From: Verrucomicrobiales bacterium
GTDB taxonomy: Bacteria; Verrucomicrobiota; Verrucomicrobiia; Limisphaerales; UBA9464
Reading direction: 5' to 3'
Length of the DNA stretch: 64,000 nt
NCBI GenBank assembly: GCA_027490985.1
Contig: JAIXXC010000269.1
Coordinates: forward strand, 665 to 64,664
Shown: piece after piece, positions 1 through 64,000 of the stretch
Position numbering within the stretch: position 1 is the first letter of the stretch
How the letters are laid out: each line of letters starts with the position of its first letter
Made by a program: the position numbers and the translations under genes
The notes under the pieces: generated by a model
The model's database searches: none
Seen by the model: only the letters and a program-made list of their open reading frames with translations
Told to the model about the DNA's origin: nothing

Positions 1-223
1 TCTGGGCGCCTACGTCGAGACGGAGCGTCGTGGAATCGTCTCGGCCTACCTGCTGGCGTCCCGGGCTGGCGGCACAGAAGTGGTCTTCGAAGGTCAGGAG
101 ATCATGGTGATCACGCCGCAATCGCCCCTGGGCCGGCAATTGATCGGTCACCGTCAGGGTGACGCCGTGAAGATCGACCTGGCCGGACGCACCGAGACCC
201 ACCGCATCCAGAAGGTGAGTTGA
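1..223 (+). CDS. GreA/GreB-family transcription elongation factor, C-terminal fragment (5' end outside window)
   Basis: Frame 2 is open from the window edge to TGA at 221-223. The translation ...IMVITPQSPLGRQLIGHRQGDAVKIDLAGRTETHRIQKVS matches the pattern of the GreA/B C-terminal domain (SPxGxxLxGxxxGD ... I). Confidence 0.55.
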   Translation, partial: LGAYVETERRGIVSAYLLASRAGGTEVVFEGQEIMVITPQSPLGRQLIGHRQGDAVKIDLAGRTETHRIQKVS

Positions 224-341
224 ACCCCGGCATGGCCATGGAACGGCAATCGAATCGAATCCCCCGTCGGCGGACCCTGAGTCCGGGAACTCCAACCCCA
301 CCGGAATGGCCCATCACTTCGATCACCCCCACCCTACCCTC

Positions 342-851
342 ATGAAGCCGAGATCCGTTTCCCGAAGCACCGCCCCCGCGGTCGCCGTGACGATCCTGAT
401 CCTGCTGGTGGGCTCTGGCTGCTCCCGTGAAACGCCGCCGCCCACGGCCGAGGAGGCCGGCAAGGTGATGCGGGAAGCCGGCGAGCGCATCCAGTCCGGA
501 GCGGCCTCGGCCGCCGCCGTGGCCCGGGAAGCGGCCCGCGATGCGACGCAGTCCGCCGAAGCGCTGGCCCGACGCGCCGCCGAAGAGGCCCGGCGGGCCG
601 CTGAAGCGGCGGCCCACAGCGAAACCGCGATGCGCCTCAAGTCCGCGACGACCAACGCCCTTCAACAGGTTCGGACCCAGGCTCAGGCCGGAGCCGCGGC
701 AACCCGAATCCAGGCCGGTCAGGCCTGGAAAGAAGCGTCGGAACTGGCCTCCCAGGCCGCTGCCGCCGCCGAGGCTCAAGCCCGGAAACTGGCCGAGAAA
801 GCCCAGGATGCGGTGAAACCCGCCTCGCCCCCACCCGCACCCCGACCTTGA
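342..851 (+). CDS. Ala-rich putative lipoprotein (amphipathic-helix repeats)
   Basis: ORF 306-851. The internal ATG at 342 gives MKPRSVSRSTAPAVAVTILILLVGSGC, a signal peptide with lipobox L-V-G-S-G-C. The rest is Ala/Glu/Arg-rich. All frames are open here, so coding is not certain. Confidence 0.45.
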   Translation: MKPRSVSRSTAPAVAVTILILLVGSGCSRETPPPTAEEAGKVMREAGERIQSGAASAAAVAREAARDATQSAEALARRAAEEARRAAEAAAHSETAMRLKSATTNALQQVRTQAQAGAAATRIQAGQAWKEASELASQAAAAAEAQARKLAEKAQDAVKPASPPPAPRP

Positions 852-901
852 CGGAAACCGCCGAAGCGTGTGATGGCCGCAACGCCCCCGCCCGACTCCC
901 G

Positions 902-1885
902 ATGCCCCTTCTCGAACTCCGCAACCTGTGCATCGACTTCGGCTCCCATCGCGCCGTCGACGCGGTGTCTCTGAGCCTGGAGGCCGGCACGACCCTGTGT
1001 CTGGTCGGTGAGAGCGGCTGCGGCAAGAGCGTCACCGCCCTGAGCATCGCCCGGTTGCTGCCCACGCCGCCGGCCCGGATCCGGCGGGGAGAAATCCTGC
1101 TCGACGGCCACGACGTGCTGACGATGAGTCCCGGCCCACTGCAGCAGATCCGCGGGGGCACGGTAGGATATGTCTTTCAGGAACCCGGAGCCTCGCTCAA
1201 CCCGGTGATGCGCATCGGCGCGCAGATCCTGGAATCCCTGGCCCGGCACCGGCCCGAGGTCGCCCACGAGACTGAAGTGATCCGGCTTTTGACGACGGTG
1301 GGCATTCCCGCCCCGGAGACCCGACTCAAGGCCTATCCGCACCAACTCTCCGGCGGCATGCAACAGAGAGTCATGATCGCCATGGCGCTGGCCCCGCAAC
1401 CCCGACTGCTCATCGCCGACGAACCGACCACGGCCCTCGATGTCACCGTGCAGGCCCAGATCATCGAATTGCTGAAGGACCTGCAGCGGCGGCTCGGGAT
1501 GGCCATCCTGCTCATCACCCACAACCTGGGCCTGGTGGCCGACATCGCCGATCGGATCGGCGTGATGTACGCCGGCCAACTCGTGGAGGAAGGGCCGGCC
1601 GCAGCGGTGCTGCGGAACCCCAGACACCCCTATACCCGGGCCCTGTTGAACTCGGTCCCCGTGCCGGGCCGTTCGGGAGGACGGCTTGAAACCATCGCCG
1701 GATCCGTGCCCGGCCTCGGACAATGGCCGCCGGGTTGCCGCTTCGAACCCCGGTGTCCGGTGGCGCGGCCCGAATGCTCACGGCATCCGATCGACTGGCG
1801 GTCCGATTCCGACCCAAACCGGGGCCAAACTGCGGCCCCACACCGAGACTCCCATCGGGTGCGTTGCCCCCACACCGAGGATTGA
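902..1885 (+). CDS. ABC transporter ATP-binding protein, oligopeptide/dipeptide OppD/DppD type
   Basis: Walker A GESGCGKS, signature LSGGMQQR, Walker B LLIADEPTTALD, and the C-terminal oligopeptide-ABC extension (HPYTRALL...CRFEPRC). The track ORF starts at TTG 848; ATG 902 (MPLLELRNL) fits the family N-terminus. Confidence 0.9.
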   Translation: MPLLELRNLCIDFGSHRAVDAVSLSLEAGTTLCLVGESGCGKSVTALSIARLLPTPPARIRRGEILLDGHDVLTMSPGPLQQIRGGTVGYVFQEPGASLNPVMRIGAQILESLARHRPEVAHETEVIRLLTTVGIPAPETRLKAYPHQLSGGMQQRVMIAMALAPQPRLLIADEPTTALDVTVQAQIIELLKDLQRRLGMAILLITHNLGLVADIADRIGVMYAGQLVEEGPAAAVLRNPRHPYTRALLNSVPVPGRSGGRLETIAGSVPGLGQWPPGCRFEPRCPVARPECSRHPIDWRSDSDPNRGQTAAPHRDSHRVRCPHTED

Positions 1886-1891
1886 TCGACC

Positions 1892-2863
1892 ATGCCCACC
1901 GATCCCCTGCTCCGAGTCGAGAACCTCTGCGTCCGGTTTCCTGTCGGGCCACACGCCGGCTCGAAGACCGGAGGTGTCGTCCACGCCGTCGAAGACGTGA
2001 GTTTCACACTCGGGGCCGGCGAAACCGTGGGTCTCTTGGGTGAAAGCGGTTGCGGCAAGACGACACTGGGACGGGCCGTGGTACGCCTGGGGCCCATCAC
2101 CGCCGGGATCGTCCGATTTGGCGGCACCGACCTCTCCCGGCTCGAAGGGCGCGCCCTGCGCGAGCAGCGACGCCACTTCCAGATGATCTTCCAGGATCCC
2201 TTCAGTTCCTTGAACCCGCGCTTCACCGTCGGAGAGATCCTGGGAGAACCCCTCGACATCCACCGGCTGACTCCCGATTCGGCATCGCGGGAACAGAGGA
2301 TCACTCACCTCCTGGAATCCGTCGGGCTGGAGGCCTCGCACCGTCACCGATATCCGCATGAGTTCAGCGGCGGGCAGCGTCAGCGCATCGGCATCGCGCG
2401 AGCCTTGGCCGTGGAACCCCGGCTCCTCGTCTGCGATGAACCCGTCAGTGCGTTGGATGTCAGTGTCCAGGCCCAGGTCGTGAATCTCCTGCAGGATCTG
2501 CAGCGGCGTCATGGGCTGGCATACCTCTTCATTTCGCACGATCTGGCCGTCGTGGAACACCTGGCCCACCGCATCCTGGTGATGTACCTCGGCCGCGTCG
2601 TGGAAGAAGGGCCGGCCTCCGAACTGTGCCGAAAGCCGCTCCACCCCTACACCCAAGCCCTGGTTTCGGCGGTCCCGGTCTTGGACTCGAGCTCCCGACG
2701 CCAGCGCATCGTGCTCGCAGGTGAGCCCCCCTCGCCCATCGATCCGCCCGCCGGGTGCCCGTTCCACTCCCGATGTCCGGTCGCAGAACCCCGGTGTCGC
2801 ATCGAACGGCCCGAACTGCGGGAACCGGAGACGGGACGGCGGGTGGCCTGCCATCGGGTCTGA
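1892..2863 (+). CDS. ABC transporter ATP-binding protein, oligopeptide/dipeptide OppF/DppF type
   Basis: Walker A GESGCGKT, signature FSGGQRQR, Walker [14 protein letters not shown]-terminal HPYTQALV...CPFHSRC. It starts 7 nt after the preceding ATPase gene. Confidence 0.9.
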
Positions 2864-2885
2864 CCCGCCACTGGCAACCAAAAAC

Positions 2886-2927
2886 CGGCATTCCGCCCCA
2901 ACTTGGCGGCATTCGGCCCCAAACCGG
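2886..2927 (+). repeat. Tandem ~21-nt direct repeat (2 copies plus a partial third), C-rich on the + strand
   Basis: cggcattccgccccaacttgg / cggcattcggccccaaaccgg, read directly in the 94-nt spacer between the OppF-type gene and the barrel gene. Confidence 0.8.
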
Positions 2928-2957
2928 CCGAATTCCAGAACACGGCCGTGTACGGTG

Positions 2958-4121
2958 ATGCCCATGAAATACTCTCCGTCGATGGCCCGATCCGCCACCG
3001 CCCTGGCCGCCGCCACCCTCTGTGTGAATGCCGTGCTGCAACCCCAAGCCATGGCCCAAGGCTGCGTCGCTGTGCGCGGCGGAGGCATGTGCACCATGAA
3101 CCACGCGGGCATGGGAGAGGACGCCGCTGAACACGGTCCTTGGCTGGCCTCGGTGGGCTACCGATTCTTCAAGTCCGACCGCCACTTCATCGGCGGCAAC
3201 GAGTCGCGCAACGCGGCGGGGCTGGATCGCTTCCAGCAGGGCACCGAGGTGATCAACTACTCGCAGTTCATCGACACCAGCGTGACGTACCAGTTCAACC
3301 CCCGCTGGTCGGCCTCGCTGGTCCTGCCCTGGGTGCATCACATCCGTTCGGCCCCCTACGAACACAGCGGAGTCCGCCGCGACACCAGTGCCATGGGCAT
3401 CGGCGATGTACGGGCCATCGTGGGTGCCTGGATCTGGGACCCGGCCACCAAGCCCAAGGGCAACCTGCAGGTCAGCATCGGCGGCAAGGCGCCCAGCGGT
3501 GACTTCCAGGCCGACGACATATTCTTTCAGGACCAAGACCCCACCGCCGGCGTGAACATCCAGCCGGTCCGCCGCAACGTCGACCAATCCATCCAACCTG
3601 GTGATGGCGGCTGGGGTGTGTCGTGGGAACTCAACGGCTATCGCGAGCTCACCCGTGGCTTTTTCGCTTACGCCCAGGCCTTCTACCTCTTCAACCCCCA
3701 GAACGTGAACGGCACCCTGAACCCCACCGCCCGAAGGGACGCCGGCCCGACCATCGCGGGCCGGGACATCGACAACGGCATGTCCATCACCGACCAGTAC
3801 CTGTTCCGGGCGGGTTTCTCGAAGGTGGTCAGCGAGAAGCATAACCTGTCGCTCTCGCTCGGCGGACGCATGGAGGGCATCCCGGTGGAAGACCTCAATG
3901 GCAATGCCGGCAACGAAGAAGGCTTCCGCAGGCCCGGCTACTCCATCGCCATCGAACCGGGCATCAACTGGATGCCCGGGAAATGGAATGTCGCCATCAC
4001 GGTGCCCTGGCGCCTGGAGGCCCAGCGCGAGCGCAGCTACTGGAACCTCCAGAAGGGCACCCGTGGCGATGCCGCCTTCGCGGATTATCTGGTGACCCTT
4101 TCGGTCTCGCGATGGTTCTGA
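2958..4121 (+). CDS. Outer-membrane beta-barrel protein, MetA-pathway/phenol-degradation-like transporter family (putative)
   Basis: ATG 2958 gives the signal peptide MPMKYSPSMARSATALAAATLCVNAVLQPQAMAQG. Alternating beta-strand-like sequence, motifs GIGDV ... GGKAPSGD resembling this family's GxGD / PTG signature, and a C-terminal aromatic residue (..LSVSRWF). The upstream part of track ORF 2721-4121 is an over-extension. Confidence 0.6.
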   Translation: MPMKYSPSMARSATALAAATLCVNAVLQPQAMAQGCVAVRGGGMCTMNHAGMGEDAAEHGPWLASVGYRFFKSDRHFIGGNESRNAAGLDRFQQGTEVINYSQFIDTSVTYQFNPRWSASLVLPWVHHIRSAPYEHSGVRRDTSAMGIGDVRAIVGAWIWDPATKPKGNLQVSIGGKAPSGDFQADDIFFQDQDPTAGVNIQPVRRNVDQSIQPGDGGWGVSWELNGYRELTRGFFAYAQAFYLFNPQNVNGTLNPTARRDAGPTIAGRDIDNGMSITDQYLFRAGFSKVVSEKHNLSLSLGGRMEGIPVEDLNGNAGNEEGFRRPGYSIAIEPGINWMPGKWNVAITVPWRLEAQRERSYWNLQKGTRGDAAFADYLVTLSVSRWF

Positions 4122-4152
4122 GCGAACCTTCGTTCTGAGCAGACACCGCAAG

Positions 4153-4187
4153 AGCGGGGATGCAGTTCACTGCGTCCCCGCTGTTTT
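4153..4187 (+). terminator. Rho-independent terminator after the barrel gene
   Basis: 13-bp stem AGCGGGGATGCAG / CTGCGTCCCCGCT with loop TTCA (4153-4182), followed by GTTTTG. It lies in the convergent gap before the flhA stop. Confidence 0.65.
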
Positions 4188-4208
4188 GCGTTCAGCGCGC
4201 CCGAGGGA

Positions 4209-6317
4209 TCACTCCGGAATGGCGAGCGTGCCGGCACTCTGGATGTCCACCCGACCCGGGACCTCCGAATAGCTCAACACGGTCAGGTCGCTGAAGGTGG
4301 CCTCGAAGAAGCGCCGGAAGGCGAGTCGGATGTGGGGACCGCACAGCACCACCGGGGCCTGACCCGACGCGAGCAGGCCCTGGATCATCTTCGAGAGATT
4401 CTCCACCAGATGCCGGGCCAACCGCGGCTCCAGCAGCAGGGCGATCTCGTTCTGCGATTGTCGCACCCCCTTGGCGATCTCCTGCTCCAACCGGGGATCG
4501 AGGGTGATCGCCTTGAGCACGCCCCGTTCGTCCTGATAAGGCTTCACGATCTGGGGTCCCAGAGCGCGGCGGGCATGCTCGCTGAGTTCGTCGGGATTCT
4601 TCGTGACCCCGGCGAAGTCGCTGACCTTTTCCAGGATGCTCGCGAGATTGCGGATGGAGATGCCCTCGGCGAGGAGGTTCTGCAGGATGCGCTGCACCTG
4701 TCCCACGTTGAGTTGGGCCGGAATGAGCTCGTTCACCACGGTGGGGTGGGTTGTCTTGAGATGATCCAGCAGTTGCTGGACATCCTGACGTGAGAGGATT
4801 TCGTGACTCTGATGCTTCACCACCTCGGTGAGATGGGTGATGAGCACGCTCGACGCGTCCACCACCGTGTAGCCGGCGATCTCGGCCGACTTGCGTTCGA
4901 GTTCGGTGATCCAAGTCGCGGGCAATTGGAAGACCGGCTCGGTGGTCGGAATCCCTTTGAGGCTCACCCGACTGTTCGTGGCATTCATGGCGAGCGAATA
5001 GCCCGGCATGAGGTTTCCGGTGGCCACGGGATTCCCCTTGAGCAGGAAGCGGTATTCATTGGCTCCGATCTGGAGATTGTCGCGGAGTTTGATGGGCGGG
5101 ATCAGCAAGCCCATCTCCTGGGCGAATTGACGCCGCACTCCGGTCACCCGCTCCAGCAGATCGCCGCCCTTGCGGCTGTCGGCCAATGAGACCAGGCCGA
5201 AGCCCAATTCGATGAGCATGGCGTCCACACCCAGCAGATTCTCGAGCTTGTCGGGGGCCGCCGCCCCGGCCGCTCCCGCTGCACCGGCCGCAGTCGCCTC
5301 TCCCGGCTTGGCATTCTTGGACACCGCTTTGCCGGAGGCGTCGGTCGCGGCCGCGGGCCGGTTCTTGATGTTGCGGCCGATGTACCAGGTCAACACCGCC
5401 AGGACCAGGAACGGAAACATCGGCAGACCGGGCACCAACGACAGCAACGCCAACATGCCCGAGAGGATCGACAGCGCCCGCGGGTACGAGGTGAGCTGCC
5501 GGCCGAGTTCTTCGCCGAAGTTGTTCCGGGATGCGGCCCGGGTCACCAGAAGTCCCGCCGCCATGGAGGTCACCAGCGCGGGGATCTGCGAGACCAGACC
5601 GTCACCGATGGACAGCAGCGTGTAGCGCGAGAGGGCTTCGGTGAAGCTCATGCCCCGCTGCGCCATGCCGATGGCGAATCCACCCACGACATTCACCACG
5701 GTGATGATGACCGCCGCCACGGCATCGCCGCGGACGAACTTGGAGGCACCGTCCATGGCTCCGTAGAAATCGGCCTCCTGCTCCACCTTGCGACGCCGGG
5801 CCCGCGCCTGCTGTTCGTTGATGACGCCTGCCCCCAACTCGGCATCGATGGCCATCTGCTTGCCGGGCATGGCATCGAGGGTGAACCGGGCGGCCACTTC
5901 GGCGATGCGGCCCGCGCCCTTGGTGATGACCACGAAGTTGATGACCACCAGGATCGAGAAGATGACGATGCCGACCACGTAGTTGCCACCGACGACGAAA
6001 TTGCCGAACGCCTCGATGATGTGCCCCGCATCGCCGGAGATGAGGATCAACCGGGTGGTCGCCACGTTGAGCGCCAGCCGGAACAAGGTCACGAAGAGCA
6101 GCAGCGAGGGGAACCCGGTGAACTCCGAGGGATCATCGGTGTAGAGGATCACCAGCAGGATGAGCAACGCCGAGGCGATGCTGACGGCCAGGAGCAGGTC
6201 GAGCAGCAACGGCGGCACGGGCAGGATGAGCAGCAACACGGTGCCGAACACCCCCGCCACCAACCAGAGATCCATCTGGCTCAACCGAACCAACCAACTG
6301 TCCTGTGTTTTCGTCAT
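4209..6317 (-). CDS. flhA: Flagellar biosynthesis protein FlhA (type III export gate)
   Basis: 702 aa. N-terminal polytopic domain with FVRGDAVAAVIITVVNVVGGFAIG (the conserved FlhA/InvA motif), a linker, and a C-terminal cytoplasmic domain. Confidence 0.95.
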   Translation of the reverse strand: MTKTQDSWLVRLSQMDLWLVAGVFGTVLLLILPVPPLLLDLLLAVSIASALLILLVILYTDDPSEFTGFPSLLLFVTLFRLALNVATTRLILISGDAGHIIEAFGNFVVGGNYVVGIVIFSILVVINFVVITKGAGRIAEVAARFTLDAMPGKQMAIDAELGAGVINEQQARARRRKVEQEADFYGAMDGASKFVRGDAVAAVIITVVNVVGGFAIGMAQRGMSFTEALSRYTLLSIGDGLVSQIPALVTSMAAGLLVTRAASRNNFGEELGRQLTSYPRALSILSGMLALLSLVPGLPMFPFLVLAVLTWYIGRNIKNRPAAATDASGKAVSKNAKPGEATAAGAAGAAGAAAPDKLENLLGVDAMLIELGFGLVSLADSRKGGDLLERVTGVRRQFAQEMGLLIPPIKLRDNLQIGANEYRFLLKGNPVATGNLMPGYSLAMNATNSRVSLKGIPTTEPVFQLPATWITELERKSAEIAGYTVVDASSVLITHLTEVVKHQSHEILSRQDVQQLLDHLKTTHPTVVNELIPAQLNVGQVQRILQNLLAEGISIRNLASILEKVSDFAGVTKNPDELSEHARRALGPQIVKPYQDERGVLKAITLDPRLEQEIAKGVRQSQNEIALLLEPRLARHLVENLSKMIQGLLASGQAPVVLCGPHIRLAFRRFFEATFSDLTVLSYSEVPGRVDIQSAGTLAIPE

Positions 6318-6342
6318 CGCGTCCGTTTCCGGCAGCGCGAAA

Positions 6343-6359
6343 AGCAGTTATCGGTCCAA
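6343..6359 (-). promoter_or_regulatory. Candidate sigma-54-type (-24/-12) promoter upstream of flhA; overlaps a sigma-28-like CCGATAA
   Basis: The minus strand reads TTGGACCGATAACTGCTT (GG-N10-GC spacing; consensus TGGCACG-N4-TTGCW, 3 mismatches), ending 26 nt before the flhA ATG. The same bases contain CCGATAA (7/8 of the sigma-28 -10 GCCGATAA), but no TAAA sits at the right distance. Confidence 0.3.
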
Positions 6360-6457
6360 GTCGTTTTCGAGGGGATTTCCCCGGTTTTCATGGGATTCCA
6401 ACCTCTCCCCGGGAAAACCCTGCCGGGTGGAGACGGGCTCCGGGAACAATCCGTCCC

Positions 6458-7576
6458 TCATCGCGTGGGCACCCCGGGCCTCGCCGAGGCCACCGAGGCG
6501 GTCCGGGCGTGATAGCGGAAGCGATTCACGCGGTACACATAGGCCAGAATCTCCGCCACCGCGGTGTAGAGCTGGATGGGGATGTCGGAGTCGACCTTGC
6601 CGTATTTGAAGAGCATCCGGGCCAGAGGTTTGTTCTCCATCACCGGGATCTGGAGTTTTTCGGCCATTTCACGAATGCGCAGGGCGTTGTAGTCCTTGGC
6701 CATGGCGATGATTTTCGGAGCGGCCATGGAATCGCGATCGTAGCGTAGGGCCACCGCGATGTGGGTCGGATTGGCGATCACCACGTCGGCATTGGGGACA
6801 TCCTCCAACTGGGCCTTGAACGACTTACGCCGCATCCGCCGCTTGCGCATCTCGCCCTTCACATGCGGATTGCCCTCGCTCTGCTTGCTCTCATCCTTGA
6901 CCTCCTCCTTGGTCATCATGAGGTCGCGGTGGGTCTTCCAAAGCTGGTAGGCGTAGTCGATCGCGGCCACCAGCAGCAGGGCCAGGAGCACCCGACTGCC
7001 GATGCGCATCGAGGTCTGGGAAAGGAAGGTGCCCACCCGGGTGATGTCCACCGGCGCATTGAAGATCGGGTCATCGAGCACCGACCGGACCTGATTCCAC
7101 GAGAACCAGCTCACCGCAGCCAGCTTCACCAGGTTCACCGCCGCCGGAAACAGGGCTTGGACGGAGAAGATCCGCTTGAATCCGGCCATGGGATTGAGGC
7201 GCTCCCAGTTGAAACTGATGGGATCGCTCACCATCCGGAATCGACTCTGGACCAACCCGGCCGCGATGCCGGCCACACCCGTGGCGATCACGGGCGGGGC
7301 CACGCAGCCCACCAGGGTCATGGCCGAGTCGGAGGCCTTCTCCTGGATGCTGTTGACGTCGATCGTCGTGTCGTGAAGGTGGAAGAAGACCGACTGGAAT
7401 ACCCCGGTCATGTCGTCGAGCAACTGCCCCCCGTACGACTGGAGCGCCCAGATTCCGGCCATGAGCACGAAGGCCGTCTGGATCTCCTGCGACTTGGCGA
7501 ACTGGCCCTTGCCCAGGGCCTCGGTCAGACGCCTCTCCGTCGGTTGCTCCGTCTTGTCGCCATGATCTTCAGACAT
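6458..7576 (-). CDS. flhB: Flagellar biosynthesis protein FlhB (export switch)
   Basis: 372 aa. N-terminus MSEDHGDKTEQPTERRLTEALGKGQFAKSQE, four TM segments, and the autocleavage motif NPTH (VVIANPTHIAVALRYD). Confidence 0.95.
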   Translation of the reverse strand: MSEDHGDKTEQPTERRLTEALGKGQFAKSQEIQTAFVLMAGIWALQSYGGQLLDDMTGVFQSVFFHLHDTTIDVNSIQEKASDSAMTLVGCVAPPVIATGVAGIAAGLVQSRFRMVSDPISFNWERLNPMAGFKRIFSVQALFPAAVNLVKLAAVSWFSWNQVRSVLDDPIFNAPVDITRVGTFLSQTSMRIGSRVLLALLLVAAIDYAYQLWKTHRDLMMTKEEVKDESKQSEGNPHVKGEMRKRRMRRKSFKAQLEDVPNADVVIANPTHIAVALRYDRDSMAAPKIIAMAKDYNALRIREMAEKLQIPVMENKPLARMLFKYGKVDSDIPIQLYTAVAEILAYVYRVNRFRYHARTASVASARPGVPTR

Positions 7577-7582
7577 GACGCA

Positions 7583-8365
7583 TCAGGGGTTGGGAGCGGT
7601 GTATCCGAGGATCTGCGCCACGCGCACGAAATCGTCGGGGATCCGGCGCAGGAAGTTCGCCGTGTGGTCGCCGATGAACCGCATGCTCATGGCGAAGACG
7701 AACAATCCGGAGAGCACCCGCACCGGCATGCTCTCGGAGAACACGTTCATCTGGGGAACGGCCCGTCCCAGCATCGAGAACACCCAGGTCACCAGGAACG
7801 CCACGGCCATGATGGGTGCGGCCACCTGGATGCCGGCCGACAGGATCCAGCCGGTGTGCGTGAGGACGTTGCGCATCAAATCCTCGCTGCCGTGGGCGGC
7901 CCCCATCGGAAGCACCGAATAGGTGCGGATGAAGAACGCCAGCACCCAATGATGGATGTCCAAGCCGAAGAAGGTGACCGCGCCCAGCCAATAAAGCAGG
8001 GTCGAAGTGATGGGTGCGGCCGCGTTGGACCCCGGATTCAGGATCGTGGACATGGTCAGTCCCAGATCGTTGGCGATGAGGGTTCCGGTGACATCGAGCG
8101 CGAAGAAGGTGAATCGGCACATGAATCCCAGCACGGCTCCGGCGGTGACCTCGATGAACACCACTTGCACGAGCCACCAGATCGAATCGACCCCCAGGTC
8201 GACCGGGGGCAGCAGCGGCGTGGCCAGCGTGGCCAAGAGCACCGCCAGGGCGATCTTGAGGGGGCGGGGCACCTGGTTGCCGGAGAACACGGGCATCGTG
8301 AGGATCATGCCGCTGGCCCTCACCATCACCAGCACCCAGACGGCGATGGATTGGGTCGCCGTCAT
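7583..8365 (-). CDS. fliR: Flagellar biosynthetic protein FliR
   Basis: 260-aa polytopic protein positioned between fliQ and flhB, with typical FliR hydrophobic architecture. Confidence 0.9.
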   Translation of the reverse strand: MTATQSIAVWVLVMVRASGMILTMPVFSGNQVPRPLKIALAVLLATLATPLLPPVDLGVDSIWWLVQVVFIEVTAGAVLGFMCRFTFFALDVTGTLIANDLGLTMSTILNPGSNAAAPITSTLLYWLGAVTFFGLDIHHWVLAFFIRTYSVLPMGAAHGSEDLMRNVLTHTGWILSAGIQVAAPIMAVAFLVTWVFSMLGRAVPQMNVFSESMPVRVLSGLFVFAMSMRFIGDHTANFLRRIPDDFVRVAQILGYTAPNP

Positions 8366-8368
8366 GAT

Positions 8369-8638
8369 TCAGCCCACCATCTGAGGCATGCGCTCGATCA
8401 CCGATCGGGTGAACTCGACCATGGTGCGCACCATCCAGGGCAGCATCACCACGATGAGCGAGAGCACGGCGAGAGCCTTGGGCACGAAGGAGAGGGTCTG
8501 TTCGTGGATGGAGGTCACGGCCTGGAAGACACTCACCCCCAGACCGATGGTCAGCGCGGTCATGAGGATCGGCGAAGCCAGGGCCACGGAGTTGAGGATG
8601 AGCGACTTGATGAGTTCGACGGCGGTTTCGGGATTCAT
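8369..8638 (-). CDS. fliQ: Flagellar biosynthetic protein FliQ
   Basis: 89 aa with two TM helices. The sequence ...LGVSVFQAVTSIHEQTLSFVPK matches the FliQ/SpaQ core. Confidence 0.9.
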   Translation of the reverse strand: MNPETAVELIKSLILNSVALASPILMTALTIGLGVSVFQAVTSIHEQTLSFVPKALAVLSLIVVMLPWMVRTMVEFTRSVIERMPQMVG

Positions 8639-8677
8639 GGGCTGTAGCAGGGGACGTCAACAGATTCAGGACCGGGG

Positions 8678-9529
8678 TCAGATGCCGAAGCTCATGAGCA
8701 GCGAGCGCACGATGAGCGACCATCCGTCCACGAGGACGAACAGCAGGATCTTCAGCGGAAGGGCGATGGTGGCCGGTGGCATCATCATCATGCCCATGCT
8801 CATGAGCACGGTGGCGACGACGATGTCGATCAGGATGAAAGGCACGAAGATGAGGAAGCCCATCTGGAAGGCCGTCCGGAGCTCGCTGATGATGAAGGCC
8901 GGGATGACGACCCGCAACGGCATGGCTTCGGGCGTGGTGGGCGGGATCTTCGACAACTCCACGAACAACTCGACATCCTTGGGTCGGGTCTGTCGCAGCA
9001 TGAACGACCGGATGGGCTTGGAGGCCGCCTCCAGCGCCTGGGCCGAGGTGATCTTCTTCTCCATGTAGGGCTGGAGCGCGGTCGTCTGGACCTTGGACCA
9101 GACCGGCTCCATCACGAAGTAGGTGAGGAACAGCGACAACCCGATGATCACCTGGTTGGCCGGCGCTCCCTGGAGCGTGAGGGCATTCCGCACGAACGAC
9201 AGCACGATGACGATGCGACTGAAGCAGGTCATCAGGAGCACGATGGACGGGGCCATCGACAGCAGGGTGATGGCGAAGAGCACCTGGATGGCGACATCCA
9301 CGTCCTTGGGCTGGCCGATGCCATCCATGCCGATGTTCAAGGTGAGCGGAGGCAGGGCTCCCGCGGTCGAACCGGTCGCGGCCGGAGCAACCGGGGCCTG
9401 GGCCACCGCTCGCAGAGGCATGAGCCATGGCATCAGCACCACGGCGGTCCACAGCAGGAATCGCAGGATCCCCAACCCGATCGCCCGTCGTCCACCGACG
9501 AGCGTGCATGCCTCGATCCGGTGATTCAT
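8678..9529 (-). CDS. fliP: Flagellar biosynthetic protein FliP
   Basis: Conserved MTCFSRIVIVLSFVRNALTLQGAPANQVIIGLSLFLTYFVMEPV. The start is trimmed to ATG 9529 (MNHRIEA..., signal-like segment), which forms an ATGA overlap with the fliO stop. Track ORF 8678-9823 is over-extended. Confidence 0.9.
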   Translation of the reverse strand: MNHRIEACTLVGGRRAIGLGILRFLLWTAVVLMPWLMPLRAVAQAPVAPAATGSTAGALPPLTLNIGMDGIGQPKDVDVAIQVLFAITLLSMAPSIVLLMTCFSRIVIVLSFVRNALTLQGAPANQVIIGLSLFLTYFVMEPVWSKVQTTALQPYMEKKITSAQALEAASKPIRSFMLRQTRPKDVELFVELSKIPPTTPEAMPLRVVIPAFIISELRTAFQMGFLIFVPFILIDIVVATVLMSMGMMMMPPATIALPLKILLFVLVDGWSLIVRSLLMSFGI

Positions 9530-9984
9530 GCCTTGGGAGAAAGGGTCTTTTCGAGAACGCTGCGGAAGGAGCCTTCGGCTTCCACGCCCGCGGCCTGGGA
9601 ACCCGGTCCGGAGAGCGGAAGGCCATTCGGCAGGGTCGGATCCGAATCCAGGACCGACAGGAGCGACAACCCATTGGGGGAAGCGCCGATCAAGAACTGC
9701 TGATGCCGGTAGGCGACGACATACACCGCCATCCGTTGGCCGAGATTTTTCACATCCACCACCCTCAGACCGGTGACGGGCGTCTTGTGCAGCAGCAATC
9801 GCTGCCAGTGCCGGTAGATCCACAGCGCCCCGATGAGCAGGGCGAACACCAGGGCCAGGGCCCCCATCATGCGCCCCAGCGAACCGGCGGCACCGCTCAG
9901 GTCGGGCGCCGCGAGGGCGTTGGTCAGGGAACCCGCGGTCAGGGTCGATGGAATGGAATTGGTGGCACCCACGTGACGTCCCAT
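9526..9984 (-). CDS. fliO: Flagellar protein FliO (putative)
   Basis: Single TM helix MMGALALVFALLIGALWIYRHW followed by LRVVDVKNLGQRMAVYVVAYRHQQFLIGASPNGLSLL, the FliO pattern. It sits directly upstream of fliP and overlaps it. The start (ATG 9984) is uncertain; ATG 9870 is an alternative. Confidence 0.7.
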   Translation of the reverse strand: MGRHVGATNSIPSTLTAGSLTNALAAPDLSGAAGSLGRMMGALALVFALLIGALWIYRHWQRLLLHKTPVTGLRVVDVKNLGQRMAVYVVAYRHQQFLIGASPNGLSLLSVLDSDPTLPNGLPLSGPGSQAAGVEAEGSFRSVLEKTLSPKA

Positions 9985-10189
9985 CCAGCAGCGGGTGTGC
10001 CGAGGGGTTTTTGGGCTGAAAACGCAGGATTTCACGATCCCACCCCTCGGAACCGGCATCGATTGCCGAATGGCCGGGCTCACCCCCCTCGGCAAAAACC
10101 TCCGCTTGGACCGTCGTGGGCGCGTTGGCGGAAACGGCCTGACGGGGCCGATCAAACCCGGCGGATGGGTCCGGCGTCGGGTTTGCGCC

Positions 10190-12424
<2,235 letters not shown>

Positions 12425-12440
12425 GGAGGGATTTCCCGGA

Positions 12441-14276
12441 TCACTTGCGGGCTTCTCGCCAGTACGGGCGATCGGCCACGAAGAGGTATCCGTTTTCGGG
12501 ATATCGGTCGCCGAAGGCGAACTTCAGCGGGAACCCCGAGGGGATGTTGCCCTGCCGCAGCAGGTAATCCATGTAGAAGCGCCCCCAGACCGCATCCGGG
12601 TCGTTGAGCAGCTTGGAATGCCACAACTGGTCGCAAGTCAGCGGAGTCAGCAGCAGGGCGCTGAACGGACGCTGGAAGTCGTGGATCTGGTAGAAATCCT
12701 CCTTGGGATCCTGACCGGCCCTCAGGGTCAGCGGCATCGCATCCAGATGCCCGTACCAGGCGACGGCATGGGGCATGTCGCTCAAGACCATCGCCCCCGG
12801 CGGCAAGTATCCCAGCAACTGCCGGATCACCGGCAGGTAGTACGGGGGATTGGCCATCACCGGCTGGCGCGGCGGCAGGAGCGAGAGGACGAAGGGCATC
12901 AGGCAGAGCCCCAGAGGCACCACCATGGCCATCCATCGCGCCAGCGGGTACGGGAAGTCGAACGAATCCAGCGCCCAGCGGAAGACAACCGCCGCATACA
13001 GACAGGCCAGCGGCACGAACCACGCCAGGAGGTTCTCGGAGTTCAGGAACGGGGAGAGGGTGGACAGGTGCGTCTGGATGAGCGCCTGAGCCGGCACCAG
13101 GGCCATGATCATCGCCAGCAACAACCACCGGAAGCGGTTCATGCGGGCATCGCCCATCGGCAGCAGCAACCCGACCAGCAGGAAGGCGCCGAACCAGTTG
13201 CCGAACATGCGCGGCACGTCGTTCGACAGGATGAACTGCGAATTGCTCAGCACCTTGGCCAGCACCTCGGCCAGACGCACCCTCGAGAAGTCCGGATTCT
13301 GGGAGCGCTCCAATTGGTCTTCGGTGAAGGCGGGAGTGCCGACCAGCGGAGCCAGGGTGGCGACCCCCAGAGGCAGGCCGCTCCGAAGGACATTGCGCGC
13401 CATCCACGGAGTGGCCAACAGCAGGAACGCCAGCAACAGGCACCCCACGGTGCGGATCCGCGCCTCGGCCGGAGCCCACCAGCCCACGCAAATGGCCACC
13501 GGCAGGACGAGGAAGCCGAAGGCATACGAAATCAGGAAACCCACCCCCAGCAACCCTCCAAGGACGGCCGACCAGACCGCGTACCGGAACGTCACGACGC
13601 GCGGGCGCCCGTCGTCATCGGGATCGGCCGCGCCGCCGATGCGCAGGGCGACCACGGCCACCATCACGCACAGCAGGGCCAACCACACGGTGGGCAGGCC
13701 CGAGAAGGCGAAATCCCAATTCAACTTCGACCCGGCGAACACCACCACCGCCATGACCCCGATGGACACCTCGAACCATCGACGTCCCACCTGGTACAGC
13801 AGGAACACCAACGAGAGGAATCCGGCGAAATTGAGGCATCCCACCGCCACCTCGGCCGGCGGACGACGCCGAGGCCCCGCCTCCACGCCATAGACCCACC
13901 GATCGGGCAGCACCTTGAACAAGACCCCCAACACGGCGGGATACAGGGGCGGGTGCGAAATGTCGGGGTGGGCCGCCCTGATCAACGTCCGGGGGTCGGT
14001 CCCCGCCTGCGTGGCCCGGGGCGCCTGCAGATGCAGACTCAATGGGCGGATGATCTGGGTGGTGAAACCACGCCCCTCGGCCAGACTGCGTCCCAACTGG
14101 GCCTGATCCATCGCTTCGACCGCGGTGAAATTCTTCACCCCGTCGATGTGGTACAACCCGAGGGCGATGAGGGTGAGCAGCAGCACGATGAACCGCTGGA
14201 GCCACACCCGACCCCGACCTTCTTCAAGGCTGTGGATGAGTTCCTGGATGCCCTTGGGCGGTTCGTTGTACTGCAT
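12441..14276 (-). CDS. Large polytopic membrane protein, possibly GT-C (ArnT/PMT-like) glycosyltransferase fold
   Basis: 611 aa with many hydrophobic helices. The first loop, VEAMDQAQLGRSLAEGRGFTT, resembles the DE/EA..A..A motif loop of GT39/ArnT-type enzymes, and a soluble C-terminal domain follows. The CDS is well supported; the function is tentative. Confidence 0.6.
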   Translation of the reverse strand: MQYNEPPKGIQELIHSLEEGRGRVWLQRFIVLLLTLIALGLYHIDGVKNFTAVEAMDQAQLGRSLAEGRGFTTQIIRPLSLHLQAPRATQAGTDPRTLIRAAHPDISHPPLYPAVLGVLFKVLPDRWVYGVEAGPRRRPPAEVAVGCLNFAGFLSLVFLLYQVGRRWFEVSIGVMAVVVFAGSKLNWDFAFSGLPTVWLALLCVMVAVVALRIGGAADPDDDGRPRVVTFRYAVWSAVLGGLLGVGFLISYAFGFLVLPVAICVGWWAPAEARIRTVGCLLLAFLLLATPWMARNVLRSGLPLGVATLAPLVGTPAFTEDQLERSQNPDFSRVRLAEVLAKVLSNSQFILSNDVPRMFGNWFGAFLLVGLLLPMGDARMNRFRWLLLAMIMALVPAQALIQTHLSTLSPFLNSENLLAWFVPLACLYAAVVFRWALDSFDFPYPLARWMAMVVPLGLCLMPFVLSLLPPRQPVMANPPYYLPVIRQLLGYLPPGAMVLSDMPHAVAWYGHLDAMPLTLRAGQDPKEDFYQIHDFQRPFSALLLTPLTCDQLWHSKLLNDPDAVWGRFYMDYLLRQGNIPSGFPLKFAFGDRYPENGYLFVADRPYWREARK

Positions 14277-14349
14277 GTGAAGCCCTAGTGGACAACAACC
14301 CTACGTCGTTGAAAAGGGGTGTCGCGGGAAGATTATCCGCCGGCGGGGT

Positions 14350-15330
14350 TCAACGTCCCTCGAAGACCTGTCGGATCACCTCTTCGATGGGCACCTCCTC
14401 CACGGCGAAGTCCTTCACCGGCAACCGGTCGAGCAGCACCTTGCAGGTGGCGATCACCGACTCGCGCGGCACCTTCAGCCGGGCCGAAGCGGGGCTCTGC
14501 TCGAGCACTTCGCCCAGTTCGACCAGCGGCACCGAGGCGAAGCCCGAGGCTTGTTCCAGCGTGACGGTGATGATCTTGAAGCCCGCAAACCGGTCGAGAA
14601 TCTCGTTCAGACGCCCGTCGAAGAACACCGTGCCCCGGTCGATGATGATCACCCGGTCGCACAGCTCCTGGATGTCGGCCATGTAGTGGCTGGTGAGCAG
14701 GATCGTGGTCTTCCGCCGCTTGTTGTGCTCCCGCAGGAACTCCCGGACCACCTTCTGCGAAACGACATCGAGGCCGATGGTGGGTTCATCGAGGAAGAGC
14801 ACCTTGGGCTCGTGCAGCAATGCGGCGATGAGCTCGCACTTCATGCGCTCGCCCAGCGAGAGTTCGCGGACCGCGGTGGACAGCTTGTCGCGGACTCCGA
14901 GCAGTTCGCTCATCTCGTCGACCGTCCGCCGGTAGGCCTCGGGAGCCAGACCGTAGATGCGCCCGTTGAGCTCGAGCGAATCCCGGGCCGGCAAGTCCCA
15001 CCAGAGTTGGTTCTTCTGGCCCAGCAGCAGGGCGAACTGGCGGCGGTATCCGTCGGCCCGTTCCCAGGGCACATAGCCCAGCACCGAGGCGGAGCCCGAG
15101 GTCGGGTACAGCAGGCCCGCCAACATCTTGAGCGTGGTGGTCTTGCCGGCCCCATTGGGCCCGAGGAACCCCACGAACTCGCCCTCCTCGACCCGGAACG
15201 ACACATCCTTCACCGCGAACACCGTTTCGTATTCGCGGTGGAACAACCCCTTCAAGGCCCCGGAAAACCCCGGTGCTTTCTTGTAGGTGCGGAACGAGCG
15301 GGTCAATCCCTGGACTTCGATGAGCGCCAC
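14350..15330 (-). CDS. ABC transporter ATP-binding protein (ABC-2/uncharacterised-transport type with C-terminal extra domain)
   Basis: Walker A GPNGAGKTTT, signature LSLGERMK, Walker B LFLDEPTIGLD. The start is set at GTG 15330 (VALIEVQGLTRSF); the track ORF extends to 15423 through non-conserved sequence. Confidence 0.85.
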   Translation of the reverse strand: MALIEVQGLTRSFRTYKKAPGFSGALKGLFHREYETVFAVKDVSFRVEEGEFVGFLGPNGAGKTTTLKMLAGLLYPTSGSASVLGYVPWERADGYRRQFALLLGQKNQLWWDLPARDSLELNGRIYGLAPEAYRRTVDEMSELLGVRDKLSTAVRELSLGERMKCELIAALLHEPKVLFLDEPTIGLDVVSQKVVREFLREHNKRRKTTILLTSHYMADIQELCDRVIIIDRGTVFFDGRLNEILDRFAGFKIITVTLEQASGFASVPLVELGEVLEQSPASARLKVPRESVIATCKVLLDRLPVKDFAVEEVPIEEVIRQVFEGR

Positions 15331-15469
15331 GGGCCGGATGGTGCAACAGATCCGAAGCCGTGGCGAACCGGGATTGAGCGGGCATGCGTCCCGACCCAGG
15401 AATATCGCAGCCCTCGATCCCATGGATTTTGAGTCTGGATCTCGGAGTGTTTCGATTCATCCTCCCCAC

Positions 15470-16516
15470 ATGCCCCGCCGGTTCCTGAGTCTGTTCGCCG
15501 TGATCGGTTGCGCCCTGGGGGCGCAGAATTCCCCGGTCATCAAGCTGCAGTTCCTCGCAGACAAGCCGCCCACGGCCTCGTCGCACGCTTCGACGATCGA
15601 GGAAACGCCCCAAGGATTGGCCGCGGCCTGGTTCGGGGGCACGGCCGAACGGGCCAAGGACGTGGTGATCTGGTTCGCCAAGAAACCGCAGCACCAGTGG
15701 CTCCCGCCGGTCGAAGTGGCCCGGGGCACCGAAGACGCGGGCGCCCCGCAGTACGCCTGTTGGAACCCGGTGCTCTGGCAGCAACCCGGCGGTAGCCTGT
15801 GGCTCTTCTACAAGGTCGGACCCAGCCCCGACACCTGGTGGGGCCGGGTACAGGAATCCAAGGACGGCGGGCGCACCTGGAGCAAGTCGCGGCGGCTGCC
15901 CGACGGTCAGGTGGGCCCGGTCCGCAACAAGCCGGTGCTGCTGCCCGACGGAACCCTCCTGTGCGGAGCCAGCTCCGAAGACGCCGGGTGGCGGGTCCAC
16001 ATGGAGTGGTCCAAACCGCCCTTCACCGAATGGCATCGCACCGGCGCCCTGAACACGGCCGACCAGTGGGGCGCCATCCAGCCGACCCTGCTGCTGTGGG
16101 ACGGCGGCCGCATCCAGAGCCTCGTCCGCACCCGGCAGAAGGTGATCGCCGAGCACTGGAGCAGCGATCAGGGCCGCACCTGGACCGCGCTGGAGAAGAC
16201 CGCGCTGCCCAACCCGAACAGCGGCATCGACGCGGTGCGCCTGCGCGATGGGCGGGCCCTGCTCGTGTACAATCCGCTGGCCGAGAACCGCAGCGTGATC
16301 GGACTGGCCATCTCGGCCGATGGCCGGTCTTGGAAGCACGTCGCCGACCTCGAAAGCACCCAGGAGCCCGGCAAGGCCGACCTGGCCCGCAACCCCGGCG
16401 AATTGAGCTATCCGGCGGTGGTGCAGGCGCGCGACGGCAAGGTGCACATCACCTACACCTGGAAGCGCGAGAAGATCCGCCACGCGGTCGTGGATCCGGC
16501 CCGGATTCCGAAGTGA
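15470..16516 (+). CDS. Secreted BNR/sialidase-like (exo-alpha-sialidase family) beta-propeller protein
   Basis: ATG 15470 gives the signal peptide MPRRFLSLFAVIGCALGAQN. Repeated S-x-D-x-G-x-T-W-like motifs (SKDGGRTWS, SSDQGRTWT, SADGRSWK) are typical BNR/Asp-box repeats. Confidence 0.75.
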   Translation: MPRRFLSLFAVIGCALGAQNSPVIKLQFLADKPPTASSHASTIEETPQGLAAAWFGGTAERAKDVVIWFAKKPQHQWLPPVEVARGTEDAGAPQYACWNPVLWQQPGGSLWLFYKVGPSPDTWWGRVQESKDGGRTWSKSRRLPDGQVGPVRNKPVLLPDGTLLCGASSEDAGWRVHMEWSKPPFTEWHRTGALNTADQWGAIQPTLLLWDGGRIQSLVRTRQKVIAEHWSSDQGRTWTALEKTALPNPNSGIDAVRLRDGRALLVYNPLAENRSVIGLAISADGRSWKHVADLESTQEPGKADLARNPGELSYPAVVQARDGKVHITYTWKREKIRHAVVDPARIPK

Positions 16517-16523
16517 GCTCGGG

Positions 16524-16546
16524 CCCAATCCCGACCCCAATCCCGA
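16524..16546 (+). repeat. Tandem 11/12-nt repeat, C-rich on the + strand, just 3' of the BNR gene stop
   Basis: cccaatcccga / ccccaatcccga, 8 nt after the stop at 16516. Its reverse complement, tcgggattggg, resembles the repeat unit at 45141-45180. Confidence 0.75.
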
Positions 16547-16565
16547 TGGGCGCCGGGATCACGGC

Positions 16566-18491
16566 TCACTGATAGGTGCGCCGCAGGTGGCTGGGCAGCA
16601 CGTTCAGCTCGGCCCGGTATTTGGCCACCGTGCGCCGGGCGATCATGATGTTCTTCTCCTTGAGCTTGTTGACCAACTGATCGTCGGAGAGGGGCTTGGC
16701 CGGGTTCTCGCCGGCGATGAGTTCGGCGAGGATGTTCTTCACCGAGGTGTTCGACACCGTCTGGCCGTCGGCCGTGGCCACGCCCGAGGTGAAGAAGAAC
16801 TTCATCTCGAAGATGCCCTGGGGTGTCCGCATGAACTTGCCCGAGACGGCCCGGCTCACCGTGGTCTCGTGCACCCCCACCACCTCGGCCACCATCACCA
16901 TGGTCATGGGCTTGAGGTGCTCGACGCCCTTCTCCATGAAGTCGCGCTGCCGTTTCACGATCTCACGACCGATGCTCAGGATGGTGCTCTGGCGTTGGTT
17001 CAGGCTCTTGATGAGGAACTTGCCGGCCTTGATCTTGTCGCGCACGTATTCGCGGACCTCCGACGAGGTCTCCGACTGGGCCAGCAGGTCTTTGTAGGTG
17101 CTGCTGATGCGCAACTGGGGCATCAACTCGTCTTTGCCGACGACATCGTACTCCACACGCTGACGCTTCTCGGTGATGGGCAGGAAATCGCAGAGGAACA
17201 GCCGATTGAGTTCGGCCGAGAGCGCCTCGGTCACGCCGCCGGATCCCTTCTGCTCCTCGGCGGCCAGGGCCTCGGCGCAGGCCTTGAGCTTCTTGTCGGC
17301 GGCCGTGCTGAACGAGGCTTCGCCCAGAAACCGCTCAAACAGACGCTCTTCGCCCCGGACGATCCGGGTGAGGTCTTCGCACAACCCGCCCAAGAGCGCT
17401 TCGGACACCGACTCGCGATCGGAAAACCGCCACTGACGGAGCCCCTCGCGGGTCTGCATCGAAAGCCGGTATCGCAGATGGGAGATCACCGCGTCGTCGT
17501 CGTCGGGATCGCCCAGGATCTCGGCCAAGGACGGCGGATCTTCGATGTCGGACAGGTAGACCTCGGGGTTGGGGTCGTCGGCCACCCGCCGCACGACTTC
17601 CAGCTCCGGGACCACATACTGCTCGGGATCGCGGGAATAATCCGATCCGGGCCGCGGATCCAAGCGGGCCAGGCGCGCGGCGGCATCCTGCGCCTCGGCC
17701 GGCGTGATGCCCAATTGCCGGGCGATCTCGGGGAAACGGCGCTTGCCCAATTCCTCCATGTGATCCCGGAGGATGAGGTATTCGAGCTCGTGGGTGCGTC
17801 CGGCCCGCTCCATCTGGAGCATGAGGCATTCGCGCAGATCGCGGGCCCCCACCCCGGCGGGCTCGAACGACTGGAGCACCGACAGCACCTCGAGGATCCG
17901 TTCGGTCGAGACCCCCGTGGAGAAGGTGAGCTCGTCGGGACGCGCCGTGAGATACCCCCGATCATCGATGTTGCCGATGAGCAGCTCGGCGACCTCGCGC
18001 TGTTCGTGGGTCAGTTCCGAGAATCGCACCTGTTCGAGCAGATGCTCCTGCAACGATTGCCCGGTGGTGAGCGAATCGAAGAGATGCTGTCGACGCTCTT
18101 CGTCTTCCGGGGTGACCCGATTGACGGTGTTGTTCTGGGCGAAGACCTCGCGCCACTCCTCATCGAGCTTGAGCAGCTTCTGGAGATCTTCCGAGAAGCG
18201 ATCGACCGGCTCATCGTCGGGTTTTTCGACCGCCGGATCGAACTGCACATCCATCGGGGGCTCGGTCGGGTCGGCGGCCGCCGCTTCGGCCTCGGCCTTG
18301 GATTCGCGGGCCTCGACATCGACCTCCAAGGTTCCGATCTCCTCCAGCACCGGATTCAACTGCAACTCCTGCTCCACCATGGCCTTGAGCTCCAGCACCG
18401 GGGCCTGCAGCAATGCCAGCGAGTGCTGGAGCTGCGGCGACAGCACCATCTGCTGGGAAAGCCGTTGGCTGAGTTGGAGTCCCGCGGACAT
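16566..18491 (-). CDS. rpoN: RNA polymerase sigma-54 factor RpoN (long form, internal insertion)
   Basis: Region I LSPQLQHSLALLQAPVLEL, an acidic region II, the HTH VAEVVGVHETTVSRAV, and the RpoN box ARRTVAKYRAEL. At 641 aa it is far longer than the ~480-aa canonical protein. Confidence 0.95.
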   Translation of the reverse strand: MSAGLQLSQRLSQQMVLSPQLQHSLALLQAPVLELKAMVEQELQLNPVLEEIGTLEVDVEARESKAEAEAAAADPTEPPMDVQFDPAVEKPDDEPVDRFSEDLQKLLKLDEEWREVFAQNNTVNRVTPEDEERRQHLFDSLTTGQSLQEHLLEQVRFSELTHEQREVAELLIGNIDDRGYLTARPDELTFSTGVSTERILEVLSVLQSFEPAGVGARDLRECLMLQMERAGRTHELEYLILRDHMEELGKRRFPEIARQLGITPAEAQDAAARLARLDPRPGSDYSRDPEQYVVPELEVVRRVADDPNPEVYLSDIEDPPSLAEILGDPDDDDAVISHLRYRLSMQTREGLRQWRFSDRESVSEALLGGLCEDLTRIVRGEERLFERFLGEASFSTAADKKLKACAEALAAEEQKGSGGVTEALSAELNRLFLCDFLPITEKRQRVEYDVVGKDELMPQLRISSTYKDLLAQSETSSEVREYVRDKIKAGKFLIKSLNQRQSTILSIGREIVKRQRDFMEKGVEHLKPMTMVMVAEVVGVHETTVSRAVSGKFMRTPQGIFEMKFFFTSGVATADGQTVSNTSVKNILAELIAGENPAKPLSDDQLVNKLKEKNIMIARRTVAKYRAELNVLPSHLRRTYQ

Positions 18492-18641
18492 CGGCCGTCA
18501 GGCTACCGCAAGAATCTTGCCAATCAAAGAAAGAACCGAAACGACGGGGCTTGAACCCGGTTTCAGCGCCCCCCAAGACACTGGGACCGGCAGAATCCAG
18601 CCGGGCTGGAACCCTGATTTTTGAGGATCCAAATCGCCAGT

Positions 18642-19316
18642 TCAGCGACTGGAGTTCCGACGCTCGGCACGCCGCCAAGCCGACTCGCGGCGTTGCGATT
18701 CGGCCCGCAACAACTCCTCGGCCGACCAACCGGCCGCCTGACATTGGGCGGTCAGGTCGAACAGGGCTTGCGCCATGGCCTTGCGCTCTCCGGCCTTCGG
18801 CGCGGCTGGAACCTCGGTCAACCCGGCCTTGGCGGCCTTCTTGAGCAGCTTCTGGGAGCGCATCAGAGCCGGCAGGTGCCGGGGCACCCCATCGAGCGCC
18901 GATTTGCGCTCATGCTTGGAACCGGCCTTCTCGGCCTTCTTGATGGACTCCCAATGGGCCCAGACCTGATCGACATCCTTCACCGTCACCGATCCGAAGA
19001 CATGCGGATGACGACGGATGAGCTTGTCGACGAGGTGTTGGCAAACGGAGTCGAAGTCGAACACGCCCCGCTCACGGCCCAATTGGGCGTGGAACACCAC
19101 TTGAAGCAGCAGGTCGCCCAACTCCTCGGCCATCTCCCCATCATCGCCGGCCTCGATGGCATCGAGCAGTTCGTACACCTCCTCAACCGCGTGGGAACGC
19201 AGCGACCGGTGGTCCTGCTCGCGGTCCCACGGGCAACCGTCGGGCGCCCGCAAGGCGGCCATCACCTCGACGAGTTGTCGGATCGGAGCCAGGCGTCGGG
19301 AAGGAGCTTTGGGCAT
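18642..19316 (-). CDS. mazG: Nucleoside triphosphate pyrophosphohydrolase MazG
   Basis: 224 aa. CPWDREQDHRSL..EEVYELLDAIE...EELGDLLLQVVFHAQL is the typical MazG EExxE/ExxD catalytic helix pattern. Confidence 0.9.
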   Translation of the reverse strand: MPKAPSRRLAPIRQLVEVMAALRAPDGCPWDREQDHRSLRSHAVEEVYELLDAIEAGDDGEMAEELGDLLLQVVFHAQLGRERGVFDFDSVCQHLVDKLIRRHPHVFGSVTVKDVDQVWAHWESIKKAEKAGSKHERKSALDGVPRHLPALMRSQKLLKKAAKAGLTEVPAAPKAGERKAMAQALFDLTAQCQAAGWSAEELLRAESQRRESAWRRAERRNSSR

Positions 19317-19348
19317 GGGATGAGGCTGGAGGCGGGGTTCAGGAACAC

Positions 19349-20443
19349 TCAGAGCACCACCAGGTCATCCCGGTGGATGATCTCGGGTCGGTTTTGGGAT
19401 CGGGAGCGGACCTCGTCGGCCGAGGCTCCCGAGAGTCCGCGGGCGAACTCGCGGCCCTCGGGGTCGCAGATGCGCACGACATCGCCGGCAGCGAATCGCC
19501 CCTCGCACCCGATCACGCCCGGGGCCAGCAGGCTGCGGCCGTGATCGCGCAAGGCCACCACGGCACCGGCATCCACCGTGAGGGTCCCCTCGGCATGATG
19601 GTAGAAGGCGATCCAGCGCTTGCGGCTCGAAAGGCGGCCCGACCCGGCCAGGAACCGGGTCCCCACCGCTTCCCCGCGGACGATCCTCTCGAGGGCGTCA
19701 TGGCGGTGCCCCGGTGCGATCACCATCGGAATGCCCGAACGCACCACGATCTTGGCCGCCGAGATCTTGGTGGTCATGCCCCCGGTGGCCGTCTCGCTGG
19801 TGGTCCCGCCGGCCATGGCCTCGATGCGCGAATCCACCGCCTCGACCGTCTCCAGCAGACGGGCCTCGGGCTTCCCGAAGTGTTCGATCAAGCCGTCGGC
19901 GGTGGTGAGGATGACCAGCAGATCGGCCGGCAACAGACTGGCCACCAGGGCCGACAGGCGATCGTTGTCACCGAACTTCAGCTCGGTCACCGATACGGCG
20001 TCATTCTCGTTGATGATGGGCAGAACCTGGTGCTTGAGCAGGGTCAGCAGGGTGTTCCGCGCGTTGAGGTGCCGGGTGTGATCGGCCAGGTCGTCGTGGG
20101 TCAGGAGCACCTGCGCCACAGGTTGCTCATAGTGCCGGAAGAGCGACTCGTAGAGGGCCATCAACCGCGACTGCCCCACGGCCGCGCAGGCCTGCCGTTC
20201 GGCCAGACTGCCCGGACGGCGATCATAACCCAGCACGCCCATGCCCGCGCCCACCGCGCCCGAAGTCACCACCACCACCTCGTGCCCGGCGGCCCGAAGA
20301 CGGGCGATCTGTGCCACCAGTTGGGCGAACTGGACCAGATCGAGCCGCTTGGAGGCATCGGTGAGCACACCGGTTCCCAGCTTCACGACGACACGACGGG
20401 CGGATGGAGGCGCAGACGAACGCACGCCCGAGACTTTGCCCAT
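19349..20443 (-). CDS. proB: Glutamate 5-kinase ProB (with PUA domain)
   Basis: From ATG 20443: ...RRVVVKLGTGVLTD..., the amino-acid kinase fold, plus a C-terminal PUA-like segment (GTLTVDAGAVVALRDHGRSLLAPGV). Track ORF 19349-20764 is over-extended. Confidence 0.9.
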   Translation of the reverse strand: MGKVSGVRSSAPPSARRVVVKLGTGVLTDASKRLDLVQFAQLVAQIARLRAAGHEVVVVTSGAVGAGMGVLGYDRRPGSLAERQACAAVGQSRLMALYESLFRHYEQPVAQVLLTHDDLADHTRHLNARNTLLTLLKHQVLPIINENDAVSVTELKFGDNDRLSALVASLLPADLLVILTTADGLIEHFGKPEARLLETVEAVDSRIEAMAGGTTSETATGGMTTKISAAKIVVRSGIPMVIAPGHRHDALERIVRGEAVGTRFLAGSGRLSSRKRWIAFYHHAEGTLTVDAGAVVALRDHGRSLLAPGVIGCEGRFAAGDVVRICDPEGREFARGLSGASADEVRSRSQNRPEIIHRDDLVVL

Positions 20444-20579
20444 CCCCCGGTCGCGCTCAATCCGCAAGTCGCACACCGGCCCATCGGCCGGGCCCGCCCC
20501 CGAAGGCCGGACCTGCGGACCCGGAGGCGTCGACCTCGAACTTGTTGGTGGTTTCGAAGGTCGGTCGTAGTCTCCGCGG

Positions 20580-23120
20580 GTGCCTCCGTTCGCCGACCCA
20601 CCGGAAACCGCCGATTCGCCCACGGGCCTGCAGCAATTCGTCGTGCCCGACCTCTGGCAACAAAAGGCGGTGTCGGCGCTGAGGGCGGGCAAAGACGTGG
20701 TGATCCACGCCCCCACCGGGGCGGGCAAGACGCTGGTGTTCGAGCTGTGGTCGAAGGCCGGCAAGAACCGAGGTCAGGCGATCTACACGGTGCCGACACG
20801 GGCCCTGGCCAACGACAAGCTCGCCGAATGGCGCGCCCGGGGCTGGAACGTGGGCATCGCCACCGGTGATCTGGCCGAGAACCTCGATGCCCCGATCCTG
20901 GTGGCCACCCTCGAAACGCAGAAGAACCGCCTCATCCGGGGCGATGGCCCCACGCTCCTGGTGGTCGACGAATACCAGATGCTCGGCGACGAAGACCGGG
21001 GCCTGAACTACGAACTGGCCCTGGCGCTGGCCCCGCCCCAGACCCAACTCCTGCTCCTGAGCGGTTCGGTGGCCAACCCGGAACAGGTGGCCCATTGGCT
21101 CCGCCGGCTCGGCCGGTCGGTCGAAGTCGTCCAACACACCGTCCGCCCGGTGCCCCTCGACGAGGTCTTCGCCAACGAACTGAGCTGGCGTCTGCCCCCC
21201 GAGATCCGGGGTTACTGGCCCCGGTTGTGCGCCAAGGCCCTGGCCGAGGGGCTCGGGCCCGTGCTGCTCTTCGCTCCCCGGCGGGCCCACGCCGAAGAAC
21301 TGGCCTCGGATCTGGCCCGACAGCTGCCCTGTCCGCATCCGCTGCAACTCACCGAAGCCCAGAAGCGGCTCGTCGGTGAGCCCCTGGCCAAGATGCTCAA
21401 ATCGCGGGTGGCCTATCACCACAGCGGACTGAGCTACGCCGTGCGCGCCGGGGTCATCGAGCCCCTGACCAAGGCCGGACAACTCCGGGTCGTGGTGGCC
21501 ACCATGGGCTTGGCCGCGGGCATCAATTTCAGCCTCCGCTCCGTGGCGATCACCGCCGCGCAATACAAGCGCGAGGGCCGTGAGATTCCACTGCGCGGCG
21601 ACGAGATCCTCCAGATGTTCGGGCGCGCCGGCCGTCGTGGGCTCGATGAGACCGGGTATGTGCTGGTCAGCGCCAACGAGTTGCGGATGCGCGACGGACA
21701 CCCCTGCGCGCTGGCCCGCTCCGGCATGGTCGATTGGAGCGCCCTGCTGGGTCTCATGGCCGCGGCCGCCGACGCCGGCAAATCCCCGTTCATCGAGGCC
21801 GTCCGGGTCCAACAACGCCTCTTCACCACCAAGCCCATCATCCTCGGCGTGGAAGAGGCGTTGAAACACCCCGACGCCCCGTGTGGCTGGATGACCGACG
21901 CCGAACGGGCGCGCCAGGTGCGCAAGAAAAACCGGGAAATGCTCAATTCGGCCGGAGAGTGGGAACCCTACCCCTTCTGGCAGGAACGCCCCTTGGGCAA
22001 GGTCTGGGTCGCAACGCAAGCCCCGGCCGGCGGACCTGCTTCCGAAACCGGTCCCGAATCCGTGTCCCTCCGGCCCATGGGGCTCAAGTCGGCCCTCACC
22101 GTGCAGGAGGCCCTCGAAAAAGTCGGCCAAGGTGGCCTGACCGCCTTGGAAGAGACCCCCGAAGGCACCCGCTACGGACGTTCGATGATCGTGGCCGACC
22201 GCCTGGCCGACGGGCGCCTGGTCCTGGCCAAGTGGGTGCGAAGACTGACCCAGTGGCACGGCCGCGAGATCAGCCTGGAGGTCTTCACCGAAAACCTCCG
22301 ACCGCTCCTCGAGAAGCACCTGCATCAACAGCGCCTGCCGGTGATTCGCTGGGTCGAGCATGAACAGGCCGTCACGGTGCTGGTGGGCCTGGAACTCCAG
22401 ACCATCAAAGTACCCGTGGATCGGCACGGAGTCGCCCTCTGGCGCCCGAAGGAACGCGAGGTGCTCTCGGCCGTCTGCGCCCGATGCGACTGGACGGACC
22501 TCTGCCGCGGGCTTTCGGCTGCACCCGGCACCGCGCTGACCTGGCGTCGCCTCGGTCTGGTCGATGCCCAGGGCAATCCGACCCGACGCGGCCGGGTGGT
22601 GAGCTTCTTCTCCGGCGGCGATGGACTGGCCATCGCGGCGGCCCTCGAAGACTCCAGCTACCCCCTGGAAGAACTGATCTACGACCTGGCCAACCTCGAT
22701 GCCGGTTTCCGCTTCGCCGCCGACGGCGACCGCTGGGGCGGTCAACTGGCCTATGCCTGCCGCAAGGCCTACGGTCCGGCCTCGATCGAGGGCTATCTGG
22801 AAACCGGTCTGCCGCTCAAATACGGCTGCGGGGCCGAAACGGTCGTGCGGCGCATCCATGAAGATCCGGCCTCGAAAGTGCGTTTCATCACCGAATTCCT
22901 GGGGGCCGGCGACATCGATCGCATGATCATCGAGTGGCGCAGCCTCCTGCGGCAGATCGCCCATGCCGCCCCGCTGGAATGGCCCCGCTGGACCGAACTC
23001 CAGGCCCTCTCCAAAACCCTGCTCCACGAAGTCCATTCCCCCACCGAAACCACGCTCCCGCCGCTGGAATACGCCCAGACCAAACGGATCGACCACCGGC
23101 TGATCCTGCGTCGATCCTGA
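20580..23120 (+). CDS. DEAD/DEAH-box (Ski2-like, DExH) helicase with ~400-aa uncharacterised C-terminal region
   Basis: GTG start. Motif I HAPTGAGKT, motif II VVDEYQMLGD, motif III LLLSGS, motif VI QMFGRAGRRG. The C-terminal half has no motif I recognise. Confidence 0.85.
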   Translation: MPPFADPPETADSPTGLQQFVVPDLWQQKAVSALRAGKDVVIHAPTGAGKTLVFELWSKAGKNRGQAIYTVPTRALANDKLAEWRARGWNVGIATGDLAENLDAPILVATLETQKNRLIRGDGPTLLVVDEYQMLGDEDRGLNYELALALAPPQTQLLLLSGSVANPEQVAHWLRRLGRSVEVVQHTVRPVPLDEVFANELSWRLPPEIRGYWPRLCAKALAEGLGPVLLFAPRRAHAEELASDLARQLPCPHPLQLTEAQKRLVGEPLAKMLKSRVAYHHSGLSYAVRAGVIEPLTKAGQLRVVVATMGLAAGINFSLRSVAITAAQYKREGREIPLRGDEILQMFGRAGRRGLDETGYVLVSANELRMRDGHPCALARSGMVDWSALLGLMAAAADAGKSPFIEAVRVQQRLFTTKPIILGVEEALKHPDAPCGWMTDAERARQVRKKNREMLNSAGEWEPYPFWQERPLGKVWVATQAPAGGPASETGPESVSLRPMGLKSALTVQEALEKVGQGGLTALEETPEGTRYGRSMIVADRLADGRLVLAKWVRRLTQWHGREISLEVFTENLRPLLEKHLHQQRLPVIRWVEHEQAVTVLVGLELQTIKVPVDRHGVALWRPKEREVLSAVCARCDWTDLCRGLSAAPGTALTWRRLGLVDAQGNPTRRGRVVSFFSGGDGLAIAAALEDSSYPLEELIYDLANLDAGFRFAADGDRWGGQLAYACRKAYGPASIEGYLETGLPLKYGCGAETVVRRIHEDPASKVRFITEFLGAGDIDRMIIEWRSLLRQIAHAAPLEWPRWTELQALSKTLLHEVHSPTETTLPPLEYAQTKRIDHRLILRRS

Positions 23121-23191
23121 CCCGAGCCCCGACCCGTGAGTCCCCGGGCACCGAACACCGCCAATCCCACCCGCCCACGAAGCACCCGCCC

Positions 23192-24196
23192 ATGATCTCC
23201 GTGCCACCCCTGCGACCCCGACGCCCCATCGACGGCATCTCCGCCGTGCTCCTGCCCTTCCAGGCCGACGGACGCCCCGACCGTGAGTCCTGGGCGGCGT
23301 TGGTCGAACGGACCTGGGCGGCCGGCCTGACTCCGGCCGTGAACATGGACACCGGCTACGCGAACCTGCTGAGCGCCTCCGAACGGGGCGAGTTTCTCGC
23401 CGAAGCCGGCCGGATGTCCCGCGGTCGGCGGTTCGTGGCCGGCGCGTACATCGAGGGGCTGACCGGCGATCCGGCTTCGCTGTACGCCCGCGAGGCGAGC
23501 GCCATCCATTCGGCCGGCGGCACCCCCATCCTCTTCCCCTGCTCGACCACCCAGCATTGGGATCGCGAGCAGACCGTGGCGCTGTTCCAGGCCATCGGCC
23601 GGGCCGTGCCGCAATTCCTCGGTTTCGAACTCGGCACCATGTTCGTTCCCTTCGGCCGCATCTGGGATCTCGACACCTTCCGAGCGCTGCTCGAGGTGCC
23701 GCAACTCGTCGGAGCCAAACACAGCTCGCTCAGCCGGGATCTGGAATGGCAACGACTGACGGTGCGTGACGCGGTCCGACCCGAATTCCGGGTGTACACG
23801 GGCAACGATCTGGCCATCGACCTCGTCCAGTGGGGCAGCGATTACCTGCTGGGCCTATCGGCCTTCCATGTGGAGGCCTTCGCGGCCCGCGATCGGGCCT
23901 GGGCCCGGGGCGACGGTCGATTCTTCGAATTGAACGACTGGTTGCAGTACCTGGGCATGATCGCCTTCCGCGCTCCGGTGCCCGCCTACAAACACACCTG
24001 CGCCCAGTTCCTCAAGCTGCGGGGTGTCATTCCCTGCGACGCGCCACACCCGCGGGGAGCCCGCCGTCCCGATTCCGACCTCCCGCTCCTGCAGCCCATC
24101 GCCGAGCACCTCGAAGCCCTCACCGCCGAGTGCGCCAGCGACTCGGCCCCCGTCCCCAGCACCGTAGCTCAAGACATCGGCCTGAAAAACCAGTAG
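23192..24196 (+). CDS. Dihydrodipicolinate synthase/N-acetylneuraminate lyase-family (class I aldolase-like) protein
   Basis: From ATG 23192: ISAVLLPFQADGRPD...AAGLTPAVNMDTGYANLLSASER...VGAKHSS (candidate Schiff-base Lys). TIM-barrel DHDPS-like pattern with a divergent GTTGE region. The specific function is unknown. Confidence 0.65.
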   Translation: MISVPPLRPRRPIDGISAVLLPFQADGRPDRESWAALVERTWAAGLTPAVNMDTGYANLLSASERGEFLAEAGRMSRGRRFVAGAYIEGLTGDPASLYAREASAIHSAGGTPILFPCSTTQHWDREQTVALFQAIGRAVPQFLGFELGTMFVPFGRIWDLDTFRALLEVPQLVGAKHSSLSRDLEWQRLTVRDAVRPEFRVYTGNDLAIDLVQWGSDYLLGLSAFHVEAFAARDRAWARGDGRFFELNDWLQYLGMIAFRAPVPAYKHTCAQFLKLRGVIPCDAPHPRGARRPDSDLPLLQPIAEHLEALTAECASDSAPVPSTVAQDIGLKNQ

Positions 24197-24207
24197 GCTC
24201 CGCCGCG

Positions 24208-25812
24208 ATGCCGGACATCGTCCTGTCCACCCTCAACGCGAAGTACCTCCACGCCTCCTTCGGGTTGCGCTGTCTCATGGCCAACCTCGGGGAGTTGCGA
24301 CCGCGGGCCGCGATCCTCGAGTTCGACATCAATCAACGCCCCCTCGACATCGCCGAGGCGCTGCTCGAGGCGAACCCGCGCCTCCTCGGACTGGGCGTGT
24401 ACGTCTGGAACGCGGGCCCCACCCTCGAACTGCTGGGCATCCTGCGCCGCCTCAGGCCCGACCTCATCGTGGTGCTGGGCGGGCCCGAGGTCAGCTACGA
24501 GTGGGACCGCCAACCCCTGGTGGGCCTCGCCGATCACGTGATCACCGGTGAGGCCGACCTGGCCTTCGCCACGCTGTGCCGGGACCTGCTCTCGGACACC
24601 GCCCCCCGACCTCCCAAACTCATCGCCGCTCCGGTGCCCGATGTGGCCGGCTTGACCCTGCCGTACGACCTGTACGAGGACCGCGATCTGGAACATCGCG
24701 TCGTCTACGTCGAGGCCTCCCGGGGTTGCCCCTTCACCTGCGAGTTCTGCCTGAGCTCGCTGGAGATCCCCGTGCGGCAATTCCCGCTCGAGCCCTTCTT
24801 GTCGGCCATGCAACGGCTGCACGACCGGGGCCTGCGTCGGTTCAAGTTCGTGGACCGCACGTTCAACCTGAATCTGGCCACCAGCCGACGCATCCTCGAG
24901 TTCTTCCTCGAGCGCCTGAGTCCCGAACTCTTCGTCCATTTCGAGATGATCCCCGACCGGTTGCCGGCGGAACTGCGGGAACTCATCGCCCGATTCCCGG
25001 CGGGCACCCTGCAATTCGAGGTGGGCATCCAGACCTTCGATCGGCAGGTCGAGGCCCGGATCAGCCGACGCCAGAATCACGAGCGCTTGGACGACAACTT
25101 CCGATGGCTCCGGCAGCACAGCGGCGTGCACCTGCATGCCGACCTGATCGCGGGACTCCCGGGCGAGACCCTGGAATCGTTCGGGAAGGGCTTCGATCGC
25201 CTGATCGGACTCGGGCCCCAGGAGATCCAGGTCGGCATCCTCAAGCGCCTGCGCGGCACGCCGATCATCCGGCACGATGTCGAGTGGCAGATGGTCTACA
25301 ATCCGCACCCGCCCTATGAGGTGCTTTCCACCCGCACCATGGACTTCGCCACGCTGGCCCGACTGCGACGGTTTGCGAAGTTCTGGGACCTCTTCGGCAA
25401 CAGCGGCAATTTCGTGGAAAGCCTGCCGATGCTGTGGAACACGCCGGTTGCATCCGAATCCGGCCCCGACCGCCCGGCCAGTCCTGACAGCCCAGAAACC
25501 GACCCTGCGCCCGGTTCGGCCTTCCGGGCCATGCTCGCCTGGAGCGATTGGCTGCACTCGCAGGGCGTGAAAGGCCACGGCATTGCGCTGCCCCGCCAAT
25601 ATGAACTGCTCTGGCGCGGGGCGACCGAGGTGTTCGGAATCCCCTCCGCCACGTTCGGATCCGCGCTGGCACGGGACTATCGACGACCGGGACGGGCCGA
25701 CCTGCCCTCCTGGCTCGCGCCCTATGCCGGAGTCGAATCCACCCCGCGCCGGGCGGGCCGCCTGCCCCGCCGACAAGCCCGCCATCTGGGGGCGACGGTG
25801 TCTGCGGACTGA
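24208..25812 (+). CDS. B12-binding-domain radical SAM protein (DUF4080-type C-terminus)
   Basis: From ATG 24208 there is an N-terminal B12-binding-like domain (LSTLNAKYLHASFGLRCL...LGLGVYVWN), then the radical SAM cluster motif ASRGCPFTCEFC. It starts 12 nt after the preceding gene. Confidence 0.8.
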   Translation: MPDIVLSTLNAKYLHASFGLRCLMANLGELRPRAAILEFDINQRPLDIAEALLEANPRLLGLGVYVWNAGPTLELLGILRRLRPDLIVVLGGPEVSYEWDRQPLVGLADHVITGEADLAFATLCRDLLSDTAPRPPKLIAAPVPDVAGLTLPYDLYEDRDLEHRVVYVEASRGCPFTCEFCLSSLEIPVRQFPLEPFLSAMQRLHDRGLRRFKFVDRTFNLNLATSRRILEFFLERLSPELFVHFEMIPDRLPAELRELIARFPAGTLQFEVGIQTFDRQVEARISRRQNHERLDDNFRWLRQHSGVHLHADLIAGLPGETLESFGKGFDRLIGLGPQEIQVGILKRLRGTPIIRHDVEWQMVYNPHPPYEVLSTRTMDFATLARLRRFAKFWDLFGNSGNFVESLPMLWNTPVASESGPDRPASPDSPETDPAPGSAFRAMLAWSDWLHSQGVKGHGIALPRQYELLWRGATEVFGIPSATFGSALARDYRRPGRADLPSWLAPYAGVESTPRRAGRLPRRQARHLGATVSAD

Positions 25813-25831
25813 GGCGGAACGATCGAGCGCC

Positions 25832-27034
25832 TCATGGGTGCTGCGCCACCGGACGGTACCAGTTGTCGCGTTGCACCGGCTCGAATCCCAGTTCGCTGAT
25901 GAGACGTTTCATGTCGGCCACGCCCATGCGGAAGGTGGTCCCCGCCGAGCTCACCACGTTCTCTTCGATCATGATCGAGCCGAGATCGTTGGCTCCATGC
26001 AGCAAGGCCACCTGCCCCACCTCGGGCCCCTGGGTCACCCACGAACTCTGCACGCTCGGGATGTTGTCGAGATAGATCCGGGCCAGGGCCTGCATGCGCA
26101 GGTATTCGTGGGATCCGACGGTCGTGGCCTTGAGGACGGTGTTCTCGGGCTGGAAGGTCCAGGCGATGAAGGCCGTGAAGGCGCCGCCGTTGATCCGTCC
26201 GAGCTCCATCGCCTCGGCATAGGCCGCCGACCGGTCTGCGGGAGACGGGCCGGTCGTCAAGCGACCCGAGTCCACCAATCGCTGCAGCGACACATCCTGT
26301 TGGGCGCGAACCACCTCCAGATGCTGGATGCGCTCCTCCACGGTTTCCACGTGTCCGAACATCATGGTCACCGAACTGGCCAGACCCAGACGATGGGCGA
26401 TGTCCATCACTCCCATCCACTGGGCGGTGTTCGCCTTGAGCGGAGCGATGCGCTGGCGGACCCGGTCGACGAGGATCTCGCCGCCGCCGCCGGGCAGGCT
26501 GCCCAACCCGGCCGCCACGAAATCCCGGAGCACCGTCTCGACCGGTTCGTTGAAGAACTCGGAGAAGGCCACGAACTCGCTGGGACTGAACCCGTGGACA
26601 TTGAATCCCGGGTACTTCGTGCGGACGTGATGCAGCAAATCCAGATACCATTGCTTGGTCAGCTTGGGGTGATGACCGCCCTGCATGAGCATCTGGGTGC
26701 CGCCAAGGGCCAGGGTTTCCTCGATCTTCCGATCGAGCTCCTCCAGCGTGATCACATAGGAGTCGGCGTCCTTCTCGGTCCGCCAGAAGGCGCAGAACTT
26801 GCAATACACATTGCATACGTTGGTGTAGTTGACGTTCCGGTCCACGATGTAGGACACGGTCTCGGCCCCGCGACCCGCATGCGTCCGGCTCCGGGCCAGC
26901 CGACGACGTCGGTCGGCCAGGGCGCCCAACTCCGACAAGGGCAATCCGTACAAGGCCAACGCCTCCGCTGCGTCGATCCGCCCGCCCTCCCAGACGCGCT
27001 GCAACAACTCATCCCGCGAAGCATCCAACACCAT
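25832..27034 (-). CDS. Radical SAM enzyme of the futalosine menaquinone pathway (MqnC/MqnE family)
   Basis: 400 aa. VDRNVNYTNVCNVYCKFCAFWR (CxxxCxxC), GGTQMLMQGGHHP, and GLGSLPGGGGEIL are typical of the CofH/MqnC/MqnE group. I cannot separate MqnC from MqnE by eye. Confidence 0.8.
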   Translation of the reverse strand: MVLDASRDELLQRVWEGGRIDAAEALALYGLPLSELGALADRRRRLARSRTHAGRGAETVSYIVDRNVNYTNVCNVYCKFCAFWRTEKDADSYVITLEELDRKIEETLALGGTQMLMQGGHHPKLTKQWYLDLLHHVRTKYPGFNVHGFSPSEFVAFSEFFNEPVETVLRDFVAAGLGSLPGGGGEILVDRVRQRIAPLKANTAQWMGVMDIAHRLGLASSVTMMFGHVETVEERIQHLEVVRAQQDVSLQRLVDSGRLTTGPSPADRSAAYAEAMELGRINGGAFTAFIAWTFQPENTVLKATTVGSHEYLRMQALARIYLDNIPSVQSSWVTQGPEVGQVALLHGANDLGSIMIEENVVSSAGTTFRMGVADMKRLISELGFEPVQRDNWYRPVAQHP

Positions 27035-27211
27035 GGACCGACCCTACCGCTGAACCGCCCAAGGACAAGCAAACCGAGCCTGATCGGAGCTTCCGACCAT
27101 CGCGCGGCCCGGCCAGGGTGGGCCCAGCACCCTCCACCTCCCGGGAAGTCATCGCGCTGACGGTTGGGGCGCGCCTTTACCCCGGATGGGCATCCGCTAC
27201 TCTCAGGGGCA

Positions 27212-28213
27212 ATGGCCTCGCCGTTGTTGTTCCTCGCCCTGCTGTCGGCTGGATTCGCCGTCATGGCGGAAGCCACGTCGTCGGGCACAACCGCCCCCCT
27301 GACCGGGAATCCGCATCCCGGCATGAGCGGGGCTTCGGCCGCGATCTTCCTGGATGCCGGACGGGTGGTGGTGGCCAGCGACGAAGACAATCGATTGCGC
27401 GTCTACGATCCGTCGACGAGTCAACCGCCGATCACCGCCTGGGACGCCTCACCTTGGCTGCGCCTGAGCGGTCGCAATCTCGAATGCGATCTGGAGGGAG
27501 CCGCCCGGGTGGGCCACCGGATCTACTGGATCGGCTCCCACGGTCGGAACAAGGACGGCAAGTACCGCCCCAATCGGCACCGCTTCTTTGCGACCGAAGT
27601 GGAGGAGACTCCCCAGGGTCCGCGGTTGCGCAGCGTGGGCACCCCCTGCTTCAGCCTGATCGACGCGATGCAAGCCGACCCGAAACTGGCCGCGCTCCAT
27701 CTCGACGACGCCGCCGCGCTGGCCCCGGATGCCAAGGGCGGACTCAGCATCGAGGCGCTCGCGGCCCGACCCGACGGCTCGCTGTGGATCGGTTTCCGCG
27801 GCCCCTTGGCCAAGGGCAAGGCCATCCTGGTGCCCCTGCTCAACCCCGACGCGGTCCTCGAAGGCCGCTCTCCGAGCTTCGGATCGCCGACCCGGCTCGA
27901 CCTCGGTGGGCGCGGTCTGCGCGACATGACCTGGACCGGATCGGAGTGGATTCTGGTCGCGGGCGCCACCAGCGGAGGCCAGAAAGGCACCCGCCTCTTC
28001 CGGTGGAGCGGTCAGGGATCCTCTCCCCGCGCCCTGGATCTTCCCGGGCTCAAAGACCTCCACATCGAAGCGGTCGCGGTCCCACCGGAGCAACCGGTTC
28101 GCCGCCTGTTCCTGTGCAGCGACGACAGCCATCGGCATTCGCCCGGAACCCCGTCCTTCCGCAGTTACTGGGTCGACCTGCCGGTATCCGCGCAGGCCGA
28201 TCCGGGGCGCTGA
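27212..28213 (+). CDS. Secreted DUF3616-like protein
   Basis: ATG 27212 gives the signal peptide MASPLLFLALLSAGFAVMA. ECDLEGAARVGHRIYWIGSHGRNKDGKYRPNRHRFFATEV and SIEALAARPDGSLWIGFRGPL resemble the DUF3616 family as I recall it. Confidence 0.6.
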   Translation: MASPLLFLALLSAGFAVMAEATSSGTTAPLTGNPHPGMSGASAAIFLDAGRVVVASDEDNRLRVYDPSTSQPPITAWDASPWLRLSGRNLECDLEGAARVGHRIYWIGSHGRNKDGKYRPNRHRFFATEVEETPQGPRLRSVGTPCFSLIDAMQADPKLAALHLDDAAALAPDAKGGLSIEALAARPDGSLWIGFRGPLAKGKAILVPLLNPDAVLEGRSPSFGSPTRLDLGGRGLRDMTWTGSEWILVAGATSGGQKGTRLFRWSGQGSSPRALDLPGLKDLHIEAVAVPPEQPVRRLFLCSDDSHRHSPGTPSFRSYWVDLPVSAQADPGR

Positions 28214-28280
28214 TTCTGGCGACGGGTTGGAATGGGGGGCTCCCCATCCAGCCTCCCGCTCGCGCCCCCCCGGATGGGAT

Positions 28281-29297
28281 CTACAGCAACCGCCCCTGCC
28301 CCGTGCGACCCATCGACAGCCCCAGCTTGCGGTAGGCCTTCTCGGTACAGATCCGGCCCTGGGGAGTGCGTTGGATGTAGCCCTCGAGAATCAGGTAGGG
28401 TTCGTACACCTCTTCGATGGTGTCGGGTTCTTCACCCACCGCCACCGCCAGCGAACTCACTCCGACGGGGCCTCCCCCGAACTTCACGATCACCGACTCG
28501 AGGATGCGCGTGTCCATCTCGTCGAGTCCGTCCTTGTCGATTTCAAGGATCTCGAGGGCCTTGTTGGCGATCTCCTCGGTGATCCGACCATCGGCCCGCA
28601 CCTGCGCATAATCGCGAACCCGTCGCAGGAGATTGCCCGCGATGCGCGGGGTGCCGCGGCTCCGGCGGGCGATCTCCATGGCCCCCAGAGGCTCGGTGTC
28701 GACCCCCATCAATCCGGCTCCCCGTTGTACGATCCCCTGCAACTGCGTGGCCGTGTAGTAATCCAATCGCTCCCGGATGCCGAACCGGGTCAGCAACGGG
28801 GCGCTGAGCAGGCCGCTGCGCGTGGTGGCGCCGATGAGGGTGAAGCGCGGGAGACTCAAGCGGACACTGCGGGCGTTGGGCCCCTGGTCGATGATGATGT
28901 CGAGCTTGAAGTCCTCCATGGCCGGATAGAGGTACTCCTCGATGGTCTTCTGGAGCCGGTGGATCTCGTCGATGAAGAGCACGTCGCCTTCGGAGAGATT
29001 CGTCAGCAACCCCGCCAGATCGGCCGCCTTTTCGATGGTCGGACCGCTGGTGGCCCGCATCGTCCCGCCCATGGCTCCGGCCAGGATGTTGGCGATGGTG
29101 GTCTTGCCCAGACCCGGAGGCCCGCTCAAGAGGATGTGGTCGAGGGGCTCCTTGCGCCGCAGGGCCGCTTCCACGGCGATCTCCAACCGCTCCTTGACCT
29201 TGGCCTGCCCCGTGAAGTCCGCGAAGGCGGCCGGCCGCAGGGCCACCTCGAGGGTGGCATCCGCCTTGTTCAGTGAATTCAGCGCGCGCTCGGCCAT
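28281..29297 (-). CDS. ruvB: Holliday junction branch migration ATPase RuvB
   Basis: From ATG 29297: [19 protein letters not shown]..., Walker [24 protein letters not shown], sensor and winged-helix regions. Track ORF 28281-29846 is over-extended. Confidence 0.95.
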
Positions 29298-29550
29298 GCG
29301 CCCCCAGTTTGGGACTCCCGGCCTTCCGGGCGAGGAGTTTTGCGGGAATTGAACGACCTCGATCGGCCGGGCGATCCGATCAGAGTGATCCCACCAGGGC
29401 CGCGAAGAACCCTCTACCCTCATCCCGGTTCCGGGTCCGCCCGGATTCCCGTGAACACCAACACCCTCGCCGACGTCCGAATCCGGCATCCGGGATTGTC
29501 CGAAACGCCACTCCATGGCAGGAATGCCCATCCCGTAGGATCCGTTTGCT

Positions 29551-31221
29551 GTGACGTTTGAACACCTGCTGCGGAAGAACGCCCTTCTTCCCGAAGACAA
29601 GATCGCCGAGGCCAAACACCTGGAGGCCGCCGAAGGGCTGCGCCTCGACCGGGCCGTGGTGCAGCTCGGGCTGATGACCGAACGTGCGGTGCTCACGATC
29701 ATGGCCGAGCAGCTGATGCTGCCCTTGCTCGATTTGTCGGCCACCGAGATCCCCTCCGACATCCTCCAGTCGCTGACCACCAAGGTGGTGTTCCGCAAGC
29801 GCATCGTGCCCATCGCCCGCGAAGGCAACACCCTGCGCGTGGCCACCTGCGATCCCTTCGACCTCTATGCGATGGACGATGTGCGGATGACCACCGGGTT
29901 GCAGATCGACACGGTCCTGGCCACCAAGGACGACATCGAGAAGCTCATCAAGACCCACTACGGATTGGGTGGCGACACGCTCGACGAACTGGCCGCCAAC
30001 GACGATGAACCCAGTGGCCCCGTCTCCGGGGGTGGCGGCGAAGACCTGCTGGAGATGGCGCAGGAGGCCTCGGTCATCCGACTGGTCAACGAAATCATCG
30101 TCGAGGCCGTGCATGAGCGCGCCAGCGACATCCACATCGAGCCCTACGAGCACCAGATGGCCATCCGGTACCGGATCGACGGTGTGCTGCACGAGGCCTC
30201 GGTGCCGCCCCAGATGAACCGGTTTCAGGCGGCCATCATCTCGCGCATCAAGATCCTGGCGAATCTGAATATCGCCGAGCGGCGCATCCCGCAGGATGGC
30301 CGCATCAAGTTCAACGTGGGCGGCCGGCAGATCGACGTCCGCGTCTCGGTGATCCCCATGTTGTTCGGCGAGGGCGTGGTCATGCGTCTGCTCGACAAGG
30401 CCAACGTGCTCTTCACCCTGCCCCAGCTGGGCATGGATCCCGAAACGTACGGCCGATTCCGGGGCCTCATCGAACGCCCCCACGGGATCGTCCTGGTCAC
30501 CGGCCCCACCGGTTCCGGCAAAACCACGACCCTCTACGCCTCGCTCAACGAAATCGTCGGCCCCACCCTCAAGGTGCTCACCGTCGAAGACCCGGTCGAA
30601 TACCACCTGCAGGGCGTAAACCAGATTCCCGTCGACCACAAGGTGGGCATGACCTTCGAGGCCGGCTTGCGGGCCATCCTGCGTCACGACCCGGATGTGG
30701 TGATGATCGGCGAAATCCGCGATGTGGAGACCGCGCGGGCGGCCATTCAGGCCTCGCTGACGGGCCATCTGGTGCTGTCCACACTGCACACCAACGACTC
30801 GGCCTCGGCAGCCACCCGTTTGATCGACATGGGTGTGGAACCCTTCCTCATCGCCAGCAGTCTGGCCGGGGCCATGGCCCAGCGCCTGGTGCGCAAGATC
30901 TGCTCCAAGTGCCGGGCTCCCTACACGCCCGACCATTCCAAATTCCCGCGCGATTTCTCCCTGGAACCCGGCGCCCAACTCTATCGGGGCGAAGGTTGTG
31001 ACCACTGCCGCAAAACCGGTTATCGCGGACGCTCCGGCCTCTACGAACTGCTCTGCATCGACGAGGAGATCGCCCAGATGATCGTCGCCCGGGAGTCGGC
31101 TCCCAAGATCATCCAGTCGGGGCGCCGCACCGGCCTGCGCCTGCTCCGCGAAGACGGCTGGATGAAGGTCCGCCAGGGCATCACCTCGGTGGACGAAGTC
31201 CTCACCTGCACCGCCCTCTGA
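29551..31221 (+). CDS. GspE/PilB-family secretion ATPase (type II secretion / type IV pilus assembly)
   Basis: GTG start. N-terminal T2SSE_N-like domain, Walker [15 protein letters not shown], Asp/His boxes, and the tetracysteine motif CSKCRAPY...[12 protein letters not shown]. Confidence 0.9.
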
Positions 31222-31228
31222 AACGGCC

Positions 31229-32422
31229 ATGCCGAAGTTCCGCTACACCGCACTCAACGCCGACGGCCGCCAGGTCTCCGGCCAACTCGAGGCCGAAGGC
31301 GAAGCCGCTGCGGTGCGGATGCTGGGCGAGCGCCAACTCTTCCCGGTCAGCATCGCCTCGGCCGATGCCTCCCAGTCCAAGCGCCGCCGCGTCTCCAGCC
31401 GCGACATCGGCATGATGTACGGTCAGTTGGCCGACCTGATCGGCTCGGGCGTGCCCATGCTGCGGGCGCTCGATTCCCTGATCCGCTCCACGGTCAACAG
31501 CCAGCTCAAGGCGATCCTCAAGGAGGTCCGCACGGCGGTGGCCGACGGCCAGACCCTCACCGATGCGTTGCGGAAGTTCCCCGAGGTATTCCCGCCGTTG
31601 CACACCTCGATGGTCCAGGCCGGCGAGCGGGCGTCGTTCCTGGAAGACGTCTTGCGTAGCCTCTCCGAGTTCCTCGAGCGCCTCGACGAACTGCGCGCCA
31701 AGGTGATGGGAGCCATGATCTACCCGGCCCTGCTCTCAGCCCTCGGAGCCACGGTCATGGCCGGCGCCCTCATCTTCTTCGTGCCGAAATTCGAGCCTCT
31801 GCTCGCCGGGGCCCAAAAACCCCTGCCCACCGTGTTGCTCTTCGGGGCCAGCACGATCCTGCGCAGCTATTGGTACATCGTGGCCCTGGTCTTGGCGGGG
31901 TTGATCGGAGCTCTCGTGTCGGCCCTGCGCAAGGAGTCGTCCCGACGCACACTCGAAATCTGGCAACATCGCGTCCCGGTGGTGGGCACCGCGCTCAAGA
32001 TGCTGGCGATCACCCGCTTCTGCCGCATTCTCGGCACCATGCTGGCCAACGGCGTGCCCATGCTGGGGGCGCTCAAGATCGCCAAGGATGCCACGGGTTC
32101 CCGCTTGCTGGGCGAGAAGATCGCCATCGCCGCCGAGAGCATCCGCGATGGCAAGTCGCTCTCGGGCCCCTTGTCGCAGGGCGGGCTCTTTCCCGACCAG
32201 ATCATGGCCATGATCACCGTGGCCGAGGAGTCCAACAAACTCGACAAGGTGCTCCTGCAGATCGCCAACACGGTGGAACGCCGCACCAATCAGCAGGTCG
32301 ACCAATCGGTGCGTCTGATCGAGCCGGTCATCCTGTGCCTGGTCGCCGCCGGCATCGGCTTCCTCGCGCTCGGCCTGCTGCTGCCGATCTTCACGCTGGC
32401 CGGTTCGCTCGGGAAACACTGA
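31229..32422 (+). CDS. GspF/PilC-family platform protein (type II secretion system F)
   Basis: 397 aa with duplicated T2SSF domains, three TM segments, and the typical N-terminus MPKFRYTALNADGRQVSG. Confidence 0.9.
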   Translation: MPKFRYTALNADGRQVSGQLEAEGEAAAVRMLGERQLFPVSIASADASQSKRRRVSSRDIGMMYGQLADLIGSGVPMLRALDSLIRSTVNSQLKAILKEVRTAVADGQTLTDALRKFPEVFPPLHTSMVQAGERASFLEDVLRSLSEFLERLDELRAKVMGAMIYPALLSALGATVMAGALIFFVPKFEPLLAGAQKPLPTVLLFGASTILRSYWYIVALVLAGLIGALVSALRKESSRRTLEIWQHRVPVVGTALKMLAITRFCRILGTMLANGVPMLGALKIAKDATGSRLLGEKIAIAAESIRDGKSLSGPLSQGGLFPDQIMAMITVAEESNKLDKVLLQIANTVERRTNQQVDQSVRLIEPVILCLVAAGIGFLALGLLLPIFTLAGSLGKH

Positions 32423-32492
32423 GCGTCGACAACCGGTTCGGGAATCGTCCATTCTGAGGACAACACCCCATTTCGCGGAGGACAAGGCCACC

Positions 32493-33992
32493 ATGAACAA
32501 CACCTCCCCCTGGCATCGCTCCCGGGCCCACGCGCCGGTCACGCGTCGGGAATTCCTGTGGCGTTCCGGCGGTGGATTGGGCGGCATCGCCTTGGCGTCG
32601 CTGCTGAATCACGACTCCCTGCTCGCGGGCCCGTCCACCGGGGCGGCCAAACTTCCTCCAGGCCGCCCACGGGCCAAGCGGGTGATCCAACTCTTCATGG
32701 CGGGCGCCGCCAGCCATGTGGATCTCTGGGACTACAAACCCTTCCTCGAACAACACCACGGGGAGAAATGGGATCCCGGTGAGGCCGTGGAGCTGTTCCA
32801 AGACGGGCTGGGTTCCACCTTCGCCTCGCCTTGGAAGTTCAAGCCTTACGGGCAGAGCGGCAAACATCTCAGCGAGGTCGTGGCCCCGCTCGGTCGTTGC
32901 GTCGACGACATGGCCTTCATCCACAATCTCGTGGGGAGGAGCGGCGTCCATTCCCAGGCCACCCTGCTGCAAGCCACCGGATTCCTGACCCCGGGATTTC
33001 CGGGCATGGGGTGCTGGACCAGCTACGGGCTGGGCTCACTCAACGAAAACCTGCCCACCTTCGTGGTGATGCCCGACCTCCGCGGCATGCCCTCCAACGG
33101 AGCCAAGAACTGGGACTCGGCCTTCCTGCCCGCGGAACATCAGGGGACACTCATCCGGGTCGGATCCGAGAACCCCATCGAGGCTCTGTTCCCACCGGCC
33201 GACAGCGGATTCATCACCCCCCGCTCCGAAGCCGACGGTCTGGCCGCCCTCGAACGCCTCAACCGGATCCATGCGGCCGCACGGCCCGGAGACCAGCGCC
33301 TCGAGGCCCGCATCCGCACCTACGAACTCGCGGCCCGCATGCAGTTGGCGGCCCCGGAGGCGTTGGATCTGTCGAAGGAGCCGACCTGGATCCAGGAGGC
33401 CTACGGCATCGACAACACCACCAAGCAGTGGCCGGCGGAGATCAACGCGCCCGAAGAGACCGACATCATGGGCCGCAAATGCCTCACCGCCCGACGCCTC
33501 ATCGAGCGGGGCGTGCGGTTCGTGCAGATCTGGTCGGGCAACGACAACAGCTTTCCGCGTCGCAACTGGGACTCCCACGAGAACATCGCCCAAGACCATG
33601 GCCCGCTCGCCATGGGCATGGCCAAGCCCATCGCCGCACTCATCGAAGACCTCAAGCAACGCGGTCTCCTGGACGACACGATCATCCTCTGGACCACCGA
33701 GTTCGGCCGCATGCCCTGTGCCCAGGGCGGCAAGGGTCGCGACCACAATCCGTTCGTCTTCACCAACTGGCTGTGCGGCGGCGGCATCCGCGGCGGGATC
33801 ACCCATGGCCAGAGCGACCAGTGGGGCTACAAGCCGGCCGACCGGAGCAACGTCACCGAGGTGTACGACATCCACGCGACGATCCTGCACCTGCTGGGCA
33901 TCGACCACACCCGGTTGACTTTCCGCCACAACGGCGTCGACCGCCGCCTGACCGACGTCCACGGCGAGGTCATCCGGCCGCTTCTGGCCTAG
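32493..33992 (+). CDS. DUF1501 domain protein (sulfatase/phosphatase-like, Tat-exported)
   Basis: Twin-arginine signal TRREFLWRSGGGLGGIALASLL, VIQLFMAGAASHVDLWDYKP, and GRDHNPFVFTNWLCGGGIRGG are hallmark DUF1501 motifs. Confidence 0.85.
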   Translation: MNNTSPWHRSRAHAPVTRREFLWRSGGGLGGIALASLLNHDSLLAGPSTGAAKLPPGRPRAKRVIQLFMAGAASHVDLWDYKPFLEQHHGEKWDPGEAVELFQDGLGSTFASPWKFKPYGQSGKHLSEVVAPLGRCVDDMAFIHNLVGRSGVHSQATLLQATGFLTPGFPGMGCWTSYGLGSLNENLPTFVVMPDLRGMPSNGAKNWDSAFLPAEHQGTLIRVGSENPIEALFPPADSGFITPRSEADGLAALERLNRIHAAARPGDQRLEARIRTYELAARMQLAAPEALDLSKEPTWIQEAYGIDNTTKQWPAEINAPEETDIMGRKCLTARRLIERGVRFVQIWSGNDNSFPRRNWDSHENIAQDHGPLAMGMAKPIAALIEDLKQRGLLDDTIILWTTEFGRMPCAQGGKGRDHNPFVFTNWLCGGGIRGGITHGQSDQWGYKPADRSNVTEVYDIHATILHLLGIDHTRLTFRHNGVDRRLTDVHGEVIRPLLA

Positions 33993-34109
33993 CCGGTATT
34001 CCGAGTCGGTGTTCCGAGTAGGAATCGCTTCACACCGAGGAGGCCGCACCCTCCTTTGGACTGGTGCGGATGGGGTTTGATGGGGTCGCTTGACCTCCGA
34101 CGCCTCGGG

Positions 34110-35921
34110 TCAAGGAACCGGATTGGCTTCCCGCATCCGGGAAAGGGCTTCCCGCACCTGGGCATCGGCGGGATCGAGGGCCGCCGCCTTTTCCAACAAC
34201 GGCCGAGCCTCCGACAGACGGCCCTGATTGTAGCGGATCAGGCCCAGCATCGACGTCGCAAGGGCATCGGTGGGATCCAGGCGGACCGCGGCCGCGAACT
34301 CGGTGGCGGCCGCCTCGTCATGCCCCGCCTCGACCTCCAGCAACCCCAGGTTGCCGTGGGCCCGGACATGGTCGGGATTGGACTCCAGCGCCCGACGGAA
34401 CGCGGCGATGGCCTCCGCGGTCGCCCCCTTCATGCGATGGCAAAGCCCCAGACAATAGTGGGCCTCGTCGAGGCGCGGTGACAGCGCCAGCGCCTGAACG
34501 AACTCGGCCTCGGCCTCGGCGGTGCGCTGTTTCGCCAGGAAGGCCCGCCCCCGGTTCACATGCGCTGTGGCGTCCCGCGGATCGATGCGCAACCGCTCGG
34601 CATTGAACGCCAGCGTATCCCGGAGGGTGCGCTCGAAGTTCAGGGCATCCCAGGCCTTCCGGGTCGATGCCGATCGCGGCAGCAGTTGCAGCCAGACCTC
34701 GGCCATCTCATCGGTCGTGTCCGGGCCGAAGCGCACGCGTCGCGGCGGGCGATGGGGATTGCGGGGATTGCCCTCGGAGTTGTCGAAGCTCACCCGCATC
34801 TCCACCCGGGTGCCGGCCGGCAGGAAGACCGGACGGGTGTAGGCGTAGTCGCCCTGCCAATTGAAGTCCCAGTCCGGGATCAGGAAGAGCGAGCGTCCCG
34901 TGCCATCCGGAAAGGTGGCCCAGGCCTCGATCCTTCGGCCCAGATAATGGGCATGGGGCAGAACGCCCAGTAGATCCGCATCGGCGGGGATGCGCACCTC
35001 ATCCCGGACCGTCTGATTCGTGGCCCCAGGCGCGAGGTCGATCTGGTATTGGATGAGTGACAGCTTCACGGGCCGATGGATCGGGGCTTCGTCCGTGAAA
35101 TAGAACCCGATCTCCATCTGAAGCGGCTCCGGCTTGCCGAGGGGTTGCAGATGGACCTGAACCACCACGTCCTGACCCGGACGCAGCGTCCAGCTCATGC
35201 CCGGCCGATTCCGGCGCGGCCCCGCCCCCGGCTGCCAACTCGAAAACTGCCCGTCCGGAGTCTGGACGCCGGCCGGCGTGTCCATCCCCGGGAACCCGGG
35301 CTCCGGATCCAGTGCGTCACGACGGCGCGCCTCGCCCGTGGCATCAAGCCGGAGGAAGGCATGATGAGCGGCCCGCGACTTCGGGCGCAGTTCCCATTGC
35401 CGTACCTGGCGGGGTCGATCCAGCGACACGGGCAGGACGAAGTGTCGATAGACATCCCTCCCCGAGGCGGGCACCGAGTACGCCGTGGGCATCCGGACGA
35501 TGAGATCGGGTGGGCCGTCGGCCCACTCGCCGGGCCATTCGCGCGGCGGCGGACCTTGTGCAGGATCTCCCTCGGGCATCCCTCCGGCGACCCACCGGGC
35601 CAGGACGGACACGGCCTCCGGAGCCAGTCGACGTTCGCCCTGAAAGCCTTCGGGCTGCGGGGCCGGCAGCCACGGCGGCATCGCCCCGCGCCGGGTCACT
35701 TCGACGATCTCTCGGGCATGCTTCACCGCATCGGCGAAGGTCAGGAGCGAAAACGGACCCGACTGGCCCGGCCGATGACACTCCGCACAGTGGGTCTGGA
35801 GGATCGGAGCCACCGCCCCGTGGAAGGTCGGCGCCGATTCCGCCCCAGCGGCGAGTCCGACCCAAAGGGCCCCCACCCGGCCCAGCCCTCGGACGAACCC
35901 CATGACACTCCGAGGTTTCAT
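34110..35921 (-). CDS. Periplasmic heme-c motif / PHM-DBH-like copper monooxygenase-fold / TPR fusion protein
   Basis: Signal peptide from ATG 35921 (MKPRSVMGFVRGLGRVGALWVGLAAGAES) and heme motif CAECH. Candidate copper ligands lie in two beta-sandwich-like halves (AAHHAF ... LPHAHYLG ... TTDEMAEVW; compare PHM HH / HxH / DEMC). The C-terminus carries TPR repeats. The start codon forms an ATGA overlap with the upstream redoxin gene. Confidence 0.7.
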   Translation of the reverse strand: MKPRSVMGFVRGLGRVGALWVGLAAGAESAPTFHGAVAPILQTHCAECHRPGQSGPFSLLTFADAVKHAREIVEVTRRGAMPPWLPAPQPEGFQGERRLAPEAVSVLARWVAGGMPEGDPAQGPPPREWPGEWADGPPDLIVRMPTAYSVPASGRDVYRHFVLPVSLDRPRQVRQWELRPKSRAAHHAFLRLDATGEARRRDALDPEPGFPGMDTPAGVQTPDGQFSSWQPGAGPRRNRPGMSWTLRPGQDVVVQVHLQPLGKPEPLQMEIGFYFTDEAPIHRPVKLSLIQYQIDLAPGATNQTVRDEVRIPADADLLGVLPHAHYLGRRIEAWATFPDGTGRSLFLIPDWDFNWQGDYAYTRPVFLPAGTRVEMRVSFDNSEGNPRNPHRPPRRVRFGPDTTDEMAEVWLQLLPRSASTRKAWDALNFERTLRDTLAFNAERLRIDPRDATAHVNRGRAFLAKQRTAEAEAEFVQALALSPRLDEAHYCLGLCHRMKGATAEAIAAFRRALESNPDHVRAHGNLGLLEVEAGHDEAAATEFAAAVRLDPTDALATSMLGLIRYNQGRLSEARPLLEKAAALDPADAQVREALSRMREANPVP

Positions 35922-36565
35922 TGGCGGAAGCGGCACCCCACCGCCGCGGTCTCGAGTGCCAGCGGAGCCCCCGTGTTGAGGTACTCGTCGAGCGCTTCGG
36001 CCAGATCATGGCGGGTCGCCTCCGGCCGGGAAACCCCCAGTCGCTGGAACTGGTCATTGATCCGGCCGCGGTAGATCAACCGGCCTCGACGATCCAAGGC
36101 CACGGCCTCCGGGGTGTGATTGACGCGAAAGGCCCGGGCCACGCTCCCGTTCACGTCCTGGAAGGCAGGCACCTTCAACCCGTACTCGGCGCGGTGCCGA
36201 AGGATGTCATCGCGGGTTTCCCGCCCCTGGGCATAGACCCAAGCCCACTTCAGGCCCCGCGGCCCGAGTCTCTCCGCCAAGGCCTCGATCTCCGGCAAGC
36301 ACCGGTTGGCGATGGGGCAATCGATCGACAGGTAGACCAGCACCACACCGCGTTCCCCGACGCTCTCGACCAGCGGGCGTCGCCCGCCCTGAAGGTCCAC
36401 CCAGTCCAATCCCGAACCGACCAGCGACGGAGTGGCCGTGGACGATGGCGCACAACCGCTCGCAAACGGCAAAACCACCCCAGCAAACCCGGCCACCTGC
36501 AACAAGACCCCCAGCCTCCGACGGAGCTTCGGATACTCCTGGGGATTTCTCGAACGGCGAGTCAT
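35918..36565 (-). CDS. Thioredoxin-fold (redoxin/AhpC-TSA-like) lipoprotein
   Basis: Lipobox VVLPFASGC and thioredoxin-like core VVLVYLSIDCPIANRC...HTPEAVALDRRGRLIYRGRIND. Confidence 0.75.
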   Translation of the reverse strand: MTRRSRNPQEYPKLRRRLGVLLQVAGFAGVVLPFASGCAPSSTATPSLVGSGLDWVDLQGGRRPLVESVGERGVVLVYLSIDCPIANRCLPEIEALAERLGPRGLKWAWVYAQGRETRDDILRHRAEYGLKVPAFQDVNGSVARAFRVNHTPEAVALDRRGRLIYRGRINDQFQRLGVSRPEATRHDLAEALDEYLNTGAPLALETAAVGCRFRQ

Positions 36566-36727
36566 GGCGGCTTGGGATCACGCTCATCCAGCGGGGCGCC
36601 GCCGTCCAGCCCAGAGCAACCAAGCCCCCAGGCCCCGAGCCGATCGCTCCGGACCTGTCCCTCATGGCCGATTGACCCGATCCGACCCGGCCCCGTAGCC
36701 TTCGGTTTGGATTCCCTGCCATTCACC

Positions 36728-38584
36728 ATGTTCTTCCCCATGTTCGCCGCGGTCGATCCGTGGATCGTTTCCCTCAGTGCCCTGACGGTCCTGGTGACCG
36801 TGGGCATGGGCTTCTGGGCGGCCGGACGCGCCAAGAGCGCCTCCGACTTCTTCGTGGCCGGACGCGGCGTCTCCGTGGGCTGGAACGCGTCGGCGATCTC
36901 GGGTGAATACCTCTCGGCCGCCTCGTTCATGGGAGTGGCGGGCATGGTGATGTCCAGCGGCTACGATGCGCTGTGGTATCCGGTGTGCTACGCCTGCGGG
37001 TACCTCTTCCTGCTGCTGTTCATCGCGGGGCCGCTGCGTCGTTTCGGCGCCTACACCATTCCCGACTTCGCCGAGGGCCGCTACGACTCGCCTCTCTTCC
37101 GCAAGATCGCCGTCGTGTTCGTCCTCTTCATCGGATTCTTCTACACCATGCCCCAGATGAAGGGGGCGGGCACCACCCTGGCCTACGTGTTCCAGGAGGT
37201 GGATTTCCGGGAGACCTTCCTGGAGACACTGGCCCCGCACGGCGCCGACGGGGCCGCACTGAAGGGCTTTCCGTACTGGGCCGGGGTGGTGGTCGTCGGG
37301 GCGGTCATCACCCTGAATGTCGCCCTGGGCGGCATGAAGGGCATCACGCTGGTGCAGGCCTTCCAGTATTGGGCGAAGATGTTCGCCATCTCGGTGCCGG
37401 TGTTCGTGCTGATGGCGGTGCAGGGCCACTACGGCCAGCACCTGCAGGCCACCCAAGCGCACCCGCCTGCGGCCCAGGTCTCATCGGCCGAAGGCCTTGA
37501 GAGCGCCCAAAGCCTCGAAAGCGCCCGATGGGCGACCACCTTGAAGCGTGCGCCGTTGCCTCCCAAGGCACCGGGTGACTCGAGTTGGCTCAATCCCTTC
37601 GGTCCGCTCACCAGCAAATCGGCGAAGGCGGCCCACTTGAGCGCGGACGAATCCAAACCCTACGCGCTCCTGTACACCTATTCGCTGATCATCGCGTTGG
37701 TCTGCGGCACGGCCGGATTGCCCCACATCCTGGTCCGTTTCTATACCAACCCCGACGGCGCCGCCGCCAAGCGGACGACGATGTGGGTGATGATCCTCAT
37801 CGGCATCTTCTATGTGTTCCCGCCGGTGTTCGGCGTGATGGGTCGCAACCTGCTCCCCGCGCTCTACGAGGCCACCGGGGCCAAGGGGACCGACAAGATC
37901 GTGCTCGAACTGCCCAAGGTGATCGACGCGACCACCGGAGGCTCCGGCACGATCCCCTGGGGATCCGTCCTCTCCGGCATGACCTGCGCCGGAGCCTTCG
38001 CGGCCTTCATGAGCACCTTCAGCGGACTGCTGGTCTCGATGACCGGGGCACTGGCCCATGATGTGTACGGCCGGATCCTGCGCCCTCAGTCCACCGCCCA
38101 GGAACGGATGCAGATGTTCAAATGGTGCGCGGTGTTGCTGGGGGCGGTCTCCACCGTGCTCGGCTGTTTCGTGGAGCAACTCCAGATCAACTTCATGGTC
38201 GGACAGGCCTTCGCCATCGCCGCCGCCAGTTACTTCCCCCTCCTCTTCATGAGCGTGTGGTGGCGCGGCATGACGATGAAGGGTGCGGCGACCGGGATGC
38301 TCACCGGTGGCGTGTGCGCCCTGCTGACCGTCGCGCTGACCAACTTCTCCGATCTGAAGTGGCTGCCGCTGGGCGACTTCTGGGCCGCTCATCCCCTGCT
38401 GCGGATCCTGTGCGAGCAACCGGCCATCTGGTGCGTGCCGCTGGCCATCGGCCTGATGGTGCTGGTTTCCAAGGCGACCGCGGCCACCGTGCCGTCCGAC
38501 ATCCGGATGAAGATGCTGGTCCTCCATGCCCCGGAAGCCCTCGGCTTGCGCCAAGAGTACATCCGGGATCACGAGGGCCATTGA
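36728..38584 (+). CDS. actP: Cation/acetate symporter ActP-like (sodium:solute symporter family)
   Basis: From ATG 36728: DFFVAGRGVSVGWNASAISGEYLSAASFMGVAGMV...YTIPDFAEGRY...GLPHILVRFYTNPDG are typical SSF/ActP motifs. The upstream 800 nt of track ORF 35921-38584 is antisense to the redoxin gene. Confidence 0.85.
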   Translation: MFFPMFAAVDPWIVSLSALTVLVTVGMGFWAAGRAKSASDFFVAGRGVSVGWNASAISGEYLSAASFMGVAGMVMSSGYDALWYPVCYACGYLFLLLFIAGPLRRFGAYTIPDFAEGRYDSPLFRKIAVVFVLFIGFFYTMPQMKGAGTTLAYVFQEVDFRETFLETLAPHGADGAALKGFPYWAGVVVVGAVITLNVALGGMKGITLVQAFQYWAKMFAISVPVFVLMAVQGHYGQHLQATQAHPPAAQVSSAEGLESAQSLESARWATTLKRAPLPPKAPGDSSWLNPFGPLTSKSAKAAHLSADESKPYALLYTYSLIIALVCGTAGLPHILVRFYTNPDGAAAKRTTMWVMILIGIFYVFPPVFGVMGRNLLPALYEATGAKGTDKIVLELPKVIDATTGGSGTIPWGSVLSGMTCAGAFAAFMSTFSGLLVSMTGALAHDVYGRILRPQSTAQERMQMFKWCAVLLGAVSTVLGCFVEQLQINFMVGQAFAIAAASYFPLLFMSVWWRGMTMKGAATGMLTGGVCALLTVALTNFSDLKWLPLGDFWAAHPLLRILCEQPAIWCVPLAIGLMVLVSKATAATVPSDIRMKMLVLHAPEALGLRQEYIRDHEGH

Positions 38585-38629
38585 AGCCCCGGGCGGGGAA
38601 CGCAGGGCCGGCGCCCGCTCCCCGAGAGG

Positions 38630-39484
38630 TCAGGGAGGAAACCCGAACGACAACTTCACCACCGAATACTCCGGATGGATGGATCCGTCGGCACGCCGGA
38701 TGATCAGCGGCGGCTCGGCCCAGGTTCGATCCCGGAGCGCCTCCGGGAGGTCTTCGGCGCGGTTCATCAAGAAGAGTCCGAGCAACGGATCGTCTCCCTC
38801 CCGCAAGACGACGGGGCGCATCCGCAGGATCGACAATCCGGCCGCGCGGGCCCCATCCCGGACCCGCTGAAGTTGATCGTCGGGACGCACCGGAAACACG
38901 CAGGCGAACACCCCGCCCGGCGCCAGATGCCGCACCGCCGTCCGACAGTAGTCGGCCACCGTGCCACGGACCTCGAATCGGCACGCCAGTTTCTGCGGAT
39001 GAGTGCTCTCAACCCCCGATCCGAGCGGAAAATACGGGGGACTGCCGAGGATGAGATCGAATCGTTCGTCCTCGCGCAGCACCGAAGGGTCGCGCAGATC
39101 ACCGCAGCGGATGTCGTAGCGTCCTTCCAACCCGTTCCACGCCGCCGACTTGCGGGCCAGACGGACGCTCTCGGTCTGGGCTTCCACCGTCACGAAACGC
39201 GCTTGAGGCAGACGCCACGCCGCGATCATCCCCACGGTGCCGATGCCACTGCCCAGATCGAGCACCGAACCGGCCGAAGGGCAGCCTTGGGTGCCGTACC
39301 AGGCCGTCAATACGTCGTCGGACGAAAACCGATGCCCCTCAATAGCCTGGAACAAACGGAAGTGACCGCTGATGGCATCAAGGCTCTCACCTGCCTCCAC
39401 CTCGGGTCCCCGCCCCAAGGCTCCCGGCGGTATCGGGCCCGGTTTGGTCCAACCCTTGAATTGTGCCGCAACACTCATCGCCAT
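38630..39484 (-). CDS. Class I SAM-dependent methyltransferase, N6-adenine (NPPY-like SPPYF) type, TrmN6/YfiC-like
   Basis: SAM motif VLDLGSGIGTVG and catalytic motif IV LILGSPPYFP. Confidence 0.75.
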   Translation of the reverse strand: MAMSVAAQFKGWTKPGPIPPGALGRGPEVEAGESLDAISGHFRLFQAIEGHRFSSDDVLTAWYGTQGCPSAGSVLDLGSGIGTVGMIAAWRLPQARFVTVEAQTESVRLARKSAAWNGLEGRYDIRCGDLRDPSVLREDERFDLILGSPPYFPLGSGVESTHPQKLACRFEVRGTVADYCRTAVRHLAPGGVFACVFPVRPDDQLQRVRDGARAAGLSILRMRPVVLREGDDPLLGLFLMNRAEDLPEALRDRTWAEPPLIIRRADGSIHPEYSVVKLSFGFPP

Positions 39485-39587
39485 GTGGAGGGCAGTTTCA
39501 GACTCCGCCCCTGCGGGCTCAATGTTTCATTGTGACCCGTCCGAATTGTCCATTGCCCGAGCCGGATCCGGCACGAAGAGTCGCGCC

Positions 39588-40094
39588 ATGCATCGCACCG
39601 CGTTGCGGCACGCCCACGTGGAAGAGGTCGACCAAATCCTCGAACTCATCCACGGCTTGGCGGAGTTCGAGAATCTGAGCCATCAGGTGGAGGTCACCCG
39701 CGAACGGCTCTTGACCACCCTGTTCGGCACCAAACCGGCCGCCGAGGTGGTTCTAGCCTTCGAGGGAGACACGGCCGTGGGGTTCGCGGTGTTCTTCCCC
39801 ACCTACTCGACCTTCCTGGGCAAACCCGGTCTCCACCTCGAAGACCTCTTTGTCCGTCCTGGATTCCGGGGCCGCGGTCACGGCCGCTCCCTCCTGAAGC
39901 ATCTGGCCTCATTGGCCTTGGAACGGGGTTGTGGTCGCTTCGAATGGACGGTCCTCGATTGGAACGCGCCCGCCATCGAGTTCTACCGCCGTCACGGGGC
40001 CGAAGTGCTCCCCGAGTGGCGCCTCTGCCGGGTGACTGGCGATGCCTTGGAGCGACTGGCGTCGGCCCACGCCCCGGCCAATGCGGGGGGATGA
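39588..40094 (+). CDS. GNAT family N-acetyltransferase
   Basis: From ATG 39588 (168 aa): acetyl-CoA motif VRPGFRGRGHGRSLLKHL plus FEWTVLDWNAPAIEFYRRHGA. Confidence 0.85.
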   Translation: MHRTALRHAHVEEVDQILELIHGLAEFENLSHQVEVTRERLLTTLFGTKPAAEVVLAFEGDTAVGFAVFFPTYSTFLGKPGLHLEDLFVRPGFRGRGHGRSLLKHLASLALERGCGRFEWTVLDWNAPAIEFYRRHGAEVLPEWRLCRVTGDALERLASAHAPANAGG

Positions 40095-40246
40095 GCCCAG
40101 AATCAAATCAGAATCAGACCCCACCAGACCCGACCGAACCGCTCGGGCTCCGGGTTCGGCGGCACGGAGTCCCAACCCGTGAAACTTCGCCTGCGAAAGG
40201 CCCGCCCCACCGGTGACTGGCAGAACGTCGCAATCGAAGCGGAAAG

Positions 40247-40288
40247 TCGGGAGCAGGAAATCGGGAGCAGGAAATCGGGAGCAGAAAC
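40247..40288 (+). repeat. Tandem 14-nt repeat x3
   Basis: tcgggagcaggaaa / tcgggagcaggaaa / tcgggagcagaaac, in the convergent GNAT-rplI spacer. Confidence 0.85.
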
Positions 40289-40363
40289 ACTTCAGCAGGG
40301 CTTGACCCACGCTCGACCGGACCTGGATGAGGCCGTTGAGGCCCTTGAAGCGTGTGCCCTGCT

Positions 40364-40402
40364 GGGCCAAAACGCCAAAACGGCGGACCGAAGTCCGCCG
40401 TT
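40364..40402 (-). terminator. Rho-independent terminator downstream of rplI
   Basis: Perfect 10-bp stem AACGGCGGAC / GTCCGCCGTT with a 4-nt loop (40379-40402). On the minus strand it is followed by TTTTGGCGTTTTGG. Confidence 0.7.
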
Positions 40403-40464
40403 GGTTTCAATCAGGCCAGAAAGATCCCTGGTTCAAGGGCTTTCATCAGCCATGCGCTGGAGAA

Positions 40465-40998
40465 TTACTTGGCGCCGCGGAAGGAACGCTTCTCGGTCTT
40501 CGGGGCCTCGGCGACGGGGGCGGCCACCGGTTCGGGCAGCGGGTTGGCGCTCTTGACCACCAACTTGAAGGCGGAACGAACCTCGGGGTGGAGGCGCAGC
40601 TCGACCTCGTACTCACCCAGGGCTTGGATGGGCTTCTCCAGGTGGATCTTGCGCTTGTCGAGCGAGACTTCCAACTGGGTCTTGAGGGCGTCGGCGATCG
40701 AACCGGAGGTCACGCTGCCGAACATCTTGCCGTCATCACCGGTCTTCACGGCGATGGTCAGGGTCACCTTGCTGAGGCTCTTGCCCAACTCGGACATGGA
40801 GCTCAGTTCCTTGGCTTCGCGCTCGGCCCGGCGCTGGCGCAGGGCTTCGACCCGGCGCTTGTTGCCCTGAGAAACCGGCACGGCCAAGCCATGGGGGATC
40901 AGGTAGTTGCGTGCGTAGCCGGAGGCGATCTTGACCAGATCGGACTCACCGCCCAGACCGACCACGTTTTGGATGAGGAGGACTTCTGTCTTTGGCAT
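40465..40998 (-). CDS. rplI: 50S ribosomal protein L9
   Basis: MPKTEVLLIQNVVGLGGESDLVKIASGYARNYLIPHGLAV is the canonical L9 N-terminal domain. Confidence 0.95.
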   Translation of the reverse strand: MPKTEVLLIQNVVGLGGESDLVKIASGYARNYLIPHGLAVPVSQGNKRRVEALRQRRAEREAKELSSMSELGKSLSKVTLTIAVKTGDDGKMFGSVTSGSIADALKTQLEVSLDKRKIHLEKPIQALGEYEVELRLHPEVRSAFKLVVKSANPLPEPVAAPVAEAPKTEKRSFRGAK

Positions 40999-41043
40999 GG
41001 GAAATAGGGATTGAAATTAACGGTTGAACAACAAATTGAAAAC

Positions 41044-41526
41044 TCAGAACGGCACGTCGTCGTCGTCGGGGGGGCCGCCTTCGGCGTCGGCCGGAGCCGG
41101 GGCCGAGGGAGCCGGGCGATTGACCCGTCCGGGAACCGATCCGCCCGCAGGAGGCGCCATGGGGCCCGAACCCGCCGAACCGCCCCCTTCAGGACGCCCA
41201 CCGATGAAGGTGAAGCTCTCGAGGACCACCCCCAGACGGGAGCGCTTTTGACCGGTCTGCTTGTCGTCCCACTGATCGAGCTTGAGACGACCTTCGGCCA
41301 AGAGTCCGCCCCCCTTCCGGAGGTATTGGGAGATCACCTCGGCTTGTTTGCCGAATGCGTCGATATCGACGTAGGTGACCTCTTCGCGGGTCTGACCGTC
41401 TTCACCCGTCCACTTGCGATTCACCGCCATCGAGAGCTTGGCGATGGCCGTGCCCTTGGGGGTGTACCGCAGCTCGGGATCCCGGGTGAGGTTTCCGGCG
41501 AGGATGACCTTGTTGAAGCTGGCCAT
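41044..41526 (-). CDS. ssb: Single-stranded DNA-binding protein
   Basis: From ATG 41526: MASFNKVILAGNLTRDPELRYTPKGTAIAKLSMAVNRKW (OB fold), a Gly/Pro-rich linker, and the acidic tail DDDDVPF. Confidence 0.95.
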   Translation of the reverse strand: MASFNKVILAGNLTRDPELRYTPKGTAIAKLSMAVNRKWTGEDGQTREEVTYVDIDAFGKQAEVISQYLRKGGGLLAEGRLKLDQWDDKQTGQKRSRLGVVLESFTFIGGRPEGGGSAGSGPMAPPAGGSVPGRVNRPAPSAPAPADAEGGPPDDDDVPF

Positions 41527-41608
41527 GACGGGGTTGAGAACGAGGTTGGGGTGGAGGGTGGTGGCGCCCAGTCGGACTGGACCGAATCTGGGACGCCCCC
41601 GGGCCGGA

Positions 41609-41920
41609 TCAGGCCGCCTTGGCAGGCACCGGGGCCGGAGCCTCGGTGAACAGCACGCGGACCACATCGGACGCCAGCTTGAAGCGCGAACGCAGCTCGG
41701 CGATGGCCTTGCCCTGGGCTTCGAAAATGATGTTCACGAAGTGCCCGGCGCTCTCACCGCTGCGGGCGTTGCGGGCGAAGCTCTTCTTGTCGAGCTTTTG
41801 CACGGTCTCGATCTTGCCGCCCACAGAGGCGATCTCCGACGACAACTTGTCGACGACTTCCTTGATGCCCTCTTCTTTGCCGGAGAGATCGAGAATAAAC
41901 AGTCCTTCGTAGCGTTTCAT
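41609..41920 (-). CDS. rpsF: 30S ribosomal protein S6
   Basis: MKRYEGLFILDLSGKEEGIKEVVDKL... is the typical S6 pattern; 103 aa. Confidence 0.9.
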   Translation of the reverse strand: MKRYEGLFILDLSGKEEGIKEVVDKLSSEIASVGGKIETVQKLDKKSFARNARSGESAGHFVNIIFEAQGKAIAELRSRFKLASDVVRVLFTEAPAPVPAKAA

Positions 41921-42319
41921 GGTCTTTGAATAGGTTCTGATTCGATGATTGAAAATGGCTCCTTCGACCGAGCGATCTCCTCACGCGAAGTCTGGAATTC
42001 GAAACTCGAATTGCAAAACTCTCAATGCGAAAACATCGCCGAAGGCTCGTATTGTTATTTTTCTTCAATGAGCCGACCGGCTTCCGAGTCTATCGACTCC
42101 TGGACCGACCGCCTCCTACTCGTTTGCCGTCACCGCGTTGAACCCACCTGAGGCGGGTTCGATTGCTATTGTTTCAATTCAACTGTCGCTATCGTTTTGC
42201 CGCAGTCACCCCTGTCGTCCTCATCATTCAGCATTCCGCTGAATTCTGCCGGTTCCAGAGGTGATATCGGCTCTTCCACCCGGAAAATCCGACACCTGAG
42301 ATCGTGCGCCTCGCTCGGT

Positions 42320-42358
42320 CCTTGGAGTTACCCCCTGGAGTCGCCCCTGGAGTCCCCC
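42320..42358 (+). repeat. Tandem ~12-nt repeat x3
   Basis: ccttggagtta / ccccctggagtcg / cccctggagtcc, inside the long non-coding region. Confidence 0.75.
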
Positions 42359-42540
42359 TTTCAGGTCGACCCGGTCGATCGAGACTGCCGCTCTCTGTCT
42401 GTATTCTTCGCACCGAGGAATCGGGTTCTTTCAAGGATTCCGATTTTTTTCAGATCCCCGTTCGATCCCCCCATTCCGAATTCTGGAAAGGGTGTGGACT
42501 CGATCCCTCCCCGAGCGACGCTGGAATCACCCGAAATTTC

Positions 42541-42579
42541 TTCCGATCGGTTTCTTTCCGATCGGTTTTCCGATCGTCG
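42541..42579 (+). repeat. Tandem 12-15-nt repeat x3, each carrying the palindrome CCGATCGG
   Basis: ttCCGATCGGtttc / tttCCGATCGGtt / ttCCGATCGtcg. The palindromes lie at 42543-42550, 42558-42565 and 42570-42577 (the last is 7/8). Confidence 0.8.
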
Positions 42580-42630
42580 TTGATCTTCGTCGAGTTCGCT
42601 GATGCCGCGTCGATTCAGCCTGAGGGTTTG

Positions 42631-42668
42631 CCTTGGTTTTATTCCTTGGTTTTAATCCTCGGTTTTGA
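42631..42668 (+). repeat. Tandem ~13-nt repeat x3
   Basis: ccttggttttat / tccttggttttaa / tcctcggttttga. Confidence 0.75.
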
Positions 42669-42723
42669 GCCCCAGTGTTTGTCGATTCATCCGGAGTTCA
42701 TCTCGGATGAGTTCCGACTACGC

Positions 42724-42752
42724 CCAAAATCGGGGCCTCAAACCTGGTCCCC
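42724..42752 (-). terminator. Weak candidate intrinsic terminator after pth
   Basis: The minus strand reads GGGG(A)CC-aggtttga-GGCCCC followed by GATTTTGGG, starting 8 nt after the pth stop. The stem is only 6 bp with a bulge. Confidence 0.35.
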
Positions 42753-42759
42753 AAACCTG

Positions 42760-43341
42760 TCACCGACTCCGGTTGAACAGACTCATGGCCTTGGCCAAGG
42801 TTTCTTCGAGCCAGCACTGCAACTGCCGATCGGCCAGTTGCAGGACCTCGTTCAGCATCACCTGCTCGTCGGGAGTGAACACTCCCAACACATGCGATGC
42901 GATATCACGAACCTCCTGAACCGGACGCGCTACACCGATGCGCTGCCTCGGAAACTCCTGGGTCCCCAGATGCTGGATGACCGAAGCCAAGCCATTGTGC
43001 CCCCCCGTCCCACCGGATGGCTTCATGCGGACGGCTCCCAAAGGGAGATCCGCATCGTCAGCCACCACCATGATCTGATCAGGAGCGATCCGGTAGAATC
43101 GGCTCACCGCCGCCACCGCCTCGCCGCTCAGATTCATGTAGGTCTGGGGTTTCACGCAGACCACCTTGCGGCCGCCGCACTCACCCGTCGCCAATTCTGC
43201 AAAGAACTTCCGCTCCCTCCGCCAACCGGAACACCGGTTGGCGGCGAAGCGATCCACAACCATGGCACCCGCATTGTGTCGGGTGCCTCGATAGTCGTCT
43301 CCGGGGTTTCCGAGCCCCACGATCAAGACAGGCGGGGTCAT
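42760..43341 (-). CDS. pth: Peptidyl-tRNA hydrolase
   Basis: LIVGLGNPGDDYRGTRHNAG...GGHNGLASV are the canonical Pth motifs. Confidence 0.95.
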   Translation of the reverse strand: MTPPVLIVGLGNPGDDYRGTRHNAGAMVVDRFAANRCSGWRRERKFFAELATGECGGRKVVCVKPQTYMNLSGEAVAAVSRFYRIAPDQIMVVADDADLPLGAVRMKPSGGTGGHNGLASVIQHLGTQEFPRQRIGVARPVQEVRDIASHVLGVFTPDEQVMLNEVLQLADRQLQCWLEETLAKAMSLFNRSR

Positions 43342-43373
43342 GGGAACGGCCCTCGGGGGGACGACGCGTCAAC

Positions 43374-44048
43374 TCACTTCTTCTTGGCCGCAGCGGCCGG
43401 AGCAGCCTCTTCCTTCTTTTCCTTGATCATCTCGGGCTGCTTGGCTTCGGCTCCATCAGCAGCGGCCGGGGCGGCCTCGGCCTCGGTCACCGGCGCCGAC
43501 ACGGCAAACACGCGGAGGTGCTTGTCGCCCAGGATGGTCACACCGGCCGGGGCCTGGATCTGACCGATCTGGATCGCCTGACCCACCGCGAGGGCGGACA
43601 CGTCGACCACGATCTGCTCGGGCAGATCCTTGGGCAGCGCGGTCACGCGAACCTTCTGGAGCACGTGCTCGAGGGTTCCACCGCCGCTCTTCACGCCTTC
43701 GGCCTCGCCGGTCGCCTCGACCGGGATGCGGATGGTGATCAGCTCGTCGGACTTGACCTCGTGGAAATCGACGTGGAGCACCTCGCCGGTCAGCGGGTGA
43801 TGCTGCACATCCTGCACCAGCGCCAAGCGGGCGTTGGCGTCACCGGAGACCTCGAGGTCCACCAGCACGATCTCGGAGTGGGCCGAGTGGATGAGTTCGA
43901 TGAACGCCTCGGAATCGACTTCGAGATTCTGGGGAGCGATGGACTTGCCGTAGATGTTGGCGGGGATGCGTCCGGCGGAGCGGAGCGCCTTGGAACCCTT
44001 GCGCCGCGTCTGGGTGCGAGGGGCCACTTTCAGCTTCAATGATTTCAT
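43374..44048 (-). CDS. rplY: 50S ribosomal protein L25 / general stress protein Ctc
   Basis: From ATG 44048: MKSLKLKVAPRTQTRRKGSKALRSAGRIPANIYGK..., with a C-terminal Ala/Glu/Lys-rich tail. The track ORF is over-extended to 44216. Confidence 0.9.
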   Translation of the reverse strand: MKSLKLKVAPRTQTRRKGSKALRSAGRIPANIYGKSIAPQNLEVDSEAFIELIHSAHSEIVLVDLEVSGDANARLALVQDVQHHPLTGEVLHVDFHEVKSDELITIRIPVEATGEAEGVKSGGGTLEHVLQKVRVTALPKDLPEQIVVDVSALAVGQAIQIGQIQAPAGVTILGDKHLRVFAVSAPVTEAEAAPAAADGAEAKQPEMIKEKKEEAAPAAAAKKK

Positions 44049-44088
44049 GATCTTGGTCGTATCTGCCGGGCCGCACTTGCAAGCGACC

Positions 44089-45048
44089 TCAGCCCTTAAA
44101 CTCAAATAGGGAGGTGACCGAGGAATTCGTGTAAATCCGCTTGATCGCCTCTCCCAGCAAACCGGCCACCGAAAGGGTCGTGATGTTGACTCCCTCGATC
44201 GACGGGCGGAGGACACTATCGGTGGTGATCAGTTCGTCAATCTCCGATTTCCGCAGACGCTCGATTCCGAGCTCGTTGATCAGCGCATGGGACACGCAGG
44301 CCTGGATGCGGCGGGCCCCGCGCTGCTTGAGCAACGAAGCGGCATTGACCAGTGTGCCGGCCGTCTCGGTGAGATCGTCGACCAGAAGGACGTTTTTGCC
44401 CTCGATGTCGCCGATGACCGAGATGGCCTCGGTTTCGGTGGGGCTCTTCCGGCGCTTGGCGACGATGGCCAACTCGGCTCCCAGGGTCTGGGAGTAGGCG
44501 GCCGCCATCTTCAGTCCGCCCAGATCCGGGCTCACCACGACCAGATTGGCGGTCTGCTGGCGCGAGATGTACTCCAGCAGCACGGGGGCCGCGTAGAGGT
44601 GATCCACCGGGATGTCGAAGAATCCTTGGATCTGCTGGGCATGCAAGTCCATCGTCAACACCCGGTTGGCCCCCGCGGCCACGAGCAGATTGGCCACCAA
44701 TTTGGCGGTGATGGGCACCCGGGGCTGGTCTTTGCGGTCTTGACGAGCGTAGCCGTAGAACGGCAGCACGGCGGTGATCCGCGAGGCGCTCGCCCGGCGC
44801 AACGCATCGATCATGATGAACATCTCCATCAGATGCTGGTTGGCGGGCGGGCTGGTGGACTGGATGACGAAGACGTCGGTTCCGCGGACGTTCTCGTCGA
44901 TCTTGACGAAGGTCTCGCCGTTCGGGAACGGCTTCACCGTGGAGCACCCCAAGGGGATTCCGATGGAATCGCAGATCGCCTTGGCCAGACTGGGATTGGA
45001 ATTACCGGTGAAGACTTTCACAGTGTTGTCAGACAGGGCCTGCTTCAA
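44089..45048 (-). CDS. prs: Ribose-phosphate pyrophosphokinase
   Basis: VKVFTGNSNPSLAKAI..., LPFYGYARQDRK, and the PRPP-binding loop VLLVDDLTETAGTL. TTG start as given in the track. Confidence 0.95.
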   Translation of the reverse strand: MKQALSDNTVKVFTGNSNPSLAKAICDSIGIPLGCSTVKPFPNGETFVKIDENVRGTDVFVIQSTSPPANQHLMEMFIMIDALRRASASRITAVLPFYGYARQDRKDQPRVPITAKLVANLLVAAGANRVLTMDLHAQQIQGFFDIPVDHLYAAPVLLEYISRQQTANLVVVSPDLGGLKMAAAYSQTLGAELAIVAKRRKSPTETEAISVIGDIEGKNVLLVDDLTETAGTLVNAASLLKQRGARRIQACVSHALINELGIERLRKSEIDELITTDSVLRPSIEGVNITTLSVAGLLGEAIKRIYTNSSVTSLFEFKG

Positions 45049-45140
45049 CCGCTACCGACGGTTGTTTGGGCAAGGCGAGGCTCACGGAGTCGGAGTCCCC
45101 ACCGCAAGTGCATTTTCAACCCGTGGATTTTCAACCCTCA

Positions 45141-45180
45141 TCGGGATGGGTTCGGGATGGGTTCGGGATGGGTTTGGGAT
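45141..45180 (+). repeat. Tandem 11-nt repeat, ~3.5 copies (C-rich on the minus-sense transcript 3' of ispA)
   Basis: tcgggatgggt x3, then ttgggat. It is preceded by a duplicated attttcaaccc (45112-45137). Confidence 0.85.
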
Positions 45181-45207
45181 CGCCAGTGGCCTCTCGGCCC
45201 CACCGCT

Positions 45208-46098
45208 TCAGGATTGGCGCTTGAGCAGGTAATCGGAAATGGCCTCCAGAGCGACCGCCTTGCCCCGGAACGGTTTGAGAGCGGCCTCGGCCTTGGCGGT
45301 CAACTCCGCGGCGATGACCTTCGATTTCTCCAGCCCCACGATCGAGGGATAGGTCGCTTTCTGGGCTTTCACATCCTTGCCGGCGGTCTTGCCCAACTGC
45401 TCTGAGGTCTGGGTGACATCCAGGATGTCGTCGATCACCTGGAAGGCCAAGCCGACATGATAGCCGAAATCGGTCAACGCCTCCAACTGGGCGGGGGTGC
45501 AGTTGGCACTCATGCCCCCCAGGCGGACCGAGCAGGCCAGCAGGGCGCTGGTCTTGCGCTCATGGATGTACCGGAGCTGGGCCCGCGAGATCTTTTTGCC
45601 TTCGCCCTCCAGGTCGGCCACCTGCCCGGCGATGAGTTGCAGCGATCCCGAAGCCTTGGCGATTTCCATCACGACGTCGCTCGGGCTGTACCGCTTCCAT
45701 CCGGGGCAGGACGCGGCGATTTCGAAGGCCTGGGTGAGCAAGGCGTCACCGGCCAGGATCGCGATACCCTCTCCGAAGACCTTGTGATTGGTGGGTTTGC
45801 CGCGACGCAGATCGTCGTTGTCCATGCCGGGAAGGTCGTCATGGATCAGGGAGTAGGTGTGGATGCACTCCACCGCGCAGGCCAGAGGCATGGCCGCCGC
45901 GTGTGATCCGCCACAGGCCTCGGCGGCGGCCAGCACCAGCGCGGGACGCATGCGCTTGCCTCCGGCGAAGAGCGAGTACCGCATGGCCTTGTGGATCGTG
46001 GCCGGCTTGGCGCTGGCCTTGGGCAGGAATCGGTCCAGGGCCTTGTCGACCTCTCGGGTTTGCGTGGTGATCCAGGAAGCGAGGTCGAAGTGGGACAT
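45208..46098 (-). CDS. ispA: Polyprenyl (farnesyl/geranylgeranyl) diphosphate synthase
   Basis: First Asp-rich motif LIHDDLPGMDNDDLRRGKPT and second motif FQVIDDILD. Confidence 0.9.
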   Translation of the reverse strand: MSHFDLASWITTQTREVDKALDRFLPKASAKPATIHKAMRYSLFAGGKRMRPALVLAAAEACGGSHAAAMPLACAVECIHTYSLIHDDLPGMDNDDLRRGKPTNHKVFGEGIAILAGDALLTQAFEIAASCPGWKRYSPSDVVMEIAKASGSLQLIAGQVADLEGEGKKISRAQLRYIHERKTSALLACSVRLGGMSANCTPAQLEALTDFGYHVGLAFQVIDDILDVTQTSEQLGKTAGKDVKAQKATYPSIVGLEKSKVIAAELTAKAEAALKPFRGKAVALEAISDYLLKRQS

Positions 46099-46239
46099 CG
46101 GTCCCGATCTAGTAACGCGCCGGCGACCGGGCTTTCAAGGCGGGATTGGCCCAACCCATGACCCCACCCGTCACCTGGAATTGACCTCATCCCGATTTGA
46201 CGCGCCGTGACCAGCCCCCGAATCTGGGGGCTCGCCCCG

Positions 46240-46806
46240 ATGTCGAGCACGACTGAAACAGCTTCCCGCGCCGCGCGCTTCTGGCAGCGCCTTGCCACCC
46301 CGGAATATCCGGATCTGGGTCCCGGCCCCAGGCAAGGCACCCTGCCCGAGGTGTCTCTTGAAATCCAACTGCTCGCGCTGACTCGCGACTGGAATCTCCC
46401 GGCTTCCAACAGCGCCCTGGTCACGGCCACGGCCCTCTTGTACCACGACCACCACGACCCGGCGCACAATCATGTCCAAGACCGTGGTGACACCGACGGA
46501 TGCCTGATCCACGCGCTGTTGCACCGGCGCGAGCCCGATTACTGGAACGCAGCCTACTGGTTCCGTCGGGTTTCCGGTCACCCCATCTACCGCGCCCTGA
46601 CTCCGGCGGCGATCCAAGCGGCCCGGACCCCCGAGACCCGTGAGGTGCTGCAGCGACTGACTCTCTCCGGCAATGTCGATCCGATGGCCCTGGTCCAGGA
46701 GTGTGAACGGGTGGCCGCCCGTCCCGCCACCGATCCGGCCGTCGCCTACTTGCGACACATCCAACACCTCGAATTCGCCGCCTTGATCGAGCACCTGCTC
46801 GCCTGA
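46240..46806 (+). CDS. Conserved-looking hypothetical protein with His cluster
   Basis: ORF 46207 (GTG) / 46240 (ATG) to 46806. LLYHDHHDPAHNHVQD...LIHALLHRREPDYWNAAYWFRRV. I recognise no family. Coding is judged from codon-like periodicity and the absence of a competing gene. Confidence 0.5.
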   Translation: MSSTTETASRAARFWQRLATPEYPDLGPGPRQGTLPEVSLEIQLLALTRDWNLPASNSALVTATALLYHDHHDPAHNHVQDRGDTDGCLIHALLHRREPDYWNAAYWFRRVSGHPIYRALTPAAIQAARTPETREVLQRLTLSGNVDPMALVQECERVAARPATDPAVAYLRHIQHLEFAALIEHLLA

Positions 46807-46965
46807 TCCGGACAACGCTCCCCCCAGGCCCAAGCCCCAAGCCCCGATCATCAACGGCCTTGGCCCCGGCACTGCGGACCGGGACACGAGGGTGCTGGAG
46901 CGCCGTTCGAAACGACTCAGTTGGCCACGGACCCCGTTCCAGCCTAGCGTCTGCGGCCCGGAATC

Positions 46966-47925
46966 ATGATGTCCCTCAGCGATGTTCTGTCAGCGGTGCT
47001 CCCCGTGTTCTGCCTCGCCCTCGTCGGCATCGGCTTGCGCCGGGTGCGGTGGCTGACCGAAGAGGCCGACGCCACCCTGCTGCGGTTGGTGGTCAATGTG
47101 CTGACCCCGTGCCTGATCTTCGACAAGGTGTTGGGCAACCAGGCCCTCCAGCGGGCCGAGAACCTGATCATCCCTCCGTTGATGGGTTTCGGAGGCATCG
47201 TGCTGGGCATCGGCCTCTGCTGGCTCTTCCGACGACGGGTCGGGCTGAAGACCGATCCCGAGCAGCGCACCTTCGCCCTCGTCTCGGGTCTCCAGAACTA
47301 CGGGTATGTCCCCTTCCCGCTGGTGCTGATCCTGTTCGCAAACCATCCCGACACTCCCGGCGTGTTGTTCGTCCACAACCTCGGTGTCGACATCGCCATG
47401 TGGACCCTGGGGTTGATGACCCTCGGACATGCGACCGGACCCGGTGAATGGCGCAAGCTGATCAACGCCCCGCTTGTGGCGATCGTCTTCTCGCTGCTGC
47501 TCAACGCCTGCGGCGCCGCTGGCTGGGTGCCCCGCCCCATCGGGATCACCGCCTCCATGCTGGGCGCCTGCGCCTTTCCGCTGGGCATCATGTTGACCGG
47601 AGCGATGGTCGCCGACCAGATGCGCCAACTGCATCCCGCCCGGGCGGCCGGAGTCCTCTTCTGGTCGGCCCTGTTCCGTCTGGGAATCATCCCCGCTCTG
47701 ATGCTGGGACTCGTGCGCTGGCTGCCCTGCTCCGTGGAGGTCAAACGGGTGATCGTGGTCCAGGCCGCTATGCCGGCCGGGGTCTTCCCCATCGTCCTGT
47801 CGCGATTGTATGGGGGCGACCCGGCCACGGCCGTACGCATCGTGGCGGGAACCACCATCCTGAGCCTCGTGACCATTCCTCTGTGGATCCGCTGGGGGAT
47901 GGCCTGGCTCCAACTGGCTCCCTGA
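46966..47925 (+). CDS. AEC (auxin efflux carrier) family transporter
   Basis: 319 aa with ~10 TM segments. N-terminus MMSLSDVLSAVLPVFCLALVGIGLRRVRWL and the typical AEC two-halves architecture. Confidence 0.8.
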   Translation: MMSLSDVLSAVLPVFCLALVGIGLRRVRWLTEEADATLLRLVVNVLTPCLIFDKVLGNQALQRAENLIIPPLMGFGGIVLGIGLCWLFRRRVGLKTDPEQRTFALVSGLQNYGYVPFPLVLILFANHPDTPGVLFVHNLGVDIAMWTLGLMTLGHATGPGEWRKLINAPLVAIVFSLLLNACGAAGWVPRPIGITASMLGACAFPLGIMLTGAMVADQMRQLHPARAAGVLFWSALFRLGIIPALMLGLVRWLPCSVEVKRVIVVQAAMPAGVFPIVLSRLYGGDPATAVRIVAGTTILSLVTIPLWIRWGMAWLQLAP

Positions 47926-48041
47926 GGCCGGCTCGACGAACCCGGCACCGCATCCGACCCCAGACCACCACCGCACGCCAGAATCGATCCCGGCTTACCG
48001 GTTGCGGTTGTGGCTCCCCGGACTCAGGTTCCTGACAACCG

Positions 48042-49316
48042 ATGTACGGACTTTCAGAACTCCCCGGTGGCCTCCGAGTCGTCACGGCCACCATGCCCCA
48101 CCTGGCCAGCGTCGCGGTGGGCCTCTGGGTCAACACCGGTGGCCGTCATGAATCGGCCCGCGAGAACGGGGCCGCCCACTTCATCGAGCACATGCTCTTC
48201 AAGGGGACCCGCCGGCGTTCGGCGGCCCGCATCTCCCAGGATGTCGAAGGCATCGGCGGGTACCTCAACGCATTCACCGACGAAGAACACACCTGCTTCT
48301 ACAGCCGGGCCGTCGCGTCCCGGTTGCCCGAGTTGCTCGACGTGCTCTTCGACATGTTCCTCGATTCGCGGTTCGCCCCGACCGAGATCGCCAAGGAGCG
48401 GGACGTCATCCTCGAAGAACAAGCCATGTACCGGGACCAACCCGCTGAGCTGGTCCACGATCTCCTCAATCAGGCACAGTTCCCGCGACACCCGCTCGGA
48501 CGGCCCGTGATCGGCTCGGCCCGCTCGGTTCGGGGACTCCAGCGCAAGGATCTGCTCGGGTTCCTCGAACGCCGATATGTCACGGGATCCACGGTCATCG
48601 CCGCCGCCGGCAATCTGAGCCACGAGGCGCTGGTGAAGCAGGTCCAACCGTGGCTTCGGCGATTCCGACACGGCGCCCACCCGATCGCCGAACCCGCTCC
48701 GGCTATCCCGGACAAACCGCGCTGCCTGCTGCATTCCAAGAAGACCGAGCAGACCCACATCGCACTCGGATTCCGGACGGCCTCACGGCAGGACGAGCGT
48801 CGCTTCGCGCTGCGGCTGCTCAACGTCCTGTTGGGGGAGAACATGAGCTCCCGACTCTTCCAAACGATCCGCGAAGAACATGGTCTGGCCTACAACATCC
48901 AGAGCACCGGAACGGCCTGGAGCGACTGCGGCGACCTGGTGATCTCCGCCGGGCTCGACGACGCCCAACTCGAAAAGACCCTGAAACTCGTCTTCAAGGA
49001 GGTCCAACGCCTCGTCGAACGGGCTCCCGGAAAGGCGGAACTGTCGCGGGCCCGCGACTATGCACTGGGGCAGTCCGACCTGTCGCTGGAGGGATCGGAG
49101 CCGATGATGATGTGGCTTGGCGAGCAGGTCCTGGGATTCGGCCGGGTGGTCCCGCCCGAGGAGACACGGGCCCGGATCGCCGCCGTGCAACCGTCCGACA
49201 TCAGCCGGGTGGCGAGAGATTTCCTGAAGCCTTCCGGACTGTCGTTGGCCCTGGTAAGCCCTCGCACCTCGGACCGCGGTCTACCCGAGTTGCTCGCATC
49301 CTGGAGTCGCCGCTGA
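48042..49316 (+). CDS. M16 family (pitrilysin/insulinase-like) zinc peptidase
   Basis: Inverted zinc motif HFIEH (GAAHFIEHMLFKGT) with a downstream Glu region. Confidence 0.9.
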   Translation: MYGLSELPGGLRVVTATMPHLASVAVGLWVNTGGRHESARENGAAHFIEHMLFKGTRRRSAARISQDVEGIGGYLNAFTDEEHTCFYSRAVASRLPELLDVLFDMFLDSRFAPTEIAKERDVILEEQAMYRDQPAELVHDLLNQAQFPRHPLGRPVIGSARSVRGLQRKDLLGFLERRYVTGSTVIAAAGNLSHEALVKQVQPWLRRFRHGAHPIAEPAPAIPDKPRCLLHSKKTEQTHIALGFRTASRQDERRFALRLLNVLLGENMSSRLFQTIREEHGLAYNIQSTGTAWSDCGDLVISAGLDDAQLEKTLKLVFKEVQRLVERAPGKAELSRARDYALGQSDLSLEGSEPMMMWLGEQVLGFGRVVPPEETRARIAAVQPSDISRVARDFLKPSGLSLALVSPRTSDRGLPELLASWSRR

Positions 49317-49399
49317 CCGCACCTCGGAGCTCCCCAATCCGGGGAGCACTCCGTGAGGCCGCCACCCACCGCGCCGGTCGATCGACGCCCCCGGTCGAA

Positions 49400-50767
49400 T
49401 CACTTGCCGGCGGATTCGACCACCAGTCGAACGCCCTCGCCCATGGCCCGCTCGAGCTTGGCCTTGGCCACCGTGTAGTCGCGCAACGCCTGGCTGTACT
49501 GGGTGCGCGACAACTTCAGGGCGGTCTGGGCCGAAAGCACCTCCAACTGCGTGCTGCTGCCCGCTTCGGCACGGGCCCCCACCAGACGCACCGCCTCTTC
49601 GGCCTGCTCGATGACCCGGGTTTGGGAGACCAACACCTCCTTGGATTCGGCGAAGAGGGAGAACGCCGTGCGAACCTCCAGCTCGATGCGCCGCCGGACA
49701 TCCTCGACCTCCAGGCGGGCCTTTTCTTCACGGGCGCGGGCCATGTCGACCTTGGCCCGGGTGCTTCCGAAATCGAACAGGAGCCAATTGGCCTGCACCC
49801 CCACCACCCATCCGTCGAGAGTCTGGTCGAGATCCCGGATGAAGTTCCGATTCTGGACGCCGTAACCCGCGGTGCCCGAGAGCGATGGCATCAGGTCGGC
49901 ACGGGTTTGGAGGACCTCCTCGTGGCGCAATCGGGAGGAGGTCTGGGCCACCTTGATCTCGGGACGCCGGATCCAAGCCGCATTCAGGGCGGAGCCCACC
50001 GAGATCTCGAACGGATCGGCCTTCAGGCTGTCGGCCGTCCGCAGCGGGATGTCGACCCCGGTGTCGGCCGGGATGTCGCACCCCAACAACACGGCCAGGG
50101 TGTTGCGGGCGATGCGCTCCTGGTTGCGGGCCCGGATCAACGGCGGCAGCGCGTTGGCCAATTCGACCTCGGCCCGTAGCACGTTGAACTTGGGCACGGT
50201 GCCCGCCTCGAGGCTTCTGCGCGCGTTCTCCAACTCCCGTTCGAGCAGTTTCTTGGAAGCCTCCTGCACGCCGATCTGCTCCACCGCCAAGAGCACGTCG
50301 GTGTAGGCCACGCGGACCTCCAGCAGCGTGTTGGCCACAAGCGCCTGGTAGGACGCCAAGGCCGATTCCCGCGTCAGTTTCGAAGAGCGCGCCATCGATT
50401 GGTATTTGCCGCCGGCGAAGATCGGCTGGGTGACCACCAGATTGGCGTTCCAACTCTGGTTGTTCATGAACGGGGTCGCCGGCTGGGACGCCGCGAACTG
50501 CACCCGTTCGATGCGCCCCTCATCGAGTTGCTGGTAGCTGCCGGTGGCGCCCAGGCGCGGCAGGCGCGCCGCACGTTGCTGGATGGAGAGCCCCTGGGCC
50601 TCCTCGAGATCCTGGCGCCCCTTGCGCAGGGTGACATTGTGCGTCAGGGCATGCTCGAGGGCTTGTTCCAGGGTCATCGGCCCCGACGGCAGGGGCACCG
50701 ATGGGGAACCGGGGGCCGCGGCCGAAAGACCCAGGCACAGCAGCGAAAGGAAGATGGCGGATTTCAT
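49400..50767 (-). CDS. TolC-family outer membrane efflux protein
   Basis: Signal peptide MKSAIFLSLLCLGLSAAA and duplicated OEP repeats with a coiled-coil pattern; 455 aa. Confidence 0.85.
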   Translation of the reverse strand: MKSAIFLSLLCLGLSAAAPGSPSVPLPSGPMTLEQALEHALTHNVTLRKGRQDLEEAQGLSIQQRAARLPRLGATGSYQQLDEGRIERVQFAASQPATPFMNNQSWNANLVVTQPIFAGGKYQSMARSSKLTRESALASYQALVANTLLEVRVAYTDVLLAVEQIGVQEASKKLLERELENARRSLEAGTVPKFNVLRAEVELANALPPLIRARNQERIARNTLAVLLGCDIPADTGVDIPLRTADSLKADPFEISVGSALNAAWIRRPEIKVAQTSSRLRHEEVLQTRADLMPSLSGTAGYGVQNRNFIRDLDQTLDGWVVGVQANWLLFDFGSTRAKVDMARAREEKARLEVEDVRRRIELEVRTAFSLFAESKEVLVSQTRVIEQAEEAVRLVGARAEAGSSTQLEVLSAQTALKLSRTQYSQALRDYTVAKAKLERAMGEGVRLVVESAGK

Positions 50768-50773
50768 GGAGAC

Positions 50774-51730
50774 TCAGGGGGCGGTGCGGGTCACGGACTG
50801 GGGACGTTGAATGAACACATCGACCTGCTGGCCGACATACACCGGGAATTCCGGGCGATCGAAGGCGTAGACGATCTGCAACACGCGGGTGTCCACGCGT
50901 TCCAGGCTGTCCCCGGTGAGGCTGCGCTTGGGGACCACGTAGGGTTCGATGCGGACGAACTTCAGCGGGATTTTCAGCTCCGAATGCCCCTTCAGGGAGG
51001 CCACGGCCGGGGAATCCCCGCCGATGAGCACGGCATCCTGTTCATCCACCTCGGCCCGCACCTGATAGGTGTCGACGTCGCCCAGGAGCATCAGCACGTC
51101 GGAGGCGGACTTGATGGAGGAATACTCGCCCTCCCGCAGATTGACCTGAAGGAGCCGACCATCCCGGGGCGCCCGAACCGTGAGAATCTCCAGATCGGTC
51201 TGTGCCTGGCGCACCGCCTCTTCGGAAACGGCCGCCGCCGCGAGGGTGGCCGATGCGCGGGCCTTGGCCGTGGCCAGTGAGAATTCACGCCGCTTGACCT
51301 CGTCTTCGGTGGCCACTTGGTCGCGGCCGAGTTGGGCGAAGCGCTTCAACTGATCGGCCAGATCGGCGATCAAGGCCTCGTCGACCGCGATCTGGGAGTG
51401 CAGGGATTTGGCCTGCGCCTCGAGCAACCGGATCCGGGCACGGACCTCGCGGTCGTCCAACTGGAAGAGCGCAGCGCCCGCTTTCACCGAATCACCGACC
51501 TTCACCAGCACCCGGGTCACCACCCCTTCCCGAGGGGAGGCGATCTTCACATTCTCGCGGGAGGCCTCGATCAACCCGGTCGACGCCACGGTCCGGGTGT
51601 AGGGGGAGCGCGGCGGCTCCGAGACCGGCCCCGGATCGGGGACCTTGGCGTTCTGCCCCTTGAGCAGGACGATCGCGGCCCCGAGGCCGCACAGGGCCAA
51701 CCAGAACGAAAAGCGTTTGAGGAGGATCAT
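50774..51730 (-). CDS. HlyD/RND-adaptor-family periplasmic membrane fusion protein (DevB/MacA-like)
   Basis: TM anchor MILLKRFSFWLALCGLGAAIVLL, then lipoyl, coiled-coil and beta-barrel segments. The start is set at ATG 51730, 7 nt after the upstream ATPase stop; the track ORF extends to 51793. Confidence 0.8.
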   Translation of the reverse strand: MILLKRFSFWLALCGLGAAIVLLKGQNAKVPDPGPVSEPPRSPYTRTVASTGLIEASRENVKIASPREGVVTRVLVKVGDSVKAGAALFQLDDREVRARIRLLEAQAKSLHSQIAVDEALIADLADQLKRFAQLGRDQVATEDEVKRREFSLATAKARASATLAAAAVSEEAVRQAQTDLEILTVRAPRDGRLLQVNLREGEYSSIKSASDVLMLLGDVDTYQVRAEVDEQDAVLIGGDSPAVASLKGHSELKIPLKFVRIEPYVVPKRSLTGDSLERVDTRVLQIVYAFDRPEFPVYVGQQVDVFIQRPQSVTRTAP

Positions 51731-51737
51731 TGGGAAA

Positions 51738-52502
51738 TCAGGAACGGGTTTCGGCGTGGATGAAGGCGGCGAGGGAGTCTCCCGAGTGGACACCGGTCAC
51801 CCGACCATCCTCCATCTCACTGATGCGGTCGGCATAGCCGTAAACCCGAGGATCGTGGGTGACGATGAGCACGCTGCGCCCGGGCGCCCGGGCGGCTCCG
51901 CTCAACAAGTCCATGATCTGGTGGCCGGTCACCGAATCGAGGGCACTGGTGGGTTCGTCGCAGATCACCAACCGCGGCTCGTGCACGAGGGCCCGGGCGA
52001 TGGCGACGCGCTGCTGCTGCCCGCCCGAGAGCTGGGTCGGCCGCTGGCGCTCACGCCCGGCCAGGCCCACCTGCTTCAGCCGTTCGGCCGCCTTGGCTTC
52101 GGCCTCGTGGCGTCCGGTGCCGTTGAGCAGCAGGGGCACGCTGACGTTCTCGACCAGCGAGAGCGTGGGGATGAGGTTGAACTGCTGGAAGATGAAGCCG
52201 ATGTGGCGGCATCGGAACCGGGTCACCTGCGAGGCCGCCAGGCCCGTCAACCGGGTGCCCAGCACGCTGACCTCGCCCTGATCGCTTTCGAGGGTGCCAG
52301 CCAGCACACTCAGCAAGGTCGTCTTGCCGCAGCCCGACGGGCCCACGATGAGGTGCAACTCGCCCTCGAGCGCCGTGAAATCGGTCCCTTTCAAGGCCTG
52401 CGTCCGCGCATCGCCCACGCCGAACGCCTTGACGATGCCCCGCGCGGAGACGGCCAATCGGTCGGTCGATGGAGACGGCGGGGCGGTGTTCACGGGTTTC
52501 AA
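51738..52502 (-). CDS. ABC transporter ATP-binding protein (DevA/MacB-ATPase/LolD type)
   Basis: Walker [12 protein letters not shown], signature LSGGQQQR, Walker B LVICDEPTSALD. The start is TTG 52502 (GAGGA 9 nt upstream) or GTG 52493. Track ORF 51738-53141 is over-extended into the permease gene. Confidence 0.85.
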   Translation of the reverse strand: MKPVNTAPPSPSTDRLAVSARGIVKAFGVGDARTQALKGTDFTALEGELHLIVGPSGCGKTTLLSVLAGTLESDQGEVSVLGTRLTGLAASQVTRFRCRHIGFIFQQFNLIPTLSLVENVSVPLLLNGTGRHEAEAKAAERLKQVGLAGRERQRPTQLSGGQQQRVAIARALVHEPRLVICDEPTSALDSVTGHQIMDLLSGAARAPGRSVLIVTHDPRVYGYADRISEMEDGRVTGVHSGDSLAAFIHAETRS

Positions 52503-52525
52503 CAGGGGGGATCCTCGAAAATCGG

Positions 52526-53671
52526 TCAACCGCGGAACACGATCGCCGGCTCCAGCTTGGCGACACGCCGGATGCCGAAGAGGGCCGCCAAGGCGCAGAT
52601 GAGCAGTACCGCGCCCATGGCCTGGACGATGAAACCGGCATCGATCTTGAAGGGAGGCTGACCGCTCTTGGCGATCGTCAATCCGAAGAGGGCGGTCAGT
52701 CCGATGCCGATGCCGAAACCGATGACCCCCACGGTCATCGACTGAAGCAGGAGCATCGCGGCCAACAGCCCATTGCTCGCCCCCATCGCCTTGAGGGCCC
52801 CGAGATTCCTCAGATTTTCCAGGACGAACGAATAGAAGGTCTGACCGCAGATGGCCACCCCCACGACAAAGCCCAGAATGATGGTCGTCAGGAAGGAGAT
52901 TGGAATGCCCGTGTTGGTCCAGACCCAACGCAATGTGGCCTTCTCCATCTGCGGCACCGTGAAGGCGCGGAGCCCGGTTTCGGCCGTGATGCGCCGGACC
53001 ACCTCGGCCTCGTCGAGGCCGGGCTTGGGTTCGGCCAGAATCATGGAAAGCATCTTGCGCTGACGCGGCGCGTACTGGAGCGCCTGATCGTAGCTCGAGA
53101 ACACGTAGGGATAACCGAAGAAGTGCCTCTCGGTCTGGCAAATGCCCACCACACGGGCCTCCCGATCATTGATCTCGAAGGTGTCCCCGATGCGCAGCGG
53201 GCGTCCCATTCCGGCTCCCAACCGAGTCATCTCGGCGGCGAGGGTGTCGATGACCACCGCATTCGGAAGGCGCAATTGGGTGATGTCGCCCTCGATCATC
53301 CGGGGCGGACGACCAAAGAGGGTCCCCGAATGGAGTCCGATCATCTGGATCATCTTGTCGGAACCGTCCGGCGCCCGGGCCTTCAACACCCCCTGGAACA
53401 GGGGAACCGCGAAATCCACCCCATCGACCGAGCGCACCCGATTCAGGTCGGTGTCGCGCATGGCCTTGGTTTCATTGACTTGATCGACACGGGCTTCGAC
53501 CACCCAGATCGACGCCCGCATGTTGCGCATGTGGCTGGTGGTCCATGCCAAAAGCCCCTGGAACACCGAATACTGCTGAGTCATCAGAAGCGATGAAAAG
53601 GCCAGGCCACCGACCAGCATCAGGTACTTGGCTCGGTCACCCAGCAGCATTTTCAGGGCTAGAAGAAACAT
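52526..53671 (-). CDS. ABC transporter permease, FtsX-domain (DevC/MacB-like)
   Basis: 381 aa. N-terminal TM segment, a large periplasmic loop, and three C-terminal TM segments. N-terminus MFLLALKMLLGDRAKYLMLVGGLAF is typical of DevC-type permeases. Confidence 0.85.
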   Translation of the reverse strand: MFLLALKMLLGDRAKYLMLVGGLAFSSLLMTQQYSVFQGLLAWTTSHMRNMRASIWVVEARVDQVNETKAMRDTDLNRVRSVDGVDFAVPLFQGVLKARAPDGSDKMIQMIGLHSGTLFGRPPRMIEGDITQLRLPNAVVIDTLAAEMTRLGAGMGRPLRIGDTFEINDREARVVGICQTERHFFGYPYVFSSYDQALQYAPRQRKMLSMILAEPKPGLDEAEVVRRITAETGLRAFTVPQMEKATLRWVWTNTGIPISFLTTIILGFVVGVAICGQTFYSFVLENLRNLGALKAMGASNGLLAAMLLLQSMTVGVIGFGIGIGLTALFGLTIAKSGQPPFKIDAGFIVQAMGAVLLICALAALFGIRRVAKLEPAIVFRG

Positions 53672-53933
53672 GATTCAGGCGGCACGGCGGCAACAAATGA
53701 AACCGGTGCCCCCGTCGGTGGCACCCATCGGAGGCCCACCGAAGGACGACCCCGGCAACGCAGCTACCTTTCCGCCAGAAGATCATCAGCGTCAAACCGG
53801 CATTGGTGACAACTCGTACCGGTCTTATCGCTGATCCGACCGCAGGCCCGACCAGAGTTTTTCACAGAGTGCCGACATTTCGCAGAGTGGCGGTTGCCCA
53901 CACCGGGGTCATTACCTACTTTGGCCGTCATCC

Positions 53934-55325
53934 ATGATCGGAGACCTGTTTCACAAAGCCTACATCGTGTTTGCGGTACTGTTCTTCTTCGGTGCCTCCG
54001 TGTTCGTCCACGAATACGGGCACTTTTGGATGGCCCGCCTGCGCAAGATGGTGGTGCTGGGGTTCTCCATCGGATTCGGCCCCAAGATCGTGGGATGGAT
54101 GGACCGACACGGCGTCGAGTGGGCGGTGCGTTGGATTCCGGCCGGCGGGTTCGTGAAACTCCCGCAAATGCTCACCTCCGAGGCCATCGAGGGATCGGCC
54201 GACCCTGCGATCGCCCCGGCCTCGCCCGTCTCTCGGATCTGGGTCGCCCTGGCCGGCCCCGCGATGAACCTGCTCTTCGCCTTGGCCATCGCCAGCGTCA
54301 TCTGGTGGGTCGGCCTGCCGGTTCCGGTCAATCCGCCCATCATCGGCTACGTCGAGCCCGATTCGGCCGAGGCCCGGATGGGCATCCGCGAGGGAGACCG
54401 CATTGTCCGGGTCGACGGCAAGACCGTGAAACGGTGGCAGGACGTGCAGCGCTTCACGGTGCTGGCCCGTTCCCAGACCATTCCCGTCGAGATCGCGCGC
54501 GGAGAATCCGTCTCCAACTACGTGCTCACGGCCACCGTGAACCCCACCTTCGGTCTCAAACTCCTCAATCTCGACCCCAAAGACCATCCCGTGATCATGG
54601 ACCTGTCCAGCGGCGGTGCGGCCCAGGAGGCCGGTCTGGCCGTGAACGATCAGTTCGTGTCGTTCGGCGGGGTGCCCGTCGTGGGTCAGGCCCAATTGGT
54701 GGACCTCATCCGGGCGCGCAAAGATCAGCCGGCCCGAGTGGAAGTGCAGCGGGGCCCACAGCGCCTGGCCTTCACAGTGACCCCGCGCATCGACCCCGCC
54801 ACCGGAGTCGGCCGCATCGGCGTGACGATCTCGCCGAGTCGGGTGCTCACCTACCAACTGCAACGCCCCGGACCCACTCCCTGGGAACAGATCTCCGGCG
54901 TGGTGATCCAGATGGGGGAGTTGGTCGGCGCGTTGGCGCACTCCAAGGAAACCGGCGTCAGCGCCAAGGACATGAGCGGGCCCGTGGGCATCTTCGGCAA
55001 ACTGGCCGCCGACGTGAATGCCGACATCCGGCTGGCTCTGAGCTTCCTCGTCATGCTGAACATCAATCTGGCCATCATCAACCTGCTGCCCATCCCGGTT
55101 CTCGACGGTGGCCACATCACCATGGCCCTCTACGAGCTGATCACCCGACGCCGGGTCGCTCCGCGCTTCCAGGAGATCGCCACCTCGGCCTTCGCCGTGG
55201 TTTTGCTGAGCTTCATGGCCTATGTGTCGTTCTTCGATGTGGTGAAGCGGGGTCCCTTGTTCAAGGCCATGTTCCGTCAGGAAACCGTCATCGAGAACAG
55301 CGTTCCGCAGACGCCGGCTCCGTGA
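53934..55325 (+). CDS. rseP: RIP metalloprotease RseP (site-2 protease, M50)
   Basis: HEYGHFWMAR (HExxH), PDZ segments, and the C-terminal LNINLAIINLLPIPVLDGG motif. Confidence 0.95.
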   Translation: MIGDLFHKAYIVFAVLFFFGASVFVHEYGHFWMARLRKMVVLGFSIGFGPKIVGWMDRHGVEWAVRWIPAGGFVKLPQMLTSEAIEGSADPAIAPASPVSRIWVALAGPAMNLLFALAIASVIWWVGLPVPVNPPIIGYVEPDSAEARMGIREGDRIVRVDGKTVKRWQDVQRFTVLARSQTIPVEIARGESVSNYVLTATVNPTFGLKLLNLDPKDHPVIMDLSSGGAAQEAGLAVNDQFVSFGGVPVVGQAQLVDLIRARKDQPARVEVQRGPQRLAFTVTPRIDPATGVGRIGVTISPSRVLTYQLQRPGPTPWEQISGVVIQMGELVGALAHSKETGVSAKDMSGPVGIFGKLAADVNADIRLALSFLVMLNINLAIINLLPIPVLDGGHITMALYELITRRRVAPRFQEIATSAFAVVLLSFMAYVSFFDVVKRGPLFKAMFRQETVIENSVPQTPAP

Positions 55326-55398
55326 GCGGGCCCGCCGATCGATTCTGCCCAGCGTTGACGACCCCGGTCGCCTTCCCGTTTATTCACCCCTGCGTTTC

Positions 55399-57168
55399 AT
55401 GAAGTATTGCCCTTCCCCCTGGAGTTACAGCCGCCGACCGGTCCGTGAAGTCACCGTGGGCGACCCGGCGCGCGGCGGCGTGGTGCTCGGGGGCACCCAC
55501 CCCGTGGTCAAGCAGTCGATGCTGACCTGCGACACCATGGACACGGCCGAGTGCGTCCGTCAGACCCTCGAACTGGTGGCCGTGGGTTGCCAGATCGTCC
55601 GCATCACGGCCCCCACGGTGAAGGACGCGGCCAACCTCGAGAACATCGTCCGCGCATTGCGGGAGCAGGACTGCCATGTGCCGCTGGTGGCCGACATCCA
55701 CTTCAAGCCGGAGGCGGCGATGGAGGCCGTCAAGTGGGTCGAAAAGGTCCGCATCAACCCGGGCAACTACGCCGACAGCAAGAAGTTCGCGATCAAGGAA
55801 TACACCGATGAAGCCTATGCCGCCGAATTGGCGCGCATCGAGGAGCGCTTCACCCCGCTGGTCCTCGAGGCCCAGCGTTTGGGACGAGCGCTGCGCATCG
55901 GCACCAACCACGGCTCCTTGAGCGACCGGATCATGAACCGGTATGGCGATTCTCCGCTCGGCATGGTGGAAAGCGCCCTCGAATTCGCCCGGATCTGCCG
56001 CAAACACGACTTCCACAACTTCGTGTTCTCGATGAAGTCGTCGAACCCGAAGGTGATGATCGAGTGCTACCGACTCCTGGCCGCCCGGCTGGAGTTGGAG
56101 GGGCCTGATTGGAATTACCCGCTGCACCTCGGCGTGACCGAGGCCGGCGAAGGCGAAGATGGTCGGATCAAGTCGGCCATCGGCATCGGTTCCCTGCTCT
56201 GCGACGGCATCGGCGACACCATCCGCGTTTCACTCACCGAGGACAGCCCCCGGGAGATCGCCGTCTGCAACGATCTCCTGGCCCAGATCCCCCTGTTGAC
56301 CGGCAGCCACGCCTCGGTGGGCAACCCCGCCCTGCCCTGGGATCCGTTCAATTTCAAACGGCGCGAGTCGGTCGCGTCACCCCTGGGAGATCTCCCGGCG
56401 GGCGCCGAGAACCTCGTTCGCGTGGTGGTCGAACGCACCACCTTCGAGACGGTGGCTCCCAAGATTTCCGTCAAGGCCGATGTCCGTCCCGAAGCCGTCT
56501 ACGAAGACCTCAACCTCATGGAGGTGGATCCTCTGGCCGAATGGCCCCACCCCCCGTGCGAGACCCAGTGGATCACCGTTCGCGATGGCGTGACCCTGCC
56601 GCCGATCACGGCCTTTCGCCTGTTGGCCGTCCGCTTGGCGGCACTCGGCAGCCGGAATCCCATCCTGCTCAAAGACAGACTCATCGCGCCCCGCCAAGCG
56701 CTGAGCCCGGAGGCGGCCCAATTGCAGGCGGCGGTCAATCTGGGATCCCTGCTGGCCGATGGCCTCGGGGATGCGATCCTGGTGCGTTCCGAGCCCGGAG
56801 CCGGGCAATCCCTGCGACTGGCCTTCAACATCCTGCAGGCCGCGGGTTGCCGTTCGTTCAAGACCGACTACGTGGCCTGCCCCAGCTGCGGCCGAACCCT
56901 CTTCAACCTCCAGACGGTCACGGCCCGGATCAAAGCCCGCACCGACCACCTCAAGGGCGTGAAGATCGCCATCATGGGGTGCATCGTGAACGGCCCCGGC
57001 GAAATGGCCGATGCCGATTTCGGCTATGTGGGCGGCGCCCCCAACAAGATCAACCTCTACGTCGGCAAGAAACCGGTGCGATTCAACATCCCCGAAGACG
57101 AGGCCGTAGAGCGCTTGGTCGACCTGATCCGCGAACACGGCAAGTGGCGGGATCCCGAGGTGGCGTAG
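55399..57168 (+). CDS. ispG: 4-hydroxy-3-methylbut-2-en-1-yl diphosphate synthase IspG (long form with inserted domain)
   Basis: IVRITAPTVKDA, PLVADIHF, the TIM-barrel half, an inserted middle region, and the C-terminal 4Fe-4S domain CPSCGRT...GCIVNGPGE. Confidence 0.95.
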   Translation: MKYCPSPWSYSRRPVREVTVGDPARGGVVLGGTHPVVKQSMLTCDTMDTAECVRQTLELVAVGCQIVRITAPTVKDAANLENIVRALREQDCHVPLVADIHFKPEAAMEAVKWVEKVRINPGNYADSKKFAIKEYTDEAYAAELARIEERFTPLVLEAQRLGRALRIGTNHGSLSDRIMNRYGDSPLGMVESALEFARICRKHDFHNFVFSMKSSNPKVMIECYRLLAARLELEGPDWNYPLHLGVTEAGEGEDGRIKSAIGIGSLLCDGIGDTIRVSLTEDSPREIAVCNDLLAQIPLLTGSHASVGNPALPWDPFNFKRRESVASPLGDLPAGAENLVRVVVERTTFETVAPKISVKADVRPEAVYEDLNLMEVDPLAEWPHPPCETQWITVRDGVTLPPITAFRLLAVRLAALGSRNPILLKDRLIAPRQALSPEAAQLQAAVNLGSLLADGLGDAILVRSEPGAGQSLRLAFNILQAAGCRSFKTDYVACPSCGRTLFNLQTVTARIKARTDHLKGVKIAIMGCIVNGPGEMADADFGYVGGAPNKINLYVGKKPVRFNIPEDEAVERLVDLIREHGKWRDPEVA

Positions 57169-57386
57169 AGGCCCTGATGGCCATGGGAGCCAAGGTGGCC
57201 ATCGCCACCGAGGGTCCAGATACGGGGCGCGAAAGAGACCGAATGCCCGTCGGCGTCCGGGGATTCCAGCAGGCCCCGGTTCAGCCCTGAATTGATGAGC
57301 CGCACCCCGGTTTCCGACAGGGACACCGGGCGCCTCGAACAGGGCGGCGGGTGCGATCCGTGTGCCCTATCCGCCCCGATGCCCAC

Positions 57387-57818
57387 TCAGGGCCAGATCT
57401 GGTACAGCACCAGATACACCAGCACCCCGGTCACGGACACGTACATCCAGATGGGCCAGGTCCAGCGGGCGATCTTCTTGTGACGCTCCAGATCTCCGGC
57501 GTGCGCACGCCGCAGGGTGATCAGTGCCAACACGGGCACGGCAGCCGCGAGCAGGATGTGGGAGAACAGCATGCCGTAATACCACGGCCGCAGGACCTCC
57601 GGCCCCTTGAACGGCGTGTGGACCGACCGCAGCAGATACTTGTGCACGAGATACAGGACCAGGAAGACGCACGACGTGACGAAGGCGGCCACCATGCACT
57701 TGCGATGGGCCTCACGGCGTCCCGCCTTGATGTGGATCAGGCCGGCCACCAGAAGGATCGCGGCCACCCCGTTGAGGGAGGCATTGATCAGGGGCAACAG
57801 GTTCGTGGACGGGTTCAT
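57387..57818 (-). CDS. DUF420 membrane protein (oxidase-associated)
   Basis: 143 aa with 4 TM segments. LPLINASLNGVAAILLVAGLIHIKAGRREAHRKCM is typical of DUF420. ATGA overlap with the SCO1 stop. Confidence 0.8.
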   Translation of the reverse strand: MNPSTNLLPLINASLNGVAAILLVAGLIHIKAGRREAHRKCMVAAFVTSCVFLVLYLVHKYLLRSVHTPFKGPEVLRPWYYGMLFSHILLAAAVPVLALITLRRAHAGDLERHKKIARWTWPIWMYVSVTGVLVYLVLYQIWP

Positions 57819-58414
57819 AGAATGCCTTTGAGACGCTTGACCGAGCGGAGGACCTGATCCTCGGCATCGGGATCTTCACTGTGGACGATGAAGCGCAACC
57901 GCCCCTCGGAGTCGACGATCCCGAAGTCGGCCGAATGGATGAACAAATCCTCCAGCCGGGCCGAGCGGTCTCCGGATTCGACCACCGCGAATTTGAGGTC
58001 GTTCACCGCCACCCGATAGACCTCGGATTTGGCTCCGGTGAGCATCCACCATGTCTCCGCGGAGGCTTGGTACTCGAGCCCATAGCGCTTCAGCACCTCG
58101 GGTGTGTCGAATTCGGGATCGGCCGTCAGCGTGATCAACCGCACCCCGGAGGGAATCCGAGACTGGATGCGCTGCATCTGGCTGGACAACCGGCGACACT
58201 GGGTCGGACAGCGGGAGAACACCACATTCACCACACTGATGCGTCCGCGCAACGAATCCCGGGTCACCGGGACCCCCAGCTGGTTGGTCAACGAAAAGTC
58301 CTGAAGCCGACTCAAGACCGGGGGCGGCTTCGGAGAAAGCACAAAGGCCACCGCGACGGTCAGCAAGCTGACGATCAGGGTTGCCCACAATGCCCTTTGG
58401 ATGAACGACTGCAT
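57815..58414 (-). CDS. SCO1/SenC copper chaperone
   Basis: Thioredoxin fold with the CxxxC copper site VVFSRCPTQC. The start is ATG 58414 (MQSFIQRALWATLIV...) or TTG 58426 as in the track. Confidence 0.9.
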   Translation of the reverse strand: MQSFIQRALWATLIVSLLTVAVAFVLSPKPPPVLSRLQDFSLTNQLGVPVTRDSLRGRISVVNVVFSRCPTQCRRLSSQMQRIQSRIPSGVRLITLTADPEFDTPEVLKRYGLEYQASAETWWMLTGAKSEVYRVAVNDLKFAVVESGDRSARLEDLFIHSADFGIVDSEGRLRFIVHSEDPDAEDQVLRSVKRLKGIL

Positions 58415-58424
58415 CTCGTGGATC

Positions 58425-58459
58425 AAAAAAAACGGCCGCCGGTCTCAAACCAGCGGCCG
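58425..58459 (-). terminator. Intrinsic terminator-like hairpin plus U8 tract between the oxidase subunit II gene and SCO1
   Basis: On the minus strand, CGGCCGCTGGT-ttgag-ACCGGCGGCCG (11 pairs, 1 mismatch) is followed by TTTTTTTT. It starts 24 nt after the subunit II stop and ends 10 nt before ATG 58414. Confidence 0.6.
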
Positions 58460-58483
58460 AACTGGTCGGTCGGACCGGAACCC

Positions 58484-59257
58484 TTATTCGAAGCTGCCAC
58501 CGCCGCCACCGGCCTTGGACTTCTCGGCGAACCACTTGTCGTAGTCGGCCTGGGAAACCACCTTGAACACACCCTTCATCGAGGCGTGTCCGTTGCCGCA
58601 CAGCTGGGCGCAGGTGATGGTGTAATCACCCTCTTTGGTGGGCGTGAAATGCACCGGAATGGACAACCCGGGAATCACGTCCTGGGTCACCCGCATGGAG
58701 GGCACCTTGAAGCAATGGATGACATCCATGCTCGACATCTTGGCGATCACGGGCCGATTGACCGGGAGCAGGAAGGCCTCGGTCACCACCGAAATGTCGT
58801 CCTTGGCATCCGCATCGCTCGTGTCGAGGCCGAACGGATTGCCGCGATCGGCGAACTGGGTGTCCTGCTTGCCCCACTTGCCGTCGGTGCCCGGGAAATG
58901 AGCCGCCCAAGCGAATTGCTGCGCCATCACCTGGATTTCGATGGGCTTTTCGCTGGCACCCGGCGGGTTGTCCACGGCCTTGGCCCAGAGAGGCACGGCC
59001 AAGCCGACCAGCAGCACCGCCTCGACCAGCGCCACACCGATCTCGAGGTACGTGGAGGCATGGGAACGGGCTCCGACGTAGTCGGCCTTGGGGTTGGAGG
59101 ATTTGTTGAATCGCACCATCACCAAGAGGAAGTATCCGAGCCATCCCACGAACAAGGCCCCCATCAGGAGGTGCACGTACAGGATCAGTTCATCGATACC
59201 CTTACCATGGGCCGAGGCCACCTCGGGCATTCCCAAATAACGCAGTAGAGAGGTCAT
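58484..59257 (-). CDS. ctaC: Cytochrome c oxidase subunit II (CuA; no fused cytochrome c domain)
   Basis: Two N-terminal TM segments and CuA ligands DVIHCF ... CAQLCGNGHASM. Confidence 0.95.
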   Translation of the reverse strand: MTSLLRYLGMPEVASAHGKGIDELILYVHLLMGALFVGWLGYFLLVMVRFNKSSNPKADYVGARSHASTYLEIGVALVEAVLLVGLAVPLWAKAVDNPPGASEKPIEIQVMAQQFAWAAHFPGTDGKWGKQDTQFADRGNPFGLDTSDADAKDDISVVTEAFLLPVNRPVIAKMSSMDVIHCFKVPSMRVTQDVIPGLSIPVHFTPTKEGDYTITCAQLCGNGHASMKGVFKVVSQADYDKWFAEKSKAGGGGGSFE

Positions 59258-59280
59258 GTATTTCCGAAAACGGGTTGAAA

Positions 59281-59535
59281 CTATTGATTCGAAGCGGATT
59301 CACCCGTTTCGGCTTCGGCGTTCACACGCTTGGACCGACGGGCAATGAACACAAAGAAGCTGCCAAAAAACACCCACGCCGCGGCCACGAAGACCAGCAT
59401 CACATAGATGCCGGCATTCATTCCCTGGGCCAACGCCTCATCGGTCTTGCCGAAGCAGGCGGTGCACGCATTCAACGTCGTCGACGACAGCAACAGCATC
59501 GACAGCACACTCGAGAGGGCGGCGCGGAGCGTCAT
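59281..59535 (-). CDS. Small membrane protein (84 aa) with CxxC motif, oxidase-operon embedded
   Basis: From ATG 59535: MTLRAALSSVLSMLLLSSTTLNACTACFGK... plus a second TM helix IYVMLVFVAAAWVFFGSFFVFI. ATGA overlap with the upstream 68-aa ORF and 23 nt before the subunit II gene. I recognise no family. Confidence 0.55.
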   Translation of the reverse strand: MTLRAALSSVLSMLLLSSTTLNACTACFGKTDEALAQGMNAGIYVMLVFVAAAWVFFGSFFVFIARRSKRVNAEAETGESASNQ

Positions 59536-59738
59536 AGGAAACTGATGTTGCGGAGCTTCCGAAGAAAAAACCGTCCGTAGGCCACGAGCGCCACCACCGA
59601 ACCCGCCGCGCAAAGGCTCCATACGAGGTATTCCGTCGAACGGGTCTCCTGATAAGACAGGAAGCTCCATCCGCACAGGAAGGCCATGAGGATCACCGAT
59701 GCCGCCACGAACACGATGTGGAACGCTTTAAGGGACAT
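59532..59738 (-). CDS. Small two-TM membrane protein (68 aa), oxidase-operon embedded
   Basis: MSLKAFHIVFVAASVILMAFLCGWSFL...LVWSLCAAGSVVALVAYGRFFL. It overlaps the subunit IV gene stop by 11 nt and the next ORF by 4 nt. Confidence 0.55.
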   Translation of the reverse strand: MSLKAFHIVFVAASVILMAFLCGWSFLSYQETRSTEYLVWSLCAAGSVVALVAYGRFFLRKLRNISFL

Positions 59739-60096
59739 ACAGGGTCTTGGTCGTCGAATTCCTGGGAAGGTCGTTGCTGCCCCAGAGGGTCAATCCCATC
59801 AGCGCCACGAAGAAGATCGCCGAAAGCACCAGCACGCCATACACCAGCTTCTTTTCAGACAAGAGGTGCATGAAGTAACCGGCCACCAGGAAGGCCTTGA
59901 TCGAGGCGATGAACAAAGCCACCGCCACGGTGAGGGCCATGCTGCTGAAATCGACATAATACATCGCCACCGTGAGGACGGTACCGACGAGCAGCGCCCC
60001 GAAGATGATCAGATAGGTCCGGACATGGGCCGCAATGTCGTGATCATGGTCGTCGCCGCCGTGGGAGGCCGCGTGCGAAGAGTTGTGTTGGCTCAT
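59728..60096 (-). CDS. Cytochrome c oxidase subunit IV (prokaryotic COX4/CyoD-like)
   Basis: From ATG 60096: MSQHNSSHAASHGGDDHDHDIAAHVRTYLIIFGALLVGTVLTV..., a His-rich N-terminus plus 3 TM segments, as in the CyoD/CtaF family. Confidence 0.85.
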   Translation of the reverse strand: MSQHNSSHAASHGGDDHDHDIAAHVRTYLIIFGALLVGTVLTVAMYYVDFSSMALTVAVALFIASIKAFLVAGYFMHLLSEKKLVYGVLVLSAIFFVALMGLTLWGSNDLPRNSTTKTLYVP

Positions 60097-60104
60097 AGAA
60101 GTGA

Positions 60105-60956
60105 TCAGAGGAGGTAAACCACCGGGAACAGGAAGATCCAAACCAGATCCACGAAGTGCCAGAACAGCCCACCCACCTCGATGCGGTTGATGAACTGCTC
60201 GGGGTTGGACTTCCACATCTTGGCACCGGGGAAGGCGAAATAGGCCAACACCAGAGCGCCGCCCAGCACGTGCAAGCCATGCAGCGCGGTGATCAGGAAG
60301 TACACCGCGAAGAACGGATGGGTCGCCGGCGTGTACGAGCCGAGGGAAACGATGTCGGCCACCGCGATCTCACGAACTTCGTGAGCGTGGGAACCATGGC
60401 TCTTCACGTGACCGTGGATGTCCCGCTCGGGATCCACTTCCACCTTGATCTGGGTGATCTTCTTGTCGGCCAGCTTGGCGACATCCCACTGGTCGTTGAA
60501 ATTCCAGAAGCGAGGGTGCTTGCCGTCGACCTCGATGTGGCCGGTCACAGCCTTGCCGTCTTTGAGGCGCACCACATAGTGGCTGAACTTGTCGTTGTAC
60601 TCGAAGGACTTGATCCCCAAGAAGGCGAACGCGCACACCACCGTGATGACCATGTACACCCGGAAGCGGGCAAAGTTGTTCATCTTCAGGGCGGCCCAGG
60701 CGAGGACGACCGTCACGGAAGAGGTGATGAGCACCGCCGTATTGAACGTACCGATCGGGATGTTCAGGAGACCCCGAGGCCAGGCCAGCGCCAGATCAGG
60801 CCAGAACCCGGCGGGCGCACTGACCCGCAAGAGGATGTAGGCCGAGAACAAGGCACCGAAGAGCATGATCTCGGAGGCGAGAAACAGCCAGATGCCCACC
60901 TTGGCGTTGTAAAGCCCGGTATCGGGTCTGGGTTTGTACGTGTAGGGGATTTCCAT
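60105..60956 (-). CDS. ctaE: Cytochrome c oxidase subunit III (with ~75-aa inserted soluble segment)
   Basis: GIWLFLASEIMLFGALFSAY ... FFAVYFLITALHGLHVLGG ... GLFWHFVDLVWIFLFPVVYL. Confidence 0.9.
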   Translation of the reverse strand: MEIPYTYKPRPDTGLYNAKVGIWLFLASEIMLFGALFSAYILLRVSAPAGFWPDLALAWPRGLLNIPIGTFNTAVLITSSVTVVLAWAALKMNNFARFRVYMVITVVCAFAFLGIKSFEYNDKFSHYVVRLKDGKAVTGHIEVDGKHPRFWNFNDQWDVAKLADKKITQIKVEVDPERDIHGHVKSHGSHAHEVREIAVADIVSLGSYTPATHPFFAVYFLITALHGLHVLGGALVLAYFAFPGAKMWKSNPEQFINRIEVGGLFWHFVDLVWIFLFPVVYLL

Positions 60957-60995
60957 GGTCGAATCGGGAAAGGGTTGGACCGTGACTGGAACGGA

Positions 60996-62816
60996 TCAGT
61001 TCTTGTCGCCCTGAGGGGTGAAGTCGGTCTTGGCACCGGGCACGCTGTACTCGTAGGGGCCACGGTAGGCCACCGGCTCCTGGAGGAAGTTGCCGTGCGG
61101 CGGCGGGGTCGGGGTCGCCCATTCCAGAGTCGTGGCCTGCCACGGATTGTCGGAGGTGGCCCGCTTGCCCGCGAAGATGCTCGAGAAGAAGTTGATGATG
61201 AACGGGATCTGGGCGATTCCGAGGCCGATAGCGCACCAGAAGATCATCTTGTTCAGGCTCAACACGCCCGGATCGGCACCGATGCCGGCGTCAGGGCCGA
61301 AGTAGGTCGTGCCACCGTCGGACATACGCCGGGACATGCCCTTGAAGCCCTGGATGAACATCGGGGCGAAGACGCAGTTCATGAAGAACAGGGAACCGGC
61401 CCAGTGCAGCTTGCCGAGCAACTCGTTCATGTGACGCCCCGTGATCTTGGGGAACCAGTAGTAGATGCCCGCGAAGACGGCGAACATCGTGCCCGGGGCC
61501 ACGACGTAGTGGAAATGGCCGATCACGTAGTACGAATCGTGCAGGAAGATGTCGGAGGCGTTGAATCCCAGCGGCAGGCCGGTGAGGCCACCGATGCCGA
61601 ACATCGGCAGGAACGACAGGGCGAACAGCGAGGCGGAGTTGAAGCGGATGGAACCACCCCACAGGGAGATGAAGAGCGCCGTCAGGATGATCACCGACGG
61701 GATCGAAATCATCATCGTGGTGGTCTGGAAGAACGTGGCCACCTTGGTGCCCATACCCGTGAGGTACATGTGGTGAGCCCACACGATGAACGAGAGGAAA
61801 CCGATGCTCATGGCCGCATAGACCATGCTCTTGTAGCCCCACAACGGCTTTCGGATGTTGTTGGACACGACTTCGGCCACGATGCCGATCGCCGGGAGGA
61901 TCAGCACGTACACCTCGGGATGTCCGAGGAACCAGAACAAATGCTGCCACAGCAAGGGGCTGCCACCACCGGAGACCGGCAGCGGGGTTCCGCTGACCAC
62001 GAGACCCTGAGGCAGGAAGAACGAGCTGCCGAAGAGATTGTCCATCAACTGCATCAGGCCGGCCGCCTCGAGCGGGGGGAAGGCCAGGAGCAGCAGGAAG
62101 CCGGTCACGAACTGGGCCCACACGAAGAAGGGCATGCGCATCCAGCTCATCCCGCGGCAGCGGAGCTGGATGATGGTGGCGATGAAATTGACCGAACCCA
62201 GCAGCGACGAGGTGATCAGGAGCACCATGCCGATCAGCCAGTAGGTCTGACCGTCGAAGCGGTTGGCCAGATCGGTGATCGACGCCAACGGGGAGTAGGA
62301 GGTCCAACCCGAGCGGGCGGCACCACCCGGGGTGAAGAAGCTGGCGAACATCACCACGCCACCCAGGAAGTAGCAGTGGAAGCTGGCCATGTTCAACCGG
62401 GGGAAGGCCATGTCGGGGGCCCCGATCTGCAGCGGCGTGACGTAGTTGCCGAAGGCGCCGAAGAGCACCGGAACGATGGCCAAGAACACCATGATGGTGC
62501 CGTGCATCGCGCCGAAGGAATTGTAGAGGTCACCCCCCATGATCCCGCCCTTGGCCATGTCTTCGCCCAGCACCTTTTCGAGCAGGGCACCCACGATGGG
62601 GATGGGCTTGCCCGGATTGGCCAACTGGAAGCGCATCACCAGCATCAGGAAAAACCCGAACAGCAGGAACAACAGCGACGACACTCCGTACTGGATGCCG
62701 ATCACCTTGTGGTCGGTGCTGAAGATGTACTTGCCGAAGAAACCCGGCTCATGATGCGCGTGACCGTGCGATGACTCGGTCGCGCTCGTGTGGGCGTGGG
62801 AGGCTGAGGATTGCAT
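60996..62816 (-). CDS. ctaD: Cytochrome c oxidase subunit I
   Basis: 606 aa. STDHKVIGIQY, GAPDMAFPRLN, WFLGHPEVYVLILP, and VWAHHMY are heme-copper oxidase signatures. Confidence 0.97.
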   Translation of the reverse strand: MQSSASHAHTSATESSHGHAHHEPGFFGKYIFSTDHKVIGIQYGVSSLLFLLFGFFLMLVMRFQLANPGKPIPIVGALLEKVLGEDMAKGGIMGGDLYNSFGAMHGTIMVFLAIVPVLFGAFGNYVTPLQIGAPDMAFPRLNMASFHCYFLGGVVMFASFFTPGGAARSGWTSYSPLASITDLANRFDGQTYWLIGMVLLITSSLLGSVNFIATIIQLRCRGMSWMRMPFFVWAQFVTGFLLLLAFPPLEAAGLMQLMDNLFGSSFFLPQGLVVSGTPLPVSGGGSPLLWQHLFWFLGHPEVYVLILPAIGIVAEVVSNNIRKPLWGYKSMVYAAMSIGFLSFIVWAHHMYLTGMGTKVATFFQTTTMMISIPSVIILTALFISLWGGSIRFNSASLFALSFLPMFGIGGLTGLPLGFNASDIFLHDSYYVIGHFHYVVAPGTMFAVFAGIYYWFPKITGRHMNELLGKLHWAGSLFFMNCVFAPMFIQGFKGMSRRMSDGGTTYFGPDAGIGADPGVLSLNKMIFWCAIGLGIAQIPFIINFFSSIFAGKRATSDNPWQATTLEWATPTPPPHGNFLQEPVAYRGPYEYSVPGAKTDFTPQGDKN

Positions 62817-62827
62817 AGATTGGGAAA

Positions 62828-63841
62828 TCAGGCGCCGTCTCCCGGAAGACGGAACCGCCGATTGAATACAAACGCGCCGGGGCGTGGTACAGAAATTGTT
62901 GATTCGGACGAATGAAATGAGCTTTTCGAAGGCACTTCCTTAGCGCGATCCATGACCAAGACCGCCAGGAGCACCGGGAGATAGAAGATCGAGGCGAAGA
63001 ACAAACGGCGGGCCGCCATGGCATTGAGCAGCAGGGCAAACCGGATGGCCTGGACCAGGAAAAGCCCTCCCAACACGAGAGCGAAAGCCAAGTAGATCCG
63101 CCCGCTGATCCCCTGCAGGAACGGCACGATGCTCACGAAGATGAGGGCGATCGTGTTGCGGATCGCCGAGGCCGCCGATCGGCGACCGTCGGGATCGTTG
63201 CCAGAAAGCATCCGAAATCCGGCCTTGGAATACTCGTCGCGGTACAACCAAGCGATGGCCATGAAGTGGGGCAATTGCCAGAAGAACAGGATCGCAAAGA
63301 GAGCCCACCCTCCGGCCCCGAGTTCGCCCGTGGCCGCGGTCCACCCCATCAGGGGAGGCAGGGCTCCGGGAATGGCCCCCACCCAGGTGTTCAACTCCGT
63401 CGTCTGCTTGAGCGGGGTGTAGACGAAGACATAGGTGGCCAGCGTCAGCGCGCCCAAGAAGGCCGTCAGCAGATTCACCAGGCGGGCCAACCACGCCAAT
63501 CCGAGGATCGACACCCCGACACCGAAGGCGAGGACGATCAGGGGAGTCAGGATTCCGGCCGGAATGGGACGCGAGGCCGTGCGTTTCATCCGGGCATCCA
63601 GATCGCGCTCCCACCATTGATTGAGCGCCGACGCGCCCGCCGCGAGCAGCGAGGTGCCCACGATCGCATGCAGGCAACCGATCCAGTCCGACGATGGCGA
63701 TGAACCCAGCGAAAACCCCATCCAGGTGGTCAAAACGACCATGAGGGTGAGCCGGGCTTTGACCAGATCGCTGAGGACCGTCACCCAACTTCGAAGCGAG
63801 CGCCCGGGAATCGGGGGAGCGATGGGGGAGGCGGCATTCAC
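62828..63841 (-). CDS. ctaB: Protoheme IX farnesyltransferase (heme O synthase)
   Basis: UbiA-family motifs NQWWERDLDARMKRTASRPIPAG and the polytopic pattern. Confidence 0.9.
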   Translation of the reverse strand: MNAASPIAPPIPGRSLRSWVTVLSDLVKARLTLMVVLTTWMGFSLGSSPSSDWIGCLHAIVGTSLLAAGASALNQWWERDLDARMKRTASRPIPAGILTPLIVLAFGVGVSILGLAWLARLVNLLTAFLGALTLATYVFVYTPLKQTTELNTWVGAIPGALPPLMGWTAATGELGAGGWALFAILFFWQLPHFMAIAWLYRDEYSKAGFRMLSGNDPDGRRSAASAIRNTIALIFVSIVPFLQGISGRIYLAFALVLGGLFLVQAIRFALLLNAMAARRLFFASIFYLPVLLAVLVMDRAKEVPSKSSFHSSESTISVPRPGAFVFNRRFRLPGDGA

Positions 63842-63852
63842 TCGGCGTGGAT

Positions 63853-64000
63853 TTAGCGCACTGCGGCGGTTTCAGGAAGCCCCGAATCCAAAACCGACGG
63901 TGCCGTCGCGACCGCGGAACCCCGATGGGTCCGGGCGGCCCAACTGAACCAGCACCCCACGGCCAAGGTCAGGGAACCCACCGCCACATGGGCCGTGGCG
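63853..64000 (-). CDS. COX15/CtaA-like heme A synthase, C-terminal fragment (5' end outside window)
   Basis: The minus-strand frame from the window edge reads ATAHVAVGSLTLAVGCWFSWAA... and ends at TAA (63853-63855). The conserved His in the last TM helix and the position upstream of ctaB suggest CtaA. Only 49 codons are visible. Confidence 0.45.
   Translation of the reverse strand, partial: ATAHVAVGSLTLAVGCWFSWAARTHRGSAVATAPSVLDSGLPETAAVR

Follow-up and report, generated by a model that had tools for sequence, protein, structure and literature searches.

Two neighbouring genes in the window, a stretch of 64,000 nucleotides from a Verrucomicrobiales contig (JAIXXC010000269.1), raise the question of whether a small thioredoxin-like protein and a large exported protein form one redox system, and which chemistry such a system would carry out. 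Both open reading frames lie on the minus strand with 0–15 nt between them, at the coordinates that a first-pass annotation of this DNA had given (Table 1), and the synteny is the same in a 98% relative. The annotation had also described translational coupling of the two genes by an ATGA junction. The overlap is present in the sequence (...CGCCAATGAAACC...), but the coupling rests on the choice of start: the large ORF comprises 603 aa when read from ATG 35921 and 608 aa when read from an upstream GTG, its second ATG at 35903 (Met7) is preceded by GGAG at 4 nt, and public gene calls for 98%-identical relatives (P0001) use the second ATG, which makes the protein 597 aa long and leaves 14 nt between the redoxin stop and the start codon. 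On the sequence, the start codon of the large gene is ambiguous, and ATGA coupling is one of two plausible start models. An exact look-up of the 603-aa protein in public assemblies gave no match, a promoter and terminator scan yielded nothing informative, and the context in the window (PriA, sigma-54, helicase, radical-SAM, T2SS E/F, SSF symporter and L9) provided no functional clue.

Table 1. Coordinates of the two genes and of their predicted features in the window.
Feature	Position	Strand	Basis
Redoxin partner gene, thioredoxin fold, 215 aa	35918..36565	-	ORF, stop codon included
Gene of exported cytochrome c / PHM-like / TPR protein, 603 aa	34110..35921	-	ORF, stop codon included
ATGA junction, redoxin stop overlapping first in-frame ATG of large gene	35918..35921	-	Sequence; start not certain
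Alternative start of large gene: GGAG (35908-35911), 4 nt, ATG (35901-35903, Met7)	35901..35911	-	Sequence
Redoxin signal peptide and lipobox, residues 1-38 (...LPFASG-C38)	36452..36565	-	Read from sequence
Conserved active-site Cys83-Pro84 of redoxin (first Cys of CPIANRC)	36314..36319	-	Homologue alignment
Redoxin Cys89, not conserved	36299-36301	-	A, V, Y or F in relatives
Gly210-Cys211 near redoxin C-terminus, candidate resolving/partner cysteine	35933..35938	-	Invariant; GC motif also in 2cvb, 2ywi, 3u5r
Sec-type signal peptide of large protein, residues 1 to ~27 (...LAAGA/ES)	35841..35921	-	Read from sequence; low pLDDT in model
Mono-heme class-I-like cytochrome c domain, residues ~30-115	35577..35834	-	Four helices in model; C45/C48/H49/M81
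Heme motif C45-A-E-C48-H49	35775-35789	-	Invariant
Candidate axial heme ligand Met81 (in MPPW)	35679-35681	-	Invariant
N-terminal beta-sandwich, PHM CuH domain equivalent, residues ~135-285	35067..35519	-	Foldseek, hhalign
CuH candidate ligands His186/His187	35361-35366	-	hhalign to PHM H107/H108
Gln255	35157-35159	-	hhalign to PHM Q170
CuH candidate ligand His257	35151-35153	-	hhalign to PHM H172
C-terminal beta-sandwich, PHM CuM domain equivalent, residues ~286-416	34674..35066	-	Foldseek, hhalign
CuM candidate ligands His323-x-His325	34947-34955	-	hhalign to PHM H242/H244
D404-E405-Met406, M406 candidate CuM ligand	34704-34712	-	hhalign to PHM M314
Linker helix and 4-5 TPRs, residues 417-603	34113..34673	-	Pfam above cut-offs; ten model helices, residues 418-599

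The large protein is predicted to be exported, and its N-terminal part has the features of a class I c-type cytochrome, namely CxxCH, a distal Met and a helical domain in the model. CxxCH was found in 258 of 270 family members, the other 12 all being without an N-terminus, and both CxxCH and Met81 are kept in every member that is not truncated, in agreement with the heme-binding domain proposed by the first-pass annotation. Of the HMM checks proposed there for this protein, that for the cytochrome succeeded in part: Pfam Cytochrome_CBB3 scored 22 bits (E = 2e-4) against a cut-off of 27 in the large protein itself and 34 bits, above the cut-off, in the relative P0121. When the cytochrome domain alone was searched against the PDB, just non-significant matches to OmcF-type monoheme cytochromes were obtained (E = 0.4–0.6). 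The C-terminal TPR repeats passed their Pfam thresholds (TPR_2, 81.5 bits, 1.4e-23; TPR_16, 80.2 bits; TPR_11 and others), and helices are paired over residues 451–599 in the AF2 model (pLDDT 90.4 and pTM 0.84 for the whole protein). This domain is missing from some other family members and much longer in others.

The textbook examples of noncoupled dicopper monooxygenases, enzymes that use O2 and two external electrons to hydroxylate a C–H bond and that bind two copper ions ~11 Å apart, are PHM, DBH and TBM. The ligand pattern of these enzymes had been recognized in the large protein by the first-pass annotation, and its motifs are all present (CAECH at residues 45–49, AAHHAF at 184, LPHAHYLG at 321 and TTDEMAEVW at 402). 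Curated models did not recover the core: Pfam and NCBIfam searches of the large protein returned just TPR and weak cytochrome matches, with no match at E ≤ 1 to Cu2_monooxygen (PF01082) or Cu2_monoox_C (PF03712), the two models named for this check. Among 10 distant relatives, none was matched by PF01082, and 7 gave subthreshold scores with PF03712 over the CuM-equivalent region (15.9–22.6 bits versus the cut-off of 23). Searching the PDB directly with the sequence of the catalytic region found nothing meaningful either. Since these searches were uninformative, homology was taken from structure prediction and profile comparison.

Among PDB structures, the AF2 model was matched best by rat PHM (Foldseek E = 5e-13, ~290 columns, target TM 0.63, 14–15% identity in the structural alignment) and was also matched by human DBH (Foldseek E = 9e-10), in support of a PHM/DBH-like fold. 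In hhalign comparisons with PHMcc, whose sequence was checked to be identical to 4e4z_A, a family profile of 38 sequences gave a probability of 85.6% (E = 5.6e-6) and a profile from 100 diverse representatives gave 93.6% (E = 2e-7). All six copper ligands and PHM Q170 were aligned, and the His-His...His, His-x-His...Met, Gln170/Gln255 and D-E-M elements correspond residue by residue to those of PHM, the catalytic core of PAM (PDB 1PHM, 1OPM, 1SDW and 3MLL). Among 38 homologues, with identities as low as 43%, there is no variation at C45, C48, H49, M81, H186, H187, H257, H323, H325 and M406. Across the family, the CuH ligands H186/H187/H257 were found in 270 of 270 members and the CuM ligands H323/H325/M406, and with them the complete set of six, in 269, the lone exception being truncated; E405 is kept, and D404 and Q255 are mostly kept. 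Many invariant residues surround the candidate copper sites, including the motifs DNSxxNxxNP and WDFNWQG, the latter at residue 351 in the CuM-equivalent sandwich. The predicted two-domain beta-sandwich fold is thus that of the noncoupled dicopper monooxygenases, with candidate CuH and CuM ligands matching those of PHM, DBH and TBM, and both model and sequence support a PHM/DBH-like reading of the large protein.

As judged from its sequence, the large protein is not a PHM orthologue, because the peptidyl-glycine binders R240, N316 and Y318 of PHM align with L321, E408 and W410 (in the wider family with Y, with D/E/T and with variable residues, respectively), it lacks the five disulfides of PHM, and it does not reach the thresholds of the Pfam copper-monooxygenase models. 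The disulfides are absent because the core contains no Cys, the only cysteines of the protein being C45 and C48 in the heme motif and C490 and C494 in the TPR region. Unlike PHM, the bacterial protein has a heme-c domain on the N-terminal side of its core, a TPR array on the C-terminal side and no PAL partner, and ascorbate would presumably not be its donor. Binding of two coppers and C–H hydroxylation with O2 are the function predicted from the modelled core, and its chemistry could differ from that of PHM given the replaced substrate residues and the absent disulfides.

The adjacent redoxin was assigned as a thioredoxin-like lipoprotein by the first-pass annotation, which is in line with our results. 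It scored above cut-off with two Pfam models, AhpC-TSA at 31.3 bits and Redoxin at 31.1 bits, and a Prosite-type lipobox pattern fits Cys38 and occurs in 23 of 38 homologues, pattern-level evidence that points to a lipoprotein. Public redoxin gene calls of 168 aa would drop the lipoprotein signal. Its AF2 model (pLDDT 85.8) matched 2cvb/2ywo, 2ywi and 3u5r best (E = 4e-12 to 6e-11, target TM 0.73) and then ResA/TlpA-like proteins, with Bcp/PrxQ structures also among the fold matches; the redoxin profile found 2cvb, 2ywi and 3u5r among PDB sequences at E = 6e-25 to 3e-22. Together with the invariant T151-P152 of the cis-Pro loop, this indicates a predicted thioredoxin fold.

The 'CPIANRC' redox motif reported by the first-pass annotation is present, but it holds no conserved cysteine pair. 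Cys83-Pro84 is invariant in the homologue alignment and present in 34 of 35 locus-derived partners, whereas Cys89 varies, by which a Cx5C redox pair was ruled out. In the alignment, Cys83 falls on the second Cys of the CNHCP of 2cvb/2ywi and on the Cys of the SNRCP of 3u5r, and the position of the first CNHC Cys is occupied by D or E in the redoxin family; a CxxC active-site pair was therefore also ruled out, Cys83 being the only conserved one of the pair. Conservation of Cys211 goes with that of Cys83, and N87, H124, Y165 and R168 are further invariant residues. Two other candidate assignments were considered. The PxxxTxxC context of a peroxiredoxin is replaced by Leu76 at −7 and Ser80 at −3, the latter variable in relatives, and a Sco-like copper chaperone, prompted by 'NHTP' beside the cis-Pro, was ruled out by the lack of conservation of His150; CxxxC is absent, and Pfam SCO1-SenC had no match to the redoxin at E ≤ 1. 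One source labels a redoxin homologue 'peroxiredoxin'.

Co-occurrence of the two genes, which the first-pass annotation had suggested examining, shows a real link between redoxin and enzyme. In 23 of 56 well-flanked loci, the enzyme gene has the redoxin gene as its neighbour, with such loci in Verrucomicrobiota, Planctomycetota, Acidobacteriota and a Myxococcota MAG, and redoxin–enzyme fusions exist in either order (redoxin N-terminal in P0231 and C-terminal in P0147). In the other 33 loci no redoxin lies within 6 kb, so the enzyme does not require the partner in cis. TPR-less enzymes keep the partner in 8 of 11 well-flanked loci, and the TPR is therefore not needed for the redoxin partnership. 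No conserved neighbour besides the redoxin was found in 80 related loci; DUF1501, sulfatase, PA14/Ig, prepilin-type and TPR genes recur there at no fixed position, and these families are abundant in these phyla.

The enzyme family comprises ~9,200 clusters at 50% identity. None of the curated databases searched describes it, and we found no description of bacterial members in the searchable literature, in line with the view of the first-pass annotation that bacterial members are functionally uncharacterised. A comparative cuproproteome review places PHM and DBM in the eukaryote column (PMC7435645), and a 2025 review names no bacterial PHM relative (PMC12164859).

We consider it probable that the two genes encode a periplasmic redox module, in which an exported heme-c / PHM-DBH-type dicopper monooxygenase and a thioredoxin-fold lipoprotein work together. 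This reading is carried by the predicted fold, the homology, the conserved ligands, the order of the domains and the linkage of the genes, and from them we infer metal content, electron path, O2 chemistry, type of substrate and redoxin role as follows. The large protein would be exported and then matured as a c-type cytochrome, and its core, as a homologue of PHM and DBH, would hold one copper site in each beta-sandwich: CuH (H186, H187, H257) as a His3 electron-transfer site and CuM (H323, H325, M406) as a His2Met oxygen-activating site. Periplasmic respiratory carriers would deliver single electrons to the N-terminal heme c, which would reduce CuH in ascorbate's stead; O2 would react at CuM, and a C–H bond of the bound substrate would be hydroxylated, with two electrons consumed in each turnover. 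The substrate is probably something other than a glycine-extended peptide, because the carboxylate-binding residues of PHM are replaced. A protein or lipoprotein, as partner or substrate, is most likely what the C-terminal TPR array, itself variable, recruits. The lipoprotein, a predicted 2CVB/3U5R-type thioredoxin fold whose active site has a single Cys (C83) and whose distal Cys (C211) is invariant, most likely serves as thiol reductant or protector for the enzyme or for the enzyme's substrate.

Tight gene order and fusions in both orders would also suit a redoxin that acts as a maturation factor, delivering or reducing copper for CuH and CuM in a TlpA/Sco-like manner, or that is itself a TPR-held substrate modified by the enzyme. 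TlpA/ResA-type proteins are among its fold matches, a TPR domain suits protein–protein contact, and the redoxin has invariant residues beyond its cysteines (N87, H124, Y165 and R168). We nevertheless regard this as unlikely: the Sco-type CxxxC...H set is absent, His150 by the cis-Pro is not conserved and SCO1-SenC gave no match at E ≤ 1, while the partner persists in most TPR-less loci and many enzymes have no partner nearby. The same fusions and adjacency, which show joint working of both proteins, are also compatible with a periplasmic peroxide or oxidative-stress system, where the redoxin would be a 1-Cys or atypical 2-Cys peroxidase and the heme-copper protein would reduce O2, H2O2, superoxide or the redoxin via the respiratory chain. 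The AhpC-TSA/Redoxin scores, the one 'CP' Cys with an invariant distal Cys as in atypical peroxiredoxins, the Bcp/PrxQ fold matches and the 'peroxiredoxin' label of a homologue agree with it. However, the nearest relatives of the redoxin are the 2cvb/2ywi/3u5r group and ResA/TlpA-type reductases rather than peroxiredoxins, the PxxxTxxC context is absent, and strict His2Met and His3 sites in a PHM fold are a C–H hydroxylase signature that peroxide removal does not need, making such a system quite unlikely.

The large protein might also be a tethered cytochrome adaptor, whose PHM-like core would be a non-catalytic beta-sandwich of the PHM/PNGase F superfamily, binding copper or carbohydrate or transferring electrons. 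Here the missing PHM substrate residues and disulfides, the Pfam catalytic-domain models that are not reached and the frequency of scaffold roles among TPR proteins could be taken as support, but retention of the six ligands and E405, and mostly of D404 and Q255, over thousands of clusters is hard to explain without metal sites, and the invariant residues around these sites indicate a constrained active site. We consider a non-catalytic core very unlikely and keep the monooxygenase reading.

Comparison with other systems places the proposed monooxygenase closest to PHM and DBH. DBH and tyramine beta-monooxygenase (PDB 4ZEL) share the predicted catalytic fold and ligand set, and in DBH, as in the bacterial protein, the core is flanked by an extra N-terminal and a C-terminal domain; these are, however, DOMON and a dimerisation domain in DBH versus a c-type cytochrome (CxxCH) and TPR in the bacterial protein, and an amine substrate is not indicated for the latter. 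Tethered cytochromes feed copper centres in cytochrome-c-fused copper nitrite reductases, and the cytochrome domain of cellobiose dehydrogenase does so for LPMOs. The bacterial enzyme would resemble them in using a cytochrome, tethered covalently or functionally, as single-electron source for copper, whereas copper-domain folds and chemistry are different in those enzymes.

Taken jointly, the data may describe a prokaryotic family of noncoupled dicopper monooxygenases of the PHM/DBH type, the first of its kind, a reading to which we give slightly less than an even chance. Such a family would be widespread in Verrucomicrobiota, Planctomycetota and Acidobacteriota, wired to the respiratory chain via its fused c-type cytochrome and not via ascorbate, served by a dedicated single-cysteine thioredoxin-fold lipoprotein and directed at an envelope substrate (protein, lipoprotein or glycan), with a substrate pocket diverging between subfamilies, and the animal enzymes that make hormones and neurotransmitters may trace their bacterial ancestry to it. 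If the family is active, its ~9,200 clusters with a complete ligand set would greatly widen the known range of PHM/DBH chemistry, and the built-in heme donor would allow the long-debated CuH-to-CuM electron transfer to be studied directly without ascorbate. Activity would also point to a novel oxidative envelope modification in abundant soil and water bacteria, raise the question of the origin of the animal enzymes and expose a gap in curated domain libraries.

For the redoxin, the closest known proteins are 2CVB/2YWO of Thermus thermophilus, 2YWI of Geobacillus kaustophilus and 3U5R of Sinorhizobium (SMc02350), which agree with it in fold and profile and in a C-terminal extension ending in the invariant GC, ResA/TlpA/DsbE being more distant. 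2CVB and 2YWI have CNHC-P, whereas the redoxin family, like 3U5R, has the second Cys only (x-x-[DE]-C-P), and the redoxin differs from all three in being a predicted lipoprotein genetically tied to a copper enzyme. The PDB entries of this group bear generic names: 'hypothetical conserved protein', 'uncharacterized protein' and 'probable thiol-disulfide isomerase/thioredoxin'.

The 603-aa large protein is a predicted exported protein with a c-type heme motif, a candidate Met ligand, a pair of metal sites of the type found in peptidylglycine alpha-hydroxylating monooxygenase (PHM), and a TPR array. All motifs quoted for it in the first-pass annotation were found in the sequence, and the C-terminal TPR repeats (residues about 450–600) were its sole Pfam matches above threshold. 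Cytochrome_CBB3 matched residues 40–86 weakly (E 2e-4, 22 bits vs cut-off 27), NCBIfam returned TPR families only, and querying the PDB directly by sequence gave no match. The HMM check suggested earlier failed, as neither Cu2_monooxygen nor Cu2_monoox_C in Pfam matched the protein even at E≤1. At least 3,527 homologues were retrieved with residues 1–440, and those bearing any name carried no label beyond 'tetratricopeptide repeat protein', 'TadD' or 'cytochrome c family'. Across 38 aligned homologues sharing as little as 43% identity, C45, C48, H49, M81, H186, H187, H257, H323, H325, E405 and M406 were invariant, as were many Trp, Pro and Gly residues. The AlphaFold2 model built on this alignment was confident (pLDDT 90.4, pTM 0.84) and contained a small helical domain (residues 33–112), two beta-sandwiches (140–415) and ten helices (418–599). 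Within the TPR, D552 (34266-34268) was kept in 118 of 120 close relatives and variable across the wider family, which hints at a specific contact of this subfamily's TPR.

When the model was compared with the PDB by Foldseek, rat PHM ranked top (3mll: E 5e-13, about 290 aligned columns, target TM 0.63) at 14–15% identity, and the top matches included about thirty PHM entries and human dopamine beta-hydroxylase (DBH; 4zel, E 9e-10), the others being TPR proteins. Profiles of the 38-sequence alignment and of 100 representatives (50% identity) were then aligned to the PHM catalytic core (identical to PDB 4e4z_A; position i = PAM residue i+44), giving probabilities of 85.6% and 93.6% (E 5.6e-6 and 2.1e-7, 242 and 251 aligned columns), respectively. 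The residue correspondences were identical in both alignments: H186/H187 and H257 fell on the ligands of the CuH copper site (PHM H107/H108 and H172), Q255 on the conserved Gln two residues before H172 (Q170), H323/H325 on the CuM ligands H242/H244, and D404-E405-M406 on the DEM motif D312-E313-M314, in which M314 is a CuM ligand. Among members aligned to the family HMM, all six ligands were present in 269 of 270, the exception being a truncated fragment, and CxxCH in 258 of 270, all 12 exceptions lacking the N-terminus. In addition, Cu2_monoox_C matched the second sandwich below threshold in 7 of 10 distant members (E 8e-5 to 9e-3; 15.9–22.6 bits vs cut-off 23). The proposed PHM/DBH-like core is thus supported by fold, profile homology and ligand conservation, but not by curated HMM thresholds.

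The protein nevertheless differs from PHM in several respects. A c-type heme domain precedes the core, and the core contains no Cys, so that the disulfides of PHM are absent. R240, N316 and Y318, the PHM contacts to the glycine carboxylate and backbone, are replaced by L321, E408 and W410 (in the wider family mostly Tyr, D/E/T/N and variable, respectively), and judging from these replacements the substrate is not peptidyl-glycine and probably differs from subfamily to subfamily. Architecture also varied: the TPR array was missing in some Acidobacteriota and Planctomycetota members and much longer in others (proteins up to 1,117 aa), and the 1064-aa representative P0121 was a tandem duplication of the cytochrome-c and PHM-like core unit, with matches to calcium-binding EF-hands after each copy (near residues 511–528 and 1024–1041).

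The partner scored above the Pfam AhpC-TSA and Redoxin thresholds. Its N-terminus, in which a basic n-region and a hydrophobic stretch precede FASG-C38, fitted the lipobox pattern, as did 23 of 38 homologues, in agreement with its earlier assignment as a lipoprotein. Public gene calls for 98%-identical relatives (L081:4480-4986, L082:4325-4831) give 168 aa without signal peptide and lipobox; these are probably too short, since conservation of the lipobox in homologues supports the 215-aa form. Conservation was read from two alignments (38 database homologues and 35 partners from related loci). In the reported redox motif CPIANRC, C83-P84 was conserved, but position 89 was A, V, Y or F elsewhere, and the protein was therefore rejected as a CxxC protein; canonical peroxiredoxin and Sco-type chaperone were also rejected. 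Invariant residues were C83, P84, N87, H124, D137, T151-P152-E153 (cis-Pro loop), Y165, G167, R168, G177, L188, A191 and G210-C211. The AlphaFold2 model (pLDDT 85.8) best matched the thioredoxin-like structures 2cvb/2ywo, 2ywi and 3u5r (E 4e-12 to 6e-11), followed by ResA, TlpA-like proteins, DsbE and Bcp/PrxQ, and the family profile hit the same three entries again (E 6e-25 to 3e-22), covering the C-terminal extension up to and including its final GC motif. Whereas 2cvb and 2ywi carry CNHC-P, the redoxin family, like 3u5r, keeps the second of these cysteines only. The partner is a single-active-site-cysteine member of this uncharacterised thioredoxin-fold group, and Cys211 is likely its second cysteine.

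Features of the gene pair and its flanks
Feature	Position	Strand	Basis
Redoxin ORF, 215 aa	35918..36565	-	ORF reading
Large ORF, 603 aa from first in-frame ATG	ends 34110	-	ORF reading
ATGA, redoxin stop overlapping in-frame ATG of large ORF	35918-35921	-	sequence
Second ATG of large ORF (Met7), 18 nt downstream	35901-35903	-	GGAG upstream, 4-nt spacing
DUF1501 gene, convergent to pair	32493..33992	+	flank
Sodium:solute symporter gene, divergent from pair	about 36728..38584	+	flank

The ATGA overlap claimed for the pair is present, but belongs to only one of two start models, since Met7 has its own GGAG and is the start in public gene calls for 98%-identical relatives (597 aa and a 14-nt gap). 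Co-transcription and tight coupling of the two genes are very likely, and plus-strand genes on both sides leave the pair as a stand-alone two-gene unit. Of 80 related loci, 6 also had a DUF1501 (sulfatase-like) gene no more than 6 kb away, at no fixed position; as this family is highly multiplied in the phyla concerned, its proximity is probably chance. Adjoining the DUF1501 gene in the window are genes for the ATPase and platform protein of a type II secretion or type IV pilus system (T2SSE, 556 aa; T2SSF, 397 aa; 29551-32422, +), a synteny with DUF1501 retained only in 98%-identical relatives.

An exhaustive phmmer search with core residues 88–425 against 1.84 billion cluster representatives gave 9,192, 5,357 and 1,434 matches at E≤1e-3, 1e-10 and 1e-30, respectively. 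Scanning one genome per species confirmed at least 577 enzyme loci, mostly in Verrucomicrobiota, but also in Planctomycetota, Acidobacteriota and a Haliangiales MAG. The thioredoxin-fold lipoprotein is genetically coupled to the enzyme: its gene adjoined the enzyme gene in 23 of the 56 loci flanked by at least 1.5 kb in each direction (immediately upstream and co-oriented in 19, downstream in 2, divergent in 2). All relatives of at least 50% identity with enough upstream sequence carried it (locus L007, with ~420 nt upstream, being left out), and natural fusions occurred in both orders, N-terminal in P0231 (L084:4001-6118) and C-terminal, behind the TPRs, in P0147. Within 6 kb, no redoxin gene was found in a large Verrucomicrobiota clade of 41–48% identity, and no other gene was consistently linked in related loci. 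The Verrucomicrobiia MAG DASYTB01 held at least two enzyme paralogues (loci L035 and L046), neither near a redoxin gene, which suggests subfamily expansion independent of the partner. Beside the module in a Planctomycetales MAG, a 686-aa UnbV_ASPIC, AhpC-TSA and TPR protein (L017:4076-6136, -) is another redoxin-TPR combination.

We infer the function throughout by analogy with PHM, DBH and cytochrome-tethered copper enzymes. Periplasmic carriers would pass single electrons to the heme and on to CuH, O2 would be activated at CuM for hydroxylation of a C-H bond, the TPRs may recruit a macromolecular partner or substrate, and the redoxin could provide or shield thiols, either on the enzyme or on the substrate. 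The module might instead detoxify peroxide, the redoxin might be a maturation factor or a substrate of the enzyme, or the PHM-like core might be non-catalytic; given how strictly both copper sites are conserved, each of these fits less well than a copper-dependent hydroxylase.

In a cuproproteome review, PHM and DBM are listed under eukaryotes (PMC7435645), and a review from 2025 on peptide processing by copper enzymes mentions none other than PHM, DBM, TBM and the plant BURP cyclase and is silent on bacterial relatives (PMC12164859). No model in Pfam (up to 2025) or NCBIfam 20.0 covers residues 120–420. Consistent with the view that bacterial members are functionally uncharacterised, no paper on them was found in the openly accessible full-text literature. 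At superfamily level, some bacterial proteins are annotated as PHM-like, and in view of these annotations and the scope of the literature search we do not rate the family as categorically new.

Elsewhere in the window, a 611-aa ORF adjoining priA (12441-14276, -) had a coding-like GC3 of 0.87 and no Pfam match at E≤1e-5. A B12-binding radical-SAM protein with DUF4080 (23830-25812, +) is encoded convergently to a CofH/MqnC-type radical-SAM gene (25832-27034, -), the latter suggesting menaquinone synthesis via the futalosine route.
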